Source: Escherichia phage FL23. From it: DNA of 64,000 nucleotides. The stretch lies in the sequence record PP400787; one strand, written 5' to 3'. Below the pieces are notes generated by a model. It made no database searches. It worked only from the letters and a program-made list of their open reading frames with translations, and was not told the origin of the DNA. Every line of letters begins with the position of its first letter. Within the stretch, counting starts at the first letter, position 1. Made by a program: the position numbers and the translations under genes. This document shows, piece after piece, positions 1 to 64,000 of the stretch.

Positions 1-82
1 AGAAGCTCCTGTAAAAATTGAAGTTTATATTGAAGACGGTTTAGTTGCTTCAGTTGCTGCTTTCATTTCATTCCGTAAATAA
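1..82 (+). CDS. 3' terminal fragment of an upstream plus-strand ORF, product unknown
   Basis: Open frame from position 2 to TAA 80-82 (...EAPVKIEVYIEDGLVASVAAFISFRK*), followed by hairpin 89-106; only 26 codons visible. Confidence 0.35.
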   Translation, partial: EAPVKIEVYIEDGLVASVAAFISFRK

Positions 83-88
83 AAATAT

Positions 89-106
89 GGGGACCGAAAG
101 GTCCCC
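89..106. terminator. Bidirectional intrinsic terminator hairpin (ggggacc-gaaa-ggtcccc) between converging genes
   Basis: Perfect 7-bp GC-rich stem with GAAA loop, A/T runs on both flanks, between plus-strand stop (82) and minus-strand stop of gene 54 (111). Confidence 0.6.
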
Positions 107-110
107 ATTG

Positions 111-1076
111 TTATATTGCTCCTAATATTTTACTTTGCGAATTGACAATTCCTGTCATGGTATTAATGTTTGAAATGCTTCCAGCAGTTCCCCCTAATCT
201 ACTGAGTCGTGAAAGCGAATTAGATAGTCCAGTAACGCCTCCGCTATTTCCGAGAACGCTTTGAATACCATTTATAGCAGCAGATTCAAGCCATTCAAGC
301 GCAGCTTGCCTATCAACTGCTCCAGCCTGCATCACTCTATACGCAAAAGTAACGTCAAATGTAGTTATTTGGTTATCTCCATCATATGATAACTCAGGAG
401 CGCTCACTGATATTGGAATGCATCCGGTGAACATCACCGCAGTATGAGGCAATCCATTACGAGAATGAAGATTAACTTGGATATCCGCCTCAACATCTTG
501 CGGCAGAGCACGCAATCCAGTTACTGGGTCTTGAACAGCATTAACCCAGTCTTGCATTGCACGATAGTTACAAGCTTCTGAATCCATTCTAAATGAAATA
601 ACCAAAGGGTCTAATTCTCTCCCAGTTATACGAATATTAGGGGAATTATAGTTCCAGTCAGTTTCATAAGATAATCTATTCTCTGGCATTTTTACAGAAT
701 ATATCATCAATCCAGATGAGTTATATGCCATGTTAAAGAAGTCAATTAAATATGTACCAACTGTAAATGAGCCTAATAAACTCTGGACAGTACGTTGACT
801 CATGGCACCAATAAGATATTTACTGACTCCTGATTTTCTTATTAGTTTTTGTGTGCCAGCTGTAATTAGCGTGGTAATTCCCTGATTAATATCACCTTGA
901 GTTAATCCTAACCAATTTGAATTTAGGCCCAAGTTATTATAAGAAAAGTTGCTAATTGAACTTATCAACGAAGAGCTTTTAGTTGATGGAGTTGTCGCAA
1001 AAACGCAGCTAAACATATTATTACGTTGGAAATCTGCGTTTATTGCTTGATTATTAAATTCCTCTAAAGAATACAT
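111..1076 (-). CDS. 54: Baseplate tail-tube initiator (gp54-like)
   Basis: 321-aa ORF; size and position match T4 gp54 next to gp48; ATG verified; TAATG overlap with gene 48. Confidence 0.8.
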   Translation of the reverse strand: MYSLEEFNNQAINADFQRNNMFSCVFATTPSTKSSSLISSISNFSYNNLGLNSNWLGLTQGDINQGITTLITAGTQKLIRKSGVSKYLIGAMSQRTVQSLLGSFTVGTYLIDFFNMAYNSSGLMIYSVKMPENRLSYETDWNYNSPNIRITGRELDPLVISFRMDSEACNYRAMQDWVNAVQDPVTGLRALPQDVEADIQVNLHSRNGLPHTAVMFTGCIPISVSAPELSYDGDNQITTFDVTFAYRVMQAGAVDRQAALEWLESAAINGIQSVLGNSGGVTGLSNSLSRLSRLGGTAGSISNINTMTGIVNSQSKILGAI

Positions 1077-2170
1077 TAAAAAGTCCCCGCATATAAAGAA
1101 GCACGGTTTAACGTGATAATTTCTCTCATAGTAATCTCGAGAGTAAATGTACTAGGGAGGTTTGGAGCAATAGCTAATCCGTTAAAGTTACCATTAGGTG
1201 TTTTATCAAATCTGATGCTCTGGATTTGGCATGGACCAAATATTTCCGTTTTTCCATCAAACTTAGATGTTGCACCAAAGTTTTTCACCATCCAAACTGT
1301 CGGGTTTGAAACTACTAGAACGTTGGTTAAACTCGATGTCATTTTCTCAAATAGTGTTTTATTTTTAGCTGCGTCTTCCGGAGATAAAGGTTCAATTAAC
1401 GTAGAACGATACCAATCATCTAAATACCCCTTTATTTCAGCAGCATATTGAGATTTACCCGTTTCACCATAAGAAAAATAGTTAAAATATTGATAGATAT
1501 TAATAATAGCCATTAAATCTTCTGTTGAACGTGGAGTCAAATCCCATGTAAACACTTTAGTTCTATTTTCAGCACCACCATACATACTTCTGGCTGTCGT
1601 ATAAATCTGTTCATTATTATCAGCCATTATACCTTGTGTTATACTTTCCAACGCCCCAAATACTGCAGTTGAAGCAATATTACTTAGCACACCAGTAGCA
1701 GTACCTCCGCCTCTACTGATGAGGCTTTCTTGAACATCATTAAATCTATGTGATGATGTATCAACATCAGATTTAGATCTCGGTAAAAGAATGTTTGCGA
1801 TAGGAGATTTACTTATTGTTCCTGAATTATTATTTGATATTAATCCATTTGATAGTTTTGATACTGTACTACTAATAGTGTTTCTAGCTGTACGTAAAAT
1901 ACTCGAAGATGAAGAAGAGTAGTTAGATCTCATCGATCTAAGACTTCCAGAATCCCTAGATGACATATTGTATGCAGTAAATAATAATCCATTCTTATAT
2001 AGATCTGTTACCTGGAAGTCCCCTGTAGTGTCATTACCACTAGCACGCCCAGTTGGAAACTGGGCTGTGTATGTTTTAGTTCCTACTTCTGATTTAGTGC
2101 TCTGTCCGGCTGAAATTTTCTCACCGGACTTTTTAATTAAATCAGCAGTTATTTCTTTAACAATTGCCAT
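1076..2170 (-). CDS. 48: Baseplate tail-tube cap (gp48-like)
   Basis: 364-aa ORF, same length as T4 gp48; synteny 29-48-54. Confidence 0.8.
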   Translation of the reverse strand: MAIVKEITADLIKKSGEKISAGQSTKSEVGTKTYTAQFPTGRASGNDTTGDFQVTDLYKNGLLFTAYNMSSRDSGSLRSMRSNYSSSSSSILRTARNTISSTVSKLSNGLISNNNSGTISKSPIANILLPRSKSDVDTSSHRFNDVQESLISRGGGTATGVLSNIASTAVFGALESITQGIMADNNEQIYTTARSMYGGAENRTKVFTWDLTPRSTEDLMAIINIYQYFNYFSYGETGKSQYAAEIKGYLDDWYRSTLIEPLSPEDAAKNKTLFEKMTSSLTNVLVVSNPTVWMVKNFGATSKFDGKTEIFGPCQIQSIRFDKTPNGNFNGLAIAPNLPSTFTLEITMREIITLNRASLYAGTF

Positions 2171-2178
2171 ATTATTCC

Positions 2179-3951
2179 TTAATTAACTCCAGTCGCATCA
2201 AATACACCAGGAGCAGTCGTGCTCGTTACGGGTGTCATATTATGAACGACAGTATTTTTCTTAATAACATTATTAGTATTATTGATTGAAGGAGATGCTT
2301 GTTGAACAGGAGCTTGCTGTGCTTTGTTCTTTTCAATCACCTGGACTTGTTTCGCTTCTGGTGATTTAGCAGAAGTTTCAGGTTTGGCATTAGGCTGATT
2401 TTTCTTGAGCTCTTGATAAGTAGCATCAATTTTAGAAAATCTAGCAGCAAGTTCTTTTTTAACTGCCGGTGAATTATTTAAATCCGGGTCATCCATCCGT
2501 TTTTTAAGGTCTTCATAGGCAGCTTCAACTGATTTAACCGTTGAGTCTTTACTCATATCAGCTGAATCGGCATATTGTTCAAAACGATTCATAGCAGCAC
2601 GAGCTTCATTAGCTTTCATTAAAGCAATTTTAGCTTCTTCCGGAGAAAGTTGCTTTAATTTTTCTTCTTCCTCTGCTCTCTCTTCATCAGTCGTTAGTGC
2701 TTCTTTATTATCAACACCACGAATCCAGTTAGATGCGCGAGTTTTCCAGTTCGCAATTTTGTCTAATCCTTTCGCTATAGGCCCAAGATCTCCGTTCATT
2801 CTTTTGTATTGATAATTTGCAACTTTTTCTTGATCTTCTTTGCTAAGAGAAGCATTTGTAGTATTTTGGAAATTTTCCAGTGCTCTTCCTTCTACTTCAT
2901 CAGCAGTGTCTTTCATGCCAGGAATGACTCGAAGAATTGCAGCAGATAATTTAGCCATACCTAATTGAATAAGCTCTCCTAAATTAAAAAGAACCTTTCC
3001 AAGCCCTTCTACAATAGCTACCGTCAAACCACCCCAATCTCCAGCTTCCCAGAACTTTTTAATTCCATCGATAGAACTAAAGATGCTCTGTAATAAAGGA
3101 CCCCATGTTCCGGTTTCGCTAGAGAATTTAGTAAAGTCAGTATTAAATAAATCCCAGGCTTTTGAAAATTTATCTGACCAATATTTAAAGTGAACCATCA
3201 GCAGATCTATTCCAACAACAACAGCCAATATCATTGCAGTCATTTTAGCAGCTTCAATAGCAGCACTGACGGTGTACTTAAATAACATGCTTGATATTTT
3301 ATCACTAATTGAAATGGATTTCTTAAATCCAAAATCAACAGTCTTTGTTAATTTATCTAAAGCTTGAGATAATTTTAAGTTAAATGCTTCTTTTTTCTGT
3401 TTTTCTTCTGGCGATTCTTGTTTGGGTTCAACTGGCCGAGGGGTAGGGAAAAAATCAGCGTCAGGATCATTATTAACTGCTTCAGGAGTCGGTAATAAAG
3501 GACCCACAGATTCGGCAGTATCATCCTCAACGACTTTAACAGGAATAGCGCTTTCAACAGTGGCTAAACTAGTTCCAGTCTGTTGAATTCCAGCTGTCTG
3601 GATTTTTTGCTCTAGTAAACTTGTTAATTTATCTAATTTGCTTCCGAGTGATTCACCGATTTCTTTATTAATATTGTTGCCAATTTCGACAGTTTCAGCA
3701 ATTAACTCAGAACCGGCAGTAGTATCACTCACTGCGCTTTCTACGTTACCAATTGCTCCAACTATTTCATTCGATTTTTCTTCGACAGTTTGAGCTATTA
3801 ATTCAGAAGCAGCTTGAGCATCATCCAATTTCGTAGATATATCATTAAGTCCAGATAAAGTGTTAGAAGCGGATTTAGCCGCTTCCTGTGTCGGTTTATT
3901 ATCTGAAATAACTTTTCTACGCATCGTTTGCATTTCTTGTGGCTTTTTCAT
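2179..3951 (-). CDS. 29: Tail length tape-measure protein (gp29-like)
   Basis: 590-aa ORF, same length as T4 gp29; coiled-coil-like central region; synteny. Confidence 0.8.
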   Translation of the reverse strand: MKKPQEMQTMRRKVISDNKPTQEAAKSASNTLSGLNDISTKLDDAQAASELIAQTVEEKSNEIVGAIGNVESAVSDTTAGSELIAETVEIGNNINKEIGESLGSKLDKLTSLLEQKIQTAGIQQTGTSLATVESAIPVKVVEDDTAESVGPLLPTPEAVNNDPDADFFPTPRPVEPKQESPEEKQKKEAFNLKLSQALDKLTKTVDFGFKKSISISDKISSMLFKYTVSAAIEAAKMTAMILAVVVGIDLLMVHFKYWSDKFSKAWDLFNTDFTKFSSETGTWGPLLQSIFSSIDGIKKFWEAGDWGGLTVAIVEGLGKVLFNLGELIQLGMAKLSAAILRVIPGMKDTADEVEGRALENFQNTTNASLSKEDQEKVANYQYKRMNGDLGPIAKGLDKIANWKTRASNWIRGVDNKEALTTDEERAEEEEKLKQLSPEEAKIALMKANEARAAMNRFEQYADSADMSKDSTVKSVEAAYEDLKKRMDDPDLNNSPAVKKELAARFSKIDATYQELKKNQPNAKPETSAKSPEAKQVQVIEKNKAQQAPVQQASPSINNTNNVIKKNTVVHNMTPVTSTTAPGVFDATGVN

Positions 3952-4481
3952 TCAAATAATCCAATAATATTGCCAATTCCAGTTATTGGACCATTAGGGC
4001 CAGGAATTGCTAAAGTTGTAAAAATATCATTTGCCCATTTTAAAACGAATGCTGGCATCTCAAGAAAATTAATTTCTTTAACTTCATCATTGACCTTAAG
4101 CAAGCATTTAGATAACATATCGCTCACCGTTAAAAATTGTTCAAATTTTCCAGGAGGTCTAAAATAAAATGTATTTCCTTGGTATTGAAATTCTAATCTT
4201 TGGCATACATAAACATCATTAATGTCATAAGTATAGCCATCTATTTCTTTACGAGATTTAATCTTTCCATTAAATTCCAATAAATGAATAGAAACGAAAT
4301 CAACTTCTGCCGGTGATAAATTCGGACAAATAGAATCAATAAGAAGTTTTAAATTTTCATCAGGACCTTTAACATCCTTTAAAATGTTATAATGTTTAAG
4401 ACCCATTTTAGGAATAGAAACTTCTTTATTACTTATTGGAAGAACTACTTTCTTCAGTGGTAGTATCAGATTTAAATTCAT
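3948..4481 (-). CDS. 28: Baseplate hub distal subunit (gp28-like)
   Basis: 177-aa ORF, same length as T4 gp28; synteny. Confidence 0.75.
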
Positions 4482-5601
4482 TTTTAACCTTAACTGGGTC
4501 TATTGTTTCCAGTTTCGTTGCATTAGTGAACATATATAGATGAGTTACTGAATTATTATTGGATAATTCATGGATAACTTCATCAACGTAAAATTCTGTT
4601 TTAAATTGGTTTTTACTATCATTAAAAATAATTTTAACACCAGGAGTCAAGTTAAAATTACCGACAGTAGAACATTTAGCATAGCCGTCATATTGTGCCA
4701 TAGTTTGAAGACGAATAGCTTCTTCATATCCATTCCTATAAGTCATTTCAGAATAAGCACCTGACCTTGACACCACAATAGAGTTTTCACCCTTTCCTGT
4801 AGTAATCATTGGCAGTGAAGAATCTAAAAATGAATGAGCATAGATAGTAGCATTTTTCATTGGGTCACGTTTGTGAGGATTCGATTTAGTCAACCAAACA
4901 AAATCATATGCTAATGGATATTTTAATTCTTGGACAAATTGACCTATTAAAGATGGCTCACCGGCAATCATTGGATATGGTTCTTGATTTATCATCATAT
5001 CATAGTCCATCATGTTAACTCCCATGATGTCTTGCCATACAAATACAAATTTGTCGCTTCCTACAGCTAGAGCAACTTCTCTTACATATGACAAATAATT
5101 TTCAAATGTACTAGTCCATGGAATATCAGGAACATAAGCATTTATAGCATTTATTGCTGGAGTTAATAATGTGCGGTCTTGATAAATGACGCCAAGCATT
5201 TCTTTTATAGATTCACCTGCATCAGGGAAAAATGGTCGACCAAATTTAAGATTTTCTATAGAATGAATAGTTCCCAATTCAATAGCAATGATGTTATCAC
5301 CTTTTGAATCTACTGACACAGAAAAATGCTTACATCCATAAATTCGTGTTTTAACATTATTAATATCATTTGCATTAGCTACAGAAATCTGAATTATTTC
5401 ATTTCCATCCATTTTTGTATGGATGTTTTTAGAATCATAAAACTGCAGCATTCCTTCATTTCGGCCATAAAGAGAATCCCGCATAGTTAATGTAGTAATA
5501 GTAGCAGCTAATTCAACAAATCTATTATTACTCCAAGCGTCGTAGCTATCAAATAATTTAACGCTGAGATTTGGATATCCGGGGCGTTGCAACATACTCA
5601 T
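4429..5601 (-). CDS. 27: Baseplate hub subunit (gp27-like)
   Basis: 390-aa ORF beginning [10 protein letters not shown]; size matches T4 gp27; synteny. Confidence 0.8.
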
Positions 5602-6350
5602 TATTGTTTATCCTTCTCAATCAGTTTTAATACGAATCCGCGCTCAGCAGGAATCATTTTCATTATTGAATTTAAGCTATAATTACTTTTTACGAGTGTG
5701 TGATTAATTTGATAAAAAGTAAATATCTCATCTGGGTTAACTAATAGCTTAAACACGTCTACTATATCAGTGTATTTTTTAATGTACTTATTACAGCATG
5801 ACATATGTAGAGTTAAATTAATAGGATTCATTGCATCGAGAATTTTTTCTAATGTTTCTATCTCGATGGCATCAACAAGTTCTATTTGACTGGACTCGCT
5901 AATTTCCTTCCAATCATACCAAATTTCATCTACTTGAACAGAATGAATATTTTCAGTAATCATCTTTGCTTTATTTTCATAAAACTCAGAAGGAAACTTT
6001 AATTTAATTTTAACATTAGCTACATCAAAAACAGGTTCCTTTAATTCTTTTTGATATATTTCAAATGGAACTGTCTTTTCTTTTTTACATTTTGGACATA
6101 CGAATGTGACTGGTACTTTAGTTTTACCTATTGACCCTACAAATACCTGCAAAAATATAAATGGTTGCCAAGTCTTCGGATAGTCTCCAAAATAATCATC
6201 AATTAAATCAGTAATTATTTCTTTTTGTTCTTGTGGTGACCGATGTTCTATATCGTTTCGAACTAACAAAAAATCTCGATAATCTTCTACCGTAAATGGT
6301 TTAAAACGATGAACACCATCTGGTAATTTACAACGAATAATGTTTGCCAT
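5601..6350 (-). CDS. 51: Baseplate hub assembly catalyst (gp51-like)
   Basis: 249-aa ORF, same length as T4 gp51; divergent from gene 26. Confidence 0.75.
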
Positions 6351-6367
6351 AGATGCTCCTTTTATTC

Positions 6368-6379
6368 TATTTATAAATA
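6368..6379. promoter_or_regulatory. Overlapping divergent late promoters: TATAAATA on minus strand (6368-6375, gene 51) and on plus strand (6372-6379, gene 26)
   Basis: Sequence TATTTATAAATA in the 50-bp divergent intergenic region; each core lies 18-22 nt upstream of its ATG. Confidence 0.6.
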
Positions 6380-6400
6380 TGATAAATAAAGGAGCTAAAT

Positions 6401-7027
6401 ATGTATGAATACAAATTTGATGTGAGAGTTGGTTCTAAAATAATCAATTGTCGCGCATTCACGCTTAAAGAATATCTAGAACTTATTACTGCCAAAAATA
6501 ATGGTTCCGTAGAAGTAATTGTTAAAAAGCTAATCAAAGACTGCACAAATGCAAAAGATTTAAACCGTCAAGAATCAGAACTATTGTTAATTCATTTATG
6601 GGCACATTCTCTCGGTGAAGTTAATCACGAAAACTCCTGGAAGTGCACCTGTGGAACTGAAATACCAACCCATATAAATCTATTACATACACAAATAGAT
6701 GCACCAGAAGACCTCTGGTATACACTAGGTGACATTAAAATTAAATTCCGATACCCTAAAATTTTTGATGATAAAAATATAGCCCACATGATAGTATCAT
6801 GCATAGAAACGATTCATGCTAACGGGGAAAGCATTCCAGTTGAAGACTTAAATGAAAAAGAACTGGAAGATTTATACTCTATCATCACAGAGTCAGATAT
6901 TGTAGCTATAAAAGATATGCTTTTAAAGCCTACTGTTTATTTGGCTGTTCCAATTAAGTGTCCAGAGTGTGGAAAAACTCACGCTCATGTAATAAGAGGA
7001 CTCAAAGAATTCTTTGAGTTACTATAA
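6401..7027 (+). CDS. 26: Baseplate hub subunit (gp26-like)
   Basis: 208-aa ORF, same length as T4 gp26; synteny. Confidence 0.75.
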
Positions 7028-7425
7028 TGGCAAATATTAATAAGCTTTATTCTGACATCGACCCAGAAATGAAAATGGACTGGGACAAAGACGTTTCCAG
7101 ATCTCTTGGATTAAGGTCAATTAAAAATAGCCTTTTAGGAATTATTACAACCAGAAAAGGTTCAAGACCGTTTGACCCTGAATTTGGATGTGATTTATCA
7201 GATCAGCTTTTTGAAAATATGACTCCTCTTACTGCTGATACGGTTGAGCGTAACATCGAAAGCGCAGTAAGAAACTATGAGCCACGTATTGATAAATTAG
7301 CAGTTAATGTAATACCGGTTTATGATGATTATACTCTGATAGTAGAAATACGCTTTTCGGTCATCGATAACCCCGATGATATTGAGCAGATAAAACTGCA
7401 ATTGGCTTCCAGTAATAGGGTATAA
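7027..7425 (+). CDS. 25: Baseplate wedge subunit (gp25-like)
   Basis: 132-aa ORF, same length as T4 gp25; TAATG overlap with gene 26. Confidence 0.8.
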   Translation: MANINKLYSDIDPEMKMDWDKDVSRSLGLRSIKNSLLGIITTRKGSRPFDPEFGCDLSDQLFENMTPLTADTVERNIESAVRNYEPRIDKLAVNVIPVYDDYTLIVEIRFSVIDNPDDIEQIKLQLASSNRV

Positions 7426-7451
7426 TGCTTCACGTTAAAACGTGGTATAAT
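7424..7451 (+). promoter_or_regulatory. Middle-mode (MotA-dependent) promoter for uvsY
   Basis: MotA-box-like TGCTTCA at 7426-7432 and TATAAT at 7446-7451 (13-nt gap); perfect palindrome cacgttaaaacgtg (7431-7444) in between. Confidence 0.55.
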
Positions 7452-7491
7452 GAATCTAAGTCCATCCAATAACAATTGAATAGAGAACAAT

Positions 7492-7905
7492 ATGAGATTA
7501 GAAGATCTTCAAGAAGAATTGAAGAAAGATGTGTTTATAGATTCGACTAAATTACAGTATGAAGCAGCTAATAATGTGATGTTATATAGTAAATGGCTTA
7601 ATAAGCATTCAAGTATTAAAAAGGAAATGCTTAGAATTGATGCACAGAAAAAAGTTGCTCTTAAAGCAAGATTAGACTACTACTCGGGACGAGGAGATGG
7701 TGATGAATTTAGTATGGATCGTTATGAGAAGTCAGAAATGAAGACAGTTCTATCAGCTGATAAGGATGTTTTAAAGGTTGATACTTCATTACAATATTGG
7801 GGAATTTTATTAGATTTTTGTAGCGGAGCTCTTGATGCTATTAAATCACGTGGATTTGCTATTAAGCATATTCAAGACATGCGGGCATTTGAGGCTGGAA
7901 AATAA
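7492..7905 (+). CDS. uvsY: Recombination mediator UvsY
   Basis: 137-aa ORF, same length as T4 UvsY; synteny with gene 25 and uvsW. Confidence 0.85.
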   Translation: MRLEDLQEELKKDVFIDSTKLQYEAANNVMLYSKWLNKHSSIKKEMLRIDAQKKVALKARLDYYSGRGDGDEFSMDRYEKSEMKTVLSADKDVLKVDTSLQYWGILLDFCSGALDAIKSRGFAIKHIQDMRAFEAGK

Positions 7906-8132
7906 TGAGATATAGCATTGATGACGCTTTTAATTATGAAGAAGAATTTGAAACTGAGATTCAATTCTTAATGAAAAAGTATAATCTTAAGCGTCAGGAT
8001 ATTCGTATCCTGGCCGATCACCCGTGCGGTGAAGATGTCCTTTATATTAAAGGAAAATTTGCCGGATATCTTGATGAATATTTTTATTCTAAAGATATGG
8101 GCATTGATATGCATATGAGAGATATGGGGTAA
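7905..8132 (+). CDS. Small protein of unknown function (uvsY.-1 position)
   Basis: 75-aa ORF with ATGA-type coupling to uvsY. Confidence 0.55.
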   Translation: MRYSIDDAFNYEEEFETEIQFLMKKYNLKRQDIRILADHPCGEDVLYIKGKFAGYLDEYFYSKDMGIDMHMRDMG

Positions 8133-8134
8133 AT

Positions 8135-8227
8135 ATGACAAATTATAAAGAAGTATTTAGACTTTTAGCAGAAATGGAAGCATGTTTAAAGCGTGTACAA
8201 GAAATGCGTTTTAAGATGGGGTTATAA
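8135..8227 (+). CDS. Very small ORF (30 aa), uncertain
   Basis: ATG 8135 to TAA 8225-8227; weak RBS; overlaps downstream late promoter. Confidence 0.25.
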   Translation: MTNYKEVFRLLAEMEACLKRVQEMRFKMGL

Positions 8228-8230
8228 ATA
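8223..8230 (+). promoter_or_regulatory. Late promoter core TATAAATA upstream of the 55-aa Cys-containing ORF
   Basis: Exact TATAAATA 30 nt upstream of ATG 8260, followed by strong SD gaggag. Confidence 0.5.
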
Positions 8231-8259
8231 GATATATATATAATTCAGAGGAGACAATC

Positions 8260-8427
8260 ATGTCAGATAAGATTTGTGTTGTCTGTAAAACTCCAATCGA
8301 TTCTGCATTGGTTGTTGAAACAGACAAAGGTCCTGTACATCCTGGGCCTTGCTATAATTACATTAAAGAACTACCAGTTTCAGAAAGTTCGGAAGAACAA
8401 TTAAATGAAACACAACTTTTGCTATAG
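8260..8427 (+). CDS. Small Cys-containing protein (55 aa; uvsY.-2 position)
   Basis: ATG 8260 with SD gaggag; CxxC plus downstream Cys (MSDKICVVCKTP...GPCYNY). Confidence 0.5.
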   Translation: MSDKICVVCKTPIDSALVVETDKGPVHPGPCYNYIKELPVSESSEEQLNETQLLL

Positions 8428-8450
8428 TGTGACCTTTAGTCTATAGTTTT

Positions 8451-8480
8451 GGCCCTTCCTTTTTGGTTGGGCCTTTTTTA
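8451..8480 (+). terminator. Putative intrinsic terminator between converging small ORF and uvsW.1
   Basis: ggccc...gggcc stem followed by TTTTTTAATTT run. Confidence 0.4.
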
Positions 8481-8482
8481 AT

Positions 8483-8713
8483 TTAAAAGCTTTCTTCTAC
8501 TTCATCGTCTGAATCTTCTAATTCAGCTCTTTTTCCTGCCAAAGCATCTCTCACAGAGATGTCATCAGTATCTTTTAATTCAGTTTCTTTAACTCTTTTC
8601 TTATAATAAGCTTCAAGTTCTTCTAAACCTTCTAATGTTTGACAAGAGGCAATTTTACCCATAAATTCATCAATAGAAGCTTCATAAAGAAATTGTTTAA
8701 ATTCTAGTAACAT
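8483..8713 (-). CDS. uvsW.1: UvsW.1-like small acidic protein
   Basis: 76 aa from verified ATG (track ORF starts at an upstream TTG); located just downstream of uvsW as in T4. Confidence 0.65.
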   Translation of the reverse strand: MLLEFKQFLYEASIDEFMGKIASCQTLEGLEELEAYYKKRVKETELKDTDDISVRDALAGKRAELEDSDDEVEESF

Positions 8714-8738
8714 CTTTTTCTCCAAAGGGCCGAAGCCC

Positions 8739-10247
8739 TTATAAATTAACTGTTTTCATTACGTAATTAAATTTTTCATCTGCGTAGCGCTGAATACGAT
8801 CAATGCCGTGTTTTAAAAGATAGTTCAAATGAACGTATTTCTTTTTCGTATTAGCAGATTTTGGCTTGACGCCTGCGTCATCTATAAGATCCCAGACTGT
8901 TGCAATTGTTTTAGAACCATGTTTACGTAATACGCGACCTATTGTTTGCAATACAATAATTTTAGATTTAACACCGTGTGCTAAAACAACGTGATGCAGA
9001 TTTTTAACTGAAATACCAGTAGAAAATACACCATAACTAGCTACTATAATTATTCCTTTACCGTTTTCAGCTAAGGTTTTCATTATATTGCGGGTTTCGG
9101 TATCAACTTCCCCTGATACGTAATAAACTTTATCGTATTCATTTTTAATTAAATCGAAAATAGCTTTACCGTGCGATACGTGTTTAAACATGACAAAAGC
9201 GTTTTCATCTTTTTGTGCAAGCTTAATAGCCAATTTAGCGATCCATTTATTTCTTTTACTAAGCCCCGTAATAATTTTTATTTCTTCTTGATAAGTTTTT
9301 CCCTTTAATTTAGTAGTGAACTCATCGGGATAGCGAAGAAAAATACTATTAATTTTTAGCTCAGTTACTTGTCCATCTTCCATTAACTTAGAAGTCGTTA
9401 CTGGCTTAAATATTTCACCAAACATTCCAACATACTGCATGATATTGGCTTTGCCATCACGTAATGAACCAGACAAACCGAATTTGAACATGCAGTTATT
9501 TAAACCTGATATGATAGATGAAATACTTTTTCCTGTAGCAAGATGACATTCATCATTCATCATCATTCCAAACTGTGAGAACCATTCTTTCGGTTGTTTT
9601 ACTACAGTTTGCCATGTACCAACAACGACTGGTGCATCATTTTTATATTTATCATCTTTTGATGCTCCGCCACCAATTTTCTTTATCATTGCATGACTGA
9701 ATAAACGATAGTCAACGAAGTCATCAGCCATCTGAGTTGTCAGAGCAGTTGTTGGAACAATGATAAGAATTTTACCTTCATAATTTTCCAAATAATATCG
9801 CGCAAGCAAAGCTTGAATTAACGATTTACCAGCGGATGTTGGAAGATTAAGAATTCTACGACGATTAACTAATCCTTCGAACACTGCATCTTTTTGATAC
9901 CAGTGTGGTTCAATTCTTTTATTTCCTGAATAGATTTCTAATTTAGAAAGCCATTCATCAAAATCTTTTCTTGATAATTCTTCTTTTTCGTTAATTTGTG
10001 GGTCAATCCAGGCTTTATAGCCAAAGTTATCACAGAACTTTTTAATTTGCCCGACTAAGCCGAATGGAAGAAGACGATTATAATCTAACAGACGGATTCG
10101 TCCATCCCAGTTGCCATATCTGAAGCGAGGGTTAAATCTATATCCATCGGCCTCAAACGAAAAGAAATCTCTTAATTCGTGGAACGTGCTCTCTTCACAA
10201 TCGATGCGTACATGACTGAAGTCGTGAAAATGTACTTTAATATCCAT
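8739..10247 (-). CDS. uvsW: UvsW SF2 DNA/RNA helicase
   Basis: 502-aa ORF with Walker A (TSAGKS) and DECH box; size matches T4 UvsW. Confidence 0.85.
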   Translation of the reverse strand: MDIKVHFHDFSHVRIDCEESTFHELRDFFSFEADGYRFNPRFRYGNWDGRIRLLDYNRLLPFGLVGQIKKFCDNFGYKAWIDPQINEKEELSRKDFDEWLSKLEIYSGNKRIEPHWYQKDAVFEGLVNRRRILNLPTSAGKSLIQALLARYYLENYEGKILIIVPTTALTTQMADDFVDYRLFSHAMIKKIGGGASKDDKYKNDAPVVVGTWQTVVKQPKEWFSQFGMMMNDECHLATGKSISSIISGLNNCMFKFGLSGSLRDGKANIMQYVGMFGEIFKPVTTSKLMEDGQVTELKINSIFLRYPDEFTTKLKGKTYQEEIKIITGLSKRNKWIAKLAIKLAQKDENAFVMFKHVSHGKAIFDLIKNEYDKVYYVSGEVDTETRNIMKTLAENGKGIIIVASYGVFSTGISVKNLHHVVLAHGVKSKIIVLQTIGRVLRKHGSKTIATVWDLIDDAGVKPKSANTKKKYVHLNYLLKHGIDRIQRYADEKFNYVMKTVNL

Positions 10248-10249
10248 AA

Positions 10250-10867
10250 TTATGCCTTACTAAATTTGCCTTTAGAATCTCTTTTCATGAGACGACCTTT
10301 AATAAATCCGTCGGGAATAATACCGTCTGGTTGTATTAATTTATTTATTGCGCCATTATTGACCCAAAAAGTTCCTGTGGTAGTCGGTTTGACTTTACAT
10401 CCTTTTCTGGACTTTCTATTAGGATGAACCATCCCTTTTACAAATCCTTCTGGAACAAGTTCTCCAGGCTTAATAAAAATATTTTTAGTTCCATTAGTGT
10501 AACAAGTTGTACCTAATACCGTGCCCGGTGAGTTTTCAAATCTCTTAGCGGAAGATTCTTTCATCTTTGCTATAACCTCTGTAGTCATAACAATTCCACC
10601 AATTCCGCCAGGTTTCATATTATAATAATTTTTGCTTTTTATTATTTCAGAAGTTATAATTTCTTCTTCATACATGTACGCTTCTTCGGAAGTTTTAAAC
10701 TCTTTTAGTATTGTTCTAGAGAAATTGTTTTCACCATATTTCTTTATGGCCTGCTGAATTGCCTTACCGGAACCAAGGTAACCATCATTCAAGTCATCAG
10801 TAGAGTGTTTTCCTATATACTTTTTACCATTTATTAGATTTGTTGTTTCATATACAAAGTGGTACAT
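10250..10867 (-). CDS. segE: GIY-YIG homing endonuclease (SegE-like)
   Basis: 205-aa ORF; N-terminal GIY-YIG motifs (YHFVYETTN...KKYIGKH) and C-terminal DNA-binding tail (IIPDGFIKGR); position between inh and uvsW. Confidence 0.8.
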   Translation of the reverse strand: MYHFVYETTNLINGKKYIGKHSTDDLNDGYLGSGKAIQQAIKKYGENNFSRTILKEFKTSEEAYMYEEEIITSEIIKSKNYYNMKPGGIGGIVMTTEVIAKMKESSAKRFENSPGTVLGTTCYTNGTKNIFIKPGELVPEGFVKGMVHPNRKSRKGCKVKPTTTGTFWVNNGAINKLIQPDGIIPDGFIKGRLMKRDSKGKFSKA

Positions 10868-10895
10868 ACTATTTTCCGAGTAATAAATATATCTA

Positions 10896-10903
10896 TATTT
10901 ATA
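10896..10903 (-). promoter_or_regulatory. Late promoter core (TATAAATA on minus strand) upstream of segE
   Basis: Plus-strand TATTTATA 29 nt upstream of segE ATG. Confidence 0.45.
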
Positions 10904-10916
10904 CTGAGGAAATATT

Positions 10917-11597
10917 ATGATAGATAAAGATTATATTGCAGAGCTGAAGGCTCTTGATGATAATAAAGAAGCTAAAGCTAAATTAGCTGAATATGCTGAA
11001 CAGTTTGGTATAAAGGTCAAAAAGAATAAATCTTTTGATAATATCGTTGTTGATATTGAAGAAGCCCTCCAGAAGCTCGCTAGTGAACCTATGCCAGAGA
11101 CTGATGGGTTATCTATTAAAGACTTAATTGATGCTGCTGATGCCGCAGAGGGATTAAAATATGACGATGAAGAAGTCAATCCAGAAGCAGCACTTTTGAT
11201 TGATTCTCCGGTTAAATCTGACATTAAAATTGAAGTAGTAGAAACGGATAAAATTCCTGAAAATACCGATGTTTTGATTGAAGATACTCCTTTTGTTGAA
11301 GAAAAATTCGAGCAGGCTGTAGCTGAGATTATTGAATCTGAAAAGCCGTCTGTATTTACTCTTCCGGAAAACTTTAGTCCGAATCTTCAGCTGATTGGAA
11401 AAAATCCAGGATTCTGCACCGTTCCTTGGTGGATTTACCAGTGGATTGCTGAAACTCCGGATTGGAAATCTCACCCAACTAGTTTTGAGCATGCGTCAGC
11501 ACACCAAACTTTATTTAGCTTAATTTATTACATTAACCGTGACGGATCAGTTTTAATTCGTGAAACACGCAATTCTTCTTTCGTAACATTAAAATAA
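10917..11597 (+). CDS. inh: Inh-like protein (inhibitor of prohead protease), acidic
   Basis: 226-aa ORF, size and position (upstream of hoc) match T4 inh. Confidence 0.6.
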   Translation: MIDKDYIAELKALDDNKEAKAKLAEYAEQFGIKVKKNKSFDNIVVDIEEALQKLASEPMPETDGLSIKDLIDAADAAEGLKYDDEEVNPEAALLIDSPVKSDIKIEVVETDKIPENTDVLIEDTPFVEEKFEQAVAEIIESEKPSVFTLPENFSPNLQLIGKNPGFCTVPWWIYQWIAETPDWKSHPTSFEHASAHQTLFSLIYYINRDGSVLIRETRNSSFVTLK

Positions 11598-11606
11598 GGA
11601 TAACTT

Positions 11607-12737
11607 ATGACTTTTACAGTTGATATAACTCCTAAAACACCTACTGGAGTTATAGATCAGACTCAGCAGTTTACTGCTACACCCAGTGGTCAAACTGGAG
11701 ATGGACCTATTACATATGCTTGGAGCGTAGATGATGTTCCGCAAGATGGAACTGAAGCAACTTTTAGTTATGTACTAAAAGGACCTGCTGGTCAAAAGAC
11801 TATTAAAGTAGTTGCAACAAACACAGTTCCAGATACTGATGCTGAAACAGCAGAAGCTACTACAACTATCACAGTTCAAAACAAGACACAGACAACTACC
11901 TTAGCTGTAACTCCTGCTAGTCCTGCTGCTGGAGTAATTGGAACCCCAGTTCAATTTACTGCTGCCTTAGCTTCTCAACCATCAGGCGCATCTGCTACGT
12001 ATCAGTGGCATGTAGATGGTTCTCCTGTGAGCGAAGCAACTAGTGCTACATTCAATTACACTCCTACTACAAGCGGAGTTAAAAAAATTAAGTGTGTAGC
12101 TCAAGTAACCGCGGCAGATTATGATGCACTGAGCGTTACTTCTAATGAAGTATCACTGACTGTTAATAAGAAGACAATGAATCCACAGGTTACATTGACT
12201 CCTCCTTCTATTAATGTTCAGCAAGATGCTTCGGCTACATTTACTGCTAATGTTACTGGCGCACCTGAGGCAGCACAAATTACTTACTCGTGGAAGAAAG
12301 ATTCTTCTCCTGTAGAAGGGTCAACTAACGTATATACTGTCGATACCTCATCTGTTGGAAGTCAAACTATTGAAGTTACTGCAACTGTTACCGCTACTGA
12401 TTATGATAGCAAAACTATCGCAGCAGAAGGTCAAGTTCAGGTAACTGATAAAGTTGCTCCGGAACCAGAAGGTGAATTACCTTATGTTCATCCTCTTCCA
12501 CATCGTACTTCAGCTTATATCTGGTGCGGTTGGTGGGTTATGGATGAAATCCAAAAAATGACTGAAGAAGGTAAAGACTGGAAAACTGACGACCCAGACA
12601 GTAAATACTACCTGCATCGTTACACTCTTCAGAAGATGATGAAAGACTATCCAGAAGTTGATGTTCAAGAATCACGCAATGGATACATCATTCATAAAAC
12701 TGCTTTAGAAACTGGTATCATCTATACCTATCCATAA
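11607..12737 (+). CDS. hoc: Hoc-like outer capsid decoration protein with Ig-like repeats
   Basis: 376-aa ORF (same length as T4 Hoc) with repeated Thr/Ser-rich beta-strand-like segments. Confidence 0.8.
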   Translation: MTFTVDITPKTPTGVIDQTQQFTATPSGQTGDGPITYAWSVDDVPQDGTEATFSYVLKGPAGQKTIKVVATNTVPDTDAETAEATTTITVQNKTQTTTLAVTPASPAAGVIGTPVQFTAALASQPSGASATYQWHVDGSPVSEATSATFNYTPTTSGVKKIKCVAQVTAADYDALSVTSNEVSLTVNKKTMNPQVTLTPPSINVQQDASATFTANVTGAPEAAQITYSWKKDSSPVEGSTNVYTVDTSSVGSQTIEVTATVTATDYDSKTIAAEGQVQVTDKVAPEPEGELPYVHPLPHRTSAYIWCGWWVMDEIQKMTEEGKDWKTDDPDSKYYLHRYTLQKMMKDYPEVDVQESRNGYIIHKTALETGIIYTYP

Positions 12738-12741
12738 TCAT

Positions 12742-12769
12742 AAGGGGCTTCGGCCCCTTTCTTCATTTT
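12742..12769 (+). terminator. Intrinsic terminator downstream of hoc
   Basis: aaggggc-ttcg-gcccctt hairpin followed by T-rich run. Confidence 0.65.
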
Positions 12770-12826
12770 GAAAGCACACAAAACACAATCAGAAAATGAT
12801 GTATATAATGGCACCAACTCGATAAC

Positions 12827-13024
12827 ATGAGATTGATTATGAGAACTGAGGTTGTGGTGTTTACTCTTCATGAGTCTGGAAAGTCATTCATTGAAATTGC
12901 TCGTGAATTAAACTTACAGGCGAAAGAAGTGGCTGTATTATGGGCTCGAGCTATGACTGCTAAGAATAAATTTGAAACTCGAGAAAAAGTTGTCTATAGA
13001 AAAAGACATATTAATAAAAGGTGA
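12827..13024 (+). CDS. Small basic helix-turn-helix-like protein
   Basis: 65-aa ORF, ATG verified; HTH-like segment SGKSFIEIARELNLQAKEV. Confidence 0.45.
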   Translation: MRLIMRTEVVVFTLHESGKSFIEIARELNLQAKEVAVLWARAMTAKNKFETREKVVYRKRHINKR

Positions 13025-13027
13025 AAA

Positions 13028-13306
13028 ATGGAACAGTATGATCTTTATGAAAATGAATCTTTTGCTAATCGATTACGCGAAAAAGCACTTAAAAGTAAAC
13101 AGTTTAAACTAGAGTGTTTTATTAAAGATTTTTCGGAACTTGCTAATAAAGCAGCTGAACAAGGTAAAACATATTTTAGTTATTATTGTACTGCTCGCGA
13201 TAAATTGATTACTGAAGAAATTGGTGATTGGCTGAGAAAAGAAGGATTTAGCTTTAAAGTCAATAGTGATCAGCGTGATGGTGATTGGTTAGAAATTACA
13301 TTTTGA
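13028..13306 (+). CDS. Hypothetical protein (92 aa)
   Basis: ORF tightly packed between neighbours; ATG verified. Confidence 0.45.
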   Translation: MEQYDLYENESFANRLREKALKSKQFKLECFIKDFSELANKAAEQGKTYFSYYCTARDKLITEEIGDWLRKEGFSFKVNSDQRDGDWLEITF

Positions 13307-13315
13307 GGATTAATT

Positions 13316-14320
13316 ATGTTTAAAAAGTATAGCAGTCTTGAAAATCATTACAACTCTAAATTTATTGAAAAACTTTATAGCTTGGGATTGACTGGTGGGG
13401 AGTGGGTAGCTCGTGAAAAGATTCACGGCACAAATTTCTCATTGATTATTGAGCGTGATAAAGTAACTTGCGCTAAACGCACTGGTCCTATTCTTCCTGC
13501 TGAAGATTTCTTTGGGTATGAAATTATTTTGAAGAATTACTCTGATTCCATTAAAGCAGTACAAGATATTATGGAAACTTCAGCGGTTGTATCTTATCAA
13601 GTTTTTGGCGAATTCGCTGGACCTGGCATTCAGAAGAATGTCGATTATGGCGATAAAGATTTTTATGTATTTGACATTATTGTTACTACAGAAAGTGGTG
13701 ATGTGACTTATGTCGATGATTATATGATGGAATCATTCTGCAATACATTTAAATTTAAAATGGCTCCACTTTTAGGTCGCGGTAAATTTGAAGAACTTAT
13801 TAAATTGCCAAATGATTTAGATTCTGTCGTCCAGGATTATAATTTTACGGTAGACCATGCTGGATTAGTTGATGCAAATAAATGCGTTTGGAATGCTGAA
13901 GTAAAAGGCGAAGTATTTACCGCTGAAGGATATGTATTGAAACCTTGTTATCCTTCTTGGATGCCTAATGGCAATCGCGTAGCTATCAAATGCAAGAACT
14001 CTAAATTTAGTGAAAAGAAAAAGTCTGATAAGCCTATTAAAGCTAAAGTTGAACTGTCAGAAGCTGATAACAAATTGGTTGGAATTTTAGCTTGTTACGT
14101 TACACTGAACCGAGTAAATAACGTTATTTCTAAAATTGGTGAAATTGGTCCAAAAGATTTTGGAAAGGTGATGGGGCTAACTGTTCAAGATATTTTGGAA
14201 GAAACTTCTCGTGAAGGTATTACTCTAACTCAAGCGGATAATCCTTCTTTGATTAAGAAGGAATTAGTTAAAATGGTACAAGATGTACTTCGTCCGGCTT
14301 GGATTGAATTGGTAAGTTAA
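13316..14320 (+). CDS. rnlB: RNA ligase 2 (Rnl2-like)
   Basis: 334-aa ORF, same length as T4 Rnl2; nucleotidyltransferase motif KIHGTN; converges on gene 24. Confidence 0.85.
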
Positions 14321-14323
14321 ATA

Positions 14324-14350
14324 AAAAGGGACCTTTCGGTCCCTTTGTTT
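14324..14350. terminator. Bidirectional intrinsic terminator between rnlB and gene 24
   Basis: aaaagggacc-tttc-ggtccctttg hairpin with A-run upstream and T-run downstream. Confidence 0.65.
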
Positions 14351-15633
14351 TATTCATCAATGATAATTTTTGGTAGCTTAACACCTAATAAAACAGACAA
14401 ATCTGAACGACCCGCCATTTTATCCATATCTCCACCATCAATTACTCTTGCTTCTTTTTCATCTTTTGCTACAGTGTAAGGATTTGCAGATAAAGCATAT
14501 CTAACTAATAAACCGATAGATGGCTGCAAACTTTCTGGATCAACTACAACTTTAAATGCACCTACATGTTCAGGGTCATCTAAGTCAAGACCTTCTGTAT
14601 ACGGAGCATAGAAAATTGATCCAACAATTTCTTTTTCACCAATATTTTCTACTACGCCAACGATTACATAATCTAATGGACTGTTGGTATCGCAATAAAG
14701 CGGTAAACCATTAGCTAAGAACCCGTAGGCATTTTGTGAAAGATATTTGTCATCTTCTGGTTTATGTTTTAACCAACCTGATGCAGCAAGAATCGCAGCG
14801 GCACGAGCTGAAGCAACACAGAACGTTGCTGTATAAGTTGATTCTTTTTGGATATGTGAAACCATTTCACATACCATTCGATATAATGAACGACCCGCTT
14901 CAGGTGCAGATGCATAACTCAAATCAATGAATCCAGTATCAGTAATTCCTGTAACTTTATAACGTTTTGATACTGTAATCAAAGACTGCAGAATATCTTT
15001 ATTGATTTCATCTGCCATTTCGGTTGCAAGCAAATCTTCCAAGAAATTAGGAGCATCGAATCCATTTGCTTCTAAATCTTGTGCTAATTCAACTGTAATG
15101 CCAGTTTTAAGTTTACGAGATTTAACTGCGGTTTGCCATTTATTAATCTGGAATCTAGCATCCGCAATTTCACTATCAGAGCTTTCAAATTTGCTTGTTA
15201 CTGCAGCATCAGAAAATAGACGAACCTTTAAAAGAACGATTGCAATCTGAAGAGCTAATTCTAAATCGCTTTCTTCAATATCAGCAAATGGTGTATCTTC
15301 TAATACTTTATAAACGATATTATTATATTTGAATAAATCGCCTTTATTGAGAGTTAATTTAGACTCTTCTGTTAATTCTGTGATTTGTTCTCGGTCTACA
15401 TACCCAGCTTCGCCAGCGTAAGTAGCACCAGTTTTAAATGTAAATTCGTTATCTGGGTTAAGGTATTTGATACCATAAAAAGCAGCAACAGGTTGATTAG
15501 TTCTTTGCGTTGCTACAATGTCAGAATATATTAATTTAGTGGTAGCGCGAGTCAAAGCAACGAGATTTGGGCGACCGATTGAGTTGCTATTCGTTGTGGT
15601 TGATTCGCGCAGAAGTTCGTTGATTTTAGCCAT
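14350..15633 (-). CDS. 24: Capsid vertex protein (gp24-like)
   Basis: 427-aa ORF, same length as T4 gp24; paralogous to major capsid protein. Confidence 0.85.
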   Translation of the reverse strand: MAKINELLRESTTTNSNSIGRPNLVALTRATTKLIYSDIVATQRTNQPVAAFYGIKYLNPDNEFTFKTGATYAGEAGYVDREQITELTEESKLTLNKGDLFKYNNIVYKVLEDTPFADIEESDLELALQIAIVLLKVRLFSDAAVTSKFESSDSEIADARFQINKWQTAVKSRKLKTGITVELAQDLEANGFDAPNFLEDLLATEMADEINKDILQSLITVSKRYKVTGITDTGFIDLSYASAPEAGRSLYRMVCEMVSHIQKESTYTATFCVASARAAAILAASGWLKHKPEDDKYLSQNAYGFLANGLPLYCDTNSPLDYVIVGVVENIGEKEIVGSIFYAPYTEGLDLDDPEHVGAFKVVVDPESLQPSIGLLVRYALSANPYTVAKDEKEARVIDGGDMDKMAGRSDLSVLLGVKLPKIIIDE

Positions 15634-15660
15634 TGCGCTTTCCTTTTGGTTTATATGATT

Positions 15661-15668
15661 TATTTATA
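15661..15668 (-). promoter_or_regulatory. Late promoter core for gene 24
   Basis: Plus-strand TATTTATA 28 nt upstream of gene 24 ATG. Confidence 0.55.
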
Positions 15669-15670
15669 CC

Positions 15671-15701
15671 ATAAAAACAACTAAAGGGACCCGAAGGTCC
15701 C
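15671..15701 (-). terminator. Intrinsic terminator downstream of gene 23
   Basis: gggacc-cgaa-ggtccc hairpin; U-rich tract on the minus-strand transcript. Confidence 0.6.
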
Positions 15702-15716
15702 TTAAATCGTCAAAGA

Positions 15717-17282
15717 TTAGATACCTTTAACATATACACGTCTAAAGTAAGCGTTCTTACCAAGGCTATTCAGAATAGAAGGCATACCGCTCTGGATGCG
15801 AGAAGCCGGAGCCTGAGCAGCGGATTCTGCAAATGGGTTGATACCGATACCGTAACGAGTTTTGAATCCCATTACCGGTTGGAAGTTCTTCGGATCGGAA
15901 CCACGCAGCGGAGTCAGAGCTACATATGGAGCATAGTAAATACCAGCATCCATTTCGTTAGGACCTTTATAACCTACAGTGAAATAATCCTGTTTAGCAT
16001 ACTGGTCGATATATACACGGTATTTACCACCCAGAACACCAGCAAATACTGACTTGGTAGTATCAGTGTTAAAGCCAGTAGCCAGACCTTGTGCAGCATA
16101 AGAAATGCCGGTATCAACTGAAGCCAGAACGTTAACTACGTTACGGGAAGCGATAATGAAGTTACCTTCGCCGCGACCAGTCTGACGAGCAATTTCAACT
16201 GCTTCTTTGTCAATCTGGAACAACAGAGCTTTAAAGGATTCACCTGCCCAGCGAGCACCACGAATATCGATTGGGTCCTGGAAGTCAAATACACCAGCTT
16301 TAGAACCCGGAGTCAGGGTCATACCAGATTTACCAACCTGAGCGGAGTAGTTAATCCAATCAACAACTTCGCGGTTGATTTCCAGCATAATTTCGGTAGC
16401 CAGAATACCAGACAGTTCAGCATCAGCATCCATACCGTGAACAGCGCGAAGGTCTTGTGCTAATTCAATAGAGTAAGCAGCTTTCAGCTGACGAGATTTA
16501 GCTTCGATAACTTGCTTATCGATACGGAAGCCCATTTCATTCCATGGGTTATCGGTAGAACCATTGAAACCTTCCTGGAGTTCAGCGATAGAAGTAGCCA
16601 TACCTTCAGCGATTTCTACCAGTACACCAGCTTCCATTTGTTTCTTAATTTCAGCATCTAATTTAGCTGCGTCAGATGCACTAGTATCAATTTGCTTAAC
16701 TTCTGTAGCTTGCAGATATACAGTACCAGTGTCCTGGAAGAAGTGGGTGTAAATAGTTCCAACTTCAAGAGTATCACTTGCTTTCAAAGCAGCGAATTTC
16801 TTAGCAGCACCCTGACCAGAGAACATTGCATCTGGACCATACATTGGGTGGAATGCTTCTTTAGCACCGGCAGCGATCGGATCTTTACCATATACCGCGC
16901 GGAGTGCGAATACCTGACCGGTTGGGCTGTTCATCGGCTGAACACCACAAATATCGAAAGCAATCAGGTTAGGAATAGCACGACGTACCATACCCATAAC
17001 AGCCGGGCCAATCTGGGTTACTGCGCCAGAAGTCTGACCTGCAGCGATGTTGGTAGCATTGTAACCGTGGTCACCACCAATTTCAGCTTCTGTTAAGAAA
17101 GAACCGAATGCCTGAGCAATTTTTTCGTCTTTATATTCCGGAGCTGTCTGGAAATCTTTTTCCTGGTTTTCAAAGATTTTAGCGATAATCGCTTGTTTGC
17201 TATTAGCAATTTCCGGTAAACCTTCACCTTCCAGTAATGGCTTCCATTTGTTCAAAAGTTCAGCTTTAGTTTTGATAGTCAT
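15717..17282 (-). CDS. 23: Major capsid protein (gp23-like)
   Basis: 521-aa ORF, same length as T4 gp23; synteny 22-23-24. Confidence 0.9.
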   Translation of the reverse strand: MTIKTKAELLNKWKPLLEGEGLPEIANSKQAIIAKIFENQEKDFQTAPEYKDEKIAQAFGSFLTEAEIGGDHGYNATNIAAGQTSGAVTQIGPAVMGMVRRAIPNLIAFDICGVQPMNSPTGQVFALRAVYGKDPIAAGAKEAFHPMYGPDAMFSGQGAAKKFAALKASDTLEVGTIYTHFFQDTGTVYLQATEVKQIDTSASDAAKLDAEIKKQMEAGVLVEIAEGMATSIAELQEGFNGSTDNPWNEMGFRIDKQVIEAKSRQLKAAYSIELAQDLRAVHGMDADAELSGILATEIMLEINREVVDWINYSAQVGKSGMTLTPGSKAGVFDFQDPIDIRGARWAGESFKALLFQIDKEAVEIARQTGRGEGNFIIASRNVVNVLASVDTGISYAAQGLATGFNTDTTKSVFAGVLGGKYRVYIDQYAKQDYFTVGYKGPNEMDAGIYYAPYVALTPLRGSDPKNFQPVMGFKTRYGIGINPFAESAAQAPASRIQSGMPSILNSLGKNAYFRRVYVKGI

Positions 17283-17300
17283 TTGTGTTAACCTTTAAAA

Positions 17301-18110
17301 TTAGAAACGAGATGCGACTTTCGCATATACACTTACAATATCTTCTGCACCCTGTGCAGCTTTATCTTCTACAGCTTCAGTGACGAAATTCAGTCCGGCT
17401 GCTTCAGTATCAGGAGTATTTATACTCTCAGTAATAGTGCTTTCATCTTTATTAGATTTCTTCACCATTTCTACGATTGCACTCAATTTACTTGAGAATG
17501 CATCTGAATAATCCATACCTTCGACCAGAGCAGAGACTTTTTCTTTTTGAGACTCAGTCAGATCTTTAGTACTTTCGCTCAATGCCACTTCACGCTGCAC
17601 ATAATTGATATATGCGTCACGCTTATTGAGTTCTTCGAACAGACGAGCTGATTCTTCTTTATGTTCTTGCAGCTCTTCTTCCATTTCAGCTACAACATCA
17701 ACTGATTCTTCTGGAACAACAACGTTGTGTTCAATGAAGAGCTCTTTCAATCCACCAAGCATGGATTCAAACAGTTCGGCTTTGATACCTTTATCTACTG
17801 CTAATTTATTTTCAGTGAGCCATTCTTTTGCAAGATGGTCAAGGAATTTAGAAGCTTGCTCAGCGATTTTCTTCTCAGCTTTTTCTTCTGCTTCTTCTTT
17901 ATTTTTTTCTACTTCTTCTTCTGCTTTTTCAGCAATTTTAGCGATATGAGATTCAGCTAATTTAACGGCGTGCTGCTTGACGGTAGCTTCGAATACAGTG
18001 CCGAAAGTTTCTTTTGCTTCCGGAGAAATATTAACTGATTCGAAAATACTATCAAGAGCAACGGAAGCATCAATTTTCTGCGCTTCGGCAATCAGTTGTT
18101 CTTTAAGCAT
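17301..18110 (-). CDS. 22: Prohead scaffold core protein (gp22-like)
   Basis: 269-aa acidic, Ala/Glu-rich ORF, same length as T4 gp22. Confidence 0.8.
   Translation of the reverse strand: MLKEQLIAEAQKIDASVALDSIFESVNISPEAKETFGTVFEATVKQHAVKLAESHIAKIAEKAEEEVEKNKEEAEEKAEKKIAEQASKFLDHLAKEWLTENKLAVDKGIKAELFESMLGGLKELFIEHNVVVPEESVDVVAEMEEELQEHKEESARLFEELNKRDAYINYVQREVALSESTKDLTESQKEKVSALVEGMDYSDAFSSKLSAIVEMVKKSNKDESTITESINTPDTEAAGLNFVTEAVEDKAAQGAEDIVSVYAKVASRF
17417..17424 (-). promoter_or_regulatory. Late promoter core for gene 23, inside the 3' end of gene 22
   Basis: Minus strand reads TATAAATACTCC, about 135 nt upstream of gene 23 ATG. Confidence 0.55.
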
Positions 18111-18137
18111 TTTGTAGTCCTGTTGTTTAGATAATAA

Positions 18138-18145
18138 TATTTATA
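18138..18145 (-). promoter_or_regulatory. Late promoter core for gene 22
   Basis: Plus-strand TATTTATA 28 nt upstream of gene 22 ATG. Confidence 0.55.
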
Positions 18146-18779
18146 ACGCTTTTTTCATGGCCTCTGCGAGAGCCATATAGGCGTCATCGGCACTTGTATC
18201 GGCTTCCGCCGTCTGTGATTCGGTAATTTCCTTAGGAGTTACCCATGCATCTGGAGCACTTGGACCCCATACTGCATCAACACCTACAGTTAATTTGAAT
18301 CCTTCGTTTACGATACGATAACCTTTATTTGTGTCAGTCAATGAACCTAATCCACGAGAAGAAACTCCTGGAATCCATCCGGCACGAATATTAGCTGCTA
18401 ATTTATCTCCAGGACCATGGTCACCTTCAATAACACGAGCTCGTCCGTATACGTCATTTCCTTTCCACCACATATCTTCTATAATGATAGCGGCTTGCAT
18501 CGGGTCAACATTAGCGCGTGGAGGATGATTTAATTCTCCGAGAGCTTGTTTAGTTAAAACTTGCTCATTAATATAGTCTTTTACCGCTTTTTCTAATATA
18601 CGTTTTGGATAAAGACGTTTATTTCTATTGACGACTTCCGCTTGCATGAATATTCCTTCGATGTATAAACCAGGTTTTAAACCTAAGTCTTTTCCATCAT
18701 GAGATTCAAGCATTGGTACGCCATCAATAATTTCGCCAGGTTGACCCCAAGTTTCAATTAGTAATTGGGGTTCATTCAT
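18141..18779 (-). CDS. 21: Prohead core protease (gp21-like)
   Basis: 212-aa ORF, same length as T4 gp21; synteny. Confidence 0.85.
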   Translation of the reverse strand: MNEPQLLIETWGQPGEIIDGVPMLESHDGKDLGLKPGLYIEGIFMQAEVVNRNKRLYPKRILEKAVKDYINEQVLTKQALGELNHPPRANVDPMQAAIIIEDMWWKGNDVYGRARVIEGDHGPGDKLAANIRAGWIPGVSSRGLGSLTDTNKGYRIVNEGFKLTVGVDAVWGPSAPDAWVTPKEITESQTAEADTSADDAYMALAEAMKKAL

Positions 18780-19204
18780 TAGCTTAATCCTAATGCTTTA
18801 CGGCGTTTAAGAGCTTTTTTACGCTTACGCTGAGCACGAGATTGACCTGCTGGATTGGCAATCTTCGTTTTGGTAGCTTTACGAGCAATTTGTCTACGTT
18901 TTGCTTTAGACAACCCGGTAGTTTGAAATGCATTACGTTCGCGGGTTTTGCGATCTTTAGTGCGAGTAATTTCACCACGGGCAGAAACATGTTTAACGAT
19001 AAATTCATTTAACGGCATATTTTCATTAATAGAAGCTAATGCAACCGCTAAATCAGTTTCATCATCAAGCATATTCTCGACAATTGTATTTATATCGTCT
19101 TTATTTAAAGCGGAAGACAATTCGTCAAAGCGACCCTGTGCTTCAGGAATAAGTGCTTCGACATTCTCGAGAACTAATTCATGAGTTTCAGGGATCAGAA
19201 GCAT
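18779..19204 (-). CDS. 68: Prohead core protein (gp68-like)
   Basis: 141-aa ORF, same length as T4 gp68; basic C-terminus. Confidence 0.7.
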
Positions 19205-19442
19205 TATTCATCATCCTCGTCTTCGTCAGAGTCTTTGTCTTTTTTGTCGTCTTTATCATCACTATCTTCGTCTTCGTCATCATCCTCGTCATCAGGTTCT
19301 TCACCTTCGATTAAGAAATTACGAGCGATAGCGATTTTTTCTTCTTTAATTAAATCAGTCGTTCTTGCAGCCATGGCTTCAGCAAATAATTTACGAGCGG
19401 CTACGAGGTCGTTTGATTTAATAGCTTCAATTAAACCTTCCA

Positions 19443-19443
<1 letters not shown>
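19204..19443 (-). CDS. 67: Prohead core protein (gp67-like) with poly-acidic tail
   Basis: 79-aa ORF with Asp/Glu-rich C-terminus; between 20 and 68. Confidence 0.7.
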
Positions 19444-21068
<1,625 letters not shown>

Positions 21069-21100
21069 TTAAGCAGGATGGGGATTTCTCCCCATTCATT

Positions 21101-21592
21101 TTATTCCCAATAATCGAGAGCAAGAGTTACTTCAAAGGTTTGGATTTCATTGTTTGAATCCCAATCTAATTGAAGTTCACCCACGTTAGTAGGCCACAGA
21201 CCTTTAATTTCAATTTCTTTTGTTACTGTTTTAGCATCACGAGCATATTGACGAACAATAGCGCTCTTTTTATACTCTGCAGGTTTTCCACCAGTAATTT
21301 CGTTTCCTTGACCAGCAGCAATGCTTTGCCAATCAACAAACTTCTGGCGAGCATCATGAGCTTCATCGTTCATTACTGTAACAGTCCAGTCATCGAATGT
21401 ACGATCGCCTGCTACGTTAATTTTACGGTTCATAAATCCAACTGGAATTTTTTCTACAATACCAGCTGGTAAAGCAGTGGCTTTACATTGGAATGTAAAA
21501 TTTTGTCCAAGATAAGAAATTTCTACTTGGAATAAGTTAGGTCGAGCAAAATCACCAGATTCAAACGCTCGTGTTACATCATCTACAAACAT
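21101..21592 (-). CDS. 19: Tail tube protein (gp19-like)
   Basis: 163-aa ORF, same length as T4 gp19. Confidence 0.85.
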   Translation of the reverse strand: MFVDDVTRAFESGDFARPNLFQVEISYLGQNFTFQCKATALPAGIVEKIPVGFMNRKINVAGDRTFDDWTVTVMNDEAHDARQKFVDWQSIAAGQGNEITGGKPAEYKKSAIVRQYARDAKTVTKEIEIKGLWPTNVGELQLDWDSNNEIQTFEVTLALDYWE

Positions 21593-21606
21593 ATTAGCCT
21601 CTGTAG

Positions 21607-21614
21607 TATTTATA
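21607..21614 (-). promoter_or_regulatory. Late promoter core for gene 19 (proximal)
   Basis: Plus-strand TATTTATA in the 18-19 intergenic region. Confidence 0.45.
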
Positions 21615-21665
21615 TCCCTATGTTTAACCTAGGGCATATAGAATTAAAGAATTAAGGATATAGTG

Positions 21666-21673
21666 TATTTATA
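21666..21673 (-). promoter_or_regulatory. Late promoter core for gene 19 (distal)
   Basis: Plus-strand TATTTATA about 75 nt upstream of gene 19 ATG. Confidence 0.45.
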
Positions 21674-21674
21674 T

Positions 21675-21692
21675 GGCCTGCCGAAACAGGCC
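21675..21692 (-). terminator. Hairpin downstream of gene 18, possible terminator
   Basis: ggcctg-ccgaaa-caggcc stem-loop after gene 18 stop. Confidence 0.4.
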
Positions 21693-21708
21693 TTTAGAAT
21701 GCACCGTA

Positions 21709-23688
21709 TTAACCAGCAAGACCAGTTAACTCATCGAAATCTGCACCAGTAGCAGTTGCTACGAAGTTCAAGGTAATGTAGTTAATGCTTCTAGCCGGTT
21801 GAATGTAGAATGTTGCAACAAACTCATTTCTATCAATTACTGACGGAGTGTTATTTGTTGTATCGCAAACTACACGATATTCATAAATTCCACCGAGAGC
21901 TTTAATTCCCTGTAAGTATTGGGCAGTTTCTGTGCGGAATGATGAACGAGTAAACGCGTTGTTTAATTCGAACAAACGATATTTTGAACTACGTCCGATA
22001 TTCGTTTTCAACATATTAAACAGACGACGAACGTTAATACGATCAAATGGAGAAGGAACAGAAGTAGCTGTTTTATCACCATACAATACGTAACCATCAC
22101 CACCTGTACCAGTTACTGGGTTGATAGCTTCTTGATATAAACGGTCGCGCTGAGCTTGGCGAGTTTCAATAGCAAGTTTAATAACGTTAAGAATCTGACC
22201 ACGATTATAACCAGCTGGAGACATCCAAGTCTGAGAAACGTTATCAGTTCTCGCGCATAAACCAGCAATGTCAGCTGCTAATGGAACCCAACGATTCACA
22301 TCATTATATTTGTCATACTGATATTTGTAGTTACCATCAATTGCTGCGTAGGTTGAACTGATATTAAAGTTATTATCAGTGTATGAACCTGCTGCAGTTC
22401 TCCAGTTAACTAAATTATCTACTGCACGAGTTACAGGAATTCCAACTACAGTTTCACGCGGAGGTGAGCACAATACTAAGCAATCTTGACGAGCATCACC
22501 AATTGAAACAACATGTTTTTGGACAGTAGATGCTGTTTCAAGAGATTCACCGGCACAAGAACCAGCAATAAACAATTGAACGTCAACAGATTCACGGTCA
22601 GCAAAGAAGTCCCAAGCTTCCATCAAATCTCCTGATGTTACTTCAGCATTTGATGATAATCCACCAGACAGAGTTAAAATTCCAGAGAAGCCTTCTGGCC
22701 AGTTTTGTGCAGTTGCAAAAATATATTCTGAGCCGCCTTTTGCGAAAAAGTCATCGATATAGATGTTACTATCGTAAATATCTTTTTCACCACGCTTAGT
22801 TGAAAGAACAACGCTTTGAACAATAGCATCATTGCGACGAACTATAATAGCGTACTGTGAATCAGTTTGCGGTCCATATCCAAACACTGCCTTGGCAGTA
22901 GATGCACGAGTACCACCACCTGGATAAATTGGGAGTAATGCAGAAGCGCCTTTCGCGTAATCAGCTTTAGATACGATTTCGATTTCGATTTTATCGCCTA
23001 ATTCGCCTGGATAAAGAGCTACTACTCCTGGAATTCCATATTTTTTAAGATTTTCCTGAAAATCAACAGCTGTTATAGCAGCTTCAGCATTTTCAATTTC
23101 AGCTAATAAAATACCAGAATCAGTAATAATTTTTCCAAGAGTTATTACTGCAGCTAAACCAGAGGAAGACGAAGAAATTTCCGCAGTCCAGTTAGAACCT
23201 AGTGTTGGATATTCACCGACTTCTTTCGCTTTAGCGATAATTTTTGCAGTAGGAATACTAATTTTCTTGATTTTTCCATCAGCATCTACTTCGGTGATTT
23301 TACCTTCAGTTTCAATATCATCTGAAACATATTTGACCGTGATTTTATCTCCAACCGCATAGTTACTACCTGGGGTAGAAATTGTGTATTCAATATTACC
23401 AGCAATCGGAGATGAGTTTTTAGCGGTATCTCTATCGACAGCGCGCACAACTCGCAAATCATTTCCATATTGTAAGAAATTCATTGCAGACATAAAATAG
23501 TCAGCAGTTTCAGCTGTAGGTTGACCAAAAGTATTAACTAAATCTACTTCGTTTGTAACCTGTTTAATCTGAAAAGCAGGACCCCACTGGAATTTACCGG
23601 CCAAAGCTGCTGTACCAGTAGAGTTATTAACCACGGTGCTTTGAACCGTAGTTTCTTTGAGCTCAATGCCCGGAGATAATAAAGTCAT
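21709..23688 (-). CDS. 18: Contractile tail sheath protein (gp18-like)
   Basis: 659-aa ORF, same length as T4 gp18. Confidence 0.9.
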   Translation of the reverse strand: MTLLSPGIELKETTVQSTVVNNSTGTAALAGKFQWGPAFQIKQVTNEVDLVNTFGQPTAETADYFMSAMNFLQYGNDLRVVRAVDRDTAKNSSPIAGNIEYTISTPGSNYAVGDKITVKYVSDDIETEGKITEVDADGKIKKISIPTAKIIAKAKEVGEYPTLGSNWTAEISSSSSGLAAVITLGKIITDSGILLAEIENAEAAITAVDFQENLKKYGIPGVVALYPGELGDKIEIEIVSKADYAKGASALLPIYPGGGTRASTAKAVFGYGPQTDSQYAIIVRRNDAIVQSVVLSTKRGEKDIYDSNIYIDDFFAKGGSEYIFATAQNWPEGFSGILTLSGGLSSNAEVTSGDLMEAWDFFADRESVDVQLFIAGSCAGESLETASTVQKHVVSIGDARQDCLVLCSPPRETVVGIPVTRAVDNLVNWRTAAGSYTDNNFNISSTYAAIDGNYKYQYDKYNDVNRWVPLAADIAGLCARTDNVSQTWMSPAGYNRGQILNVIKLAIETRQAQRDRLYQEAINPVTGTGGDGYVLYGDKTATSVPSPFDRINVRRLFNMLKTNIGRSSKYRLFELNNAFTRSSFRTETAQYLQGIKALGGIYEYRVVCDTTNNTPSVIDRNEFVATFYIQPARSINYITLNFVATATGADFDELTGLAG

Positions 23689-23716
23689 TTTTAATCCTCT
23701 TTAATATGCTTTAATA

Positions 23717-26857
<3,141 letters not shown>

Positions 26858-26898
26858 GACTTCTCCTAATCTGGGCTTTAATTAGTTTATAATATTTA

Positions 26899-30090
<3,192 letters not shown>

Positions 30091-30099
30091 TTGTAATCC

Positions 30100-31650
30100 T
30101 TAGTAATGAATTTTAATAATATAGTTTAATGATATATTCCATGGTCTAGTTTCATAACCAATTAATCCTTCACGATTAAGTGTACCAAGGGCATCTCTCG
30201 GTCCACCTAATTCAAATCCATCATTAGTGAAGTATGAAGCATTATCCCAGTCGGCATATTTTCTAGTTCCAAGATATCCTTGATAAACGGACGCGCCAAA
30301 TGGAGCTTCATGTCTTTGGTATTCTCCCCAACCACCAGCATGTTTATGGTATGACATCTGTTGTGCTTGAACACCGCCAACATGCATTCCGTCACATCCT
30401 ACACCAAGTCTATCCTTCCCGTAACCATCTTGCCCTCGTTGATTTAAAATATGACCACCAGTACCAGCTCCTCTGACGAAAAGACCTCGCATATCAGGAA
30501 TGCCAGGATTATTCCAATCGCCACCAAATCTCGTTCCAACTGTGTTTCTATAATCAGGATATTGATCTCCTGACACGGTTCCACCATGACACATAATCCA
30601 ACCAGGAGGAGCTGAATCTCCAGCAAACATCATAATAGTTCCAACTGGAACCCTTTCGGACGCATATCTTTCAGTGGCAACAGGTTGATCGCCATTTTTC
30701 CACATTCCGCCGCGTGACCAAATTCCATTTGCTGTGAGATGATCTAAATTTAAAGAACCATTAATAGTTTGTCCACCACGAGTATTAATTACATCTGCGT
30801 TCCAGGCTAATGCACCAGAGCTATCACCTTCAGGAGCAATACCAGCTTGCGTCGTTAATTTTACTACCCCACGCATAGAACCGGTAGCTCCTCGACCATT
30901 TAGTGTTTCACCTGTTACTGCAACATCCCCCAAATTATTATTAATTTCTGCTTGTGTTCCTAGACGTATAACACCTTTATATTCTTGTGTTGCAACAGAA
31001 TTCATAAAGGTATACGGGGAAATTGCATATCCTTCACGGAGAGTTCCTTGACGAGTTTGAGCGACAGTTGATAACTGAACTACACCTCTAACAGATTCTG
31101 ATGCTGTGTCTTCTGAAGGAGCTATTTGCGAAATTAATTTTATTGCGAGTTTTTGGGTTTTCAACGGAGTCATCGCCGTAGTATCATCTATACCAGCCAA
31201 AGCCGCAGGAGTAGATGATATTTTAATAACTCCATTTGATGATTCAGATGAATACCTATTTTGGAATACATCGTCAGTATGGTATTTCAGTTTTTGCGGC
31301 GTTATTGATGAATTATTATCTGAGCCTTCTAAAGTTTCTTCATTTGTTGAATAGCGCGTTAATCCATATTTAGTTTCAGTAGCATTTGGATACAATAATC
31401 TTGTTGCTAATGTAGCTGGTGTAACGATTTTAGAATTATTTGTTCCATCTAAAACCTCTTGCTCTGACGCAATCATTGCTATTCCTTTAACTTCCATAGT
31501 TGCATCAGGAATACCATTTACGCCGATATTACTTATTTTTGATAATGCAGACTGCACCGTCGTAACAGTGTCAGGAAAATTCGATCCTACTGGATCGAAT
31601 TTAACATATTTTGATTCATTTGATACGTGCTGATATGTATTATTACTCAT
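30100..31650 (-). CDS. 12: Short tail fibre protein (gp12-like)
   Basis: 516-aa ORF; size close to T4 gp12; synteny 11-12-wac. Confidence 0.8.
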
Positions 31651-32306
31651 GCTATTCTCTCAAAATAATAAAATACTGTAGGTTGTGTGTGACTATCTAA
31701 CGTGACAGTTTGCGCACCTAATAATTGCCAAGTTCCATATCCAGGTTTAGAAGGAGAAATTATTTCTTGTTTGAAAGTAATTCCTTTATCAGAATATTGC
31801 TCTAAGATATGTTCTTGGTTATCTAAATACTTAACTTGTATTTTATTTCCTATTGTAGGATGGTCTTCAAATGAATCAATTGCAATAAATTTTGCAACCA
31901 TTTCCTGTAGAGCTGTTCTAACGGCACTGGTAAATTCAATTGAAGTCATTCCATTAGTAGCTTTAACAGGAATGCCAAACATGTTAACAATAACTGGGTC
32001 ACCCGGTTTGGCTGAAGTATCAGTAACAGTTCCTTCAAATGACCAATAGTCGGTTTGTTGTACGCCAGTAGGAGATACGCCGCTTATATTAATTAATACA
32101 GCTCCAACCTGTTGCTCTGCCATATTTCTAACATCATTGATAGCAGATTCTACATTTGGGTCATAAAAACCTTTTGCTATTTGTGAAATTGTTACAGCAC
32201 CTACCGGCTGATTATTCATAACCGAAATATCATTTTTCTTAGTTCTAAAACCAAGAAAATCTGCTAAGCGGGAAATAACTCCCGCTTTATTATTAAGTAA
32301 ACTCAT
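31647..32306 (-). CDS. 11: Baseplate wedge / short-fibre attachment protein (gp11-like)
   Basis: 219 aa from verified ATG at 32304-32306 (track ORF starts at upstream TTG); TAATG overlap with gene 10. Confidence 0.8.
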
Positions 32307-34111
32307 TATGCAATCCTTATCCAACGGTATACAGTAATAGACGGTTGAATATTACTAATATTAGCAGGAGGAGTATGTGAAGAGTTTGTTGTTGCGTAGT
32401 CTTCACGATATTTTGTATATATAGGACCAGTTTCGTCTGGGTCATATTGACATCCTCCAATAATAACTGATCCATTTTCGTCTTCAATTAAAACTCTTTC
32501 ATCAGTTTTAGTCGCAGGAAGATTTGCGTTTTCAAGCGTTACTGATGTTGTACCAACTGTTCCACCGGCGGTATGTGAAGGATTTCCGCTAGAATCTAAA
32601 TCATTATTGTTTAAAGCAAAGTTTGGATCCGTAACATCATCATTCCATCCTACTAAAACCTGCCCTTTACCAAATAATTTCCATGAACCAAATCCCATAT
32701 AAGTCACTGGATTATTTGGATTTATAGCATTTTCATAAATTGAACCAACAGGATAAATGCTGTCGAAAATAGATGATATTGAATTATACGTTCTAGTATA
32801 AGAATCAACTTTTTCAACATTTGGCCAACCGATTTTATCAAAATCTGTTAAGGCTACATCACCAGTAACTTCAGTAGATGATCCTTTACTAACATAACGG
32901 TCATCAGTTAATTCAATAATGTCATCTTTTTCTAAAAGAGTTCCTAAATCATTATTGAACCATGTTATAACGATTATATCGCCAGATTCAAATTTTCTAT
33001 CAAATAAAAGACTGACAGGTTTTCCATCTTCATATTCTATAGAATAATCTGTATTCGATTCTTTCCATTCACCACCAAGAGATATACATCCTGCTTGCGT
33101 ATCTGAATTAGCACCTTCACACAAAAACAGAGGATATCCGGCTGTTCCAGCTTGTTGTTGTAAAATTCCATTAAAACGAACTTCAAGAGAATTAGGATTA
33201 ATAGGTTCTCCAGGAATTAATCCAAATGCAGAGAATGGAATTGATTTCATTGTTGATAAATCAGTAACGTAAATACTTCCTTCTAAAGAAGTTTTTGACG
33301 TTAATTTTGAATCTAATACTTTTATTTGGCGTCTTGTATATGAACTTCTCCATTGTGATACACCATCCATAAATGTTTCAATTTGAACAGTGTCACCAAT
33401 ATTACAAGGCTGTCTTAACCTAATATTAAATCCATCAAGAGGAATCAATTCTCCTTCATTTTCCCCAGGAGAGCCAAAGTCACTGTTTTCACTAAATACA
33501 TCGCCATAATATAATTCATTACCGCGGTGTTTTACTCGGATGTTATTAACATTATAGCTAGTTCCACGGAAAACATCTAAAAAGTCTGTTTGCCCTTGAA
33601 CTTCGACTAAAAATTCTTTACGTGCTACATTACTAATATCTGAACTAATAATTTTGTCAATTTGTTTGTTTTTGACATATTCCCAACGTCCTGGAGCACA
33701 ATAAACTAACTCTAAATCGCTAAATTGGACATTAATTTCAACTGATGACGATGATCCTTTAATAGTATCACCAGAAGCGGCTACTAGAGTAACTGGATTA
33801 ACATTCCATGTTGCAAATACATCCCTAGCTTTAATTACTTTATTATAATCATTAACGGTTCCTTTAGGAAGTTGCAGAGTTACTCTTCCAGATGAAGTGT
33901 TAATGGCATATGATTTTCCCCATTCTGCTGTTAATGTTTGTCCTGATGAAGCATTATAAGTTTTCCAGGCACCAGCTGAATATGGAACATCACCGTCACC
34001 AAGCTCGTAATAAAGCTCATCAAAGTTTTCATTTATTTTTATACCACCTTTACGCAGGTAGTCACCGGTACCATCATCTACAACATTACCGATATTAATA
34101 TTTTGTTTCAT
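32306..34111 (-). CDS. 10: Baseplate wedge protein (gp10-like)
   Basis: 601-aa ORF; size matches T4 gp10. Confidence 0.8.
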
Positions 34112-34977
34112 TATTGAGCCACCCCAATTTTCTGCGTAGCGATAACTTTAACTGCTGCTCTCATACCGACAGTTGAAGAACTTATAGTCGCCGTTACGTA
34201 ATTTTCTTTAATACTAAATGCAATATTAGCGATTTCGTCTTCTTCGGTTTCATTCCCAACTCGCATGACAGCATATTCAGAAGAAATTACCTCTGAATTG
34301 ACAGTATCCACAAGAATATTTATTTCTGCTGTTTTAATTTTTCTTCCATCTACCGATTGGCACGTAACTAGCAATTTAGCCATATTGTATTCAGTGCGAT
34401 GAAATAATGGAATGTCAACTGATCCAGATGTAGAAATATTCCATGTACCTTCAGCTGGTGATTCCTTTTGTCCAAACATACTTTCAATAGAATAATTCCA
34501 AACCGACGTAGAATTATCAGATGAAATACAGCGTAAAGTAACTTTACTATATGGGCTAGTTACTACTAAATTACCTGAAACACCTTTAATTGAATCAATA
34601 GCTTGAATTGTCAAAGGATTAGTAACTGATATTGATCCATTAGAGTTAATGAATTCAACGCAGTCGCCAAGTTCGCCTCTTTCAATGATAACTTTAACAC
34701 CTACAGTAGAGGTATCAATATCATGCCTAGTGCCAACTTTTACTGGAGTTGCGTACTCTGCAATAGAGTGTTTTTGATAATATCCAGTAGCATGGATAAT
34801 TTGGCCATCTGCTCCAGTGCCATTTGCTACTGCCATTTTACGTTGATCGCCAAACGCATTATAAATTGCGTTAAAATCACTATTAATTTTATTACCACCG
34901 TCGAATAAGATATCACCAGTAGAAGCGTTACCAATTTCGCCGGTATCAATCAATTTCTTTGGTTCTTGAATGAACAT
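34111..34977 (-). CDS. 9: Baseplate wedge / long-fibre socket protein (gp9-like)
   Basis: 288-aa ORF, same length as T4 gp9. Confidence 0.8.
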   Translation of the reverse strand: MFIQEPKKLIDTGEIGNASTGDILFDGGNKINSDFNAIYNAFGDQRKMAVANGTGADGQIIHATGYYQKHSIAEYATPVKVGTRHDIDTSTVGVKVIIERGELGDCVEFINSNGSISVTNPLTIQAIDSIKGVSGNLVVTSPYSKVTLRCISSDNSTSVWNYSIESMFGQKESPAEGTWNISTSGSVDIPLFHRTEYNMAKLLVTCQSVDGRKIKTAEINILVDTVNSEVISSEYAVMRVGNETEEDEIANIAFSIKENYVTATISSSTVGMRAAVKVIATQKIGVAQ

Positions 34978-35001
34978 AGCGGTTTCCTTATGAGTTTATA
35001 G

Positions 35002-35009
35002 TATTTATA
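35002..35009 (-). promoter_or_regulatory. Late promoter core for gene 9
   Basis: Plus-strand TATTTATA 25 nt upstream of gene 9 ATG. Confidence 0.55.
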
Positions 35010-35037
35010 AAGAAAAAGGGAGCCCATGGGCTCCCTT
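35008..35037 (-). terminator. Intrinsic terminator downstream of gene 8
   Basis: gggagccc/gggctccc inverted repeat; U-run on minus-strand transcript. Confidence 0.6.
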
Positions 35038-35040
35038 AAT

Positions 35041-36045
35041 TTAAAATGTAAACAGAATATTGATTTCTTCTGTCTGATCCATTGCCATAATAATAGGTGG
35101 CCTATTTTCCATATAAATCATTTCGCCCGAATGCCTCATTAAATCTTCCGGATCATAATAATCCTTTTCAGCTTTAACGTTTGGGTCATTTGGATGAGCT
35201 TTAGCTTCAAGAGGATTCGTGATTATTGATATTTGTCTAAATCCTTTATTTCCTGGCAATGCAGCTTCAGGAAAATAAACTGAATCTAAATATGCTTTAA
35301 AACGGACAGTATTTGCCTTAACACGGTAAATTAATCCAAAATCATCTTGCTGCCAAGTGAGATTATCTTCATACCCCCATCTAGTCGGGTCTTCTTTTAA
35401 TTCCTCAGGCCAAGGAACCACGATATATTCATTCGTGCATCTATTTATAGATACATCAGGCGGAATCTCAAATAGATATTCCCACACATACCCGTCCCCA
35501 GGTTCAATTGTTCCTTCAGCATCTCCTCGACCTTCAGGAGGAGTCATTGACCTAGCAGAAGGAGTCCATTTTCCACCTAACTTAAGGCATTCATCCTTAT
35601 CAGTTAAAGATGCGATTGAACACATTCCGGTATCAGGAACATCTAAACAACGATATACTAACCAGCCTGCGCCTGATTCAGTAGCGTTGTAAGGAGCTGA
35701 GTTACACACTACAATATCGTTAATTCTAAATGTGTATGGATCCGGATATCTAGTATCTCCCCAATCTCTGCGAGGAATAACAGCATCAAGCATTGATGGA
35801 AGAACCTTTACTGTTCCCATCATATGCGTCCACATGTCAGTTACGCCTAATACAGAATCAGTTGGATAAGGTGGGGCAAAGCCCACCTCATTTTCATTTG
35901 ATGACCACGGTTCTGATCTTCCAAATGTGATAAAGATAGTGTTTTTATCCGGACCACTTCCAATTGAATTATAAAAATTCAACATTTTTTCTGTTCTAAA
36001 TTTTGAAGTAACTATCGCACGATAGATAACACTTGAATCATTCAT
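35041..36045 (-). CDS. 8: Baseplate wedge protein (gp8-like)
   Basis: 334-aa ORF, same length as T4 gp8. Confidence 0.8.
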   Translation of the reverse strand: MNDSSVIYRAIVTSKFRTEKMLNFYNSIGSGPDKNTIFITFGRSEPWSSNENEVGFAPPYPTDSVLGVTDMWTHMMGTVKVLPSMLDAVIPRRDWGDTRYPDPYTFRINDIVVCNSAPYNATESGAGWLVYRCLDVPDTGMCSIASLTDKDECLKLGGKWTPSARSMTPPEGRGDAEGTIEPGDGYVWEYLFEIPPDVSINRCTNEYIVVPWPEELKEDPTRWGYEDNLTWQQDDFGLIYRVKANTVRFKAYLDSVYFPEAALPGNKGFRQISIITNPLEAKAHPNDPNVKAEKDYYDPEDLMRHSGEMIYMENRPPIIMAMDQTEEINILFTF

Positions 36046-39000
36046 CTATTTTAACCTGTGTTGGATTTTCAGGGTCTCTTGGATTTCCTATATTATCTTT
36101 TAGACGTTTATTAACTAAATCTCTAAATTGCGCAAATGTTGTTCCAGATGCATCAAATAAAGGACTCATTAATTTACGTCGTTCAGACGGCAATTGACCT
36201 TGAAACATTGAATTATTATTTTCAGCATTATAGTCATCAGGAAGAGGATATTCTACACCAGCCATTGGGCCAGGCTCATAAATTGCTTCGCCTGTTACTG
36301 AATCATGCTCAATTTCACCGGTTGGAGTTAATTTAGCTACTCTATCAGCATATTCAGTAGGTAATCCAGAATCCCATTTATAGTTTTTGTATTTATTAAT
36401 TATAGTCTCTGTATGTTTAAGAGTTAAACCAACATTAATAAACATCGTTAAAAGGGTAATTGCTATAAATCCAAATCCTACTGGATGAACAAAACGAATA
36501 ACGTCAGATTTCCAGCGGGAAGAAGGTAAATTGGATTTAATTTTCATTACATAGTATGATCTACTTCTATTAATATAGTCTATATTGTTTTGAAGCAAAT
36601 CCTTTCCTTTAACTCCACGAATAATTTCGCCTTCAAAACTAGGAAGTCTTTCTGCTTTAACTTCTTGACCAGCAATTAATCTTCCCAAAAGATTATGAAT
36701 AGTTACGGTCCATTGCAATTTACCATTAGAATAACTTCTTTCTATATAAGTAACATTACATCTTCCTGTTGCTGTATAAATCGTTTGTCCTACTAAATCT
36801 TCAGTCAAAGAATCAGATTGAACGATTATATCATATTCAGTACCAGCCCCAGATTCAATTTCAATTTCAACTTCTTCATTATAAAGAACTTTAAAAAGAA
36901 ACTTGTATGATGCTTCAATTCCTTTAGTAGAATAAAAATCATAGCTACGTGATTCAAAGAATCTCGCAACAGCATCACGTTTATCAGCATTTAAATAAAT
37001 GTTTCTTTTATATATCTCTGACCACAAATATTCCCATGCATGCTCTTCTCGTGGATACTGATTACGAATTAAATTTCGTAAATTATTATACTGAGTTCCA
37101 TATCCGTCAGAAAGATATTGAATATATGCTTCGCAAAATGACTCAAAATTCGAATCCTGCAACAAATAAGAATCAGGCATCATTGTGCCAATTAATGGTC
37201 TTAAATCTGGGTCAGCTAATCCATGCTCTTCTTCTGGTGACCAAGGAGTCTCATGCTCTTGGTTTTGTAAAAATGCTTTTAAAAATACTTCAGTTGGCTT
37301 CCAAATAATTTCTACTGTATCTCTCACGCGATAGTTAAAATCATAGTAAGAAATTATTTCACCAGAGGCTTTATAGAAAAGCATCCCAGATGCATATTTT
37401 TTAAATCCAGTGAATTTAACATTTGGCATTACTATAGTACAATCGCCATCATCCCAGTATTCATGAACTAATCTATCTGGTGATGTTTCCGGAATATTTT
37501 CTATAACTTTAGTGTATTTTAAATCAGCATAAACTACTACAGCTCTATCAGAGTTGTTTATCCAACAACGTGTGTTAGATTTTTTAGACCAGTTAAAGAA
37601 CGGTTCTGCGTAGTATTTCATTGGTTGAGGAGTAAAAGTCTCCCAATCAGATTTTTCATCCGCTATAAATGCCATCATATGATAATGCTTATCAGCTAGC
37701 CATTCACGAGGAAATTCATATTTAACGGCACCGATTAACTGATATTTTGCTACAGTTTCAGGGTCATTAACAACATTATCACTTAAAAATTTAAAATTAC
37801 TCGAAGACAGAGAAACTAATTTACCGTCAGTTGACATATTCGCATATCCGGGTTGAATACGTCTTCTTTCTTCTTCGGTATTACCAAAAACTCTTTTCCA
37901 TGTTTTTTCGTCATGATTTAAAACATATATTCCTTTATCAGCGGAATCAATTATTTTTGATGTTCTCGGATTGGCATTTAATGTTTCAACTTCTCCAATA
38001 ATAAGAGCAAAAACTTTATCACCGATAGAATCCATTTTATAGCATACTGCTTTAGGATTTCCGGTTATAGTCATAGTATCAGGTTCAAAAAGTCTTTCCG
38101 AATATGTTGGAGATAATGGATCAGAATCTATAGGTGCATTACTCGTTTTTATGTATCTAACTTTGTCTCTGGCGACAACGTAAATGTAATCATCGGTGCA
38201 AGTAATAGCTTCTGCAATGCGGTATACATTCGCTGGTAAAGTCGCATAAGTGGCAAAAATTTCTACATCAAATCCTAGATGCAATTGGTCACCAAGTTTA
38301 GCAAATGTTATATCCTGTGAACTAAATCTGACATCATCAGCTGACCATCTAACATCAGTAGATTTACGGCCGTAGAAAATCTTGTCGTATCCTAGAACGT
38401 ATGTTGTGTTTGCAGATTGGTAATATACTGTCTTAGATAAAGGATATCCTACACGGTCATTGAAGAGCTTTACAGCTTTCCAAGTTTGTCCTTTATCATT
38501 AGATACTTTAACTACGGGTTGATAGCGCTCAAAAAGATATAGAATCCCTTCTGATTCCATCAAATAAACACGGTTAATATCCTTACATACCTGCTGAATA
38601 GAACCTTGTATTTCATGATACTCATTTTCACCAATAATAAAATTACTTATTGATGAAACATCAACATATGATGGACTGAATTGGAACGATTCATTCATCA
38701 ATGCAGCCATTATAGTGTCATTGTTAAAATTAACATAATCAGAATTATTAAGAGTAAATTTTTCCTGAATGAATTTATTGGCTAATTGCATTTCAATCAT
38801 GTTTTGAAATGTATAAGCATTTGTAGCAAAAGTTTCAAACTCTTCGGTATAAATCCAATCAGACTGCTCAAAATCTTGCGCAGCTGTAGCTACTCTGATA
38901 ATGTATGATGTCAATGGGTCAGCATCATCAAAAAAGAAGCTGTTATTTGCAGTATATCCTAAGTTAATCCATCTGTATTGATTACTCGGGAGATTTTCCC

Positions 39001-39136
39001 CCGAGTTCGTTTTTGTCTCAGCGATTTCTACAAAATAGTAGAAATTAGCACCAACGTCATCCCAGCGTACTTGCACCTGATTTGCGGATAACTTGGAAAT
39101 TCTGAGACTAGTGACTGAAGGTGCTTTTACTGTCAT
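36038..39136 (-). CDS. 7: Baseplate wedge initiator (gp7-like)
   Basis: 1032-aa ORF, same length as T4 gp7. Confidence 0.85.
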   Translation of the reverse strand: MTVKAPSVTSLRISKLSANQVQVRWDDVGANFYYFVEIAETKTNSGENLPSNQYRWINLGYTANNSFFFDDADPLTSYIIRVATAAQDFEQSDWIYTEEFETFATNAYTFQNMIEMQLANKFIQEKFTLNNSDYVNFNNDTIMAALMNESFQFSPSYVDVSSISNFIIGENEYHEIQGSIQQVCKDINRVYLMESEGILYLFERYQPVVKVSNDKGQTWKAVKLFNDRVGYPLSKTVYYQSANTTYVLGYDKIFYGRKSTDVRWSADDVRFSSQDITFAKLGDQLHLGFDVEIFATYATLPANVYRIAEAITCTDDYIYVVARDKVRYIKTSNAPIDSDPLSPTYSERLFEPDTMTITGNPKAVCYKMDSIGDKVFALIIGEVETLNANPRTSKIIDSADKGIYVLNHDEKTWKRVFGNTEEERRRIQPGYANMSTDGKLVSLSSSNFKFLSDNVVNDPETVAKYQLIGAVKYEFPREWLADKHYHMMAFIADEKSDWETFTPQPMKYYAEPFFNWSKKSNTRCWINNSDRAVVVYADLKYTKVIENIPETSPDRLVHEYWDDGDCTIVMPNVKFTGFKKYASGMLFYKASGEIISYYDFNYRVRDTVEIIWKPTEVFLKAFLQNQEHETPWSPEEEHGLADPDLRPLIGTMMPDSYLLQDSNFESFCEAYIQYLSDGYGTQYNNLRNLIRNQYPREEHAWEYLWSEIYKRNIYLNADKRDAVARFFESRSYDFYSTKGIEASYKFLFKVLYNEEVEIEIESGAGTEYDIIVQSDSLTEDLVGQTIYTATGRCNVTYIERSYSNGKLQWTVTIHNLLGRLIAGQEVKAERLPSFEGEIIRGVKGKDLLQNNIDYINRSRSYYVMKIKSNLPSSRWKSDVIRFVHPVGFGFIAITLLTMFINVGLTLKHTETIINKYKNYKWDSGLPTEYADRVAKLTPTGEIEHDSVTGEAIYEPGPMAGVEYPLPDDYNAENNNSMFQGQLPSERRKLMSPLFDASGTTFAQFRDLVNKRLKDNIGNPRDPENPTQVKIDE

Positions 39137-41115
39137 TGTGATATAGGCTCCAAATCGATAGTTAAGTATTGTGGACGTAAGTCATTTTCAAATACAATCA
39201 GTGAACCGTCGCGAGTAAAGATAACATCATCGGTTGGGTCAGAATATAATTCGATGGTCTGAACTTCAAATTTTTCAGATGTTAAATTAATTTTAGCGAT
39301 ATTCCAATAAATCACATCAGCTGGATAATTTATTTCACCGATAACATAGTATTTGTCGCGTCCATCAGAATTTGCTAATTTGTTAAAATCGTTGCCTGTA
39401 TATGGCTGAATGTTTTCATTTTCTGTAACATCGCCAGAAGCAAATGGACCAATAATAACTTTACCAATTCCTTTAGAATCTCGGTCTGTTGATACTATAC
39501 GAACGTCATATAATACATCTTCTTCTAAACCAGTATCAGGATTTACAACCTTTCGTCCAGAATTAAATGAAAACGTATTAGATTCCATAGAACGATCTTT
39601 TATTTGATTATTGTATTTAATACCCGCTTCAGGCGTTTTATAGAAGTTTTGTACTTCACGAACCATTTGAATAGTCGCTGATGAACCAATGACAGAATGA
39701 TCTGCATCATCTACATATGTCAACATCTTAGATTTAGCGAAAGACGAGTTAAAAATTTCTACATCTTCGGTATAATAGCGATCAATTTTATCAATTATTT
39801 GACCTTCAAGCCACTGTTCGGATTCTTGCAGTTTATTTAAAGCATATGTGACTTTTAAATTAGTCTTAATAAAAAGATAATTAGGAGAAATAATTGATGG
39901 CGTAATAGGAGCTAAATTATAGTCTTTGAGATAATTTTTAATATCTTCACGCTGTACAGTAGTTAAATACAGACCTGATTTAGGTTTAGCAGCAATGAAT
40001 GCATAACCAGGTTTAGTAGAATCAGTGAAAGTCTGAACTGCTTGAATAATAGAACCAAATCTCTCTGAAACGAATGTATCATAGTCAGTCGCAGTTACGC
40101 AGCGTTGCTGGGTTTCGCGTTTAATAGTACCCAATTCGCGAATACGTTCAATATCTTCTGGATCGCCGCCGCCATCTGCCCCAACAAAATCTGGGTCATC
40201 GTTTGGATTTTCATTAATGTTGATGACAGTTATATTTGTCAATGTATCTGCATATGAAAATCCGACTGCTCCGTTCGCGTCAGCACCATTAGTACTGATG
40301 TACTCAATGACAATCGTAGAATTCTGAGTAGGTTTAAGACCTCCGATATAATTAGCGGTCAAAGCTCCTTCTGCCGCATTAACAGAAATTTCACCTTCAC
40401 CAAAATAGAATTCAGTGTTTCCATCAATAGTTTCACGCATATAGTAAATCGTTGATGTTGAACCAGCATGAACCATTGACTTTCTTGTCCAGTTAATCCA
40501 TTCTGCTCCATCAACGTATAGTTTAACTTGGTTTCTATCTATATTTTTGTCATAAATGATAATAGGTGTTAATTTATCATAAATGATTTCAGTTCTTACT
40601 ATACGTCCCTGGGCCAATTTTAAACGTGGAAAATATTGGTTATTTTTATCACGAATAGCAATAACATCTTCAGTAGATACAAAGTTGTAAGGATTAACTG
40701 AAGTATCTTTTGCATATGCTAAAAAGCGAGTACCACGAGGAATAGTAATGTAATTTCTATTCAATGCGTCTGTACAAGTTAGCATAATTTCAGTTTGAGC
40801 AGCTGATTTTGAAGTAGGTAAATATCCATTATCTTGTGCCGCTTGAACTACTGAACTACGTAAGTTAGCAGTACGCATAAAGCTTTCATACACGGCAGCA
40901 TTACCAAACTGCTGAATGTATAATGTATTATAAGCCAAAAGGTCGCACAGAACGTTTAATCTCGAGCCTTCAAAATCATAATCCAAAAATTCATTTTGAC
41001 CATTAAGCCATTCAATGAGGTTTTGTTTTATTTCAGCAAACGTACCCCCGACGAATATCTCGGGAATAGCATTTGCTGTTCTTGTTAATTGATAATTTAC
41101 AGGGGTATTTGCCAT
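39133..41115 (-). CDS. 6: Baseplate wedge protein (gp6-like)
   Basis: 660-aa ORF, same length as T4 gp6. Confidence 0.85.
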   Translation of the reverse strand: MANTPVNYQLTRTANAIPEIFVGGTFAEIKQNLIEWLNGQNEFLDYDFEGSRLNVLCDLLAYNTLYIQQFGNAAVYESFMRTANLRSSVVQAAQDNGYLPTSKSAAQTEIMLTCTDALNRNYITIPRGTRFLAYAKDTSVNPYNFVSTEDVIAIRDKNNQYFPRLKLAQGRIVRTEIIYDKLTPIIIYDKNIDRNQVKLYVDGAEWINWTRKSMVHAGSTSTIYYMRETIDGNTEFYFGEGEISVNAAEGALTANYIGGLKPTQNSTIVIEYISTNGADANGAVGFSYADTLTNITVININENPNDDPDFVGADGGGDPEDIERIRELGTIKRETQQRCVTATDYDTFVSERFGSIIQAVQTFTDSTKPGYAFIAAKPKSGLYLTTVQREDIKNYLKDYNLAPITPSIISPNYLFIKTNLKVTYALNKLQESEQWLEGQIIDKIDRYYTEDVEIFNSSFAKSKMLTYVDDADHSVIGSSATIQMVREVQNFYKTPEAGIKYNNQIKDRSMESNTFSFNSGRKVVNPDTGLEEDVLYDVRIVSTDRDSKGIGKVIIGPFASGDVTENENIQPYTGNDFNKLANSDGRDKYYVIGEINYPADVIYWNIAKINLTSEKFEVQTIELYSDPTDDVIFTRDGSLIVFENDLRPQYLTIDLEPISQ

Positions 41116-41123
41116 TTTAAATC

Positions 41124-41417
41124 CTATTTAATGAATACTTTAGATGATGCCTGAGCCACAGTATCACCGCATGATATTGGATCAGCCATTTGAACAGCTT
41201 TCTTTCCAGTGACATATACCTTAGAAGTTCTAGGTTGTGTCACTCCGCCATGTGTTTCATATGGCTTTTTAATTTCTGTATGTTCTGTAATTGGATCGCC
41301 TGCTACTAGAACAGCAATTCCTCCGGTGAATACTTTACTTTGTGTAGCATTCACAACTGTTGGAGGCCATGCTTCATGGCCGGCAGTAACACATTTATCA
41401 TAACTTAATCCTGACAT
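41124..41417 (-). CDS. 5.4: PAAR-repeat spike-tip protein (gp5.4-like)
   Basis: 97-aa ORF, same length as T4 gp5.4; Gly/Val-rich beta-rich sequence between genes 5 and 6. Confidence 0.75.
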
Positions 41418-41972
41418 CTATGACCTCTCATACACATAGCTTCTTAATTTATTAGCCCAACGACTCCAATTTCCAACTATAGTTTTAGTATAATTTTTAA
41501 CGAGAGTTTTTCTTACTGGAGCAGGAGGATCTGTCGGTTCAGTAGTATCAGAAGATGACCTAGAATTACTGCCAGAACCTCCAGATTCACTTTGTTCTTG
41601 GTAGTCATATATTAATGTTACTTCGTAAGTGAATGTCTTCTGGAGGTTTTGAGGAGCTTTCCATAAATACAACTGAGTATCAGAATCAGTAGGAAGTTCT
41701 TCCCATGAAGCAGCAGTTTTAAATTCATCGCCTAAACGATATTTCAACGCGTCATTTCCAAATCCAAACACAGATTCATATGTTCCGTATAAGCGATTTT
41801 CTTCTACTAAAACCCCAGGAGTTTCTTCGTAACTAGTTATATTTATAGATACTAACGTTTCACCTGTTTCTAATTGAGCGGTAAAGGTGACGTCGATAGA
41901 AGAACCTTCCATGGATTCTCCTAAATCAGCGCTCATTGGAAGTATATTAGCCAATGTCAATCCTCGATCCAT
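41418..41972 (-). CDS. Hypothetical protein downstream of gene 5 (5.1-like position)
   Basis: 184 aa from verified ATG (track start is TTG); Ser/Gly-rich C-terminal region. Confidence 0.5.
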
Positions 41973-43674
41973 CAATTGTGTATTGACCAGATGAAATAGA
42001 ACTCATAGATGCCATTTTTTCTGTCCAATCACCACCAACGTCCCAATCAACTGTCCCAGCAACTTTCCAAGAAAGATTTCCATTTACTGTATTAGTCTGA
42101 TTTCCTTCAACTAAAGTGGTAGCATCTCCTTTAACTGTAATGTCAGCATTACCTTCAACTACAATAGTAACATTACCTTTGACTAGGAGAGTTCCATTAC
42201 CTTCAACCGTCTTAGTTTCATCGCCGCGCACAAATATTGTATTGCTTCCATCTATTTGGTGGAGACGATTATCCATGTTGTAATAAATTTCTGATCCACC
42301 GACGTTAGTCTTTTTATCACCGGCTACCAAAAAATTACCATCAGCGTTGGTTATATCATACAAATTATCAACAGTTTTTCTTGTTCTTCTTCCTGACGGT
42401 GATACTTCTTCATAAGTTCCAGTTGGATGAACTAATCTGTATCGTTCTTGCCCAGGGGTATCATCAAATTCCTGAATATGACCGCTTTCAGTTTCCATTG
42501 TGTGAACATACGGATATTCACCTTTATATGAAGAAACAGGTTCTTTAAATAAAATTCTCGAATCATTCGGAATAGGAGGATCAGCTGGATCAGAAGACTT
42601 TGCTACAGTAGCAGCCATTGCTGACAAAGACCTAGACGGTGTTTTCACTTCAATACCGTATGATTCCAAATTACCTGTAAGAATAATCATGGTAACACGA
42701 GATGCACGGCCTTTTGTTTGTTGATACCACAATGAATCACGACCAGCTTTATATGCCTTTTCCCAATCTCCGGCTAACATAGCAGTTAACATTGTGTTAA
42801 ATTTAGCTACACCACCAACGCCCATCTGAAATGCCATATTTTCTAATGCCATTTGACGAGAACGATTAACTGCTTGCCAAACTGGGCCAACTTTAGAATG
42901 TGATTTAATGTCACGTTGCATATCAGCCAAATCACGTTCAAATAAAGTTACCGCTTCTTCCATTGTAATAGAACCTGGATTTCCGGTAATTTCACGACCA
43001 ACCTGTTTTGATAAAACTTTATTAATTTGAGTCATATCACGAACTGGCTGCTTCATGATAAGATGACCAATACCAATTGTCGGATATCCTTCGGTATCCC
43101 AATAAACTTTTAGTCTTAATCCTTCATCGCGGCGAAGCATTTCAGCCATTGACATATTTGGATTATCATCAGTTGGAATCTCTGATAGTGGTCTATCATC
43201 AGGATTTATCGCAGTGTCTAAGTTACTATCTTGGATAATGTTAGAAGACGAATCATATCCTACTTCTCCGCCTTGGTTTAATACATTAGTATCATTTCCT
43301 AAACGTCTAGGATATTGCCCAGTTGGGTCAGAAAATCCTTCAAGTCTATTCGGTTTTTCGCGAACTATTCCACCATACGTGCCAAGGACAATTCCATTAG
43401 TTTTCCATTTGTCTAAAAAATGACCATAAACTCTAGTTCCTTCTACCGGTCCAGTAACGGAGCCTCCAATTCCAGACATTGCTGCAGAAGTTATGGGTTG
43501 AATAACTGACATCCACGGTAATTTATCAGTTGGAATACCCATTACATCGCCTTGTGCTCTTTGAGGTGGATGCAGACCAACTACACGAACACGAACACGA
43601 CCTAATTTTAATGGGTCCATTCTATCTTCAACAACACCAACAAACCAATTAAGGTTATTACTTATCATTTCCAT
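41947..43674 (-). CDS. 5: Baseplate central spike with lysozyme domain (gp5-like)
   Basis: 575-aa ORF, same length as T4 gp5; lysozyme motif EGYPTIGIGHL; C-terminal VxGxxxV beta-helix repeats. Confidence 0.9.
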   Translation of the reverse strand: MEMISNNLNWFVGVVEDRMDPLKLGRVRVRVVGLHPPQRAQGDVMGIPTDKLPWMSVIQPITSAAMSGIGGSVTGPVEGTRVYGHFLDKWKTNGIVLGTYGGIVREKPNRLEGFSDPTGQYPRRLGNDTNVLNQGGEVGYDSSSNIIQDSNLDTAINPDDRPLSEIPTDDNPNMSMAEMLRRDEGLRLKVYWDTEGYPTIGIGHLIMKQPVRDMTQINKVLSKQVGREITGNPGSITMEEAVTLFERDLADMQRDIKSHSKVGPVWQAVNRSRQMALENMAFQMGVGGVAKFNTMLTAMLAGDWEKAYKAGRDSLWYQQTKGRASRVTMIILTGNLESYGIEVKTPSRSLSAMAATVAKSSDPADPPIPNDSRILFKEPVSSYKGEYPYVHTMETESGHIQEFDDTPGQERYRLVHPTGTYEEVSPSGRRTRKTVDNLYDITNADGNFLVAGDKKTNVGGSEIYYNMDNRLHQIDGSNTIFVRGDETKTVEGNGTLLVKGNVTIVVEGNADITVKGDATTLVEGNQTNTVNGNLSWKVAGTVDWDVGGDWTEKMASMSSISSGQYTIDGSRIDIG

Positions 43675-44248
43675 AAGATTTCTCCATTATACGTATAAGG
43701 TCGTTCATAAATGAATTGATGTCTGATTTTGCTATTATTTTTATTTGACGAAGTTTTTCATTTTCAAGAACAGCAGCTTCATACGTATCGACCGCAGCAA
43801 GTGCTCCTTCATATTGAGGATATTTTCTAGCTTTATCGCCTTTGTCATACCAAACATATGGATTATCATCGTATGATATTAAATTATAAAATTTTTCACC
43901 GTTCTCATTCACATGATATACTATTTGGTCTCCACCTACGTTTTTGTATTTTTGTATAGATGCTTGATAAGCAGCTTCTTGCGAAGTAATCCATCCATAA
44001 TACGGATCATAATTATCATTACACATCAATAAAACCCAATACAACTGCGGATTTCCATATATAGTATTTGCTAATTCTTCCGGGCGTGGTGAACCTTTGA
44101 TATAATAAGTACGTAAGCGGTATCCCGCAAGAGCGCGTTTAAAATAGTCTTTATAGTTTCTAAAAATATCTGTCATAGGAATAGTCGGCGCGTTTTTATT
44201 CACCGTTTTGGCCGCATATTCAATCGGATCAAAAAATGTAAAGAGCAT
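43658..44248 (-). CDS. 53: Baseplate wedge protein (gp53-like)
   Basis: 196-aa ORF, same length as T4 gp53; first gene of the minus-strand block. Confidence 0.8.
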   Translation of the reverse strand: MLFTFFDPIEYAAKTVNKNAPTIPMTDIFRNYKDYFKRALAGYRLRTYYIKGSPRPEELANTIYGNPQLYWVLLMCNDNYDPYYGWITSQEAAYQASIQKYKNVGGDQIVYHVNENGEKFYNLISYDDNPYVWYDKGDKARKYPQYEGALAAVDTYEAAVLENEKLRQIKIIAKSDINSFMNDLIRIMEKSYGNDK

Positions 44249-44261
44249 GGGCCCTCCTGTT

Positions 44262-44284
44262 TATAAATATATTATCTATTTATA
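44262..44284. promoter_or_regulatory. Divergent late promoters: TATAAATA plus strand 44262-44269 (gene 4) and minus strand 44277-44284 (gene 53)
   Basis: Two exact late-core octamers on opposite strands in the 47-bp divergent intergenic region, each 27-29 nt from its ATG. Confidence 0.55.
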
Positions 44285-44295
44285 AGGAGAATCCA

Positions 44296-44748
44296 ATGGC
44301 ATATTCTGGAAAATGGGTTCCTAAAAATATATCAAAATATAGAGGTGACCCTAAAAAAATTACGTATAGATCAAATTGGGAAAAATTCTTTTTTGAATGG
44401 TTAGATAAAAATCCAGAAATTATTGCATGGGGTAGTGAAACAGCAGTAATTCCTTATTTTTGTAATGCAGAAGGGAAAAAACGTAGATACTTCATGGATA
44501 TTTGGATGAAAGATTCTTCTGGACAAGAATTTTTTATTGAAATAAAACCTAAAAAAGAAACACAACCACCAGTTAAACCAGCACATCTAACAACCGCAGC
44601 GAAGAAAAGATTTATGAATGAAATTTATACATATTCTGTTAATACCGACAAATGGAAAGCAGCGCAAGCTTTAGCTGAAAAGCGTGGAATAAAATTTAGA
44701 ATTCTGACAGAAGATGGATTACGAGCTCTTGGCTTTAAGGGGGCATAA
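44296..44748 (+). CDS. 4: Head completion protein (gp4-like)
   Basis: 150-aa ORF, same length as T4 gp4; SD aaggag. Confidence 0.75.
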
Positions 44749-45575
44749 TGGCTATTTTTCAAATAATTAATGAAAGCACTCCCCAAGTTCCAAAGGTTAA
44801 GCAATCATTAAACGAAAAGAAATGGATTCAGATAGGTCTTGAATATAAAAAGGCCAAAGCAAAAGGAATGACAGGAAAGCAATTTGCTGAAGAAAGAGGA
44901 ATCAAATACTCTACGTTTACTTCAGCAATGTCAAAATATGCTTCAGGAATTAAAACGGCTGAAAAGATTCAAAAGCTTGAATCAAAACCAATGAATAAAC
45001 TCAATAAGCAAGAAAGACAACTGCTTATGATAAATTCATTCAGACAAACATTGCGCGATAAAATTCGTAATGAAGGTGCAGCAATTAATAATAAAACCAG
45101 AAAATGGTTTGCTGAAACTATTAAGCAAGTAAAAGGACATAAAGTTGTTCGCCCGCAACCGGGACGAATATATGCTTTTGCTTATGACGCTAAACACAAG
45201 GAAACTCTTCCTTACTGGGATAAATTTCCTTTGATAATTTACCTTGGCTTAGGTAAGCATAACTTAATGTACGGATTAAACTTGCACTATATTCCACCTA
45301 AAGCTCGTCAGCAATTCCTAGAAGAGCTTTTAAAGCAATATGCAAATACACCTACTATTACTAATAAAACGAAATTAAAAATTGATTGGAGTCAAGTGAA
45401 AGGATTTAGGGGTGCAGACCAAATGATTAAGGCATATATACCTGGTAATATTATGGGTAGCCTTGTTGAAATCGCCCCGAAAGACTGGGCGAACGTTGTG
45501 TTAATGCCACTCCAAAGCTTCTACTCAAAAGGAAAACGTTTCTCTGCAAACAAAGTTTGGAGCAATGTACGATGA
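44748..45575 (+). CDS. 2: DNA end protector protein (gp2-like)
   Basis: 275-aa ORF; size close to T4 gp2; TAATG coupling to gene 4. Confidence 0.75.
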
Positions 45576-46230
45576 ATTATGAAAAAATTTATAATTCACT
45601 AATTGATAGGGCTCGCAATAGAGCCCTTACTGGATATAAAGAAAGACATCATATTATTCCGAAATGTTTAGGCGGTAGTAATGATGCTTCTAACTTGGTT
45701 GATTTAACTCCAGAAGAGCATTATGTTGCACATCAGCTATTAGTAAAAATCACCCAAATTCTTTAAAATTATCTTATGCAGCCATAAAAATGACGGTTTC
45801 AACTAAATATGTTAGGAGAAATAATAAAGTTTATGGTTGGTTAAAAAGAAAACATGCAAATAATATTTCAAATACACAAACTGGACGAAAATATTATAAT
45901 AATGGTAAAAGATGTATAAAATTGCATGATGGAGATATAATTCCTGAGGGATTTATTTTAGGAAGAGGATGGAGTCCGACACAAGGAACAACTCATTCTA
46001 GAAAAAATGACACATTTAAAAACAAAAAGCTTCAATCTGCTTTAGCTAATAAACGGTGGGAAAAAGAAAAGAAAATAATGTTAGATAACTTTGGAGTTAA
46101 CACTATTGATGAAGCAAAGAAAATTGTTCTTGATTTTAAATCAACTTGTCATCTAAGATATTGGCGAAAGCCAACTTTAGAAAAATTTCCATTTATGACT
46201 TCTGCTCGTTTAAGAAGTCTAATAAATTAA
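45572..46230 (+). pseudogene. HNH homing endonuclease, reading frame interrupted at an A5 run (HNH segment 45572-45766; DNA-binding segment continues to 46230)
   Basis: HNH motif ERHHIIPKCLGGSNDASNLVDLTPEEHYVAH in frame 2 stops at 45764-45766; frame 1 is open from 45703 and reads ...NHPNSLKLSYAAIKMTVSTKYV...NGKRCIKLHDGDIIPEGFILGR (Seg-like DNA-binding tail); one extra A at 45745-45749 would fuse them into about 219 aa. Confidence 0.6.
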
Positions 46231-46336
46231 TTCTATTATCTTCCATTCTTTTCTGTTGTTTGTTCTAAATGGAATTGAATGGAAGGGACTTAGACCCATT
46301 ATACCACCAACATTTATAAAGCATTATGAGGAATAT

Positions 46337-46867
46337 ATGTCGCAAGCACTGCAACAAATTTTTAACCAAGCAAATACAACTAACTTTGTAGTATCAATAC
46401 CACATAGTAATACTACATCTGCTTTTACTTTAAATGCTCAGTCAGTTCCTATTCCAGGAATTAGAATACCTGTTACTGATACCGTGACTGGGCCGTTTGG
46501 ACTGGGCCGAGCACAACGTCCAGGTGCTACATTTGAGTACGATCCACTCATCGTGAGATTTATAGTTGATGAAGAACTTAAGTCATGGATAGGAATGTAT
46601 GAATGGATGCTAGGAACTAGCAACTATCTTACAGGTGAAAATACTGCCCAAAAAACAGGTCCTGAATACATTACGCTTTACATTTTAGATAATAGCAAAA
46701 CTGAAATCGTGATGTCAATAAATTTTTATAAGCCTTGGGTTTCTGACCTGTCTGAAGTAGAATTTAGCTATACGGAAGATTCAGACCCGGCTTTAGTATG
46801 TACAGCAACGATTCCTTATACGTATTTTCAAGTAGAAAAAGATGGAAAAATTATAGCGGAAGTTTAA
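46337..46867 (+). CDS. 3: Tail completion / sheath stabiliser (gp3-like)
   Basis: 176 aa from ATG 46337 with SD gaggaa (track ORF starts at upstream TTG); matches T4 gp3 length. Confidence 0.75.
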   Translation: MSQALQQIFNQANTTNFVVSIPHSNTTSAFTLNAQSVPIPGIRIPVTDTVTGPFGLGRAQRPGATFEYDPLIVRFIVDEELKSWIGMYEWMLGTSNYLTGENTAQKTGPEYITLYILDNSKTEIVMSINFYKPWVSDLSEVEFSYTEDSDPALVCTATIPYTYFQVEKDGKIIAEV

Positions 46868-46891
46868 TGCTTCAGTTTCATGTGTTATAAT
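46866..46891 (+). promoter_or_regulatory. Middle-mode promoter for gene 1
   Basis: MotA-box-like aaTGCTTCA (46866-46874) and TATAAT (46886-46891). Confidence 0.5.
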
Positions 46892-46916
46892 CTTAACTAA
46901 ATTTGAGGAGAAACAT

Positions 46917-47641
46917 ATGAAACTAATCTTTTTAAGCGGTGTAAAGCGTAGTGGAAAAGATACTACTGCTGATTTTATCATGAGCAATTATTCTGCAGTT
47001 AAATACCAACTTGCTGGTCCTATTAAGGATGCATTGGCTTATGCATGGGGAGTATTTGCAGCAAATACCGACTATCCTTGCTTAACTCGTAAAGAGTTTG
47101 AAGGAATTGACTATGATCGTGAGACTAATTTAAATCTAACTAAATTAGAAGTAATCACGATTATGGAACAAGCATTTTGCTATCTTAATGGTAAAAGCCC
47201 AATTAAAGGTGTGTTTGTTTTTGATGACGAAGGACAAGAATCAGTTAATTCCGTAGCATTTAACAAGATTATTGACGTTATAAATAATATTGAAGATCAA
47301 TGGTCAGTCCGTCGTCTGATGCAAGCCCTAGGTACGGATTTGATTGTTAATAACTTCGACCGCATGTACTGGGTAAAATTATTTGCTTTAGATTATCTTG
47401 ATAAATTTAACTCAGGTTATGATTATTATATCGTTCCTGATACTCGTCAAGATCATGAAATGGATGCGGCTAGGGCGATGGGTGCTACAGTAATTCATGT
47501 AGTTCGTCCTGGTCAAAAATCCAATGATACACATATTACAGAAGCTGGATTGCCAATTCGTGATGGCGATTTAGTAATTACAAACGATGGTTCTCTTGAA
47601 GAACTTTTTTCTAAAATTAAAAATACACTAAAGGTACTATA

Positions 47642-47642
<1 letters not shown>
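46917..47642 (+). CDS. 1: dNMP kinase (gp1-like)
   Basis: 241-aa ORF, same length as T4 gp1; P-loop-like GVKRSGKDT. Confidence 0.8.
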
Positions 47643-48339
<697 letters not shown>

Positions 48340-48340
48340 T

Positions 48341-48390
48341 TTCACAAAGTTGTTTACATACTGATGAGGTAGTGATACTATTACCTCATC
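48341..48390 (+). promoter_or_regulatory. Early promoter with embedded stem-loop (PeSL-like) upstream of the 85-aa CTS gene
   Basis: tttcacaaagtTGTTTACA, 17-nt spacer, TACTAT (48376-48381); 9-bp inverted repeat gatgaggta/tacctcatc (48363-48371 / 48382-48390) around the -10. Confidence 0.65.
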
Positions 48391-48412
48391 AAAATTAATT
48401 AGGAAAATAAAA

Positions 48413-48670
48413 ATGAAAACTTTCAAAGAGTTTGCTACAAAAACTACTATCACTGAATCTTCCCACGGTATGGAAGTAAAGCTTGGAATGGCTTTAGCTG
48501 AAGCTGAGCGTCTTTTCTCTCGTATTAAAGAACTTGCTGCTGCGGTCGATCCTTCATCTTTTAAAGGAGACCAAACTAAAGTTAAAGCACTTTTAGCATT
48601 ATGCTCCGATGCAGGAGAAATTGCTAAAAATGGCTCTAAGATGAAGAAACGATTAGAAGATTTAAAATAA
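48413..48670 (+). CDS. Internal-protein-like capsid-targeted protein (CTS MKTFKEFATK...)
   Basis: 85-aa ORF with N-terminal CTS-like motif; paralogous to ORF 56353-56634 (shared EIAKNGSxMKxRLE). Confidence 0.6.
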   Translation: MKTFKEFATKTTITESSHGMEVKLGMALAEAERLFSRIKELAAAVDPSSFKGDQTKVKALLALCSDAGEIAKNGSKMKKRLEDLK

Positions 48671-48720
48671 TTTCACAAAGTTGTTTACATAGGGTTTTAG
48701 TTGTGATACTATTACCCTAT
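48671..48720 (+). promoter_or_regulatory. Early promoter with embedded stem-loop (PeSL-like)
   Basis: tttcacaaagtTGTTTACA, spacer, TACTAT (48707-48712); inverted repeat atagggt/accctat (48689-48695 / 48714-48720). Confidence 0.65.
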
Positions 48721-48746
48721 CAAAACAAAACCAAATGGAAATCAAA

Positions 48747-48980
48747 ATGAAAACTTACCAAGAATTTATTGCTGAAACTGCTGATGTAAAAGTTGAGTTT
48801 ATTTACACTGGCAAGAAAGATAAAATGGGTGAAATGCCTCATGGAGTTCTTCGTGATGCATTAGATAATTTCGGTCAACTCGCCGCAGAAGATTACGGTG
48901 ATAAAATTGTTGTTACTGGTCCTGCTGCAGTTATTGAAAAATGGGCAGCAGAAAATAAATCAATTTTTCGTAAAAAATAA
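48747..48980 (+). CDS. Internal-protein-like capsid-targeted protein (CTS MKTYQEFIAE...)
   Basis: 77 aa from the second in-frame ATG (48747), which gives the canonical MKTYQEFIAE start; position after 57B corresponds to the ipI locus. Confidence 0.6.
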   Translation: MKTYQEFIAETADVKVEFIYTGKKDKMGEMPHGVLRDALDNFGQLAAEDYGDKIVVTGPAAVIEKWAAENKSIFRKK

Positions 48981-49020
48981 GTTTACTTTTAGATAGGGTA
49001 GTGATACTATTACCCTATCT
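48981..49020 (+). promoter_or_regulatory. Early promoter with embedded stem-loop (PeSL-like)
   Basis: GTTTACT, spacer, TACTAT (49005-49010); perfect 10-bp inverted repeat agatagggta/taccctatct (48991-49000 / 49011-49020). Confidence 0.65.
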
Positions 49021-49038
49021 ACTACTGAGGAGAATAAA

Positions 49039-49224
49039 ATGAAACGTTGTGAATTAATTCGAAATGTTGCTATTGCAATTTCTGCTTCCGCTTTTAGTTT
49101 TTCAATGTTTGTTGGATTTATATGTGGATTATTGACTACAGCAGAAAATGTGTTTTCACTTGTAGTAGCATTTTTAATTGGTTTAATTGCTATTGTTATG
49201 GATAAAATTTCTAAAGGTGAATAA
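49039..49224 (+). CDS. Small hydrophobic membrane protein (61 aa)
   Basis: ATG with SD gaggag; two predicted TM segments. Confidence 0.5.
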   Translation: MKRCELIRNVAIAISASAFSFSMFVGFICGLLTTAENVFSLVVAFLIGLIAIVMDKISKGE

Positions 49225-49622
49225 TGAACGTTGAATATTATGTATATGCGGATTACGAAAATAATCCGTCTAAAGATGAAGATAATCGTTTAGGTGTAGA
49301 TGCTTTCGATTCCCCTGCGGCGGCATGGCAATGGGTTGAAAGAACCGATATTCCTTACCGTTATATTGAAGTGGTTGACCACGCAGGAAACAAGTATCCT
49401 AAGGAAGCATATGTTGCTTCCGGGAAGGTAAATTTCCTTTTGTTTGCAGGTGATAATTATTATCCCCGTGGTGGGTATACCGATTTAATTGCTAAAGCAT
49501 TCTCTGAAGATGAACTCCGTGACATTATCAAAGAAAATGAAAACAAACCGATGGATTCTAATCGCTTTGATTGGTGGCAAATCGTAAATGCTAATACTCA
49601 CACTATTGTTGATGAAGGCTGA
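49224..49622 (+). CDS. Hypothetical protein (132 aa)
   Basis: ORF with ATGA coupling to upstream gene. Confidence 0.5.
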   Translation: MNVEYYVYADYENNPSKDEDNRLGVDAFDSPAAAWQWVERTDIPYRYIEVVDHAGNKYPKEAYVASGKVNFLLFAGDNYYPRGGYTDLIAKAFSEDELRDIIKENENKPMDSNRFDWWQIVNANTHTIVDEG

Positions 49623-49624
49623 TA

Positions 49625-49912
49625 ATGATTCTTTATGCGAAAGTATCATCCATTGAAAATGGATATAAATATGATCAAGACGCGGCTAAAGCTTTGATTG
49701 ATGATTATGGCATTTTAACATGTTTTGAAGTTGAAAAGGTTTACATTGACCGTTCATCTTCTCAAGTTAAATTAGTGAAGGAAGAACGTAAATTTAATAC
49801 AGTAAATTTTGATTTCTTTATTGAAACAGAAAAAGGTCCTCTTGAATATGATATTTTCAAGAATCCTTTGGGTCTTGAATGCATCGTAAATATGTATTAT
49901 TATAAATGGTAA
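49625..49912 (+). CDS. Hypothetical protein (95 aa)
   Basis: Tightly packed ORF, ATG verified. Confidence 0.5.
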   Translation: MILYAKVSSIENGYKYDQDAAKALIDDYGILTCFEVEKVYIDRSSSQVKLVKEERKFNTVNFDFFIETEKGPLEYDIFKNPLGLECIVNMYYYKW

Positions 49913-49913
49913 A

Positions 49914-49940
49914 TATGCTTTAAGAATTATTTGTTATTAT
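49914..49940 (+). promoter_or_regulatory. Putative middle-mode promoter upstream of the tRNA cluster
   Basis: MotA-box-like atTGCTTTA (49914-49922) and TATTAT (49935-49940). Confidence 0.4.
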
Positions 49941-50009
49941 TAACTCATATCGCACTGATTAATACCCTCTATCATCAAGGGTTCTTGCTTAAGAGCCTTT
50001 GTTAATAAT

Positions 50010-50082
50010 TGGGAATTAGCCAAGTTGGTAAGGCACTGGATTTTGATTCCAGGATGCAAAGGTTCGAGTCCTTTATTCCCAG
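50010..50082 (+). tRNA. tRNA-Gln (anticodon UUG)
   Basis: Manual cloverleaf: acceptor tgggaat/attccca, anticodon loop ttttgat, T-arm ggttcgagtcc. Confidence 0.85.
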
Positions 50083-50083
50083 C

Positions 50084-50170
50084 GCGAGAATGGCCAAATT
50101 GGTAAAGGCACAGCACTTAAAATGCTGCGGAATGATTTCCTTGTGGGTTCGAGTCCCACTTCTCGTACCA
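50084..50170 (+). tRNA. tRNA-Leu (anticodon UAA), CCA encoded
   Basis: Acceptor gcgagaa/ttctcgt, long variable arm, T-arm gggttcgagtccc, 3' CCA. Confidence 0.85.
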
Positions 50171-50176
50171 AAGTTT

Positions 50177-50248
<72 letters not shown>

Positions 50249-50260
50249 AAATTTAATTTA

Positions 50261-50334
50261 CTCCGTGTAGCTCAGTTTGGTAGAGCGCCTGATTTGGGAT
50301 CAGGAGGTCCAAGGTTCAAATCCTTGTATGGAGA
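50261..50334 (+). tRNA. tRNA-Pro (anticodon UGG)
   Basis: Acceptor ctccgtg/tatggag (two G-U pairs), anticodon loop tttggga, T-arm caaggttcaaatccttg. Confidence 0.8.
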
Positions 50335-50336
50335 TT

Positions 50337-50423
50337 GGAGGCGTGGCAGAGTGGTTTAATGCACCGGTCTTGAAAACCGGCAGTCGCTCCGGCGACTCAT
50401 AGGTTCAAATCCTATCGCCTCCG
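50337..50423 (+). tRNA. tRNA-Ser (anticodon UGA)
   Basis: Acceptor ggaggcg/cgcctcc, anticodon loop cttgaaa, long variable arm, T-arm aggttcaaatcct. Confidence 0.85.
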
Positions 50424-50430
50424 TAATTTC

Positions 50431-50503
50431 GCTGATTTAGCTCAGTAGGTAGAGCACCTCACTTGTAATGAGGACGTCGGCGGTTCGATTCCGTCAATCA
50501 GCA
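50431..50503 (+). tRNA. tRNA-Thr (anticodon UGU)
   Basis: Acceptor gctgatt/aatcagc, anticodon loop cttgtaa, T-arm cggttcgattccg. Confidence 0.85.
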
Positions 50504-50509
50504 TATCAA

Positions 50510-50581
50510 GGCCCTGTAGCTGGAAGGTTCAAGCAAGCGACTCATAATCGCCAGATGGTGGTTCAATTCCACCCAGGGCCA
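50510..50581 (+). tRNA. tRNA with CAU anticodon (Ile by analogy with T4, where CAU is lysidine-modified; Met not excluded)
   Basis: Acceptor ggccctg/cagggcc, anticodon loop ctcataa, T-arm ggttcaattcc. Confidence 0.75.
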
Positions 50582-50622
50582 TATTTTGAGAACATAAATA
50601 CTCTTAGAAATAGGAGATATTT

Positions 50623-51288
50623 ATGTTCCATTACATTTATAAAATAACAAATAAAATTAATAATAAAATCTATATAGGCGCTCATTCTACCGAAAATTTA
50701 GATGATGGATATATGGGTTCTGGTAAATTATTAAAAAGAGCCCAAGATAAGTATGGTATAGAAAATTTTTCTAAAGAAATATTAGAGTTCTTTGACGATA
50801 AAACCTCTATGTTTGAGTCAGAAAAGAATATTGTGACTGAAGAGTTTTTAAAGCACCCTGATGTTTATAATTTGAAATTAGGTGGTGAAGGTGGTTGGGA
50901 CCATTTAAACACTAAAGAATATTTGGATAAAAAGAAAGAAGCTTCCTTAAAAGGAGCTGCCGCTTTTAAAACCAGATTTGAGAACGACCCAGACCTTAAA
51001 GAAAAATATCGTAAAATGGGTTCAGAAAGGTTTAAACAGCTTTGGGATAATCCTAAGTATAGAGAGAAATTTTTAAATACTAAATCTTTCTTGGGTAAGA
51101 CCCATACTCCTGAAACTATTAATAAAATGAAAGAATCTCACGCTAAAAATAATCACCAGAAAGGTGAAAAGAATTCCCAATTTGGTATGATGTGGATTCA
51201 TTCATTAGATGAAAAAGTTTCTAAACGTATTAAGAAAACTGACCCAATTCCAGAAGGATGGTTTAAAGGTCGAAAAATGAAATTTTAA
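50623..51288 (+). CDS. segB: GIY-YIG homing endonuclease (SegB-like) inserted in the tRNA cluster
   Basis: 221-aa ORF with GIY-YIG motifs (HYIYKITNK...KIYIGAH) and C-terminal IPEGWFKGR tail; located between the CAU tRNA and tRNA-Arg. Confidence 0.8.
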   Translation: MFHYIYKITNKINNKIYIGAHSTENLDDGYMGSGKLLKRAQDKYGIENFSKEILEFFDDKTSMFESEKNIVTEEFLKHPDVYNLKLGGEGGWDHLNTKEYLDKKKEASLKGAAAFKTRFENDPDLKEKYRKMGSERFKQLWDNPKYREKFLNTKSFLGKTHTPETINKMKESHAKNNHQKGEKNSQFGMMWIHSLDEKVSKRIKKTDPIPEGWFKGRKMKF

Positions 51289-51291
51289 CTA

Positions 51292-51367
51292 CGAGGCATA
51301 GCTCAGAAGGAAGAGCAAGGACCTTCTAAGTCCTGGGTCGTAGGTTCGATCCCTACTGCCTCGACCA
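51292..51367 (+). tRNA. tRNA-Arg (anticodon UCU), CCA encoded
   Basis: Acceptor cgaggca/tgcctcg, anticodon stem aggac/gtcct with loop cttctaa, T-arm gtaggttcgatccctac, 3' CCA. Confidence 0.8.
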
Positions 51368-51711
51368 GACAAGAAGCCGGGTCGCTACCGGCAAGTCGTC
51401 GGACTGATGTTCCCTGTTTAAGGACTGGCATTAACAAATCTTTACGATCTGCTAATGCCCCCTTATATCACAGCAGAAACGGCGCACCGAATTATCGATT
51501 CGAGGAAATATCTTTGCCATAAGCCGAGTAGCGTTTTTGACGGAACGTTCGGATATGGTCGAGATATGGCCTTTTAAAAATATTGAGTAGCGTCAACTGC
51601 TTAATAACCGGGTTCGAATCCCGGCGTTTCGTACAAACACTTGCCTTAGCAGGTGGAACCCCGACAAGGTTGCCGCAAGGCTTAGCCCCGACCGAAAGGT
51701 TGGGGCTTTTT
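51368..51711 (+). ncRNA. Small stable RNA region downstream of tRNA-Arg (T4 species-1/species-2-like), includes a tRNA-like element and the operon terminator
   Basis: GC-rich structured sequence without credible coding potential; acceptor-like stem cggaacg/cgtttcg with canonical T-arm ccgggttcgaatcccgg (51541-51632); terminator ccccgacc-gaaa-ggttgggg + T-run (51685-51711). Confidence 0.45.
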
Positions 51712-51801
51712 AGTTTGAATCACTCGGATAACGCTGTTACGGATAGTAACAAAGTAATAAATAATTAATAACCAACCGATAAATTATTTCAAGGATTTTA
51801 A

Positions 51802-52365
51802 ATGAAAACCTATGCCGAATTTTTAACCGAAGCAGCAAAATTACCATCTGAAGCAGATCTTACTAAAGTATTCTTCCAATTGGACCCAAAAGACCGCGGC
51901 GATTTTCTTAAGTGGAAAGCTAAAGCTATTGAAATGTACAACATCGATAATAGTTCTTTTACAATGAGTCAAGAAAATAAATTCAATAAAGCATTTTTCA
52001 AAATTTCTAAGAAATTGGCATCTGGCGCTCAGGTTCCTAAATCTGTGTTAGCTACTCCTGAACGCGCACCTGTTAAAATTTCTAAGAATATGTTCGACAC
52101 TAAAAAATACGTTAATGCTTTGAATAAAGCTCTTGATGCATTGGATGATGCAAAGAAGGCAGCCCGCGATCTTCAAGACGTGTACACCGATTTTGACCGC
52201 AAAACTAAAGGTTCTATTTCAAATAGCGAACGCAATAGTGTAAGTGTTTATTCTGATAGCCTTGATGTTCTTGGCGATGCGTATACTGAAATTAAAAATC
52301 GTATTAACACTGCATCTAAGCTAAAAGCTGCTGCAGAAGCTATAATAAGTAAACTAGGTAAATAA
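51802..52365 (+). CDS. Internal-protein-like capsid-targeted protein (CTS MKTYAEFLTE...; IPIII-like size)
   Basis: 187-aa ORF with SD aagga and N-terminal CTS-like motif. Confidence 0.6.
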   Translation: MKTYAEFLTEAAKLPSEADLTKVFFQLDPKDRGDFLKWKAKAIEMYNIDNSSFTMSQENKFNKAFFKISKKLASGAQVPKSVLATPERAPVKISKNMFDTKKYVNALNKALDALDDAKKAARDLQDVYTDFDRKTKGSISNSERNSVSVYSDSLDVLGDAYTEIKNRINTASKLKAAAEAIISKLGK

Positions 52366-52373
52366 TTTTAAAT

Positions 52374-52398
52374 CCCTATCTAAATGATAGGGCTTTTT
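52374..52398 (+). terminator. Intrinsic terminator downstream of the 187-aa CTS gene
   Basis: ccctatc-taaat-gataggg hairpin followed by CTTTTT. Confidence 0.6.
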
Positions 52399-52510
52399 GG
52401 TATCTAGGCCTTTCTGGACCTCTCTAGGCATCATTTAGTTTATACCCTTTATAATATATTATCCTATCCTTTAATTGCCCATCCCTGCCCTAGAATTCCC
52501 TAAAAATTTT

Positions 52511-52551
52511 TTCACAAAACTGTTTACATCTCTGTTCTTCCATGGTACTAT
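52511..52551 (+). promoter_or_regulatory. Early promoter
   Basis: ttcacaaaacTGTTTACA, 17-nt spacer, TACTAT (52546-52551). Confidence 0.6.
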
Positions 52552-52594
52552 ACAACTATCAACTACTGATACAGAAAACAACTTGGAGAATGAA

Positions 52595-52858
52595 ATGGAT
52601 AATTACGGCGAACTGTTCAACTTCTTTATGAAATGCGTTTCAGAAGATTTCGGTCGTACAGTGAATGATATTAAAGTTATCGGTCCTGACCATCCGATGT
52701 TTGAAACTTACGCAGTAATGGGTAATGAAGACGGTCAGTGGTATACTGTAAAAGTTGTGATTAATATGTTCACAGCAGAAGGTTATGTTAAACTGTCTTC
52801 TAAAGTTTACCATGATAACGACGAAATCGCAGAAGAATATTTCAATAATATGAAATAA
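52595..52858 (+). CDS. Hypothetical protein (87 aa)
   Basis: ATG 52595 with SD ggag 6 nt upstream (track ORF extends upstream through the promoter). Confidence 0.5.
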   Translation: MDNYGELFNFFMKCVSEDFGRTVNDIKVIGPDHPMFETYAVMGNEDGQWYTVKVVINMFTAEGYVKLSSKVYHDNDEIAEEYFNNMK

Positions 52859-52894
52859 GTTTACGCAGGCTCATGATTGAGATATTATGAGCCT
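52859..52894 (+). promoter_or_regulatory. Early promoter with embedded stem-loop (PeSL-like)
   Basis: GTTTACG, 17-nt spacer, TATTAT (52883-52888); inverted repeat aggctcat/atgagcct (52867-52874 / 52887-52894). Confidence 0.55.
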
Positions 52895-52959
52895 ATAATT
52901 TGACGATAGAGTATTATACTCCTACGGATTTTAAATCTCAATTAACCTAAGGAAATACT

Positions 52960-53553
52960 ATGAACACACTGAAGAAAATTGTTGAGTTTATTCGCACTAA
53001 ACTTGGTTCTGCTATGGCTAAAAATCTATCTGTCGAAGAACAGTATACTGCTGCAGCAGCAAAACTACTTGATAAAATTAAAGATCTAAAAACTGCTTCT
53101 GTTAAATCTATTAACGAAGAAAAACGTATTCGTGAACTTGTTATCGAAAAGAATCGACAGGCCGAATCAAAAGAGCGTGAAATTCGTAAACTTCTTTCCG
53201 AAGGCCAAGATGTAACAATGCATGCTAAACTCGGTTTACTATATCGTCGAACAGCTGAGCAGTTGACTACTAAGGCTGACGGTTATGCTGAAATGCGAAT
53301 TGAAATCGCCAAGAAAGTAGTTGAGTTAGATGATGCTCGTCAAGAACTTGCGGTTAAATTGGAATATATCCGTGAAACTCGTGCAGCGAATGCCCTTGGA
53401 ATTAGTACTGCTGATGATGTAGTTGAAATTGCAGCACTGACTAAGGTTGATATTGAAGATACTCTTGCTCGAGTTGAAACCTTTAATGGTAATATTTCTG
53501 GGGTTGAAACTACCTCTGCCGATGTTCAGGAATATATTAATTCTCTGAAATAA
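52960..53553 (+). CDS. Hypothetical coiled-coil protein (197 aa)
   Basis: ORF with SD aagga; heptad-rich sequence. Confidence 0.5.
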
Positions 53554-53559
53554 TGATAA

Positions 53560-53574
53560 GGGGCTTCGGGCCCC
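53560..53574 (+). terminator. Hairpin downstream of the 197-aa ORF, possible terminator
   Basis: ggggc-ttcgg-gcccc stem-loop followed by a moderately T-rich stretch. Confidence 0.4.
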
Positions 53575-53595
53575 TATTACTTGGAGTAAATAGGA

Positions 53596-54204
53596 ATGAA
53601 AATGCAAAGTGATTTCAATTCAATGTTTGAAGAGTTTCAAAGACAGGTTGATGTTCCAGACCAATTACTAAATGCTCTTAAACGCATGGCAGAAGGACGT
53701 AATTACTATTGGGGGTCTTCATATGAAACTGATGAAAGCCTTTCCGGAAGATTTTCTAGAGGTAAAAAGTCTTTAATACGTCCTGGAATACTCATTAACA
53801 GTATTGAATCAATTCATTCATTGACGTGTGATTTTGATGTTGAATTTACTGATTTCATTTCTCCTGAATGGACGGTTTGTTATTTAAACGACGATTTTGA
53901 TTATCTCGGTGTTTATAGTTTAAGTGACGCATGGTTTAAACGTAATTTACAAAAGTCAAATTTATTTTATATTGATACTACTGTAAAATTTCAGGGCAAG
54001 AAATATTTCTTTACTCTTATAGTTGATTCTGAAACGAAGCATGAAAATAAACGTATTCTTAGTAAAAAGAATATCTTAACTATTGTTGATGATCTTTTTG
54101 ATAAATTTGTAGAAAATCCCAATTTTGAAAGTGATTTATTACTAGAAAAATTTGTTAAGGAATGTAGAGAATATGTCAAAGCCATCACTATACCTTCCAA
54201 GTAA
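53596..54204 (+). CDS. Hypothetical protein (202 aa) ending in the FVKECR junction motif
   Basis: ORF with SD ggag/aggaa; C-terminal ...EKFVKECREYV. Confidence 0.5.
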   Translation: MKMQSDFNSMFEEFQRQVDVPDQLLNALKRMAEGRNYYWGSSYETDESLSGRFSRGKKSLIRPGILINSIESIHSLTCDFDVEFTDFISPEWTVCYLNDDFDYLGVYSLSDAWFKRNLQKSNLFYIDTTVKFQGKKYFFTLIVDSETKHENKRILSKKNILTIVDDLFDKFVENPNFESDLLLEKFVKECREYVKAITIPSK

Positions 54205-54565
54205 ACCGTTGAAGTATGAATTAAAGCGTCAGATAATTTCTACTGATGTGTTAATAGGTCCTGTTATACTCATATCATTTGTAATTCTATTGATTATTGG
54301 AGGTGTTTTAGATGTTATGACTGATATTGATTCTGGCGAAATACTTGTGTTAATGCTAATTCTTCCATTAATAGTTCCACTTTTATTAGTACCCGTAAAT
54401 TGGGTAGGATACTGGTATCAAGGAAGGCATTATCGTAAACGCGTACGTGATTGGAAAGCACAGTGTAAAAAGATTAAAAAGGAACATCAGCTTAAACTTG
54501 CTGCGTATGAATTTGATGAAATTATGAAATTTGTTAAGGAATCACGATGCAAAAGCCAAAACTAA
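54173..54565 (+). CDS. Small membrane protein, paralog family member 1
   Basis: 130 aa from ATG 54173; two hydrophobic TM segments; C-terminus ...MKFVKESRCKSQN. Confidence 0.5.
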   Translation: MSKPSLYLPSKPLKYELKRQIISTDVLIGPVILISFVILLIIGGVLDVMTDIDSGEILVLMLILPLIVPLLLVPVNWVGYWYQGRHYRKRVRDWKAQCKKIKKEHQLKLAAYEFDEIMKFVKESRCKSQN

Positions 54566-54909
54566 ATAAAGTCAAATATTCGTTTTCTGAGTCATTTTTA
54601 ATTTTTGCTGTGGCGTTGGCTGCAGCTCTTGCAGGTAGTCTTTTTGGATTGTTAATTGACTGTCTTATTTTAAACATCGACGGCACAGTAAATATAACAG
54701 AAGTTTGGAGTGAGCTTTGTTATACTAAAATTATTTCATTGTTTTCATTCTTTGGTTCCATGTTATATTTTCATTATGATAATTTTAAAATAAATTGGCA
54801 AAGAAAAAAAGATTACAAAATACAATTAAAAGAATATAATAGCTACATGTCTTATATTGAAAATGAGTCAATGAAAGAGTTTGTGAGTGATTGTAGGAAA
54901 ATTAAATGA
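54547..54909 (+). CDS. Small membrane protein, paralog family member 2
   Basis: 120-aa ORF; TM segments; C-terminus ...KEFVSDCRKIK. Confidence 0.5.
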   Translation: MQKPKLNKVKYSFSESFLIFAVALAAALAGSLFGLLIDCLILNIDGTVNITEVWSELCYTKIISLFSFFGSMLYFHYDNFKINWQRKKDYKIQLKEYNSYMSYIENESMKEFVSDCRKIK

Positions 54910-55394
54910 TTTTAAAAACTCGCTGGTATGATTTAGATGATGGGGACGATGGCATTTCAGTTGATAGAGTTGACTGGAATGGTTGTTCCGAAGATATGAA
55001 AAATTTGTTGATTAGGGAGTTTAGAATGGGATATCAAGCAGCTAAGCCATTTACTGTAACAGATGATAAGTTCGTATGTATTCAAAACGGTCGCGCTAAG
55101 TTAACGAATGCTGATTGGTTCACAGATAAGAAGGTTCTTCTGTGGTATATCATTAGTCTTCCTATATCATCGTTCGTATTTTACTTTTTTATAAAAAATC
55201 CAATGGACAGAATAGGAGATTGGGTTCTTTTAACTATACTTGTTAATATTTTTACAGCAGCAGTATTATCAGGAATATGGCGTATGTTCATTGAAATGCC
55301 ATGGCGTTTACGCAGACAACAAAAGATTTTTGATGAAAAGAAATATACTCAAAATTTAAATAACTTTATCACTGAATGCAGGAAATTAAAATGA
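54906..55394 (+). CDS. Small membrane protein, paralog family member 3
   Basis: 162-aa ORF; TM segments; C-terminus ...NFITECRKLK; ATGA coupling on both sides. Confidence 0.5.
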   Translation: MILKTRWYDLDDGDDGISVDRVDWNGCSEDMKNLLIREFRMGYQAAKPFTVTDDKFVCIQNGRAKLTNADWFTDKKVLLWYIISLPISSFVFYFFIKNPMDRIGDWVLLTILVNIFTAAVLSGIWRMFIEMPWRLRRQQKIFDEKKYTQNLNNFITECRKLK

Positions 55395-55831
55395 AAACAC
55401 TATCAGCTGGTATTATCTTTATGACAGAAGATAAAGATTTATTTATGGGTCGGGTTACTGGTTCTCGTAAGCCTGGAATGATGGCACATCGCTGGGATAT
55501 TCCAAAGGGCCGCGTAGAAAGTTCTGATTTGAATGCACTGGAAGCTGCAAAAAGAGAATGCTTAGAAGAGACCGGTTTTAGCAATTATAATCCAGACCTT
55601 CTAGAAGACCTAGGTGTATTTAAATATTCTAGTAATAAAGACTTACAGTTATTTTATTATACGATTCCAGTAGAGCATGAGATGTTTAGAAATTGCCATT
55701 GCGAGTCTTATTTTGAAAATAAAGATGGCGTTATGATTCCAGAGATGGATGCTTTTGCTCTTATTCCTCGTACTCAGTGGCAATATGTGATGGGTCCTTC
55801 ACTTTACCGAATAATGAACAACCTCTTTTAA
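55391..55831 (+). CDS. nudE: Nudix hydrolase (NudE-like)
   Basis: Nudix box GRVESSDLNALEAAKRECLEETGF; start set at ATG 55391 (ATGA overlap with upstream stop, SD aggaaa) rather than the track's 55376. Confidence 0.75.
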   Translation: MKTLSAGIIFMTEDKDLFMGRVTGSRKPGMMAHRWDIPKGRVESSDLNALEAAKRECLEETGFSNYNPDLLEDLGVFKYSSNKDLQLFYYTIPVEHEMFRNCHCESYFENKDGVMIPEMDAFALIPRTQWQYVMGPSLYRIMNNLF

Positions 55832-56634
<803 letters not shown>

Positions 56635-56635
56635 T

Positions 56636-56689
56636 GTTTACTTCCTCCAAGGGTTTTGATACTATACATTCATCAACTACTTGGAGGAA
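56636..56689 (+). promoter_or_regulatory. Early promoter with SD-sequestering stem-loop (PeSL-like)
   Basis: GTTTACT, 17-nt spacer, TACTAT (56660-56665); 10-bp inverted repeat 56642-56651 / 56680-56689 whose 3' arm contains SD GGAGG. Confidence 0.6.
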
Positions 56690-56692
56690 ATT

Positions 56693-56795
56693 ATGACCCG
56701 TCCGAAGCGTCCATTGCGATAAGTCAAGCACGCTTAGATAAAAAATTGCTCAACGCCCGACTTGGTACAAATACTTTGGTAAATCAATTTACTAA
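56693..56795 (+). pseudogene. denV: denV (endonuclease V / pyrimidine-dimer glycosylase) relic: start codon context plus about 30 C-terminal codons, frameshifted
   Basis: ATG-ACC-CGT (MTR) then out of frame; frame A reads [12 protein letters not shown], frame B (after A6 run 56740-56745) reads [16 protein letters not shown], matching my recollection of T4 DenV C-terminus (...[32 protein letters not shown]); about 105 internal codons are absent. Confidence 0.6.
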
Positions 56796-56801
56796 GGAAA
56801 A

Positions 56802-56987
56802 ATGAAAATGTATCAAGAATTTATCGTTGAAGCAGATGCCAAAGGTCCTAAATTTAAAGTTAAAGCTTTCATTGGTGATGCGGAAGACTTTGGCTCATTA
56901 AAACGTAATGGGTATTCTTTCTTAGGTGGCGATGGTAAAGAAATCAAAACACCTATGCAAAACGTAGTGAAATTGCTTATGTTGTAG
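56802..56987 (+). CDS. Internal-protein-like capsid-targeted protein (CTS MKMYQEFIVE...), possibly truncated by frameshift
   Basis: 61-aa ORF with SD aagga; a second open frame 56939-57064 continues with protein-like sequence. Confidence 0.5.
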   Translation: MKMYQEFIVEADAKGPKFKVKAFIGDAEDFGSLKRNGYSFLGGDGKEIKTPMQNVVKLLML

Positions 56988-57067
56988 CAAGTCCTAAAGT
57001 AGATGTTGACGATATTGGATATGATTTTAACAACTTCGGAATTATTTCTGGCGGTAAAGCTTAAACG

Positions 57068-57097
57068 GTTTACGCTTAAGTATTAATATGGTATAAT
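57068..57097 (+). promoter_or_regulatory. Early promoter
   Basis: GTTTACG, 17-nt spacer, TATAAT (57092-57097). Confidence 0.6.
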
Positions 57098-57125
57098 TAC
57101 TCTATCAAAACAAACAAGGAAACAT

Positions 57126-57428
57126 ATGAAAACGTATAAAGAATTTATTACTGAAGCGCGAGTGAGTGCAGGTAAATTATATGCCGCTATAAATAAAAAG
57201 GCCCATTCATTTCATGATTTGTCCGATAAAGACCGTAAGAAACTTGTAAGCCTTTATATTGACAAAGAGCGTATTCTCGCTCTTCCTGGCGCTAATGAAG
57301 GTAAACAGGCAAAGCCTTTGAATGCTGTTGAAAAGAAAATTGATAACTTTGCTTCTAAATTCGGTATGTCTATGGATGACCTTCAGCAAGCGGCTATCGA
57401 AGCAGCTAAAGTAATTAAAGGTAAATAA
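57126..57428 (+). CDS. Internal-protein-like capsid-targeted protein (CTS MKTYKEFITE...; IPII-like size)
   Basis: 100-aa ORF with SD aagga and CTS-like N-terminus. Confidence 0.6.
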   Translation: MKTYKEFITEARVSAGKLYAAINKKAHSFHDLSDKDRKKLVSLYIDKERILALPGANEGKQAKPLNAVEKKIDNFASKFGMSMDDLQQAAIEAAKVIKGK

Positions 57429-57430
57429 CA

Positions 57431-57460
57431 GTTTACTTTCTCCTAGAATTGTGATAGTAT
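57431..57460 (+). promoter_or_regulatory. Early promoter
   Basis: GTTTACT immediately after the stop of the previous gene, 17-nt spacer, TAGTAT (57455-57460). Confidence 0.5.
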
Positions 57461-57541
57461 ATTCATAATTACTTGGAGGGGTAAATACAGAAATGGACAA
57501 TTCATGCGCCACGGAATGGCCCAACATAAAAGAGAAACTAA

Positions 57542-58093
57542 ATGAGAACATTTTTAACTGGACCTTATCTATCCCTGATGAATGCTTTTACACACCATTC
57601 TGATGCTAGAGTAGAAGAAATTTGTAAGAACGGTTATGTCCCACCATTTGAAGATGTACTCAAGCAGTACTGTACACTTCGTTTAGACGGCGGCAGACAA
57701 TCAGGTAAATCAATTGCTGTGACTAACTTCGCTGCTAATTGGTTGTATGATGGCGGAACTGTTATTGTTCTTTCTAATACTTCAGCTTATGCTAAAATTT
57801 CTGCTAAAATTTCTGCTGGCAACATTAAAAAAGAATTTTCTCGTTATTCTAGCGATGATATTCGATTCCGTTTATTTACTGATTCTGTTCGTAGTTTTAT
57901 TGGCAATGAAGGTTCTAAATTCCGTGGATTAACGCTTTCTCGTATTCTGTACATAATTGACGAGCCTATTAAAGCTCCTGATATGGATAAGATTTACAAT
58001 GTCCATATTAAAACAGTCCAACACTGTTGCAAAAGCAAATATTGCATCGGCGGTAATGCTCGTCCTCAATTTTTTGTGATTGGAATGCAATGA
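57542..58093 (+). CDS. Small P-loop NTPase-like protein (183 aa)
   Basis: Walker A-like GGRQSGKS and Walker B-like ILYIIDE. Confidence 0.5.
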   Translation: MRTFLTGPYLSLMNAFTHHSDARVEEICKNGYVPPFEDVLKQYCTLRLDGGRQSGKSIAVTNFAANWLYDGGTVIVLSNTSAYAKISAKISAGNIKKEFSRYSSDDIRFRLFTDSVRSFIGNEGSKFRGLTLSRILYIIDEPIKAPDMDKIYNVHIKTVQHCCKSKYCIGGNARPQFFVIGMQ

Positions 58094-58398
58094 TGACCAC
58101 TATTGAAGTTTTTGAATATTGTTATAACAGCCCAGTATGCAATAAAAGGGCTCTTGTAGAAAATTACGAGATTTACCATTTTAAACCTAAACGATATCGT
58201 TTGACTAAAGGTCCGTTCGCAGGGCAGCAGGTTCTTTGTACTGCTCCTAATGCACGGTTAATGACTAGTATTCCGCATTTCAAAATGGAATTTATTGATG
58301 GGCCATTTAAGGGATTAATCACTCAAAGTTTAATGGCGTTTAATTCCGACCCATTTTTGATTAAAGAAAAAACTTGGATAAATTTATTTTCTAATTGA
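58090..58398 (+). CDS. Hypothetical protein (102 aa)
   Basis: ORF with ATGA coupling to upstream gene. Confidence 0.5.
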
Positions 58399-58405
58399 GG
58401 TTATT

Positions 58406-58768
58406 ATGAAAGCATATCAAATTCTTGAAGGTGCACATAAAGGCACTATTTATTTTGAAGACGGTACTCAAGCCCGGATTATTGTCTCTAAGACTTTTAA
58501 AGAAGACGCTATTGTAGACCCGGAAATTTTCTACGGTTTGCATGCCCGTGAAATTGAAATTGAACATCAACCTAAAGTTAAAATTGAAGGTGGTCAACAT
58601 CTGAACGTTAACGTTCTGCGTCGTGAAACTCTGGAAGATGCAGTTAAGCATCCGGAAAAATATCCGCAGCTGACCATCCGTGTATCCGGTTATGCAGTTC
58701 GCTTTAACTCTCTGACTCCGGAACAGCAGCGCGACGTTATCGCTCGTACCTTTACCGAGAGTCTATAA
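58406..58768 (+). CDS. Autonomous glycyl-radical cofactor-like protein (GrcA/YfiD-like; T4 Y06I-like)
   Basis: C-terminal 60 residues (...[60 protein letters not shown]) carry the glycyl-radical motif RVSGY; SD gagg. Confidence 0.75.
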
Positions 58769-58989
58769 TGGCTAAATTGATTATAGAAGGGTCTGAAGAT
58801 GTTTTAAAATGTTTTGCCGCCTGGTTTAGTTGCTCAGGCGAGCAATCATTCACTGAAGCATTTAGAATGGGTGATATTACTGGAAACTATCCGACAACTG
58901 ATATCACTGTACGTGGATATGGTATTAATGAACCTATTCGTTTAGTTGAATACGATTTATGTACTGGTGAGGAAGTCAAATATGATTGA
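58768..58989 (+). CDS. Hypothetical protein (73 aa)
   Basis: ORF coupled (TAATG) to upstream gene. Confidence 0.45.
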   Translation: MAKLIIEGSEDVLKCFAAWFSCSGEQSFTEAFRMGDITGNYPTTDITVRGYGINEPIRLVEYDLCTGEEVKYD

Positions 58990-59248
58990 AGATATTAAGG
59001 GTTATAAACCACATACTGAAGAGAAAATAGGTAAAGTAAATGCTATTAAAGACGCTGAAGTTCGTTTAGGACTTATCTTTGACGCTTTATACGATGAATT
59101 TTGGGAAGCATTTGATAGCTGTGAAGATGATGAACTCGCGAAGAATTACGCCGAAAGCCTCGATCAGTTAACTATTGCTAAAACGAAACTCAAAGAAGCT
59201 AGTATGTGGGCTTGTCGTGCTGTGTTCCAACCAGAGGAAAAATATTAA
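58982..59248 (+). CDS. Hypothetical protein (88 aa)
   Basis: Verified ATG 58982 overlapping upstream stop. Confidence 0.45.
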
Positions 59249-59526
59249 TGGCTCAATTAAGCGCAGGGTTTGGTTATGAGTATTATACTGTCCCTCGTCG
59301 TGTATCTATTGCTCCTAAGAAAATTCAAAGTCTTGATGATTTCCAGGAAGTAGTCCGTAAAGCTTTCCAGGACTATGCACGTTATCTTAAAGAAGATTCA
59401 CAGGACTGCCTCGAAGAAGATGAAATTGCTTACTATGAGCAACGTCTTGAACAGCTTAAAAACTTACATGAGGTTCGTGCAGAAGTTACAAAGTCTATGA
59501 ATAAATTGATTAGATTTAAAGAATAA
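59248..59526 (+). CDS. Hypothetical protein (92 aa)
   Basis: Verified ATG 59248 (TAATG overlap). Confidence 0.45.
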
Positions 59527-59528
59527 CT

Positions 59529-59581
59529 GTTTACTTTTCCTCTTGACTGTGGTATAATTTTTCTATCAGTTAAGAGGAGAA
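59529..59581 (+). promoter_or_regulatory. Early promoter with SD-sequestering stem-loop (PeSL-like) for regB
   Basis: GTTTACT, 17-nt spacer, TATAAT (59553-59558); 10-bp stem ttttcctctt (59535-59544) with aagaggagaa (59572-59581, contains SD). Confidence 0.65.
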
Positions 59582-59585
59582 TAAC

Positions 59586-60047
59586 ATGACTATCAATACA
59601 GAAGTTTTTATCCGTAGAAATAAGCTTCGTCGTCACTTTGAGTCGGAGTTTCGTCAAATTAACAATGAGATTCGTGAGGCATCAAAAGCAGCAGGGGTCT
59701 CATCGTTTCATCTAAAATATTCTCAGCATCTTCTTGATCGTGCAATTCAACGGGAGATTGATGAGACATATGTTTTTGAATTATTCCACAAAATAAAAGA
59801 CCATGTTTTAGAAGTTAATGAATTCCTGAGTATGCCTCCGCGTCCTGACATTGATGAGGATTTTATTGATGGGGTTGAATACCGTCCTGGACGTTTAGAA
59901 ATCACAGATGGAAATCTTTGGCTTGGATTTACAGTTTGTAAACCTAATGCAAAGTTCAAAGACCCGTCACTTCAATGTAGGATGGCAATTATTAACAGTC
60001 GTCGTTTACCAGGAAAGGCTTCTAAAGCAGTAATTAAAACTCAATGA
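59586..60047 (+). CDS. regB: RegB site-specific endoribonuclease
   Basis: 153-aa ORF, same length as T4 RegB; position upstream of vs/tk. Confidence 0.75.
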   Translation: MTINTEVFIRRNKLRRHFESEFRQINNEIREASKAAGVSSFHLKYSQHLLDRAIQREIDETYVFELFHKIKDHVLEVNEFLSMPPRPDIDEDFIDGVEYRPGRLEITDGNLWLGFTVCKPNAKFKDPSLQCRMAIINSRRLPGKASKAVIKTQ

Positions 60048-60054
60048 GGTAAGC

Positions 60055-60600
60055 ATGAGAAAAGCACTACTCGCTGGTCTATTGGCCATTTCAATGATGG
60101 CACATAGCTCCGAGCATACTTTCAGTAATGTCCAACTCGATAACATGCGTTACGCGTATCAATTCGGGGAACAATTTTCTAAGGATGGAAAATATAAAAC
60201 ACACAAAAACATCCATAAGAGCGGATTGGGTCATATAATGGCTGCTATTTTGTGGCAAGAAAGCTCTGCCGGAGTTAATTTAAAATCTAAACCAAAGCAT
60301 CATGCCTATGGAATGTTCCAAAATTATTTGCCTACTATGCGAGCAAGAGTTAAGGAACTTGGTTATAATATGACCGATGCTGAAATAAAAAGAATGTTGA
60401 ATAAACGGTCCAATTCAGCTTCCTGGGCGTACATTGAACTTTCTTATTGGTTAAATATACATAAGGGCGATATAAGAAAGGCGATATCCTCTTATAATTC
60501 GGGATGGAATGTTAAAGCAGGTTCTAAATATGCTTCTGAAGTCCTAGAAAAGGCTAATTACCTTAAAAATAATAAACTTTTGGAAATAGTAAATGACTAA
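60055..60600 (+). CDS. Secreted protein with lytic-transglycosylase-like motif (vs.1 position)
   Basis: 181-aa ORF with N-terminal signal peptide (MRKALLAGLLAISMMAHS) and WQESS motif. Confidence 0.5.
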   Translation: MRKALLAGLLAISMMAHSSEHTFSNVQLDNMRYAYQFGEQFSKDGKYKTHKNIHKSGLGHIMAAILWQESSAGVNLKSKPKHHAYGMFQNYLPTMRARVKELGYNMTDAEIKRMLNKRSNSASWAYIELSYWLNIHKGDIRKAISSYNSGWNVKAGSKYASEVLEKANYLKNNKLLEIVND

Positions 60601-60934
60601 AATTTTGGTTTTATGTATAGGATTAATTTCATTTTCTGTGTTAGCAGATACATCATATACTGAAATTAGAGAGTATGTAAACCGTACTGCCGCGGATTAT
60701 TGTGGGAAAAATAAAGCATGCCAAGCTGAATTTGCGCAGAAATTAATATATGCATACAAAGACGGAGAAAGAGATAAATCAAGCAGATATAAAAATGATA
60801 CATTGTTAAAACGATATGCTAAAAAGTGGAATACTTTAGAATGTTCAGTTGCGGAGGAGAAAGATAAAGCCGCTTGTCATTCAATGGTTGACCGTTTAGT
60901 AGATTCTTATAATCGAGGATTGAGTACTAGATGA
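60593..60934 (+). CDS. Small secreted Cys-containing protein (vs position)
   Basis: 113-aa ORF with signal peptide and 4 Cys; symbol not assigned because only synteny supports it. Confidence 0.45.
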   Translation: MTKILVLCIGLISFSVLADTSYTEIREYVNRTAADYCGKNKACQAEFAQKLIYAYKDGERDKSSRYKNDTLLKRYAKKWNTLECSVAEEKDKAACHSMVDRLVDSYNRGLSTR

Positions 60935-61398
60935 TTGTAAAATATATCAAGGGCGATATTGTCGCCCTTTTCGCTGAAGGTAAAAATATCGCTCATGGTT
61001 GTAACTGTTTCCACACGATGGGATCAGGAGTAGCTGGTCAATTAGCTAAAGCTTTTCCTAAGATTTTGGAAGCCGACAAATTGCAAACTGAATGGGGAGA
61101 TGAAACTAAACTCGGTTCTTATTCGGTTTACGAAAAATATTTCAGAACTCATAAAGCTTATTGCTTTAATCTTTACACACAGTTCGAACCTGGACCGAAT
61201 TTTGAGTACTCTGCTTTAATGAATTGTATGTTAGAATTAAATGAGTTTGGTGAAAATAAACTGATTAAACCTACAATCTATATGCCTAGGATTGGTGCAG
61301 GCATAGGTAAAGGGAACTGGGATATTATTGAGGGGATTTTAGATACATATTCCTCTAAATTAGAAATTGTGATTGTTGATTGGGAACCATTATTATGA
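60931..61398 (+). CDS. Macro-domain (ADP-ribose-binding/processing) protein
   Basis: 155-aa ORF with macro-domain-like motifs GDIVALFAEGKNIAHGCNC...MGSGVAGQLAKAFP. Confidence 0.55.
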   Translation: MIVKYIKGDIVALFAEGKNIAHGCNCFHTMGSGVAGQLAKAFPKILEADKLQTEWGDETKLGSYSVYEKYFRTHKAYCFNLYTQFEPGPNFEYSALMNCMLELNEFGENKLIKPTIYMPRIGAGIGKGNWDIIEGILDTYSSKLEIVIVDWEPLL

Positions 61399-61607
61399 AA
61401 GTACATTACCCGCATCCGTTTGATCCTAAAAACAAAGTGGAAATTATTCGTCAATGGGAACGCATTTGCCGTACTAAATGTCCAATTAATAGTCCGCATG
61501 ATGTAGATAAAGACTACATTGGAACATTCGTTGAATATACCTTTATTGATAAGAAAGGTCGTAAACAGCATGTAGAAGAATACTGCTTAAAGGTTACATG
61601 GTTATGA
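61380..61607 (+). CDS. Hypothetical protein (75 aa)
   Basis: ORF in tightly packed tk-proximal array. Confidence 0.45.
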   Translation: MGTIIMKVHYPHPFDPKNKVEIIRQWERICRTKCPINSPHDVDKDYIGTFVEYTFIDKKGRKQHVEEYCLKVTWL

Positions 61608-61810
61608 GCCAAACTAGTATTCTTAAAAATGCCCATTGTGAAAAGTGTAAATGGCCAGTTGTTTTTGCTTTATGCAACGATGAAATGGCTTGTGATTTCG
61701 ATTATTGGTGCTATTGTTCTAATAAAGGATGCATCAATCATAAAGGTGAAGGATTTTATTCGGGATTTTATCCTTATCCAGATTTCGTTAAAGAAGGTAA
61801 ACCGAAATGA
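61598..61810 (+). CDS. Small Cys-rich protein (70 aa), possible zinc-binding
   Basis: Several Cys including CEKCKW and CYCSNKGC. Confidence 0.45.
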   Translation: MVMSQTSILKNAHCEKCKWPVVFALCNDEMACDFDYWCYCSNKGCINHKGEGFYSGFYPYPDFVKEGKPK

Positions 61811-61980
61811 ATAGTTTTGAGTTACAGTATGAAGTGTTACGTGAGCTTGATAATTTAATTGAACTCGCTGTCAATAAAGGTTTTGCCATTGGAATCGGTC
61901 AAAAAGATACTGGTCATTTAACTATGGAAATATTTAAGCAAAAGCGAATTATTTTAAAACTCCTGGAAATTAATATATGA
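61807..61980 (+). CDS. Hypothetical small protein (57 aa)
   Basis: ATG 61807 with ATGA overlap; below the 60-aa ORF-track threshold. Confidence 0.35.
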   Translation: MNSFELQYEVLRELDNLIELAVNKGFAIGIGQKDTGHLTMEIFKQKRIILKLLEINI

Positions 61981-62162
61981 GTCTGAGTAAAGAACAAAAA
62001 GATAAATTGTTTGAGCTTATCCATGAACTTCTAGATGAGCATACAGAAGCAAACACCTTTTATGATGAATACGGCCCGCTATCTCCCGAACAGCAAGAAG
62101 AATTTGCTGATCGGTTTGATAAGAAAGAAAACGAATTAATAGCTTATGTGAATATGCTTTAA
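61977..62162 (+). CDS. Hypothetical acidic protein (61 aa)
   Basis: ORF with ATGA overlap to upstream ORF. Confidence 0.4.
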   Translation: MSLSKEQKDKLFELIHELLDEHTEANTFYDEYGPLSPEQQEEFADRFDKKENELIAYVNML

Positions 62163-62171
62163 GAAGGTGAT

Positions 62172-62753
62172 ATGGCGAGTTTAATTTTTACTTACGCAGC
62201 AATGAATGCTGGAAAATCTGCTTCTCTTTTGACTGCTGCACATAATTATAAAGAACGCGGAATGGGTGTATTAGTTCTTAAGCCTGCTATTGATACTCGC
62301 GATTCTGTCTGTGAAGTCGTTTCTCGCATTGGAATTAAGCAGGAAGCGAATATTATTACGGATGATATGGATATTTTTGAGTTCTATAAATGGGCTGAAG
62401 CACAAAAAGATATTCATTGTGTATTTGTAGATGAAGCTCAGTTTTTAAAAACTGAACAGGTGCATCAATTAAGTCGAATTGTTGATACATATAATGTTCC
62501 TGTTATGGCTTATGGGCTAAGGACTGATTTCGCTGGAAAATTATTTGAAGGTTCTAAAGAACTTTTGGCGATTGCAGATAAACTTATTGAACTAAAGGCA
62601 GTTTGTCATTGTGGTAAAAAAGCTATTATGACAGCTCGATTAATGGAAGATGGAACACCAGTTAAAGAAGGTAATCAAATCTGTATTGGTGATGAAATTT
62701 ATGTTTCTTTGTGTAGAAAACATTGGAACGAATTAACTAAAAAGCTCGGTTAG
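62172..62753 (+). CDS. tk: Thymidine kinase
   Basis: 193-aa ORF, same length as T4 Tk; P-loop AMNAGKSA and Zn-ribbon cysteines. Confidence 0.85.
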   Translation: MASLIFTYAAMNAGKSASLLTAAHNYKERGMGVLVLKPAIDTRDSVCEVVSRIGIKQEANIITDDMDIFEFYKWAEAQKDIHCVFVDEAQFLKTEQVHQLSRIVDTYNVPVMAYGLRTDFAGKLFEGSKELLAIADKLIELKAVCHCGKKAIMTARLMEDGTPVKEGNQICIGDEIYVSLCRKHWNELTKKLG

Positions 62754-62762
62754 TGCAAAAGT

Positions 62763-62770
62763 TATAAATA
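62763..62770 (+). promoter_or_regulatory. Late promoter core TATAAATA downstream of tk
   Basis: Exact octamer 26 nt upstream of ATG 62796. Confidence 0.45.
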
Positions 62771-62795
62771 GGTTTATCTAACTAAAGGGGTATAT

Positions 62796-63008
62796 ATGCT
62801 ACAATTAACTGAAAAGCAACTTCGCAATCTTACTGTTCTTCAATTAGATGAAATTCGTAGGGAAGTTGGAAATATCATTTCAGCTTTGCGTCGAGAAGTA
62901 TCACTCAACCAATCTCCGGCAGACTATACTAGATTGCGAAATTTTGAAAAATACCTTGATAAAGTTAAGGCCGTGCATCGGCATAAAGTAAATACAGGAC
63001 AAAAATGA
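62796..63008 (+). CDS. Hypothetical protein (70 aa) upstream of rI
   Basis: ORF with SD aaagggg. Confidence 0.45.
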
Positions 63009-63020
63009 TAGGAGGCCTTT

Positions 63021-63314
63021 ATGGCCTTAAAAGCAACGGCACTATTTGCCATGCTAGGATTAGCGTTTGCTTTATCTCCACCAATTGAAGCGAATGTCGA
63101 TCCTCATTTTGATAAATTTATGGAATCTGGTATTAGACACGTTTATATGCTTTTTGAAAATAAAAGCGTAGAATCATCTGAACAGTTCTATAGTTTTATG
63201 CGAACGACTTATAAAAATGACCCGTGCTCTTCCGATTTTGAATGTATAGAGCGAGGCGCGGAGATGGCACAATCATACGCTAGAATTATGAACATTAAAT
63301 TGGAGACTGAATGA
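63021..63314 (+). CDS. rI: Lysis-inhibition regulator RI (periplasmic antiholin), signal-anchored
   Basis: 97-aa ORF, same length as T4 RI; N-terminal signal/anchor MALKATALFAMLGLAFALS; position next to tk. Confidence 0.7.
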   Translation: MALKATALFAMLGLAFALSPPIEANVDPHFDKFMESGIRHVYMLFENKSVESSEQFYSFMRTTYKNDPCSSDFECIERGAEMAQSYARIMNIKLETE

Positions 63315-63697
63315 AATTCAGCGACTTTTCACAAAGTGGAAAACCTTCAAAGGCAGATGAATACTTAGGTTTATTAATGGCTGCACAAGCTTATTTTCAT
63401 TCTGCGCATTTTGAAACTAAAAGTTATGCTAGACACAAAGCATACGATTTTATTTTCTCTGAGTTGCCAGATTTGATTGATAAATTTGGTGAGCAATATT
63501 TGGGGTATTCTGGTAGAAAATACACGCCTTCTATTCCAGATGCCAGTAAACTTCCTACCGACACAATTAAAATGATTGATCGCATACTAGACCAATCTAA
63601 CAGCATTTATAAAGAAATGCCTCCAGCCATTCAAAGCACGATAGATGATATTACTGGGATGTTTTACCAGAGTAAATATCTTCTTTCCCTCGAATAA
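63311..63697 (+). CDS. Hypothetical protein (128 aa) downstream of rI
   Basis: ORF with ATGA overlap to rI. Confidence 0.45.
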
Positions 63698-63701
63698 CAT
63701 T

Positions 63702-63725
63702 AGTCTCCTTCGGGAGACTTTTTTC
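63702..63725 (+). terminator. Intrinsic terminator
   Basis: agtctcc-ttcg-ggagact hairpin followed by TTTTTC. Confidence 0.65.
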
Positions 63726-63734
63726 ATTTTACCG

Positions 63735-63764
63735 GTTTACTTTCCATTTGAGCTGTGATACTAT
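63735..63764 (+). promoter_or_regulatory. Early promoter
   Basis: GTTTACT, 17-nt spacer, TACTAT (63759-63764), directly after the terminator. Confidence 0.6.
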
Positions 63765-63792
63765 ACAACTATCGGATAAAGAGGAGAACATC

Positions 63793-63981
63793 ATGAAAAT
63801 TGAAGCACTTAATCAAGAAGGAAATATCTACGTCATCATTAATGGTGATTTTTTCGTCGACATGGATGAAGTTACTAGTGAAGAACTTGTAGAACTTCTT
63901 AAGAAACGTTATGATATGTGTGATGAAGCTGCAACTCATATGGCGTGTGCAATATTCTCTCTTTCATATGTGGTGGAATAG
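63793..63981 (+). CDS. Hypothetical protein (62 aa)
   Basis: ATG 63793 with SD gaggag (track ORF starts upstream inside the promoter). Confidence 0.45.
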
Positions 63982-64000
63982 AACAAGCAGATAAAATTAA

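Follow-up and report, generated by a model that had tools for sequence, protein, structure and literature searches.

What kind of protein does Escherichia phage FL23 encode in a small ATPase-like gene of its early region, and what might the phage use it for? We address this question in a 64,000-nucleotide stretch of the phage genome (sequence record PP400787), referred to here as the window. The original prediction, made from the sequence alone, described a 183 amino acid ORF with a Walker A-like motif (GGRQSGKS) and a Walker B-like motif (ILYIIDE). It proposed a P-loop NTPase-like protein of unknown function, far too small for a helicase or a terminase, and could not place it in a T4 gene family. 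The coordinates of the ORF, which begins with ATG, and both motifs are exactly as claimed (Table 1). The size and the motifs stand, but the protein does belong to a named T4 family, that of vs.8. The profile of PHROG 1488 matches it with an E-value of 1.4e-76 (residues 3-183 align to profile positions 2-177 of 177), and the gene is syntenic with vs.8 of T4 and PP01. On these two grounds we identify the ORF as the ortholog of the T4 early gene vs.8; the gene is real, but already known. In its identity and architecture taken together we have very high confidence.

Table 1. Positions of vs.8, its motifs and neighboring features in the window, with gene 17 for comparison
Feature	Position	Strand	Description
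Candidate T4-type early promoter	57431..57460	+	GTTTAC ... TGaTAGTAT, upstream of vs.8; read from the sequence, assignment inferred
Upstream ORF (MDNSCATEWP...)	57493..57603	+	Behind GGAGG (57475-57479); in a frame other than that of vs.8, whose start it overlaps
vs.8 coding sequence	57542..58093	+	183 amino acids; predicted stand-alone terminase-like ASCE P-loop ATPase domain
Walker A / P-loop	57689..57712	+	GGRQSGKS, residues 50-57; invariant in the 17-sequence alignment; paired by hhalign with gp17 RQLGKT
12-bp perfect tandem duplication	57790..57817	+	TGCTAAAATTTC x2.3 (TRF)
R128-G129, candidate arginine finger	57923..57928	+	Precedes the catalytic Glu by 13 residues; pairs with "VRG" of gp17, ahead of Walker B
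Walker B and catalytic glutamate	57944..57964	+	ILYIIDE, residues 135-141; aligned to gp17 MIYIDE; predicted beta-strand 135-141
C-terminal strand	58070..58090	+	FFVIGMQ, residues 177-183; F177, G181 and Q183 invariant; strand 175-181 in the model
ATGA overlap	58090..58093	+	vs.8 stop TGA overlaps vs.7 start ATG
vs.7	58090..58398	+	102 amino acids; two N-terminal helices, then an SH3/KOW-like beta-barrel (model)
gp17, terminase large subunit	23720..25552	-	Comparator, not part of the module; Pfam Terminase_6N 5.8e-57, Terminase_6C 9.3e-33

T4 Vs.8 (gene vs.8, T4p119, NP_049732 / UniProt P13318) has the same motifs as the protein in the window, and its gene is likewise flanked by the internal-protein/denV genes on one side and on the other by vs.7, which it overlaps in the same way. 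The PhiC120 protein is 95.1% identical to that of the window. The T4 database entry is 219 amino acids long, against 183 in the window, owing to an over-extended T4 start. M1 is invariant while the frame upstream of it varies between phages, which marks this and other longer annotations (some metagenomic calls have 194-196 amino acids) as over-extensions. Wrong database labels for vs.8 are widespread and include endonuclease, RegB, endoribonuclease and terminase large subunit. We find Vs.8 in 1009 phage records, 1007 of them near full length, as compared with 1137 records for RegB. Its near-universal presence in the enterobacterial T-even phages is reported here for the first time.

Could the two motifs have arisen by chance in a protein of another fold, or the ORF be no gene at all? 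Among the 143 ORFs of 60 or more amino acids in the six frames of the window, only vs.8 and thymidine kinase have the pattern [GA]x4GK[ST], and both motifs of Vs.8 appear together with a frequency of 1.8e-4 when the protein's own composition is shuffled (n = 200,000). Conservation is stronger evidence than this frequency. The residues D49-G-G-R-Q-S-G-K56 and I138-I-D-E-P142 are invariant among 17 homologs, down to approximately 40% identity, and most of 31 family representatives keep both motifs down to approximately 20%. Together with the predicted RecA-like fold described below, the detection of the protein during T4 infection (PMC9697503) and more than 1000 syntenic orthologs, this family-wide invariance refutes a chance origin. 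Sub-threshold Pfam scores, and nothing else, speak for such an origin, and we regard its probability as practically nil.

The AF2 model of Vs.8 (pLDDT 76, pTM 0.78) predicts a free-standing, single five-stranded RecA-like (ASCE) P-loop domain. In this model, Walker A follows strand 45-48 and precedes helix 56-69, and LYIIDE (residues 136-141) lies on the core strand 135-141. From the invariance of the catalytic residues, we infer that Vs.8 binds and probably hydrolyzes ATP. The P-loop NTPase assignment is borne out by the conserved motifs and the predicted fold, and so is the statement on size, the single domain lacking a nuclease or a second RecA domain. All of 50 family representatives are small, most with approximately 160-185 amino acids and the longest with 259. 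Some distant members are catalytically degenerate (GH[ST] replaces GK[ST], and DE is lost), which raises the question whether catalysis is dispensable. These members lie on short contigs or in unrelated phages with different contexts, and nothing follows from them for the T-even clade.

Which characterized proteins does this domain resemble? Direct database searches give little. With the single protein or the 17-sequence profile as query, a PDB sequence search returns insignificant hits only (SRP receptor, 0.097; conjugative coupling protein, 0.07-0.16), and nothing in Pfam, NCBIfam or PADLOC scores above threshold (best in PADLOC: HerA, E-value 0.035). For Pfam Terminase_6N the score is 12.1 bits, where the curated threshold is 22, and the best E-value among 31 members, 1.4e-4, is sub-threshold too. 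Profile-profile comparison is more informative. When the Vs.8 profile is aligned by hhalign to gp17 of the window, the match has a probability of 90.3% (E-value 1.5e-6) and pairs Walker A, RG and Walker B of the two proteins; the extended alignment gives 92.3% (E-value 5.4e-7). The match covers only residues ~141-262 of gp17, i.e., the ATPase core, at approximately 13-16% identity. The TerL profile phrog_2 is matched by 18 of the 31 family members (best E-value 3.9e-8). Walker motifs and terminase sequence homology have been reported for vs.8 before, the latter found independently by PSI-BLAST (PMC13601566).

The hhalign controls also bear on the idea that Vs.8 is a fragment or first domain of an SF2 or SF1B helicase, or that Vs.8 and Vs.7, the product of the next gene, together make up a split Dda-like helicase, with Vs.7 supplying the SH3 domain. 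Weak Pfam matches to AAA_30 (14 of 31 members) and AAA_19 (5 of 31) are in line with it. However, UvsW (SF2) reaches only 1.2% and the Dda-like helicase (SF1B) 12%, both in the P-loop only, and thymidine kinase 5.9%; the match to gp17 is far stronger. Vs.7 against the Dda-like helicase scores 0.2%, and on these controls we reject the split SF1B arrangement with Vs.8 as domain 1A. Vs.8 differs from the SF2 RecA1 domain and from the SF1B helicases Dda, RecD and Pif1 as a single domain, with no helicase motifs past Walker A/B and no significant profile similarity beyond the P-loop. A helicase origin is thus very improbable.

The closest characterized relative of Vs.8 is the gp17 ATPase core, of which Vs.8 is, by these profile matches, a diverged paralog. 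Like gp17 (Terminase_6N; PDB 2o0h), Vs.8 has a Walker A of the form RQxGK[ST] with arginine at position 3 (gp17: SRQLGKT), an Arg-Gly pair that precedes the catalytic Glu by approximately 11-13 residues, and an hhhhDE Walker B. R128-G129 is invariant in the 17-sequence alignment, and G129 nearly so in the alignment of 31 representatives. By analogy with terminases, R128 is a candidate arginine finger. The Vs.8 chain ends right behind FFVIGMQ, where terminases have their sensor or C-motif strand. FFVIGMQ may correspond to the gp17 C-motif; the extended hhalign alignment has zero confidence in that region. Differences from gp17 are equally clear. Vs.8, with approximately 180 amino acids, lacks the N-terminal ~140 residues of gp17, its lid subdomain and its RNase-H-like nuclease domain (Terminase_6C has no match, and the protein stops at 183, after the fifth core strand). 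At the adenine-binding YQ position of gp17, the Vs.8 alignment shows no conservation. Given the shared motifs and the missing domains, Vs.8 would share the nucleotide pocket of terminases without being one. These alignments and the model supply the profile and structure check that the original prediction had proposed, and they exclude chance motifs in an unrelated fold.

As for function, the caution of the original prediction agrees with the literature, in which the evidence on Vs.8 comes from immunity screens. In a screen of T4 and PhiC120 proteins, co-expression of Vs.8 with the terminase sensor EcAvs2 was toxic, and a published AF3 model places Vs.8 in the terminase-binding pocket of Avs2 (PMC13601566). 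One immune sensor thus recognizes both gp17 and Vs.8. The authors of that study themselves suggested an anti-defense role for Vs.8 (PMC13601566). In a published screen of vs.3-vs.8, Vs.8 alone did not emerge as an anti-Thoeris-IV factor. Vs.8 may be likened to Ksap1 and Ksap2, which activate Avs2 on co-expression without being terminases (PMC13601566 and ref. 4 therein); they, too, are small, restricted to particular phage taxa and similar to the ATPase sheet of terminases. Both come from phage groups other than that of Vs.8 (Dhillonvirus, Stephanstirmvirinae), and the likeness is drawn by description.

When is Vs.8 made? T4 vs.8 and vs.7 fall into the early RNA and early protein classes (PMC9697503 supplements), and the "promoter of vs.8" of T4 is active in E. 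coli (PMC13243611). T4 Vs.8 is made several minutes ahead of the late terminase. In the window, a scan for consensus promoters directly upstream of vs.8 gives no site above threshold, so the assignment of the candidate promoter in Table 1 rests on reading of the sequence and on the literature. This candidate scores 8/12 with an extended -10 TG, below the threshold of the scanner, and its region shares 93% identity with what precedes ipIII in T4. The short ORF that overlaps the start of vs.8 holds an invariant hairpin-like block (GCCA-NGGAA-TGGC). As an RNA element, this conserved block has neither an Rfam match nor covariation support. One terminator-like site falls within the 3' end of vs.8 (58049-58064), but such sites are no more frequent than chance predicts (2 against 2.5 expected).

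The homology to gp17 raises the possibility that Vs.8 regulates packaging, binding the partners of gp17 (the small terminase gp16, gp20 of the portal, or, in mixed rings, gp17 itself) and restraining or tuning the terminase ATPase or nuclease until late in infection. The homology is specific to the ATPase core and includes the Arg that acts in trans to complete the active sites between subunits, and the placement of Vs.8 in the Avs2 terminase pocket in the published model implies a gp17-like face. Several observations argue against such a role. Vs.8 is made early, but packaging and gp17 belong to the late phase, and identity to gp17 is only ~13-16%. The gp17 parts outside the core (the N-terminal 140 residues, lid and nuclease) are absent from Vs.8, and the contacts of gp17 with its partners are generally placed outside the ATPase core. 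The gene vs.8 lies in a host-interaction island, approximately 32 kb from gene 17 and on the opposite strand, not beside the small terminase or portal genes. Finally, gp17 is present in all T4-like phages, but Aeromonas is absent among the ten most frequent organism names of Vs.8 records, while 42 Aeromonas phage records have RegB. We consider a packaging role quite improbable.

The gene neighborhood gives a different kind of clue. The early block has the conserved order e, internal proteins, vs.8, vs.7, vs.6, vs.5, vs.4 (Acb2), vs.3 (TadIV-1), regB, and we see vs.8 at this position in the window, T4, PP01, CHI14, Roth77 and 35 IMG/VR loci; the presence of vs.6 and vs.3 varies among related loci. 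The internal-protein genes are immediately upstream of vs.8, the product of vs.4 is Acb2 (Pfam match in the window), and vs.3 has been described as TadIV-1. Both Acb2 and TadIV-1 are small accessory proteins aimed at host immunity and share the transcription block and timing of Vs.8. They are nucleotide sponges, whereas Vs.8 is of the ATPase type and has no sequence or fold similarity to them, and the link is positional only. In 31 of 34 loci, and also in Roth77 and CHI14, vs.7 directly follows vs.8 with an ATGA/TAATG overlap, an arrangement that indicates translational coupling in enterobacterial T-even phages and is described here for the first time. More distant members of the Vs.8 family occur at other genome positions and without Vs.7, one of them among replication/early genes, between gene 39 and rIIA.

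How fast do these proteins evolve? Across 27 distant loci, the median identity to the window is 43% for Vs.8 and 41% for Vs.7, as compared with 57-73% for NudE, RegB, Acb2, Vs.1 and e. By this measure, not reported before, Vs.8 and Vs.7 evolve faster than any other protein of the island, yet the catalytic residues are fixed. The invariance of the motifs amid divergence elsewhere suggests that catalysis by Vs.8 has been maintained. The FL23 allele itself has two peculiarities. First, the 12-bp duplication adds four residues (AKIS) to helix alpha-2, giving 183 amino acids rather than 179-181. T4 Vs.8 lacks this duplication, as do all 16 other sequences of the 17-sequence alignment; it is common only to phage FL44, and the local pLDDT at the insertion drops to 54. 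A putative Vs.8-Vs.7 fusion in FL44-type phages involves a T-run (58070-58075 in the window). Second, vs.8 of the window is of the Mosigvirus type (96-97% identical) within an otherwise T4-type backbone. We considered whether vs.8 and vs.7 had been exchanged here as a cassette. By sliding-window identity the exchange covers vs.8 through vs.5, and the mosaic therefore implies no specific link of vs.8 with vs.7.

These data admit an ordinary enzyme, autonomous and unrelated to immunity. In such a scheme, Vs.8 would oligomerize through its Arg finger and form, with Vs.7 as its SH3-like adaptor to nucleic acid or protein, a small ATP-driven remodeler. It would serve an early process such as host or phage nucleic acid handling or takeover of host machinery, and Avs2 would recognize it as a by-product of the ancestry that it shares with the terminase. 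The catalytic Glu, the P-loop Lys/Arg and RG are invariant amid fast divergence, and retention is near-universal in enterobacterial T-even phages, which is more typical of a physiological function. The conserved and coupled SH3/KOW-like partner, the early expression of both proteins and the distant member between gene 39 and rIIA fit as well. On the other hand, Vs.8 is a single RecA-like domain with no recognizable nucleic-acid-binding element and no lid or second RecA domain that would couple hydrolysis to work, and the high substitution rate of Vs.8 and Vs.7 is more like that of genes in conflict with the host than of housekeeping enzymes. On balance we hold an immunity-independent enzyme to be possible but rather unlikely.

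We favor, tentatively and at somewhat short of an even chance, a host-directed or counter-defense role for Vs.8. This reading draws on the presence of Acb2 and TadIV-1 in the block, the internal-protein genes upstream, the toxicity with EcAvs2 and the suggestion made by the authors of that study, and the fast evolution of Vs.8. Vs.8 would bind and probably hydrolyze ATP with no terminase-style DNA translocation or cutting; Vs.7 would be an adaptor, and Vs.8 an ATP-dependent binding or switch module aimed at a host factor. As counter-defense, a look-alike of the terminase ATPase, made ahead of the real terminase, would engage host proteins that recognize the terminase fold, and activation of Avs2 would be either collateral or a counter-adaptation of the host. 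Several points weigh against a host-directed role. The EcAvs2 result is an activation, not an inhibition, and on its face is harmful to the phage. Vs.8 expressed alone also did not come up in the anti-Thoeris-IV screen. Anti-defense genes are often patchy in distribution, as vs.6 and vs.3 are here, and near-universal retention would be unusual for one of them. To infer a role from the neighbors in an early accessory block is a weak argument, and the distant family members lie elsewhere, without Vs.7.

It is tempting to go one step further and view Vs.8 specifically as a decoy for terminase sensors. The ATP-loaded terminase ATPase face, together with SH3-like Vs.7, would intercept or desensitize receptors of the Avs1-3 or Upx type in natural hosts, and EcAvs2 would be a receptor that has made the decoy its trigger. 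A passive decoy would require neither the catalytic Glu nor the Arg finger, yet both are invariant. We regard the decoy as unlikely, and we are just as doubtful that Vs.8 and Vs.7 form a two-protein counter-defense module acting by molecular mimicry of a conserved viral pattern.

In terms of annotation, the gain is the correction of the vs.8 mislabels and of the T4 reference start. A "hypothetical protein" becomes a concrete two-gene module, consisting of a predicted minimal terminase-type ATPase with its full catalytic set conserved and a coupled SH3-like partner, with one experimental handle, the detection of Vs.8 by the terminase sensor Avs2. If Vs.8 is an ordinary early enzyme, it would explain how Avs2 can fire ahead of terminase synthesis. 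If it is a decoy, it would be, to our knowledge, the first against bacterial pattern-recognition immunity, and would account for a terminase fragment retained as an early gene. A terminase mimic aimed at host immunity would add a new layer to the arms race around pattern recognition.

On its full-length profile match and its gene order, the window protein belongs to the Vs.8 family. It matches PHROG 1488 (unknown function) from end to end (E 1.4e-76), and its gene, named vs.8 in the annotations of PP01 and T4, lies in the canonical T-even early block, nudE to vs.1. By tblastn, 1009 phage genome records contain Vs.8, 1007 of them at close to full length, and all are from enterobacterial phages; Vs.7 is found in 933 and RegB in 1137. 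Organism tallies give Vs.8 and RegB equal counts for Klebsiella, Enterobacter, Yersinia, Salmonella and Citrobacter phages; Aeromonas, with 42 RegB records, is absent from the ten organism names that recur most often for Vs.8. The window protein is an ordinary member of a known, widespread T-even gene family. Among genomes, Escherichia phage FL44 is closest, with 99.96% identity over 55000-60600.

Features of the vs.8 region and the terminase gene used for comparison
Feature	Position (nt)	Strand	Remarks
gp17 (terminase large subunit)	23720-25552	-	Pfam Terminase_6N/6C
nudE	55376-55831		
e (lysozyme)	55868-56356		
Three small internal-head-protein genes	56338-57428 (after e)		PHROG matches; 98, 61, 100 aa
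vs.8	57542-58093	+	ATG start, 183 aa
GGRQSGKS (Walker A)	57689-57712	+	residues 50-57, read from sequence
ILYIIDE (Walker B)	57944-57964	+	residues 135-141, read from sequence
vs.7	58090-58398	+	
vs.6	58406-58768		Gly_radical/GrcA
vs.5	between vs.6 and vs.4		
vs.4	58946-59248		Pfam Acb2_Tad1, anti-CBASS sponge
vs.3	59206-59526 (between vs.4 and regB)		TadIV-1 homolog
regB	59586-60047		
vs.1	after regB		SLT

The original prediction, a small P-loop NTPase-like protein with both Walker motifs, holds for the ORF, the motifs and, as it proposed to check, conservation across T4-like phages. The window has 143 six-frame ORFs of 60 amino acids or more; only vs.8 and the thymidine kinase contain a strict Walker A motif. 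Conservation is stronger evidence than such counts or shuffles: D49-GGRQSGK56, A59, F63, W67, G72, R117, R128-G129, I138-IDEP142, K150, Y152, F177, G181 and Q183 are invariant in 17 homologs (down to approximately 40% identity), and the motifs are kept in most of 31 representatives, down to approximately 20% identity. A chance origin of the Walker motifs is ruled out by this family conservation, and both motifs co-occur in shuffles of Vs.8's own composition at a frequency of only 1.8e-4.

The first methionine (M1 of MRTFL) is invariant while the reading frame 5' of it varies between phages, so that the 219 amino acid T4 entry and metagenomic calls of 194-196 amino acids appear over-extended, and M1 is, by this comparison, the true start. 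The T4 reference annotation (L003 4754-5413, NC_000866 64253-64912) begins 40 codons 5' of M1, in a frame that is not conserved between phages, and is almost certainly too long. In several GenBank records, homologs of vs.8 are named "endonuclease," "endoribonuclease," "RegB" or "terminase large subunit." For vs.3, the longest ORF (GTG start, 106 amino acids) overlaps vs.4 by 43 nt; its PHROG match covers residues 36-106 only, which probably places the true start further 3'.

T-even phages conserve a block directly 5' of vs.8 (57493-57541; T4: L003 5294-5350, minus strand), ATGGACAATTCATG[CT]GCCA[CTA]GGAATGGCCC, which opens a short ORF (MDNSCATEWP...) that is ATGA-coupled to vs.8 in T4, fused to it in frame in some phages and overlaps it out of frame in the window. 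An invariant mini-hairpin, GCCA-NGGAA-TGGC, lies inside the block, which has neither covariation nor an Rfam match; it might encode a leader peptide or act as a translational or processing signal. Window 57431-57475 resembles the T4 sequence upstream of ipIII, and denV, located between ipII and vs.8 in T4, is missing at this place. At least two of the internal-head-protein ORFs (at 56802 and 57126) start with the capsid-targeting-like MK(M/T)YQEF / MKTYKEF.

An AlphaFold2 model of Vs.8 built on 17 sequences (pLDDT 76, pTM 0.78) shows a RecA-like fold, with predicted helices 6-29 and 36-43, strand 45-48, the P-loop, helix 56-69, strand 73-78, helix 84-100, strands 111-115 and 135-141 (Walker B), helix 148-158, a variable, Cys-rich loop of low confidence (162-171) and a last strand (175-181). 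Helicases and terminases are not separable by fold alone, and we therefore used comparisons of a 31-sequence Vs.8 profile, with internal controls. The match to this phage's own gp17 scored 90.3% (E 1.5e-6, 112 columns), or 92.3% in a relaxed alignment (E 5.4e-7, 170 columns). A Dda-like SF1B helicase (12%, E 0.0024), thymidine kinase (5.9%, E 0.0064) and the SF2 helicase UvsW (1.2%, E 0.043) matched over the P-loop only. Vs.8 does not group with the helicases, and we regard a helicase fragment as very improbable. Residues 32-148 align to gp17 141-262, with GRQSGKS on SRQLGKT, FRG on VRG and LYIIDE on MIYIDE. Eighteen of the 31 family members match terminase-large-subunit PHROG 2 (best E 3.9e-8), and two more TerL PHROGs are also matched; all Pfam matches are sub-threshold (Terminase_6N, 16 of 31 members; AAA_14, 20; AAA_30, 14). 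An HMM search run exhaustively over 1.84 billion representative proteins returned only 50 relatives, all small (most approximately 160-185 amino acids, the longest 259) and none with a nuclease domain.

From the gp17 and TerL PHROG matches and the small, nuclease-free relatives, Vs.8 is a diverged paralog of the ATPase core of terminase that stands alone; it is not a terminase. Its nucleotide pocket is of terminase type, but it lacks gp17's first approximately 140 residues, lid subdomain and nuclease domain, ends right after the fifth core strand, stays below the Pfam threshold and, unlike TerL, is not expressed late.

The stop codon of vs.8 and the start codon of vs.7 overlap in the window (ATGA, 58090-58093). 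Across 35 IMG/VR loci with Vs.8 identities of 34-97%, iterated search found a Vs.7 homolog directly 3' of vs.8 in 31 of the 34 that were evaluable, the junction being nearly always ATGA or TAATG; the arrangement recurs in Klebsiella phage Roth77 and Serratia phage CHI14. The two genes are coupled. The Vs.7 model (pLDDT 91.7) is an SH3/KOW-like barrel with two GPF(K/A)G-like motifs, and Pfam family PF26834 is precomputed on its homologs. FL44 (PP400790.1; L004 3140-3150) has T7, six codons ahead of the vs.8 stop, where the window (58070-58075), pEB20 and PP01 have T6. The frame shifts after F178, so that VIGMQ, the remainder of the conserved C-terminus with its invariant G181 and Q183, is replaced and Vs.8 is fused in frame to Vs.7, annotated as one 285 amino acid CDS. 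This is probably a homopolymer sequencing error; a +1 slip at the T-run would join the coupled proteins.

The pair evolves faster than its neighbors while the catalytic residues stay fixed: over 27 distant loci, Vs.8 and Vs.7 have median identities to the window of 43% and 41%, against 57% for NudE, 60% for RegB, 64% for Acb2, 67% for Vs.1 and 73% for lysozyme. One distant member with intact motifs lies between gene 39 and rIIA on a T4-like contig, without Vs.7, and another, in an unrelated phage, lacks the Walker lysine; the coupling is therefore specific to this clade. A distant sub-branch (P0055, P0057, P0058 and P0062 of our 31-representative alignment; loci L043-L049) has GH[ST] for the Walker lysine and has lost the DE pair; it may be a non-catalytic offshoot of the fold. 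One such member adjoins a DNA methyltransferase and a resolvase on a contig that is not T4-like. Within vs.8, 57790-57817 is a perfect, in-frame 12-bp tandem duplication (TGCTAAAATTTC, 2.3 copies) that adds AKIS to helix alpha-2, the lowest-confidence helical segment of the model; among the sequences examined, only the window and FL44 have it. The genome is a mosaic: the vs.8-to-vs.5 segment (57530-58930) is approximately 98% identical to Mosigvirus-type phages (L012), while for nudE, e, vs.4, vs.3, regB and vs.1 it is T4-type phages (L011) that match, at 93-100% identity. A switch at approximately 58930, where vs.4 starts, indicates modular recombination within the accessory island.

[quoted passage not shown] It was predicted to occupy Avs2's terminase pocket without displacing the bridging ATP, and the authors suggested that such activators may be anti-defence proteins (PMC13601566). 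The PhiC120 protein is 95.1% identical to ours. According to the literature, Ksap1 and Ksap2 are grouped with Vs.8 by function ("non-terminase activator of Avs2"). Neighboring vs.3 is TadIV-1, an anti-Thoeris-IV sponge, and the "promoter of vs.8" has been used to drive vs.3-vs.8 in E. coli (PMC13243611). During T4 infection vs.8 and vs.7 are both early, at the RNA and protein level (PMC9697503). The core of the original prediction is already known, since the gene, its family, its ATPase- and terminase-like nature and the Avs2 link are all published. What we add is incremental: coupling to Vs.7, an SH3-like partner, the contrast in rates and the description of Vs.8 as a minimal core.

We infer that Vs.8 binds, and probably hydrolyses, ATP. 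By analogy with terminases, R128 may serve as arginine finger; C-terminal G181/Q183 may serve as gamma-phosphate sensor at the C-motif position, a candidate role only, since the alignment there is unreliable. Without lid, nuclease and second RecA domain, Vs.8 would be unable to package or cut DNA. Regulation of the phage's own packaging motor is improbable, being disfavored by timing and location. We prefer a module for ATP-dependent binding or switching that would have Vs.7 as its adaptor and be directed at a host factor, most plausibly in counter-defence. This host-directed or counter-defence role, which we hold tentatively, is suggested by the early timing, the neighborhood (Acb2, TadIV-1 and internal-protein genes), a pocket that stays fixed while its surroundings diverge fast, and the physical recognition by a terminase sensor. 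Against it, the sole experiment is activation of Avs2, not inhibition, and near-universal retention is unusual for anti-defence genes. A catalytic Glu would be superfluous for a passive decoy, and specific mimicry of terminase seems to us unlikely; an early enzyme unrelated to immunity is somewhat less so, though still not probable.

Follow-up and report, generated by a model that had tools for sequence, protein, structure and literature searches.

The vs.6 gene of a T4-type coliphage, a GrcA-like spare part whose glycyl-radical domain probably derives from Escherichia coli grcA by conversion of a resident phage homologue

Positions 58406 to 58768 of the DNA of Escherichia phage FL23 (sequence record PP400787), analysed here as a stretch of 64,000 nucleotides (the window), very probably hold the vs.6 gene of a T4-type coliphage, a GrcA-like spare part that became a mosaic when host grcA converted a resident phage homologue. 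On this reading the starting copy was an old phage-borne grcA homologue, of a kind widespread in T4-like and T5-like phages, and the chromosomal grcA allele of E. coli took the place of ~172 bp in it that code for the structured C-terminal domain. As a member of the T4 vs.6 (Y06I) group the gene is already known, and the T4 sequence itself has the same tract. Conservation of vs.6 in all six T4-like genomes compared by Nolan et al. 2006 has been reported (PMC1524935).

The gene order in the window is vs.8-like, vs.7-like, vs.6, vs.5-like, two small ORFs, regB and vs.1, and the vs.8-like and vs.7-like genes lie upstream of vs.6 in one run on the + strand. The features of the region, with the evidence on which each was assigned, are the following.

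57542..58093, + strand: vs.8-like gene (ORF listing; phrog hits, phrog_1488 and phrog_2049 for the vs.8/vs.7 pair; RB69 layout)
58090..58398, + strand: vs.7-like gene (ORF listing; the same pair of phrog hits; RB69 layout)
58397..58400, + strand: GAGG Shine-Dalgarno-like motif, 5 nt before the vs.6 ATG (read from the sequence)
58406..58768, + strand: vs.6 / Y06I orthologue, GrcA-like autonomous glycyl-radical cofactor gene, 120 aa (ORF listing, Pfam, phrog_1209, 6OWR, synteny)
58406..58582, + strand: codons 1-59, phage-lineage N-terminal half of vs.6 (hhalign, GC3, codon score, identities)
58584..58755, + strand: putative host-derived conversion tract, equivalent to E. coli grcA nt 200-371 (171/172), coding for the structured glycyl-radical domain (alignments, donor ranking)
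58679..58693, + strand: RVSGY glycyl-radical motif, residues 92-96 (translation; alignment to 6OWR and to PflB 1CM5/1H16)
58756..58768, + strand: unconverted 3' tail ACC GAG AGT CTA TAA, with 4 synonymous differences from E. coli (alignment)
58768..58989, + strand: vs.5-like gene of 73 aa, its ATG sharing a base with the vs.6 stop (TAATG) (ORF listing, phrog_1986, T4/RB69 synteny)

The position of the vs.6 ORF is that of vs.6 in T4 (NP_049730, annotated 'autonomous glycyl radical cofactor GrcA') and in RB69. The last A of its TAA stop is also the first base of the vs.5-like ATG, and at the other end the GAGG motif overlaps the TGA stop of vs.7 (58396-58398). Escherichia phage FL44 (Tequatrovirus), in which the gene is annotated as autonomous glycyl radical cofactor, is identical to the window over 57500-59600 except for one base in a T-run. 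A scan of the region for promoters and terminators returned counts at chance level; only the sites at 57069-57097 and 59530-59558, on either side of the gene run, are candidates for early promoters.

The 120-aa ORF between the vs.7 stop and the vs.5 start has the size of a stand-alone protein and not that of a ~85-kDa glycyl radical enzyme. Its product matches the Pfam family Gly_radical (PF01228) at 67.2 bits (cutoff 22.2), with the match confined to residues 60-101, and it matches phrog_1209 throughout (residues 1-120 against profile positions 1-121, 211 bits), which places it in the vs.6 group. The GrcA structure 6OWR was found with an E-value of 1.8e-42, phmmer aligning query residues 21-120, and PflB residues 696-759 also align with the phage protein (E 3e-26). 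The last 61 residues are the same as residues 67-127 of E. coli GrcA at 60 of 61 positions, the exception being I60 against V67, and Gly95 (58688-58690) corresponds to GrcA Gly102 and PflB Gly734 in the alignment to 6OWR and 1CM5/1H16. The match to TIGR04365, the NCBIfam equivalog model of the GrcA/YfiD family (IPR011140), covers residues 18-120 and scores 158.6 bits, below the cutoff of 170 because the N-terminal half is divergent; E. coli GrcA itself scores 233.9 bits. Full-length pyruvate formate-lyase (PflB/TdcE), taken here to require a ~760-aa catalytic barrel with the Cys418/Cys419 active site, is clearly distinct from this protein: TIGR01255 gave 89.6 bits against a cutoff of 994, and the alignment is limited to residues 55-120, facing the final 66 positions of the model. 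Annotation of vs.6 is inconsistent, with many records reading 'pyruvate formate-lyase' or 'hypothetical', and the 'pyruvate formate-lyase' labels on phage records of vs.6 homologues are misnomers.

The closest characterized relatives are T4 Vs.6 and E. coli GrcA. T4 Vs.6 (Y06I, NP_049730) shares with the window's gene its position in the order vs.8-vs.7-vs.6-vs.5...regB, the length of 120 aa and a tract from E. coli that begins at the identical left junction, and the two proteins agree at ~95% of their amino acids. It differs by R73H inside the T4 tract and by the 3' tail, which reads ACT GAA AGT TTG in T4 and ACC GAG AGT CTA in the window; moreover, the N-terminal part in the window belongs to a different haplotype, with 89.8% nucleotide identity to T4 compared to 98.9% to RB69. 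E. coli GrcA/YfiD (P68066; PDB 6OWR) is likewise a stand-alone protein of ~14 kDa with the RVSGY motif, a homologous N-terminal half, and a C-terminal domain that agrees with that of the phage in 60/61 residues and 171/172 bases. However, the phage N-terminal half is ~30% identical to that of the host protein, is 7 residues shorter and is missing the invariant host motifs NSFWLLD and ARC, and the phage gene is expressed within a run of early-region phage genes and not at the grcA locus of the host.

At the nucleotide level, grcA was matched by the phage gene in 5,426 of 5,426 complete E. coli genomes, with ORF nt 141-363 being 91.5% identical by blastn. This value is the average over a mosaic, composed of a near-identical tract (ORF nt 179-350, window 58584-58755, 171/172 to E. 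coli grcA), a differing tail (the last 12 nt of the ORF, with 4 synonymous differences) and a part of the weakly similar 5' region (ORF nt 1-178). The match of the tract to E. coli is far beyond chance (E 2e-81), and when the whole 64-kb window was compared with the 5,426 E. coli genomes by megablast, 58584-58776 was the sole match. The megablast alignment runs on for 5-8 nt past the stop, and a vestige of the host 3'-UTR was considered at this position; it was rejected, as TAATG(G/T)C is also found in phages that are free of the tract.

The codon usage of the two halves differs in the same manner. GC3 is 0.24 for codons 1-59 and 0.41 for codons 60-120, where five of six Leu codons are CTG (compared to ~7% CTG in the window's ORFs) and all three Pro codons are CCG. 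By a codon-typicality score computed on 1,455 61-codon windows from the window's ORFs, the 3' half ranks among the lowest 1.4%, and the 5' half lies at the 41st percentile, which is typical. An initial annotation, made from the letters of the window, had proposed that the last ~60 codons match the C-terminus of E. coli GrcA including RVSGY, that the similarity begins at about 58585, and that the codons are unlike those of the phage in this part and phage-like in the N-terminal part. All of this agrees with the values above, the left edge (58584) to within one base, and the BLASTN comparison with E. coli grcA that it had suggested returned 171/172 over 58584-58755. Its recognition of T4 Y06I as a homologue was also correct, the two genes being orthologues in the same position, and its proposal that the 3' part is recently host-derived is borne out by the donor ranking that follows.

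For the donor ranking, the tract was aligned with the grcA genes of 81 species representatives and 80 metagenome contigs (161 host sequences). E. coli matched at 171/172 positions and another Escherichia species at 169/172, and every other genus at 157/172 or fewer. The dS in the tract is 0-0.024 between phage and E. coli, the window's own tract being at 0.024, compared to 0.048 between E. coli and the second Escherichia species, 0.42 between E. coli and Citrobacter (0.54 in the N-terminal part), and 1.13 between E. coli and Salmonella, whose C-terminal protein differs from that of E. coli at two residues. The donor indicated by these alignments is E. coli specifically. The direction of transfer is taken as host to phage because the E. 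coli tract diverges normally from its relatives, because the motif LEDAVK in this domain is the widespread state (Yersinia, Serratia, Erwinia, Pasteurellaceae and Citrobacter), and because the codons of the tract are of the host type.

Homologues of vs.6 are present in ~1,500 phage records, and comparison among them places the N-terminal half in the GrcA family. Profiles of the phage N-terminal halves (n=9, diverse) and of the host GrcA N-terminal halves (n=10, residues 1-66) were aligned by hhalign end to end at 96.9% (E 1.7e-10), over 59 columns with 31% identity; the single-sequence match is weak, and it is the profile-profile comparison that establishes homology to GrcA residues 1-60. Intermediate forms of this half (e.g. 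SIWLIE..ARCLVAK) are found in metagenomic phage contigs. In T4-like groups (L090-L094) and in T5-like phages the homologue is full-length and uniformly diverged, its 3' half having a GC3 of 0.2-0.4 and identities of about 75-80%, with no sampled host above 84%. The tail GAG AGT CTA TAATGGC is also present in Slopekvirus-like phages without the E. coli tract, so that the 3' tail can be regarded as ancestral phage sequence. Old phage sequence thus flanks the host DNA on both sides, and the simplest explanation is that an internal segment of a resident homologue was replaced by gene conversion. The gene displays the characteristics of a conversion tract, namely the synonymous allele of one host, sharp junctions (at codon 59/60 and within the last 4 codons), diverged but homologous flanks, and discordant divergence.

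The Slopekvirus-like phages (L095-L101) encode host-type C-terminal proteins with intermediate GC3, and no sampled donor exceeds 84%; these are possibly older conversion events. Two groups of sequences were excluded from the comparison. L153-L162 are pflB 3' ends, and L112, considered as a third phage case with Yersinia as donor, turned out to be bacterial: its contig is flagged as viral, but the gene on it is a complete grcA of bacterial type (MITGIQITK...).

A second host allele was found in Klebsiella phages of the genus Jiaodavirus (e.g. phage 15882-6-2 and KPV15), in which a homologous phage-type N-terminal half with a GC3 of 0.25 is followed by a 3' half with a GC3 of 0.57. Over a 157-nt core, the Jiaodavirus tract agrees with K. 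pneumoniae grcA at 155-156/157 positions and with E. coli grcA at 137-138/157; the Tequatrovirus/RB69 tract shows the reverse, with 155-156/157 to E. coli and 137-138/157 to K. pneumoniae. The two host alleles agree with each other at 138/157 positions in this core; the K. pneumoniae reference was a locus (L167) with 100% identity to the K. pneumoniae record NZ_CP093490 along 981 nt. LLDAVE, a derived state found in the Klebsiella/Salmonella clade, is present in the Jiaodavirus protein. On the left, the Jiaodavirus tract has its junction at the same codon as that of the coliphages; on the right, it stops ~25 nt short of the stop codon. The K. pneumoniae allele is present in ~138 Klebsiella phage records. 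On the evidence of these alleles, Jiaodavirus is an independent, parallel conversion with K. pneumoniae grcA as the apparent donor.

Conversion does not appear to be routine. Tequatroviruses whose isolation host was Yersinia, Hafnia or Serratia have kept the E. coli allele, a tract with the Salmonella allele was found in none of the phage records (the top identity band to it being 90-95%, with 3 records), and the tract is absent from phages such as ECD7 that infect E. coli but belong to other genera. Taken together, these observations indicate that conversion is rare.

Other accounts of the host-like 3' half were weighed against conversion of a resident homologue. The initial annotation had viewed the gene as a relatively recent capture of host sequence fused to a phage-specific N-terminus; spelled out, this would be an illegitimate joining of the 3' end of grcA from the host to an unrelated N-terminal coding sequence, giving a novel chimera. 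Such a fusion would account for the sharp step in similarity, from weak to 99% identity, at codon 59/60, for the phage codon usage of the N-terminal half, and for a Pfam Gly_radical match limited to residues 60-101. However, the N-terminal half is homologous to that of GrcA, though diverged, as indicated both by hhalign and by the phmmer alignment to 6OWR from residue 21; full-length homologues with a diverged, phage-like 3' half occur in many other phage genera; and the 12 nt beyond the tract are old phage sequence, so that the host DNA is an internal patch and not a terminal one. A fusion is thus very unlikely, and this part of the initial annotation has to be replaced by conversion of a resident homologue.

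Even less credible is a single ancient acquisition of grcA by a T-even ancestor followed by vertical descent, with the host-like 3' half maintained by extreme protein and codon constraint. The C-terminal 61 residues are indeed highly conserved over all hosts and phages, but protein constraint cannot fix synonymous sites to the allele of one host species: hosts with the same C-terminal protein differ synonymously, as E. coli and Citrobacter do, at a dS far from the 0-0.024 of the phage tract. Jiaodavirus, moreover, has the K. pneumoniae allele instead, and unconverted phages with a long evolution of their own show 75-80% identity and a GC3 of 0.2-0.3 in this region. Transfer in the opposite direction, in which phage DNA would have converted the 3' half of E. 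coli grcA, might be suggested by the LEDAVK motif common to E. coli and the T-even phages, where Klebsiella, Salmonella and Enterobacter have L(L/M)DAVE. It is contradicted by the wide distribution of LEDAVK described above, by the host-type codon usage of the tract, by the presence of the allele in every one of the E. coli genomes, and by the ordinary divergence of the E. coli tract from its relatives, which is comparable to that of its N-terminal part; we consider this direction extremely improbable.

The age of the tract relative to its phage background was examined by comparison of the window with T4. Nucleotide identity is 77.6% in the 300 nt upstream, 89.8% in the vs.6 N-terminal part, 98.8% in the tract and 79.9% in the 220 nt downstream, with a dS of 0.40 in the N-terminal part and 0.024 in the tract; ~13 synonymous differences would be expected in the tract and 1 is observed (binomial P 2e-6). 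By this measure the tract is younger than the phage haplotypes and lineages that carry it, and must therefore have been acquired repeatedly, or once with subsequent spread by phage-phage recombination. In the phage collection, 646 records have a vs.6 with 90% or more identity to that of the window. The tract reaches 90% identity to the E. coli sequence in 646 records, and in 638 of these it is at 95% or more. Judging from sequence identities, phage-phage recombination has clearly been active in this region, as vs.8, vs.7 and the N-terminal part of vs.6 in the window are 99% identical to RB69 and the sequence 220-600 nt downstream is T4-like. The tract was considered as the crossover point of this RB69-like/T4-like mosaic and rejected, since the switch sits further downstream, in vs.5-vs.4.

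How many times coliphages acquired the tract is a finer question. A single recent host-to-phage conversion, followed by spread among Tequatrovirus and Mosigvirus haplotypes through phage-phage recombination, would be in keeping with the exchange of this region between genera, with the same left junction in all the phages, and with the persistence of the E. coli allele in phages isolated on Yersinia, Hafnia and Serratia. On the other hand, the coliphage copies examined (T4, OES_C-2, RB69 and six IMG/VR contigs) are arranged like a star with the E. coli allele at its centre, from which each departs by 0-4 private changes. Their right-hand ends vary (ACT/ACC, GAA/GAG, AGC/AGT, CTG/TTG/CTA), a pattern that several events, each with its own endpoint, would leave. 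Later shuffling between phages could also yield both the star and the varied right ends, and a single origin therefore seems a serious possibility, though one we would not favour. The private changes comprise ~6 GC-to-AT and 5 AT-to-GC substitutions, too few to judge AT-biased decay.

For the conversion of the resident homologue we propose that host DNA recombined, homologously or homeologously, with the phage's own copy in the infected cell, in effect a natural marker rescue, in which the recombination-dependent replication of T4 would use fragments of host DNA. The tract starts where nucleotide similarity between phage and host begins (GAAGGTGG, codon 60) and ends ~12 nt before the stop, where the relatedness of host and phage ceases downstream. 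Immediately to the left of the tract, phage and host are ~63% identical (24/38), so that a classical double crossover is not obviously possible at this edge; the left junction may instead reflect microhomology-mediated or copy-choice joining, or selection among recombinants.

Related behaviour is known from other systems. Auxiliary metabolic genes of the psbA type in cyanophages are reportedly subject to intragenic recombination between host and phage, in work attributed to Zeidner et al. 2005 and Sullivan et al. 2006. As with vs.6, the gene is the homologue of a host metabolic gene in the genome of a virulent T4-like phage, and patches of it have been swapped with the host copy to give a mosaic of host-like composition. 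The vs.6 tract differs in being nearly identical to the allele of a named host species with base-level junctions, in corresponding to one structural domain, and in recurring in two genera of enterobacterial phages, each time with the allele of the genus's own host. In T4 genetics, marker rescue from plasmid to phage and the insertion/substitution system are attributed to work reported by Selick, Kreuzer and Alberts in 1988. In both cases homologous non-phage DNA of the infected cell is copied, or in vs.6 would be copied, into the phage genome by the T4 recombination enzymes; marker rescue, however, is a laboratory procedure with cloned, fully homologous phage DNA, whereas the donor for vs.6 would be the host chromosome in nature, with ~80% prior similarity.

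The function of the vs.6 product can be predicted from its orthologues. In YfiD/GrcA, the N-terminal half (residues 1-60) is disordered and aids binding to cleaved pyruvate formate-lyase (PFL), and the C-terminal half (residues 61-127) is structured, has the fold of PFL residues 693-759 and bears the radical glycine (PMC8683613). Oxygen cleaves PflB at Gly734, upon which YfiD binds and is activated by PFL-AE, and activity is restored (PMC8683613). According to the account of Wagner et al. 2001 given in PMC8683613, Y06I is likewise activated by PFL-AE and rescues oxygen-cleaved PFL, and Y06I and YfiD are there described as the two biochemically validated PFL spare-part proteins. By orthology to T4 Y06I, the protein in the window is expected to act as a PFL spare part in the infected cell. 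As a 14-kDa stand-alone glycyl-radical domain, it would receive its radical from the host activase PflA, as E. coli GrcA/YfiD does, and would then dock into host PFL that has been cut by oxygen at Gly734, thereby restoring PFL activity during infection under microaerobic conditions.

The converted tract matches the structured, docking, radical-bearing domain almost exactly (compared with YfiD residues 61-127, PMC8683613), and the unconverted part corresponds to the disordered half. Judging from the host-identical domain, a spare part with an exact fit to host PflB and PflA seems to be selected for, or at least tolerated. The coincidence of tract and domain may reflect either selection for such a fit or merely the location at which similarity allows recombination.

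In the literature consulted, no published account was found of the nucleotide identity of vs.6 with the host or of its host-specific recurrence, although older T4 papers (Miller et al. 2003) may mention the identity. The host-specific pattern of conversion is possibly a new observation on a known gene. We hypothesize, with the chances about evenly balanced, that vs.6 is a landing pad for host DNA in strictly virulent T4-like phages, in which the structured glycyl-radical domain is repeatedly re-copied from the grcA of the main host, E. coli for Tequatrovirus and Mosigvirus and K. pneumoniae for Jiaodavirus. If so, vs.6 would undergo concerted evolution with the host and keep a record of the recent host species of a phage lineage, and it would provide a quantifiable natural example of gene conversion from a host to a lytic phage.

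T4-type phages destroy the DNA of their hosts and share almost no nucleotide similarity with them. Yet one domain of one gene has the host allele, in two phage genera and for two hosts, which implies that chromosomal DNA can enter the genomes of virulent phages by homology-guided replacement. The vs.6 allele could indicate the recent host of a T4-like phage and, if the landing-pad hypothesis holds, would serve as a host-assignment marker for T4-like phages from metagenomes. As a gene vs.6 is ordinary; its greater interest lies in illustrating, cleanly and in nature, gene conversion from a host to a virulent phage.

By its sequence identities, the segment at 58100-59370 of the window is an intergeneric mosaic. 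Over the vs.6 N-part, the phage-lineage codons 1-59, together with 300 nt upstream of the gene, the window is 99% identical to RB69, a Mosigvirus, and 78-90% identical to T4. Beyond vs.6, at 220-600 nt downstream, the resemblance is to T4 (94%, against 73% for RB69), and vs.5 represents a third type (89% and 80%) in the comparison with these two phages.

Across 57500-59600, the sole difference between the window and the Tequatrovirus FL44 (PP400790) lies in the T run at 58064-58069, which is T6 in the window and T7 in FL44. Reading frames upstream of vs.6 in the window include:

57126-57428, 100-aa ORF matching phrog_7857 'internal virion protein'
57542-58093, vs.8-like gene
58090-58398, vs.7-like gene

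The vs.8-like and vs.7-like genes overlap, as in RB69, whereas the FL44 record has a single fused 285-aa CDS annotated in their place. The T7 run in that record is probably a homopolymer error or a variant. Directly upstream of the 100-aa ORF, 57069-57097 resembles a promoter that has an extended -10. No denV-sized gene is present between the lysozyme gene and vs.8 in the FL44 annotation, unlike in T4.

Phage database records name the vs.6 gene inconsistently: one and the same 120-aa GrcA-like protein goes under labels such as 'pyruvate formate-lyase', '2-ketobutyrate formate-lyase', 'acetyltransferase-related', 'glycerol dehydratase radical' and 'hypothetical protein'. Several PLSDB 'plasmid' entries, CP125156.1 (5.37 Mb) and NZ_OL790696.1 among them, consist of complete or fragmentary chromosomes from K. 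pneumoniae, E. coli and Proteus, which is why this collection could supply a grcA reference for K. pneumoniae. Candidates on IMG/VR 'viral' contigs were rejected as phage vs.6 where the gene was a full-length, bacterial Yersinia-type grcA (L112) or the loci were bacterial pflB 3' ends (L153-L162); the viral classification of these contigs is mistaken, since they derive from host regions or from the flanks of prophages.

IMG/VR contigs of 142-180 kb (L095-L101), which we guess to be Slopekvirus-like on the basis of size and similarity, encode two host-type C-terminal proteins, LEDAVK...TESL and LLDAVE...TESL, on closely related N-halves. Their GC3 is intermediate (0.39-0.46), and identity of the 3' part to every sampled host grcA is at most 84%. 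The C-terminal types may reflect older conversion events, or their donors may be unsampled.

The vs.6 homologues on a further set of metagenome phage contigs (L102-L107 and L113, ~32-154 kb) are 130-137 aa long, with an N-half much closer to bacterial GrcA (GSIWLIE..NKARCLVAK). They contain the Pasteurellaceae-type NPDKYPQL motif, and their top host match is Haemophilus (~80-83%). These homologues look like intermediates between T4-type and host-type N-halves.

Follow-up and report, generated by a model that had tools for sequence, protein, structure and literature searches.

The regB locus of Escherichia phage FL23 (sequence record PP400787) raises the question of whether a hairpin that encloses an early promoter and covers the Shine-Dalgarno sequence (SD) insulates the gene behind it from upstream transcription. 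The window, that is, the whole stretch of 64,000 nucleotides analysed here, is from a Tequatrovirus. Its regB leader is identical to that of T4, and by tblastn many Tequatrovirus records contain a 100% identical copy of the regB product under the name endoribonuclease RegB. The gene has been described as having a typical early promoter, and the GGAG of its own SD is a self-cleavage site of RegB (PMC3014915). The elements of the locus are as follows:

59529..59535, + strand: early promoter -35, (G)TTTACT, identical in T4
59535..59549, + strand: hairpin 5' arm, UUUUCCUCUUGACUG, an anti-SD sequence that occupies the -35/-10 spacer
59550..59558, + strand: extended -10, TGgTATAAT, in the hairpin loop
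59565..59565, + strand: predicted +1, the 7th nucleotide past the -10, from promoter geometry
59567..59581, + strand: hairpin 3' arm, CAGUUAAGAGGAGAA, with the SD GGAG inside it at 59576-59579
59586..60047, + strand: regB coding sequence, 153 aa

The promoter (GTTTACT at 59529-35, a 17-nt spacer, then TGgTATAAT) begins 2 nt past the stop codon (59524-26) of a vs.3-like ORF. A preliminary description of this DNA had proposed a 10-bp stem between 59535-59544 (TTTTCCTCTT) and 59572-59581 (AAGAGGAGAA), with the SD in the 3' arm and the -10 in the loop, and both pairing and folding confirm it. The ten antiparallel pairs of the core are all Watson-Crick except for one G·U (59537·59579); the helix runs unbroken to 59549/59567 and so reaches 15 bp, two of them G·U, and the minimum-free-energy fold adds 3 further pairs, for a stem of 15-18 bp. 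The segment 59529-59600 folds with a dG of -22.4 kcal/mol (z = -4.56; 0/200 dinucleotide shuffles as stable), and the SD is predicted to pair with upstream sequence with a probability of 1.00. The 3' arm stops 4 nt short of the AUG (ATG at 59586). The predicted start (~59565) lies 3' of the entire 5' arm, and RNA beginning there is essentially unstructured (-1.2 kcal/mol, no better than shuffles).

The same layout had been ascribed to the promoter at 56636-56689, and it holds there as well, with a perfect 10-bp stem, the -10 in the loop and the SD in the 3' arm:

56636..56642, + strand: -35, (G)TTTACT, 2 nt past the stop of an upstream IP-like ORF
56642..56655, + strand: hairpin 5' arm, core 56642-51 (UUCCUCCAAG), partner 56680-89
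56657..56665, + strand: extended -10, TGaTACTAT, in the loop; predicted +1 at ~56672
56675..56689, + strand: hairpin 3' arm, core 56680-89 (CUUGGAGGAA), with the SD GGAGG at 56683-87
56693..56722, + strand: start of the denV pseudogene, MTRPKRPLR*

Here 56642-51 (TTCCTCCAAG) is perfectly complementary to 56680-89 (CTTGGAGGAA) over 10 bp, and the stem extends to 10-14 bp. Over 70 nt it folds with a dG of -19.1 kcal/mol (z = -2.77); over 141 nt z is -3.5, and 0/200 shuffles were as stable. The folding check suggested for the two loci thus yielded stable hairpins at both, and a transcript started at the predicted +1 (59565 or 56672) would lack the 5' arm in either case, as had been anticipated; at this second site such RNA is again essentially unstructured (-4.6 kcal/mol, no better than shuffles). 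The denV ORF that follows the ATG at 56693 is a dead relic: its C-terminal codons (EASIAISQARLD..., TWYKYFGKSIY*) persist in two other frames, to ~56805. It sits in a rearranged IP locus whose gene order is unlike that of T4. The same cassette is also found upstream of an intact denV in L106, L107 and L117.

Further promoters of the window carry related structures, and the gene e hairpin served for comparison:

57431..57486, + strand: third, weaker cassette of the same layout, -35 GTTTACT at 57431-37 and -10 TAGTAT at 57455-60
46874..46924, + strand: gene 1 (dNMP kinase) cassette, dG -21.6
55831..55873, + strand: gene e hairpin, with SD and AUG (55868) in the 3' arm

At the third cassette, 57431-54 pairs with 57463-86 and covers the SD GGAGG (57475-79) of an ATG at 57493, with a masking probability of 0.99 and a dG of -20.0. 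In gene 1 the spacer (46874-86) of the early promoter at 46863 pairs with 46912-24, AUG included (46917-19), and an inner helix lies over the SD; relative to the window, the T4 gene 1 5' arm has CA for UG, by which two G·U become Watson-Crick pairs. Gene e has two late promoters (TATAAATA, at 55834 and 55847) within the 5' arm and loop, and its hairpin in T4 is an experimentally shown case (PMC3014915).

A pyrimidine-rich spacer might complement a purine-rich SD by chance. Non-cognate arms already pair at about -10 kcal/mol through their shared CUCC/GGAG core, and the weaker cases of the window are individually non-significant in spacer shuffles (57432, p = 0.07; 52523, p = 0.17; 63736, p = 0.31). 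Complementarity nevertheless reaches well past the core, pairing is kept between cassettes whose sequences differ, and the spacers of non-masking early promoters are not CT-rich. Since composition-matched spacer shuffles equalled the duplex in only 0/3000 cases at regB and 2/3000 at the denV relic, chance pairing was rejected for these two; the weak 52523 and 63736 are not cleared of it. As an account of the design, chance is scarcely credible.

To express the effect on the ribosome site we used the predicted cost of opening positions -18 to +12 in the read-through RNA as compared with the proximal transcript. At regB this cost is 16.1 vs 3.5 kcal/mol (difference 12.6), at the denV relic 13.7 vs 6.3 kcal/mol (difference 7.4) and at the 57432 cassette 12.4 vs 5.0 kcal/mol, while for gene 1 the difference is 12.2 kcal/mol. 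The predicted values for gene e, which also lies in the window, are similar, 18.6 vs 2.4-4.9 kcal/mol (difference 13.7-16.2), and there the masking effect is ~100-fold (PMC3014915). As a positive control, the T4 genes without an early promoter that rank highest by this metric are 49, segB, e, I-TevII and I-TevI, which are the published masking cases. Equal or larger values are obtained in T4 for alc, alt.-3, motB.2, modB, nrdC.8, 30.8, regB, 1, 55, denV and e.8.

We consider it probable that each element is a nested hairpin module which makes translation dependent on the gene's own promoter. The module would comprise, in ~57 nt, the -35, spacer, extended -10, +1, SD and AUG, with an anti-SD sequence encoded in the -35/-10 spacer, which is unconstrained for promoter function. 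An RNA initiated upstream would carry the 5' arm, and because this arm is made first and the 3' arm ends 4 nt from the AUG, a hairpin of 15-18 bp should close over the SD ahead of ribosome loading; on such long transcripts the gene would be silent and the GGAG shielded from RegB as well. RNA from the nested early promoter would start in the loop (~59565 or ~56672) with the 3' arm only, and would be open and translated, the regB version being also cleavable by RegB. Protein would then be made only during the brief activity of the gene's own early promoter, and the gene would be insulated from dosage and timing imposed from upstream, which would suit a toxic nuclease such as RegB and cassettes moved among genomic contexts. 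From folding and conservation we infer that read-through transcripts are masked. The idea that the device insulates cassettes agrees with every computational test applied here, though at the denV relic no gene is left to protect.

The proposal presupposes transcripts that enter the cassettes from upstream, and we infer that they exist; the arrangement of promoters and terminators makes this plausible. Early promoters lie upstream at 56637, 57069 and 57432, and the late promoters of gene e at 55834/55847. A terminator scan of the + strand called no terminator-like site at either cassette junction. Upstream of regB, its closest hits on this strand, at 58049 and 58430, are weak stems of 5 bp within coding sequence; downstream, its first strong call is at 63702. 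A search of 54-59.5 kb for MotA-box middle promoters turned up none. Because the promoters found near and upstream of regB are all early, any timing benefit would rest on delayed-early and late read-through. The nested promoters are themselves of the early type (GTTTACT-N17-TGnTATAAT at regB, GTTTACT-N17-TGnTACTAT at the relic), and the TATAAATA late promoter is absent from both sites.

Both hairpins overlap motifs of the type described as PeSL (promoter-early stem-loop) cassettes, in which an early promoter, a stem-loop and an SD/ATG likewise follow a stop codon (Arbiol et al., 2010, PMC2839356; Comeau, 2014, PMC4122927). An A/T-rich upstream region, the early consensus and then SD and ATG are present at regB and at the relic, and the PST/T4 consensus TTTACW-N17-TAYWAT (PMC4122927) matches both. 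PeSL stems are frequently between -35 and -10 or overlap the -10, and they too are tied to variable loci and cassette exchange; the PST/T4 examples, however, have their stem-loops just upstream of the promoter (PMC4122927), whereas the regB and relic stems enclose the -10 and end on the SD. In these two papers the stem-loop is interpreted as a terminator or attenuator and as a recombination site; the words translation and ribosome are absent from both, and sequester, regB and denV also from the second (PMC2839356, PMC4122927).

Following that published reading, the hairpin could be an attenuator or terminator for polymerase arriving from upstream. One RB49 PeSL stem-loop, placed before lacZ, lowered expression to an extent similar to that of the rrnB T1 terminator, and a terminator role was proposed for promoter-associated stem-loops; analogous elements with T4 early promoters were noted at the IP loci of T-even phages (Arbiol et al., 2010, PMC2839356), and the denV relic lies at such a locus. 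The lacZ test was a transcriptional fusion with a G/C-rich RB49 stem, and the T-even stems considered here are AT-richer. An intrinsic (Rho-independent) terminator has a G+C-rich stem followed by a U run, but neither stem is followed by a U-tract (UAACAUGACU and AUUAUGACCC follow) and the scan calls neither. Moreover, nothing in termination calls for a 3' arm that falls on the SD, as it does in more than 14 different regB stems and some 10 of denV. We therefore regard termination as an unlikely explanation of the hairpin. It is compatible with masking, and the two roles can coexist because an untranslated gene also invites Rho-dependent termination.

The masking reading gains from comparison across T4-like phages, in which the position of the regB gene is conserved. 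The 86 regB loci gave 55 distinct leaders, and at least 14 different stem sequences keep the pairing between spacer and SD. Masked leaders occur in Tequatro-, Dhaka-, Gelderland-, Roskilde-, Karam- and Jiaodavirus and in unnamed lineages; those of Gapriver-, Teguna-, Marfa-, Biquarta-, Muldoon-, Krisch- and Gualtarvirus are without a mask. For covariation we relied on alignment-free cognate and non-cognate duplexes and on a table anchored on the promoter register; in a MAFFT alignment of 27 regB leaders the 3' arms did not line up, as both the length of the loop and the distance from SD to AUG vary. Cognate arm-leader duplexes of regB have a mean of -16.2 kcal/mol, as against -9.9 kcal/mol for mismatched ones (permutation p < 5e-5), and all four Watson-Crick pair types are present at promoter positions -24 to -20. 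For denV, 30 of the 35 distinct leaders, in two different geometries, have a masking probability of at least 0.65, and the cognate mean is -15.0 vs -9.7 kcal/mol for non-cognate duplexes (p < 5e-5). Near-identical cassettes precede different genes, the T4 denV leader being close to a Dhakavirus regB leader; since cassettes are shared in this way, part of the apparent covariation is cassette replacement rather than stepwise compensatory mutation, and the independent units for conservation are cassette types, not sequences. A search with Rfam 15 covariance models over 55500-60200 gave no match at E <= 1.

This mobility could also suggest that the inverted repeat acts as DNA, either as a cruciform or recombination hot-spot for cassette shuffling or as an operator for early-promoter shut-off. 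Inverted repeats flanking a -10 resemble operators, PeSLs have been implicated in recombination and mini-circle formation (PMC2839356, PMC4122927), the 57432 cassette also stands before an intact denV in L116, and the altered gene order of the IP locus fits the same picture. A DNA hairpin or protein site would, however, be strand-symmetric, and here, in 19 of 28 cassettes, the sense strand has the more stable fold (mean difference from the antisense -3.0 kcal/mol; Wilcoxon p = 0.005), with 46 G·U pairs in the sense fold against 22 in the antisense, a bias that implies a structure acting as RNA. Recombination, in turn, requires homology and not self-complementarity ending exactly at the SD. The operator was rejected in particular, as the arms vary among cassettes, so that no single protein fits, and folding is strand-biased. 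A role as DNA is thus highly improbable.

How far the nested design extends was assessed across the T4 genome. Of the 29 genes that have a proximal early promoter, 8 have a masked SD (P > 0.9); among the 97 genes lacking such a promoter there are 2 (Fisher odds ratio 18, p = 1e-4). This count considers only pairing of the SD with the spacer, and so overlooks masks extending over the AUG or into the coding region (gene 1, modB), which the opening metric did pick up, as well as the short-ORF case of the relic. The suggestion that the logic of gene e is repeated at early promoters as a general device is therefore upheld as to repetition, but "general" is too strong, the design being present at about 1/4 to 1/3 of T4 early promoters. 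The others have a hairpin ending short of the SD, or none; because many T4 hairpins around the -10 leave the SD free, SD masking is not the sole purpose of promoter-embedded hairpins.

Most masked T4 SDs contain GGAG or GGAU (regB, denV, nrdC.8, ndd.4, 30.8, e.8, mrh.2, mobD.5, motB.2), and RegB acts only on single-stranded GGAG, secondary structure being inhibitory (PMC3014915, PMC1702504). The main role could accordingly lie in RNA stability or processing. On long polycistronic RNAs the hairpin would keep RegB off the GGAG and bar the entry of RNase E/G, which would preserve the expression of downstream genes such as vs.1 and vs and make the translational silence of regB or denV a side effect; the hairpin could also be a protective 3' structure for the upstream mRNA. 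Several observations speak against this. The strong masks of alc and alt.-3 cover GAGGA, which is no RegB motif, and the GGAG of denV is RegB-resistant in vivo through its 3' context and not through structure (PMC1702504). Exclusion of the ribosome is the better fit for the masks of gene 1 and of the type-B denV leaders, which lie over the AUG. We consider stability or processing quite unlikely as the main role. Predicted structure is in any case not always decisive, and this counts against the masking reading: in vivo, RegB reportedly cuts some sites predicted to be structured (PMC1702504).

With own-promoter-dependent translation as the preferred reading, a broader proposal can be made only tentatively, and we think it may well not hold: that the PeSL-type stem-loops of T-even phages are, as a class, RNA-level self-insulation modules with an anti-SD or anti-AUG arm in the spacer or -10 region. 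If so, the stem-loops of shuffling cassettes would be translational insulators rather than terminators, the cassettes would be plug-and-play when swapped between genomes, and each gene would have two mRNA isoforms, of which ribosomes and RegB could reach one and not the other. Such isoforms might account in part for the way RegB inactivates promoter-proximal early mRNAs and spares longer GGAG transcripts. If own-promoter-dependent translation itself holds, a substantial minority of T4 early genes, regB, denV, alc, motB.2, modB, nrdC.8 and gene 1 included, would be translated only from own-promoter transcripts, adding a post-transcriptional layer to the classical immediate-early/delayed-early split, and the short pulse of RegB synthesis would have a mechanistic reason. 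The module would also offer a natural design of ~57 nt for context-independent gene cassettes.

The masking principle itself is already known from the T4 e/soc/49/I-TevI genes, IS10 and the sigma-B isoforms of Bacillus subtilis; what may be new is its use with nested early promoters. In T4 e, soc, 49 and I-TevI, with segB and I-TevII also implicated, a late promoter lies inside a hairpin that sequesters the SD or AUG (McPheeters et al., 1986, as reviewed in PMC3014915), and the review of these masking hairpins contains no early-promoter example (PMC3014915). Architecture and logic are the same as at regB and the relic: the 5' arm is upstream of the proximal start, SD and/or AUG are in the 3' arm, and long transcripts are masked while proximal ones are open, which at regB and the relic is a prediction. 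The published members have a gp55 late promoter (TATAAATA), whereas regB and the relic have a sigma-70 T4 early promoter, GTTTAC-N17-TGnTAnnAT, and, unlike that class, place the 5' arm in the -35/-10 spacer. The two loci extend the class because the nested promoter is early and not gp55 late, and the effect would be "own-promoter or early only" instead of "late only".

Outside the phages, IS10/Tn10 is said to be protected from external promoters by "fold-back" inhibition, reportedly described by Davis, Simons & Kleckner in 1985 (Cell 43:379): outside transcripts reportedly hold a segment that pairs with the translation start, and the element's own sigma-70 promoter is said to start downstream of that segment. 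As proposed for regB and the relic, a mobile unit shields its own gene from read-through; IS10 differs in being a bacterial transposon of unrelated sequence with extra antisense control, whereas the elements described here belong to phage early genes.

In the Bacillus subtilis sigma-B regulon, a gene can have two mRNA isoforms whose translation differs by as much as 100-fold (McCormick et al., 2021, PMC8208050). As in our model, the isoform started upstream folds over the ribosome site and the one from the internal promoter does not, although an alternative sigma factor, the stress response and long-range structures are involved; that case was shown by DMS-MaPseq and ribosome profiling (PMC8208050), and the phage hairpins are known from prediction. 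Finally, E. coli sigma-54 promoters contain CT-rich anti-SD insulators, ~25 bp or less upstream of the SD (Levy et al., bioRxiv 10.1101/086108). There too a promoter-encoded motif pairs with the SD and silences read-through translation, but those insulators are motifs of 3-5 nt, whereas the phage helices are 10-18 bp long, tailored to their leaders and set in sigma-70-type promoters.

Over 56300-60100, the sequence matches Escherichia phage FL44 at 99.9% identity and many other Tequatrovirus genomes at 92-94%. The recognisable T4 genes, all on the + strand, are nudE, e, IP-like genes, ipII, homologues of vs.8 to vs.3, regB, vs.1 and vs. The features discussed here are:

55834 and 55847, late promoters of gene e
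55868-56356, + strand, gene e
56637, 57069 and 57432, early promoters upstream of regB
56636-56642, + strand, -35 element GTTTACT of the denV relic cassette
56693, + strand, ATG of the relic
56802-56987, + strand, 61-aa IP-like ORF (MKMYQEFI...)
57126-57428, + strand, ipII
59529-59535, + strand, regB -35 element GTTTACT, a T4 early-promoter consensus, 17 nt upstream of the extended -10
59550-59558, + strand, regB extended -10 TGgTATAAT, in the hairpin loop
59576-59579, + strand, regB Shine-Dalgarno sequence (SD) GGAG
59586, + strand, regB ATG
59586-60047, + strand, regB

At regB, TTTTCCTCTT (59535-59544) pairs with AAGAGGAGAA (59572-59581) through nine Watson-Crick pairs and one G·U, confirming the 10-bp stem that includes the SD and places the -10 in its loop, as proposed in the preliminary description. 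The helix extends to 59549/59567, giving 15 contiguous bp, and the minimum-free-energy fold adds three pairs. Folding of 59529-59600 gave -22.4 kcal/mol (z = -4.56), as stable a fold being found in 0/200 shuffles. The relic was said to share this layout, and it does: TTCCTCCAAG (56642-56651) pairs perfectly over 10 bp with CTTGGAGGAA (56680-56689), behind the same GTTTACT and with TGaTACTAT (+ strand) in the loop. RNAs folded from the predicted +1 of regB (~59565) and of the relic (~56672) were unstructured. Pairing by chance is disfavoured, since spacer shuffles with the leader re-paired reached the observed duplex energy in 0/3000 cases for regB and 2/3000 for the relic.

The relic is correctly named. 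In the pseudogene (56693-56805) the start codons MTR run into the C-terminal part in the wrong frame, and a further frameshift follows; the ORF reads MTRPKRPLR-stop, and C-terminal denV codons survive in two other frames. The promoter cassette of the relic remains intact, now in front of the downstream IP-like genes. The intact denV of T4 is preceded by an analogous cassette, and the weaker third cassette of the window, at 57432, is found before an intact denV in the locus L116.

Because T4 and the window have identical regB leaders, regB loci were gathered more widely to test selection, from phage records, IMG/VR and metagenomes (86 loci, 55 distinct leaders). The stretch immediately downstream of the -35 base-pairs with the SD region in Tequatrovirus, Dhakavirus, Gelderlandvirus, Roskildevirus, Karamvirus, Jiaodavirus and several further lineages, through stems that vary by lineage, for example UUUUCCUCUUGACUG / CAGUUAAGAGGAGAA, UUCUCCUCUAGUUG / CAACUAGAGGAGAA, AUCUCCUUUUAGU / ACUAAAAGGAGAU, AUCCUCUCUG / CAGAGAGGAU, UCUCCUGUAAG / CUUACAGGAGA, AUCCUCAUUUG / CAAAUGAGGAU and CUCCUCUUG / CAAGAGGAG. 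MAFFT left the 3' arms out of register, so cognate and non-cognate duplexes were compared alignment-free: duplexes of the 5' arm averaged -16.2 kcal/mol with its own leader and -9.9 with leaders of other lineages, a contrast matched by 0/20,000 permutations. With the register anchored on the promoter, positions -24 to -20 show every one of the four Watson-Crick pair types. The pairing is absent in Gapriver- and Tegunavirus, where the promoter is present; the Marfavirus hairpin leaves the SD free, a true terminator lies upstream in Biquarta- and Muldoonvirus, and Krisch- and Gualtarvirus regB are without their own promoter. Such promoterless regB genes start 1-4 nt downstream of the preceding gene in Krischvirus E26 (L022) and Providencia phage PSTRCR_121 (L023); in the latter that gene is denV (endonuclease V), so that regB and denV are adjacent.

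Among 39 denV loci (35 distinct leaders), masking probability was at least 0.65 in 30 of the 35, with cognate pairing at -15.0 versus -9.7 kcal/mol non-cognate (p<5e-5). In type A, as in the window, the spacer holds the 5' arm; in type B this arm is made up of the -10 and the first bases transcribed, and its partner extends from the SD through the AUG. The proximal transcript would be without the 5' arm in both. Type B leaders are L103, L110, L111, L114, L118, L123-L129, L134 and L137, and the geometry of T4 modB looks the same. Near-identical cassettes stand before different genes, the T4 denV leader resembling the Dhakavirus regB leader; much of the leader variation is therefore cassette replacement, and the independent units are cassette types (~14 for regB, ~10 for denV), each keeping its own complementarity.

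A DNA-level role of the inverted repeat is disfavoured by strand bias. In 19/28 masking cassettes the sense strand gave the more stable fold (mean difference -3.0 kcal/mol, Wilcoxon p = 0.005), and it has 46 G·U pairs versus 22 on the antisense. Such asymmetry is what structure in the sense transcript predicts, unlike a cruciform or an operator bound by protein; arm diversity also excludes the operator.

Mask strength was taken as the predicted cost of opening -18 to +12 on read-through versus proximal RNA. The predicted costs were 16.1 versus 3.5 kcal/mol for regB, 13.7 versus 6.3 for the relic, 12.4 versus 5.0 for the 57432 cassette and 18.6 versus 2.4-4.9 for gene e of the window, in line with the proposal that the gene-e logic is repeated with early promoters. 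In T4, gene e is reported to be repressed ~100-fold on early transcripts (PMC3014915). We surveyed every SD-bearing minus-strand gene of T4, 29 with a proximal early promoter and 97 others. Among the latter the metric was highest for 49, segB, e, I-TevII and I-TevI, exactly the published or implicated masking cases, which serve as a positive control. The read-through versus proximal difference reached 7 kcal/mol or more in 11/29 early-promoter genes (alc, alt.-3, motB.2, modB, nrdC.8, 30.8, regB, 1, 55, denV and e.8) versus 13/97 others (Mann-Whitney p = 3e-4); scored more strictly, on the SD alone, the counts were 8/29 versus 2/97 (Fisher odds ratio 18, p = 1e-4). The proposed "general device" is thus common at T4 early promoters, but not universal. 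At the gene 55 (late sigma factor) start (T4 AF158101 ~40157), masking probability is 0.99 and the difference 9.7 kcal/mol, with an early-type promoter match between the start and the masking upstream sequence. Within the window, the gene 1 (dNMP kinase) cassette (46874-46924) has a 13-bp helix (dG -21.6) between its promoter spacer and the AUG region, not the SD; from this phage to T4, UG to CA in the 5' arm turns two G·U pairs into Watson-Crick pairs.

Other strong early-promoter hairpins surround the -10 and end before the SD, in T4 at dmd, mobD.2, ipI, ipII, 30.7 and motB, and in the window at:

48362-48391, promoter 48353
48689-48720, promoter 48684
48990-49021, promoter 48982
52867-52894, promoter 52860

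These span 11-15 bp and end 5-30 nt before the SD; the sense strand is more stable in 10/13 (G·U 20 versus 7). The regB and relic elements physically belong with the PeSL-like promoter and stem-loop motifs, noted at T-even IP loci and read as terminators or attenuators (PMC2839356). That reading is weakened because the stems have no U-tract and their 3' arms consistently lie on the SD, although a terminator role could coexist with masking, e.g. through Rho acting on an untranslated gene. A role in RNA stability or RegB shielding is possible, but would leave unexplained the masks over non-GGAG SDs (alc, alt.-3) and over an AUG (gene 1).

Structure, conservation, strand bias, enrichment and the positive-control metric support masking as the probable function. 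The regB and relic cassettes start 2 nt after the upstream stop codon, and the terminator scan called no terminator-like site at either junction; between them only weak 5-bp stems were called on the + strand, at 58049 and 58430, inside coding sequence. RNA polymerase should therefore read into regB from 56637, 57069, 57432 or 55834/55847. On such RNA the 5' arm would be made before the 3' arm and the helix completed 4 nt before the AUG, so that the SD would be sequestered co-transcriptionally. Judging from footprint size, a ribosome terminating at the upstream stop (59524-59526) would cover no more than the first one or two pairs, and the nested promoter would be the source of the sole open isoform. 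RegB, which requires single-stranded RNA, cuts its own SD (PMC3014915, PMC1702504); the open isoform would also be the one it can cut at GGAG, and RegB synthesis would thus be a brief, self-limited pulse. The modB GGAG, predicted to be structured, is yet cut in vivo (PMC1702504), which fits masking, as a proximal-start isoform without the 5' arm would account for the cut.

The regB and relic cassettes share their logic with T4 e, soc, 49 and I-TevI, where the nested promoter is late rather than sigma-70-type early. IS10 fold-back inhibition follows the same logic, as do B. subtilis sigma-B isoforms (PMC8208050) and CT-rich insulators in sigma-54 promoters (bioRxiv 10.1101/086108). The words "translation" and "ribosome" are absent from both PeSL papers (PMC2839356, PMC4122927), and the 2010 review of T4 post-transcriptional control (PMC3014915) has late-promoter examples and no early ones. 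The two cassettes would extend a known mechanism to early promoters, an arrangement possibly described before in older primary literature.

Gene order in the IP locus (56338-57428) differs from T4 (L001): e, a 98-aa IP-like ORF (MKTYSEF...), the denV relic, the 61-aa IP-like ORF and ipII, versus e, ipIII, ipII and denV. The ipII promoter (57069-57126) has no hairpin in the window (dG -4.4) and a 14-bp hairpin around the -10 in T4 (L001 6719-6800), so the promoter cassette has been exchanged before the same gene. The changed gene order fits a shuffling of cassettes at promoter repeats. The first strong + strand terminator-like site downstream of the gene e late promoters is a bidirectional hairpin at 63702-63719 (AGTCTCC-TTCG-GGAGACT, then T-runs), directly upstream of the early promoter at 63736.
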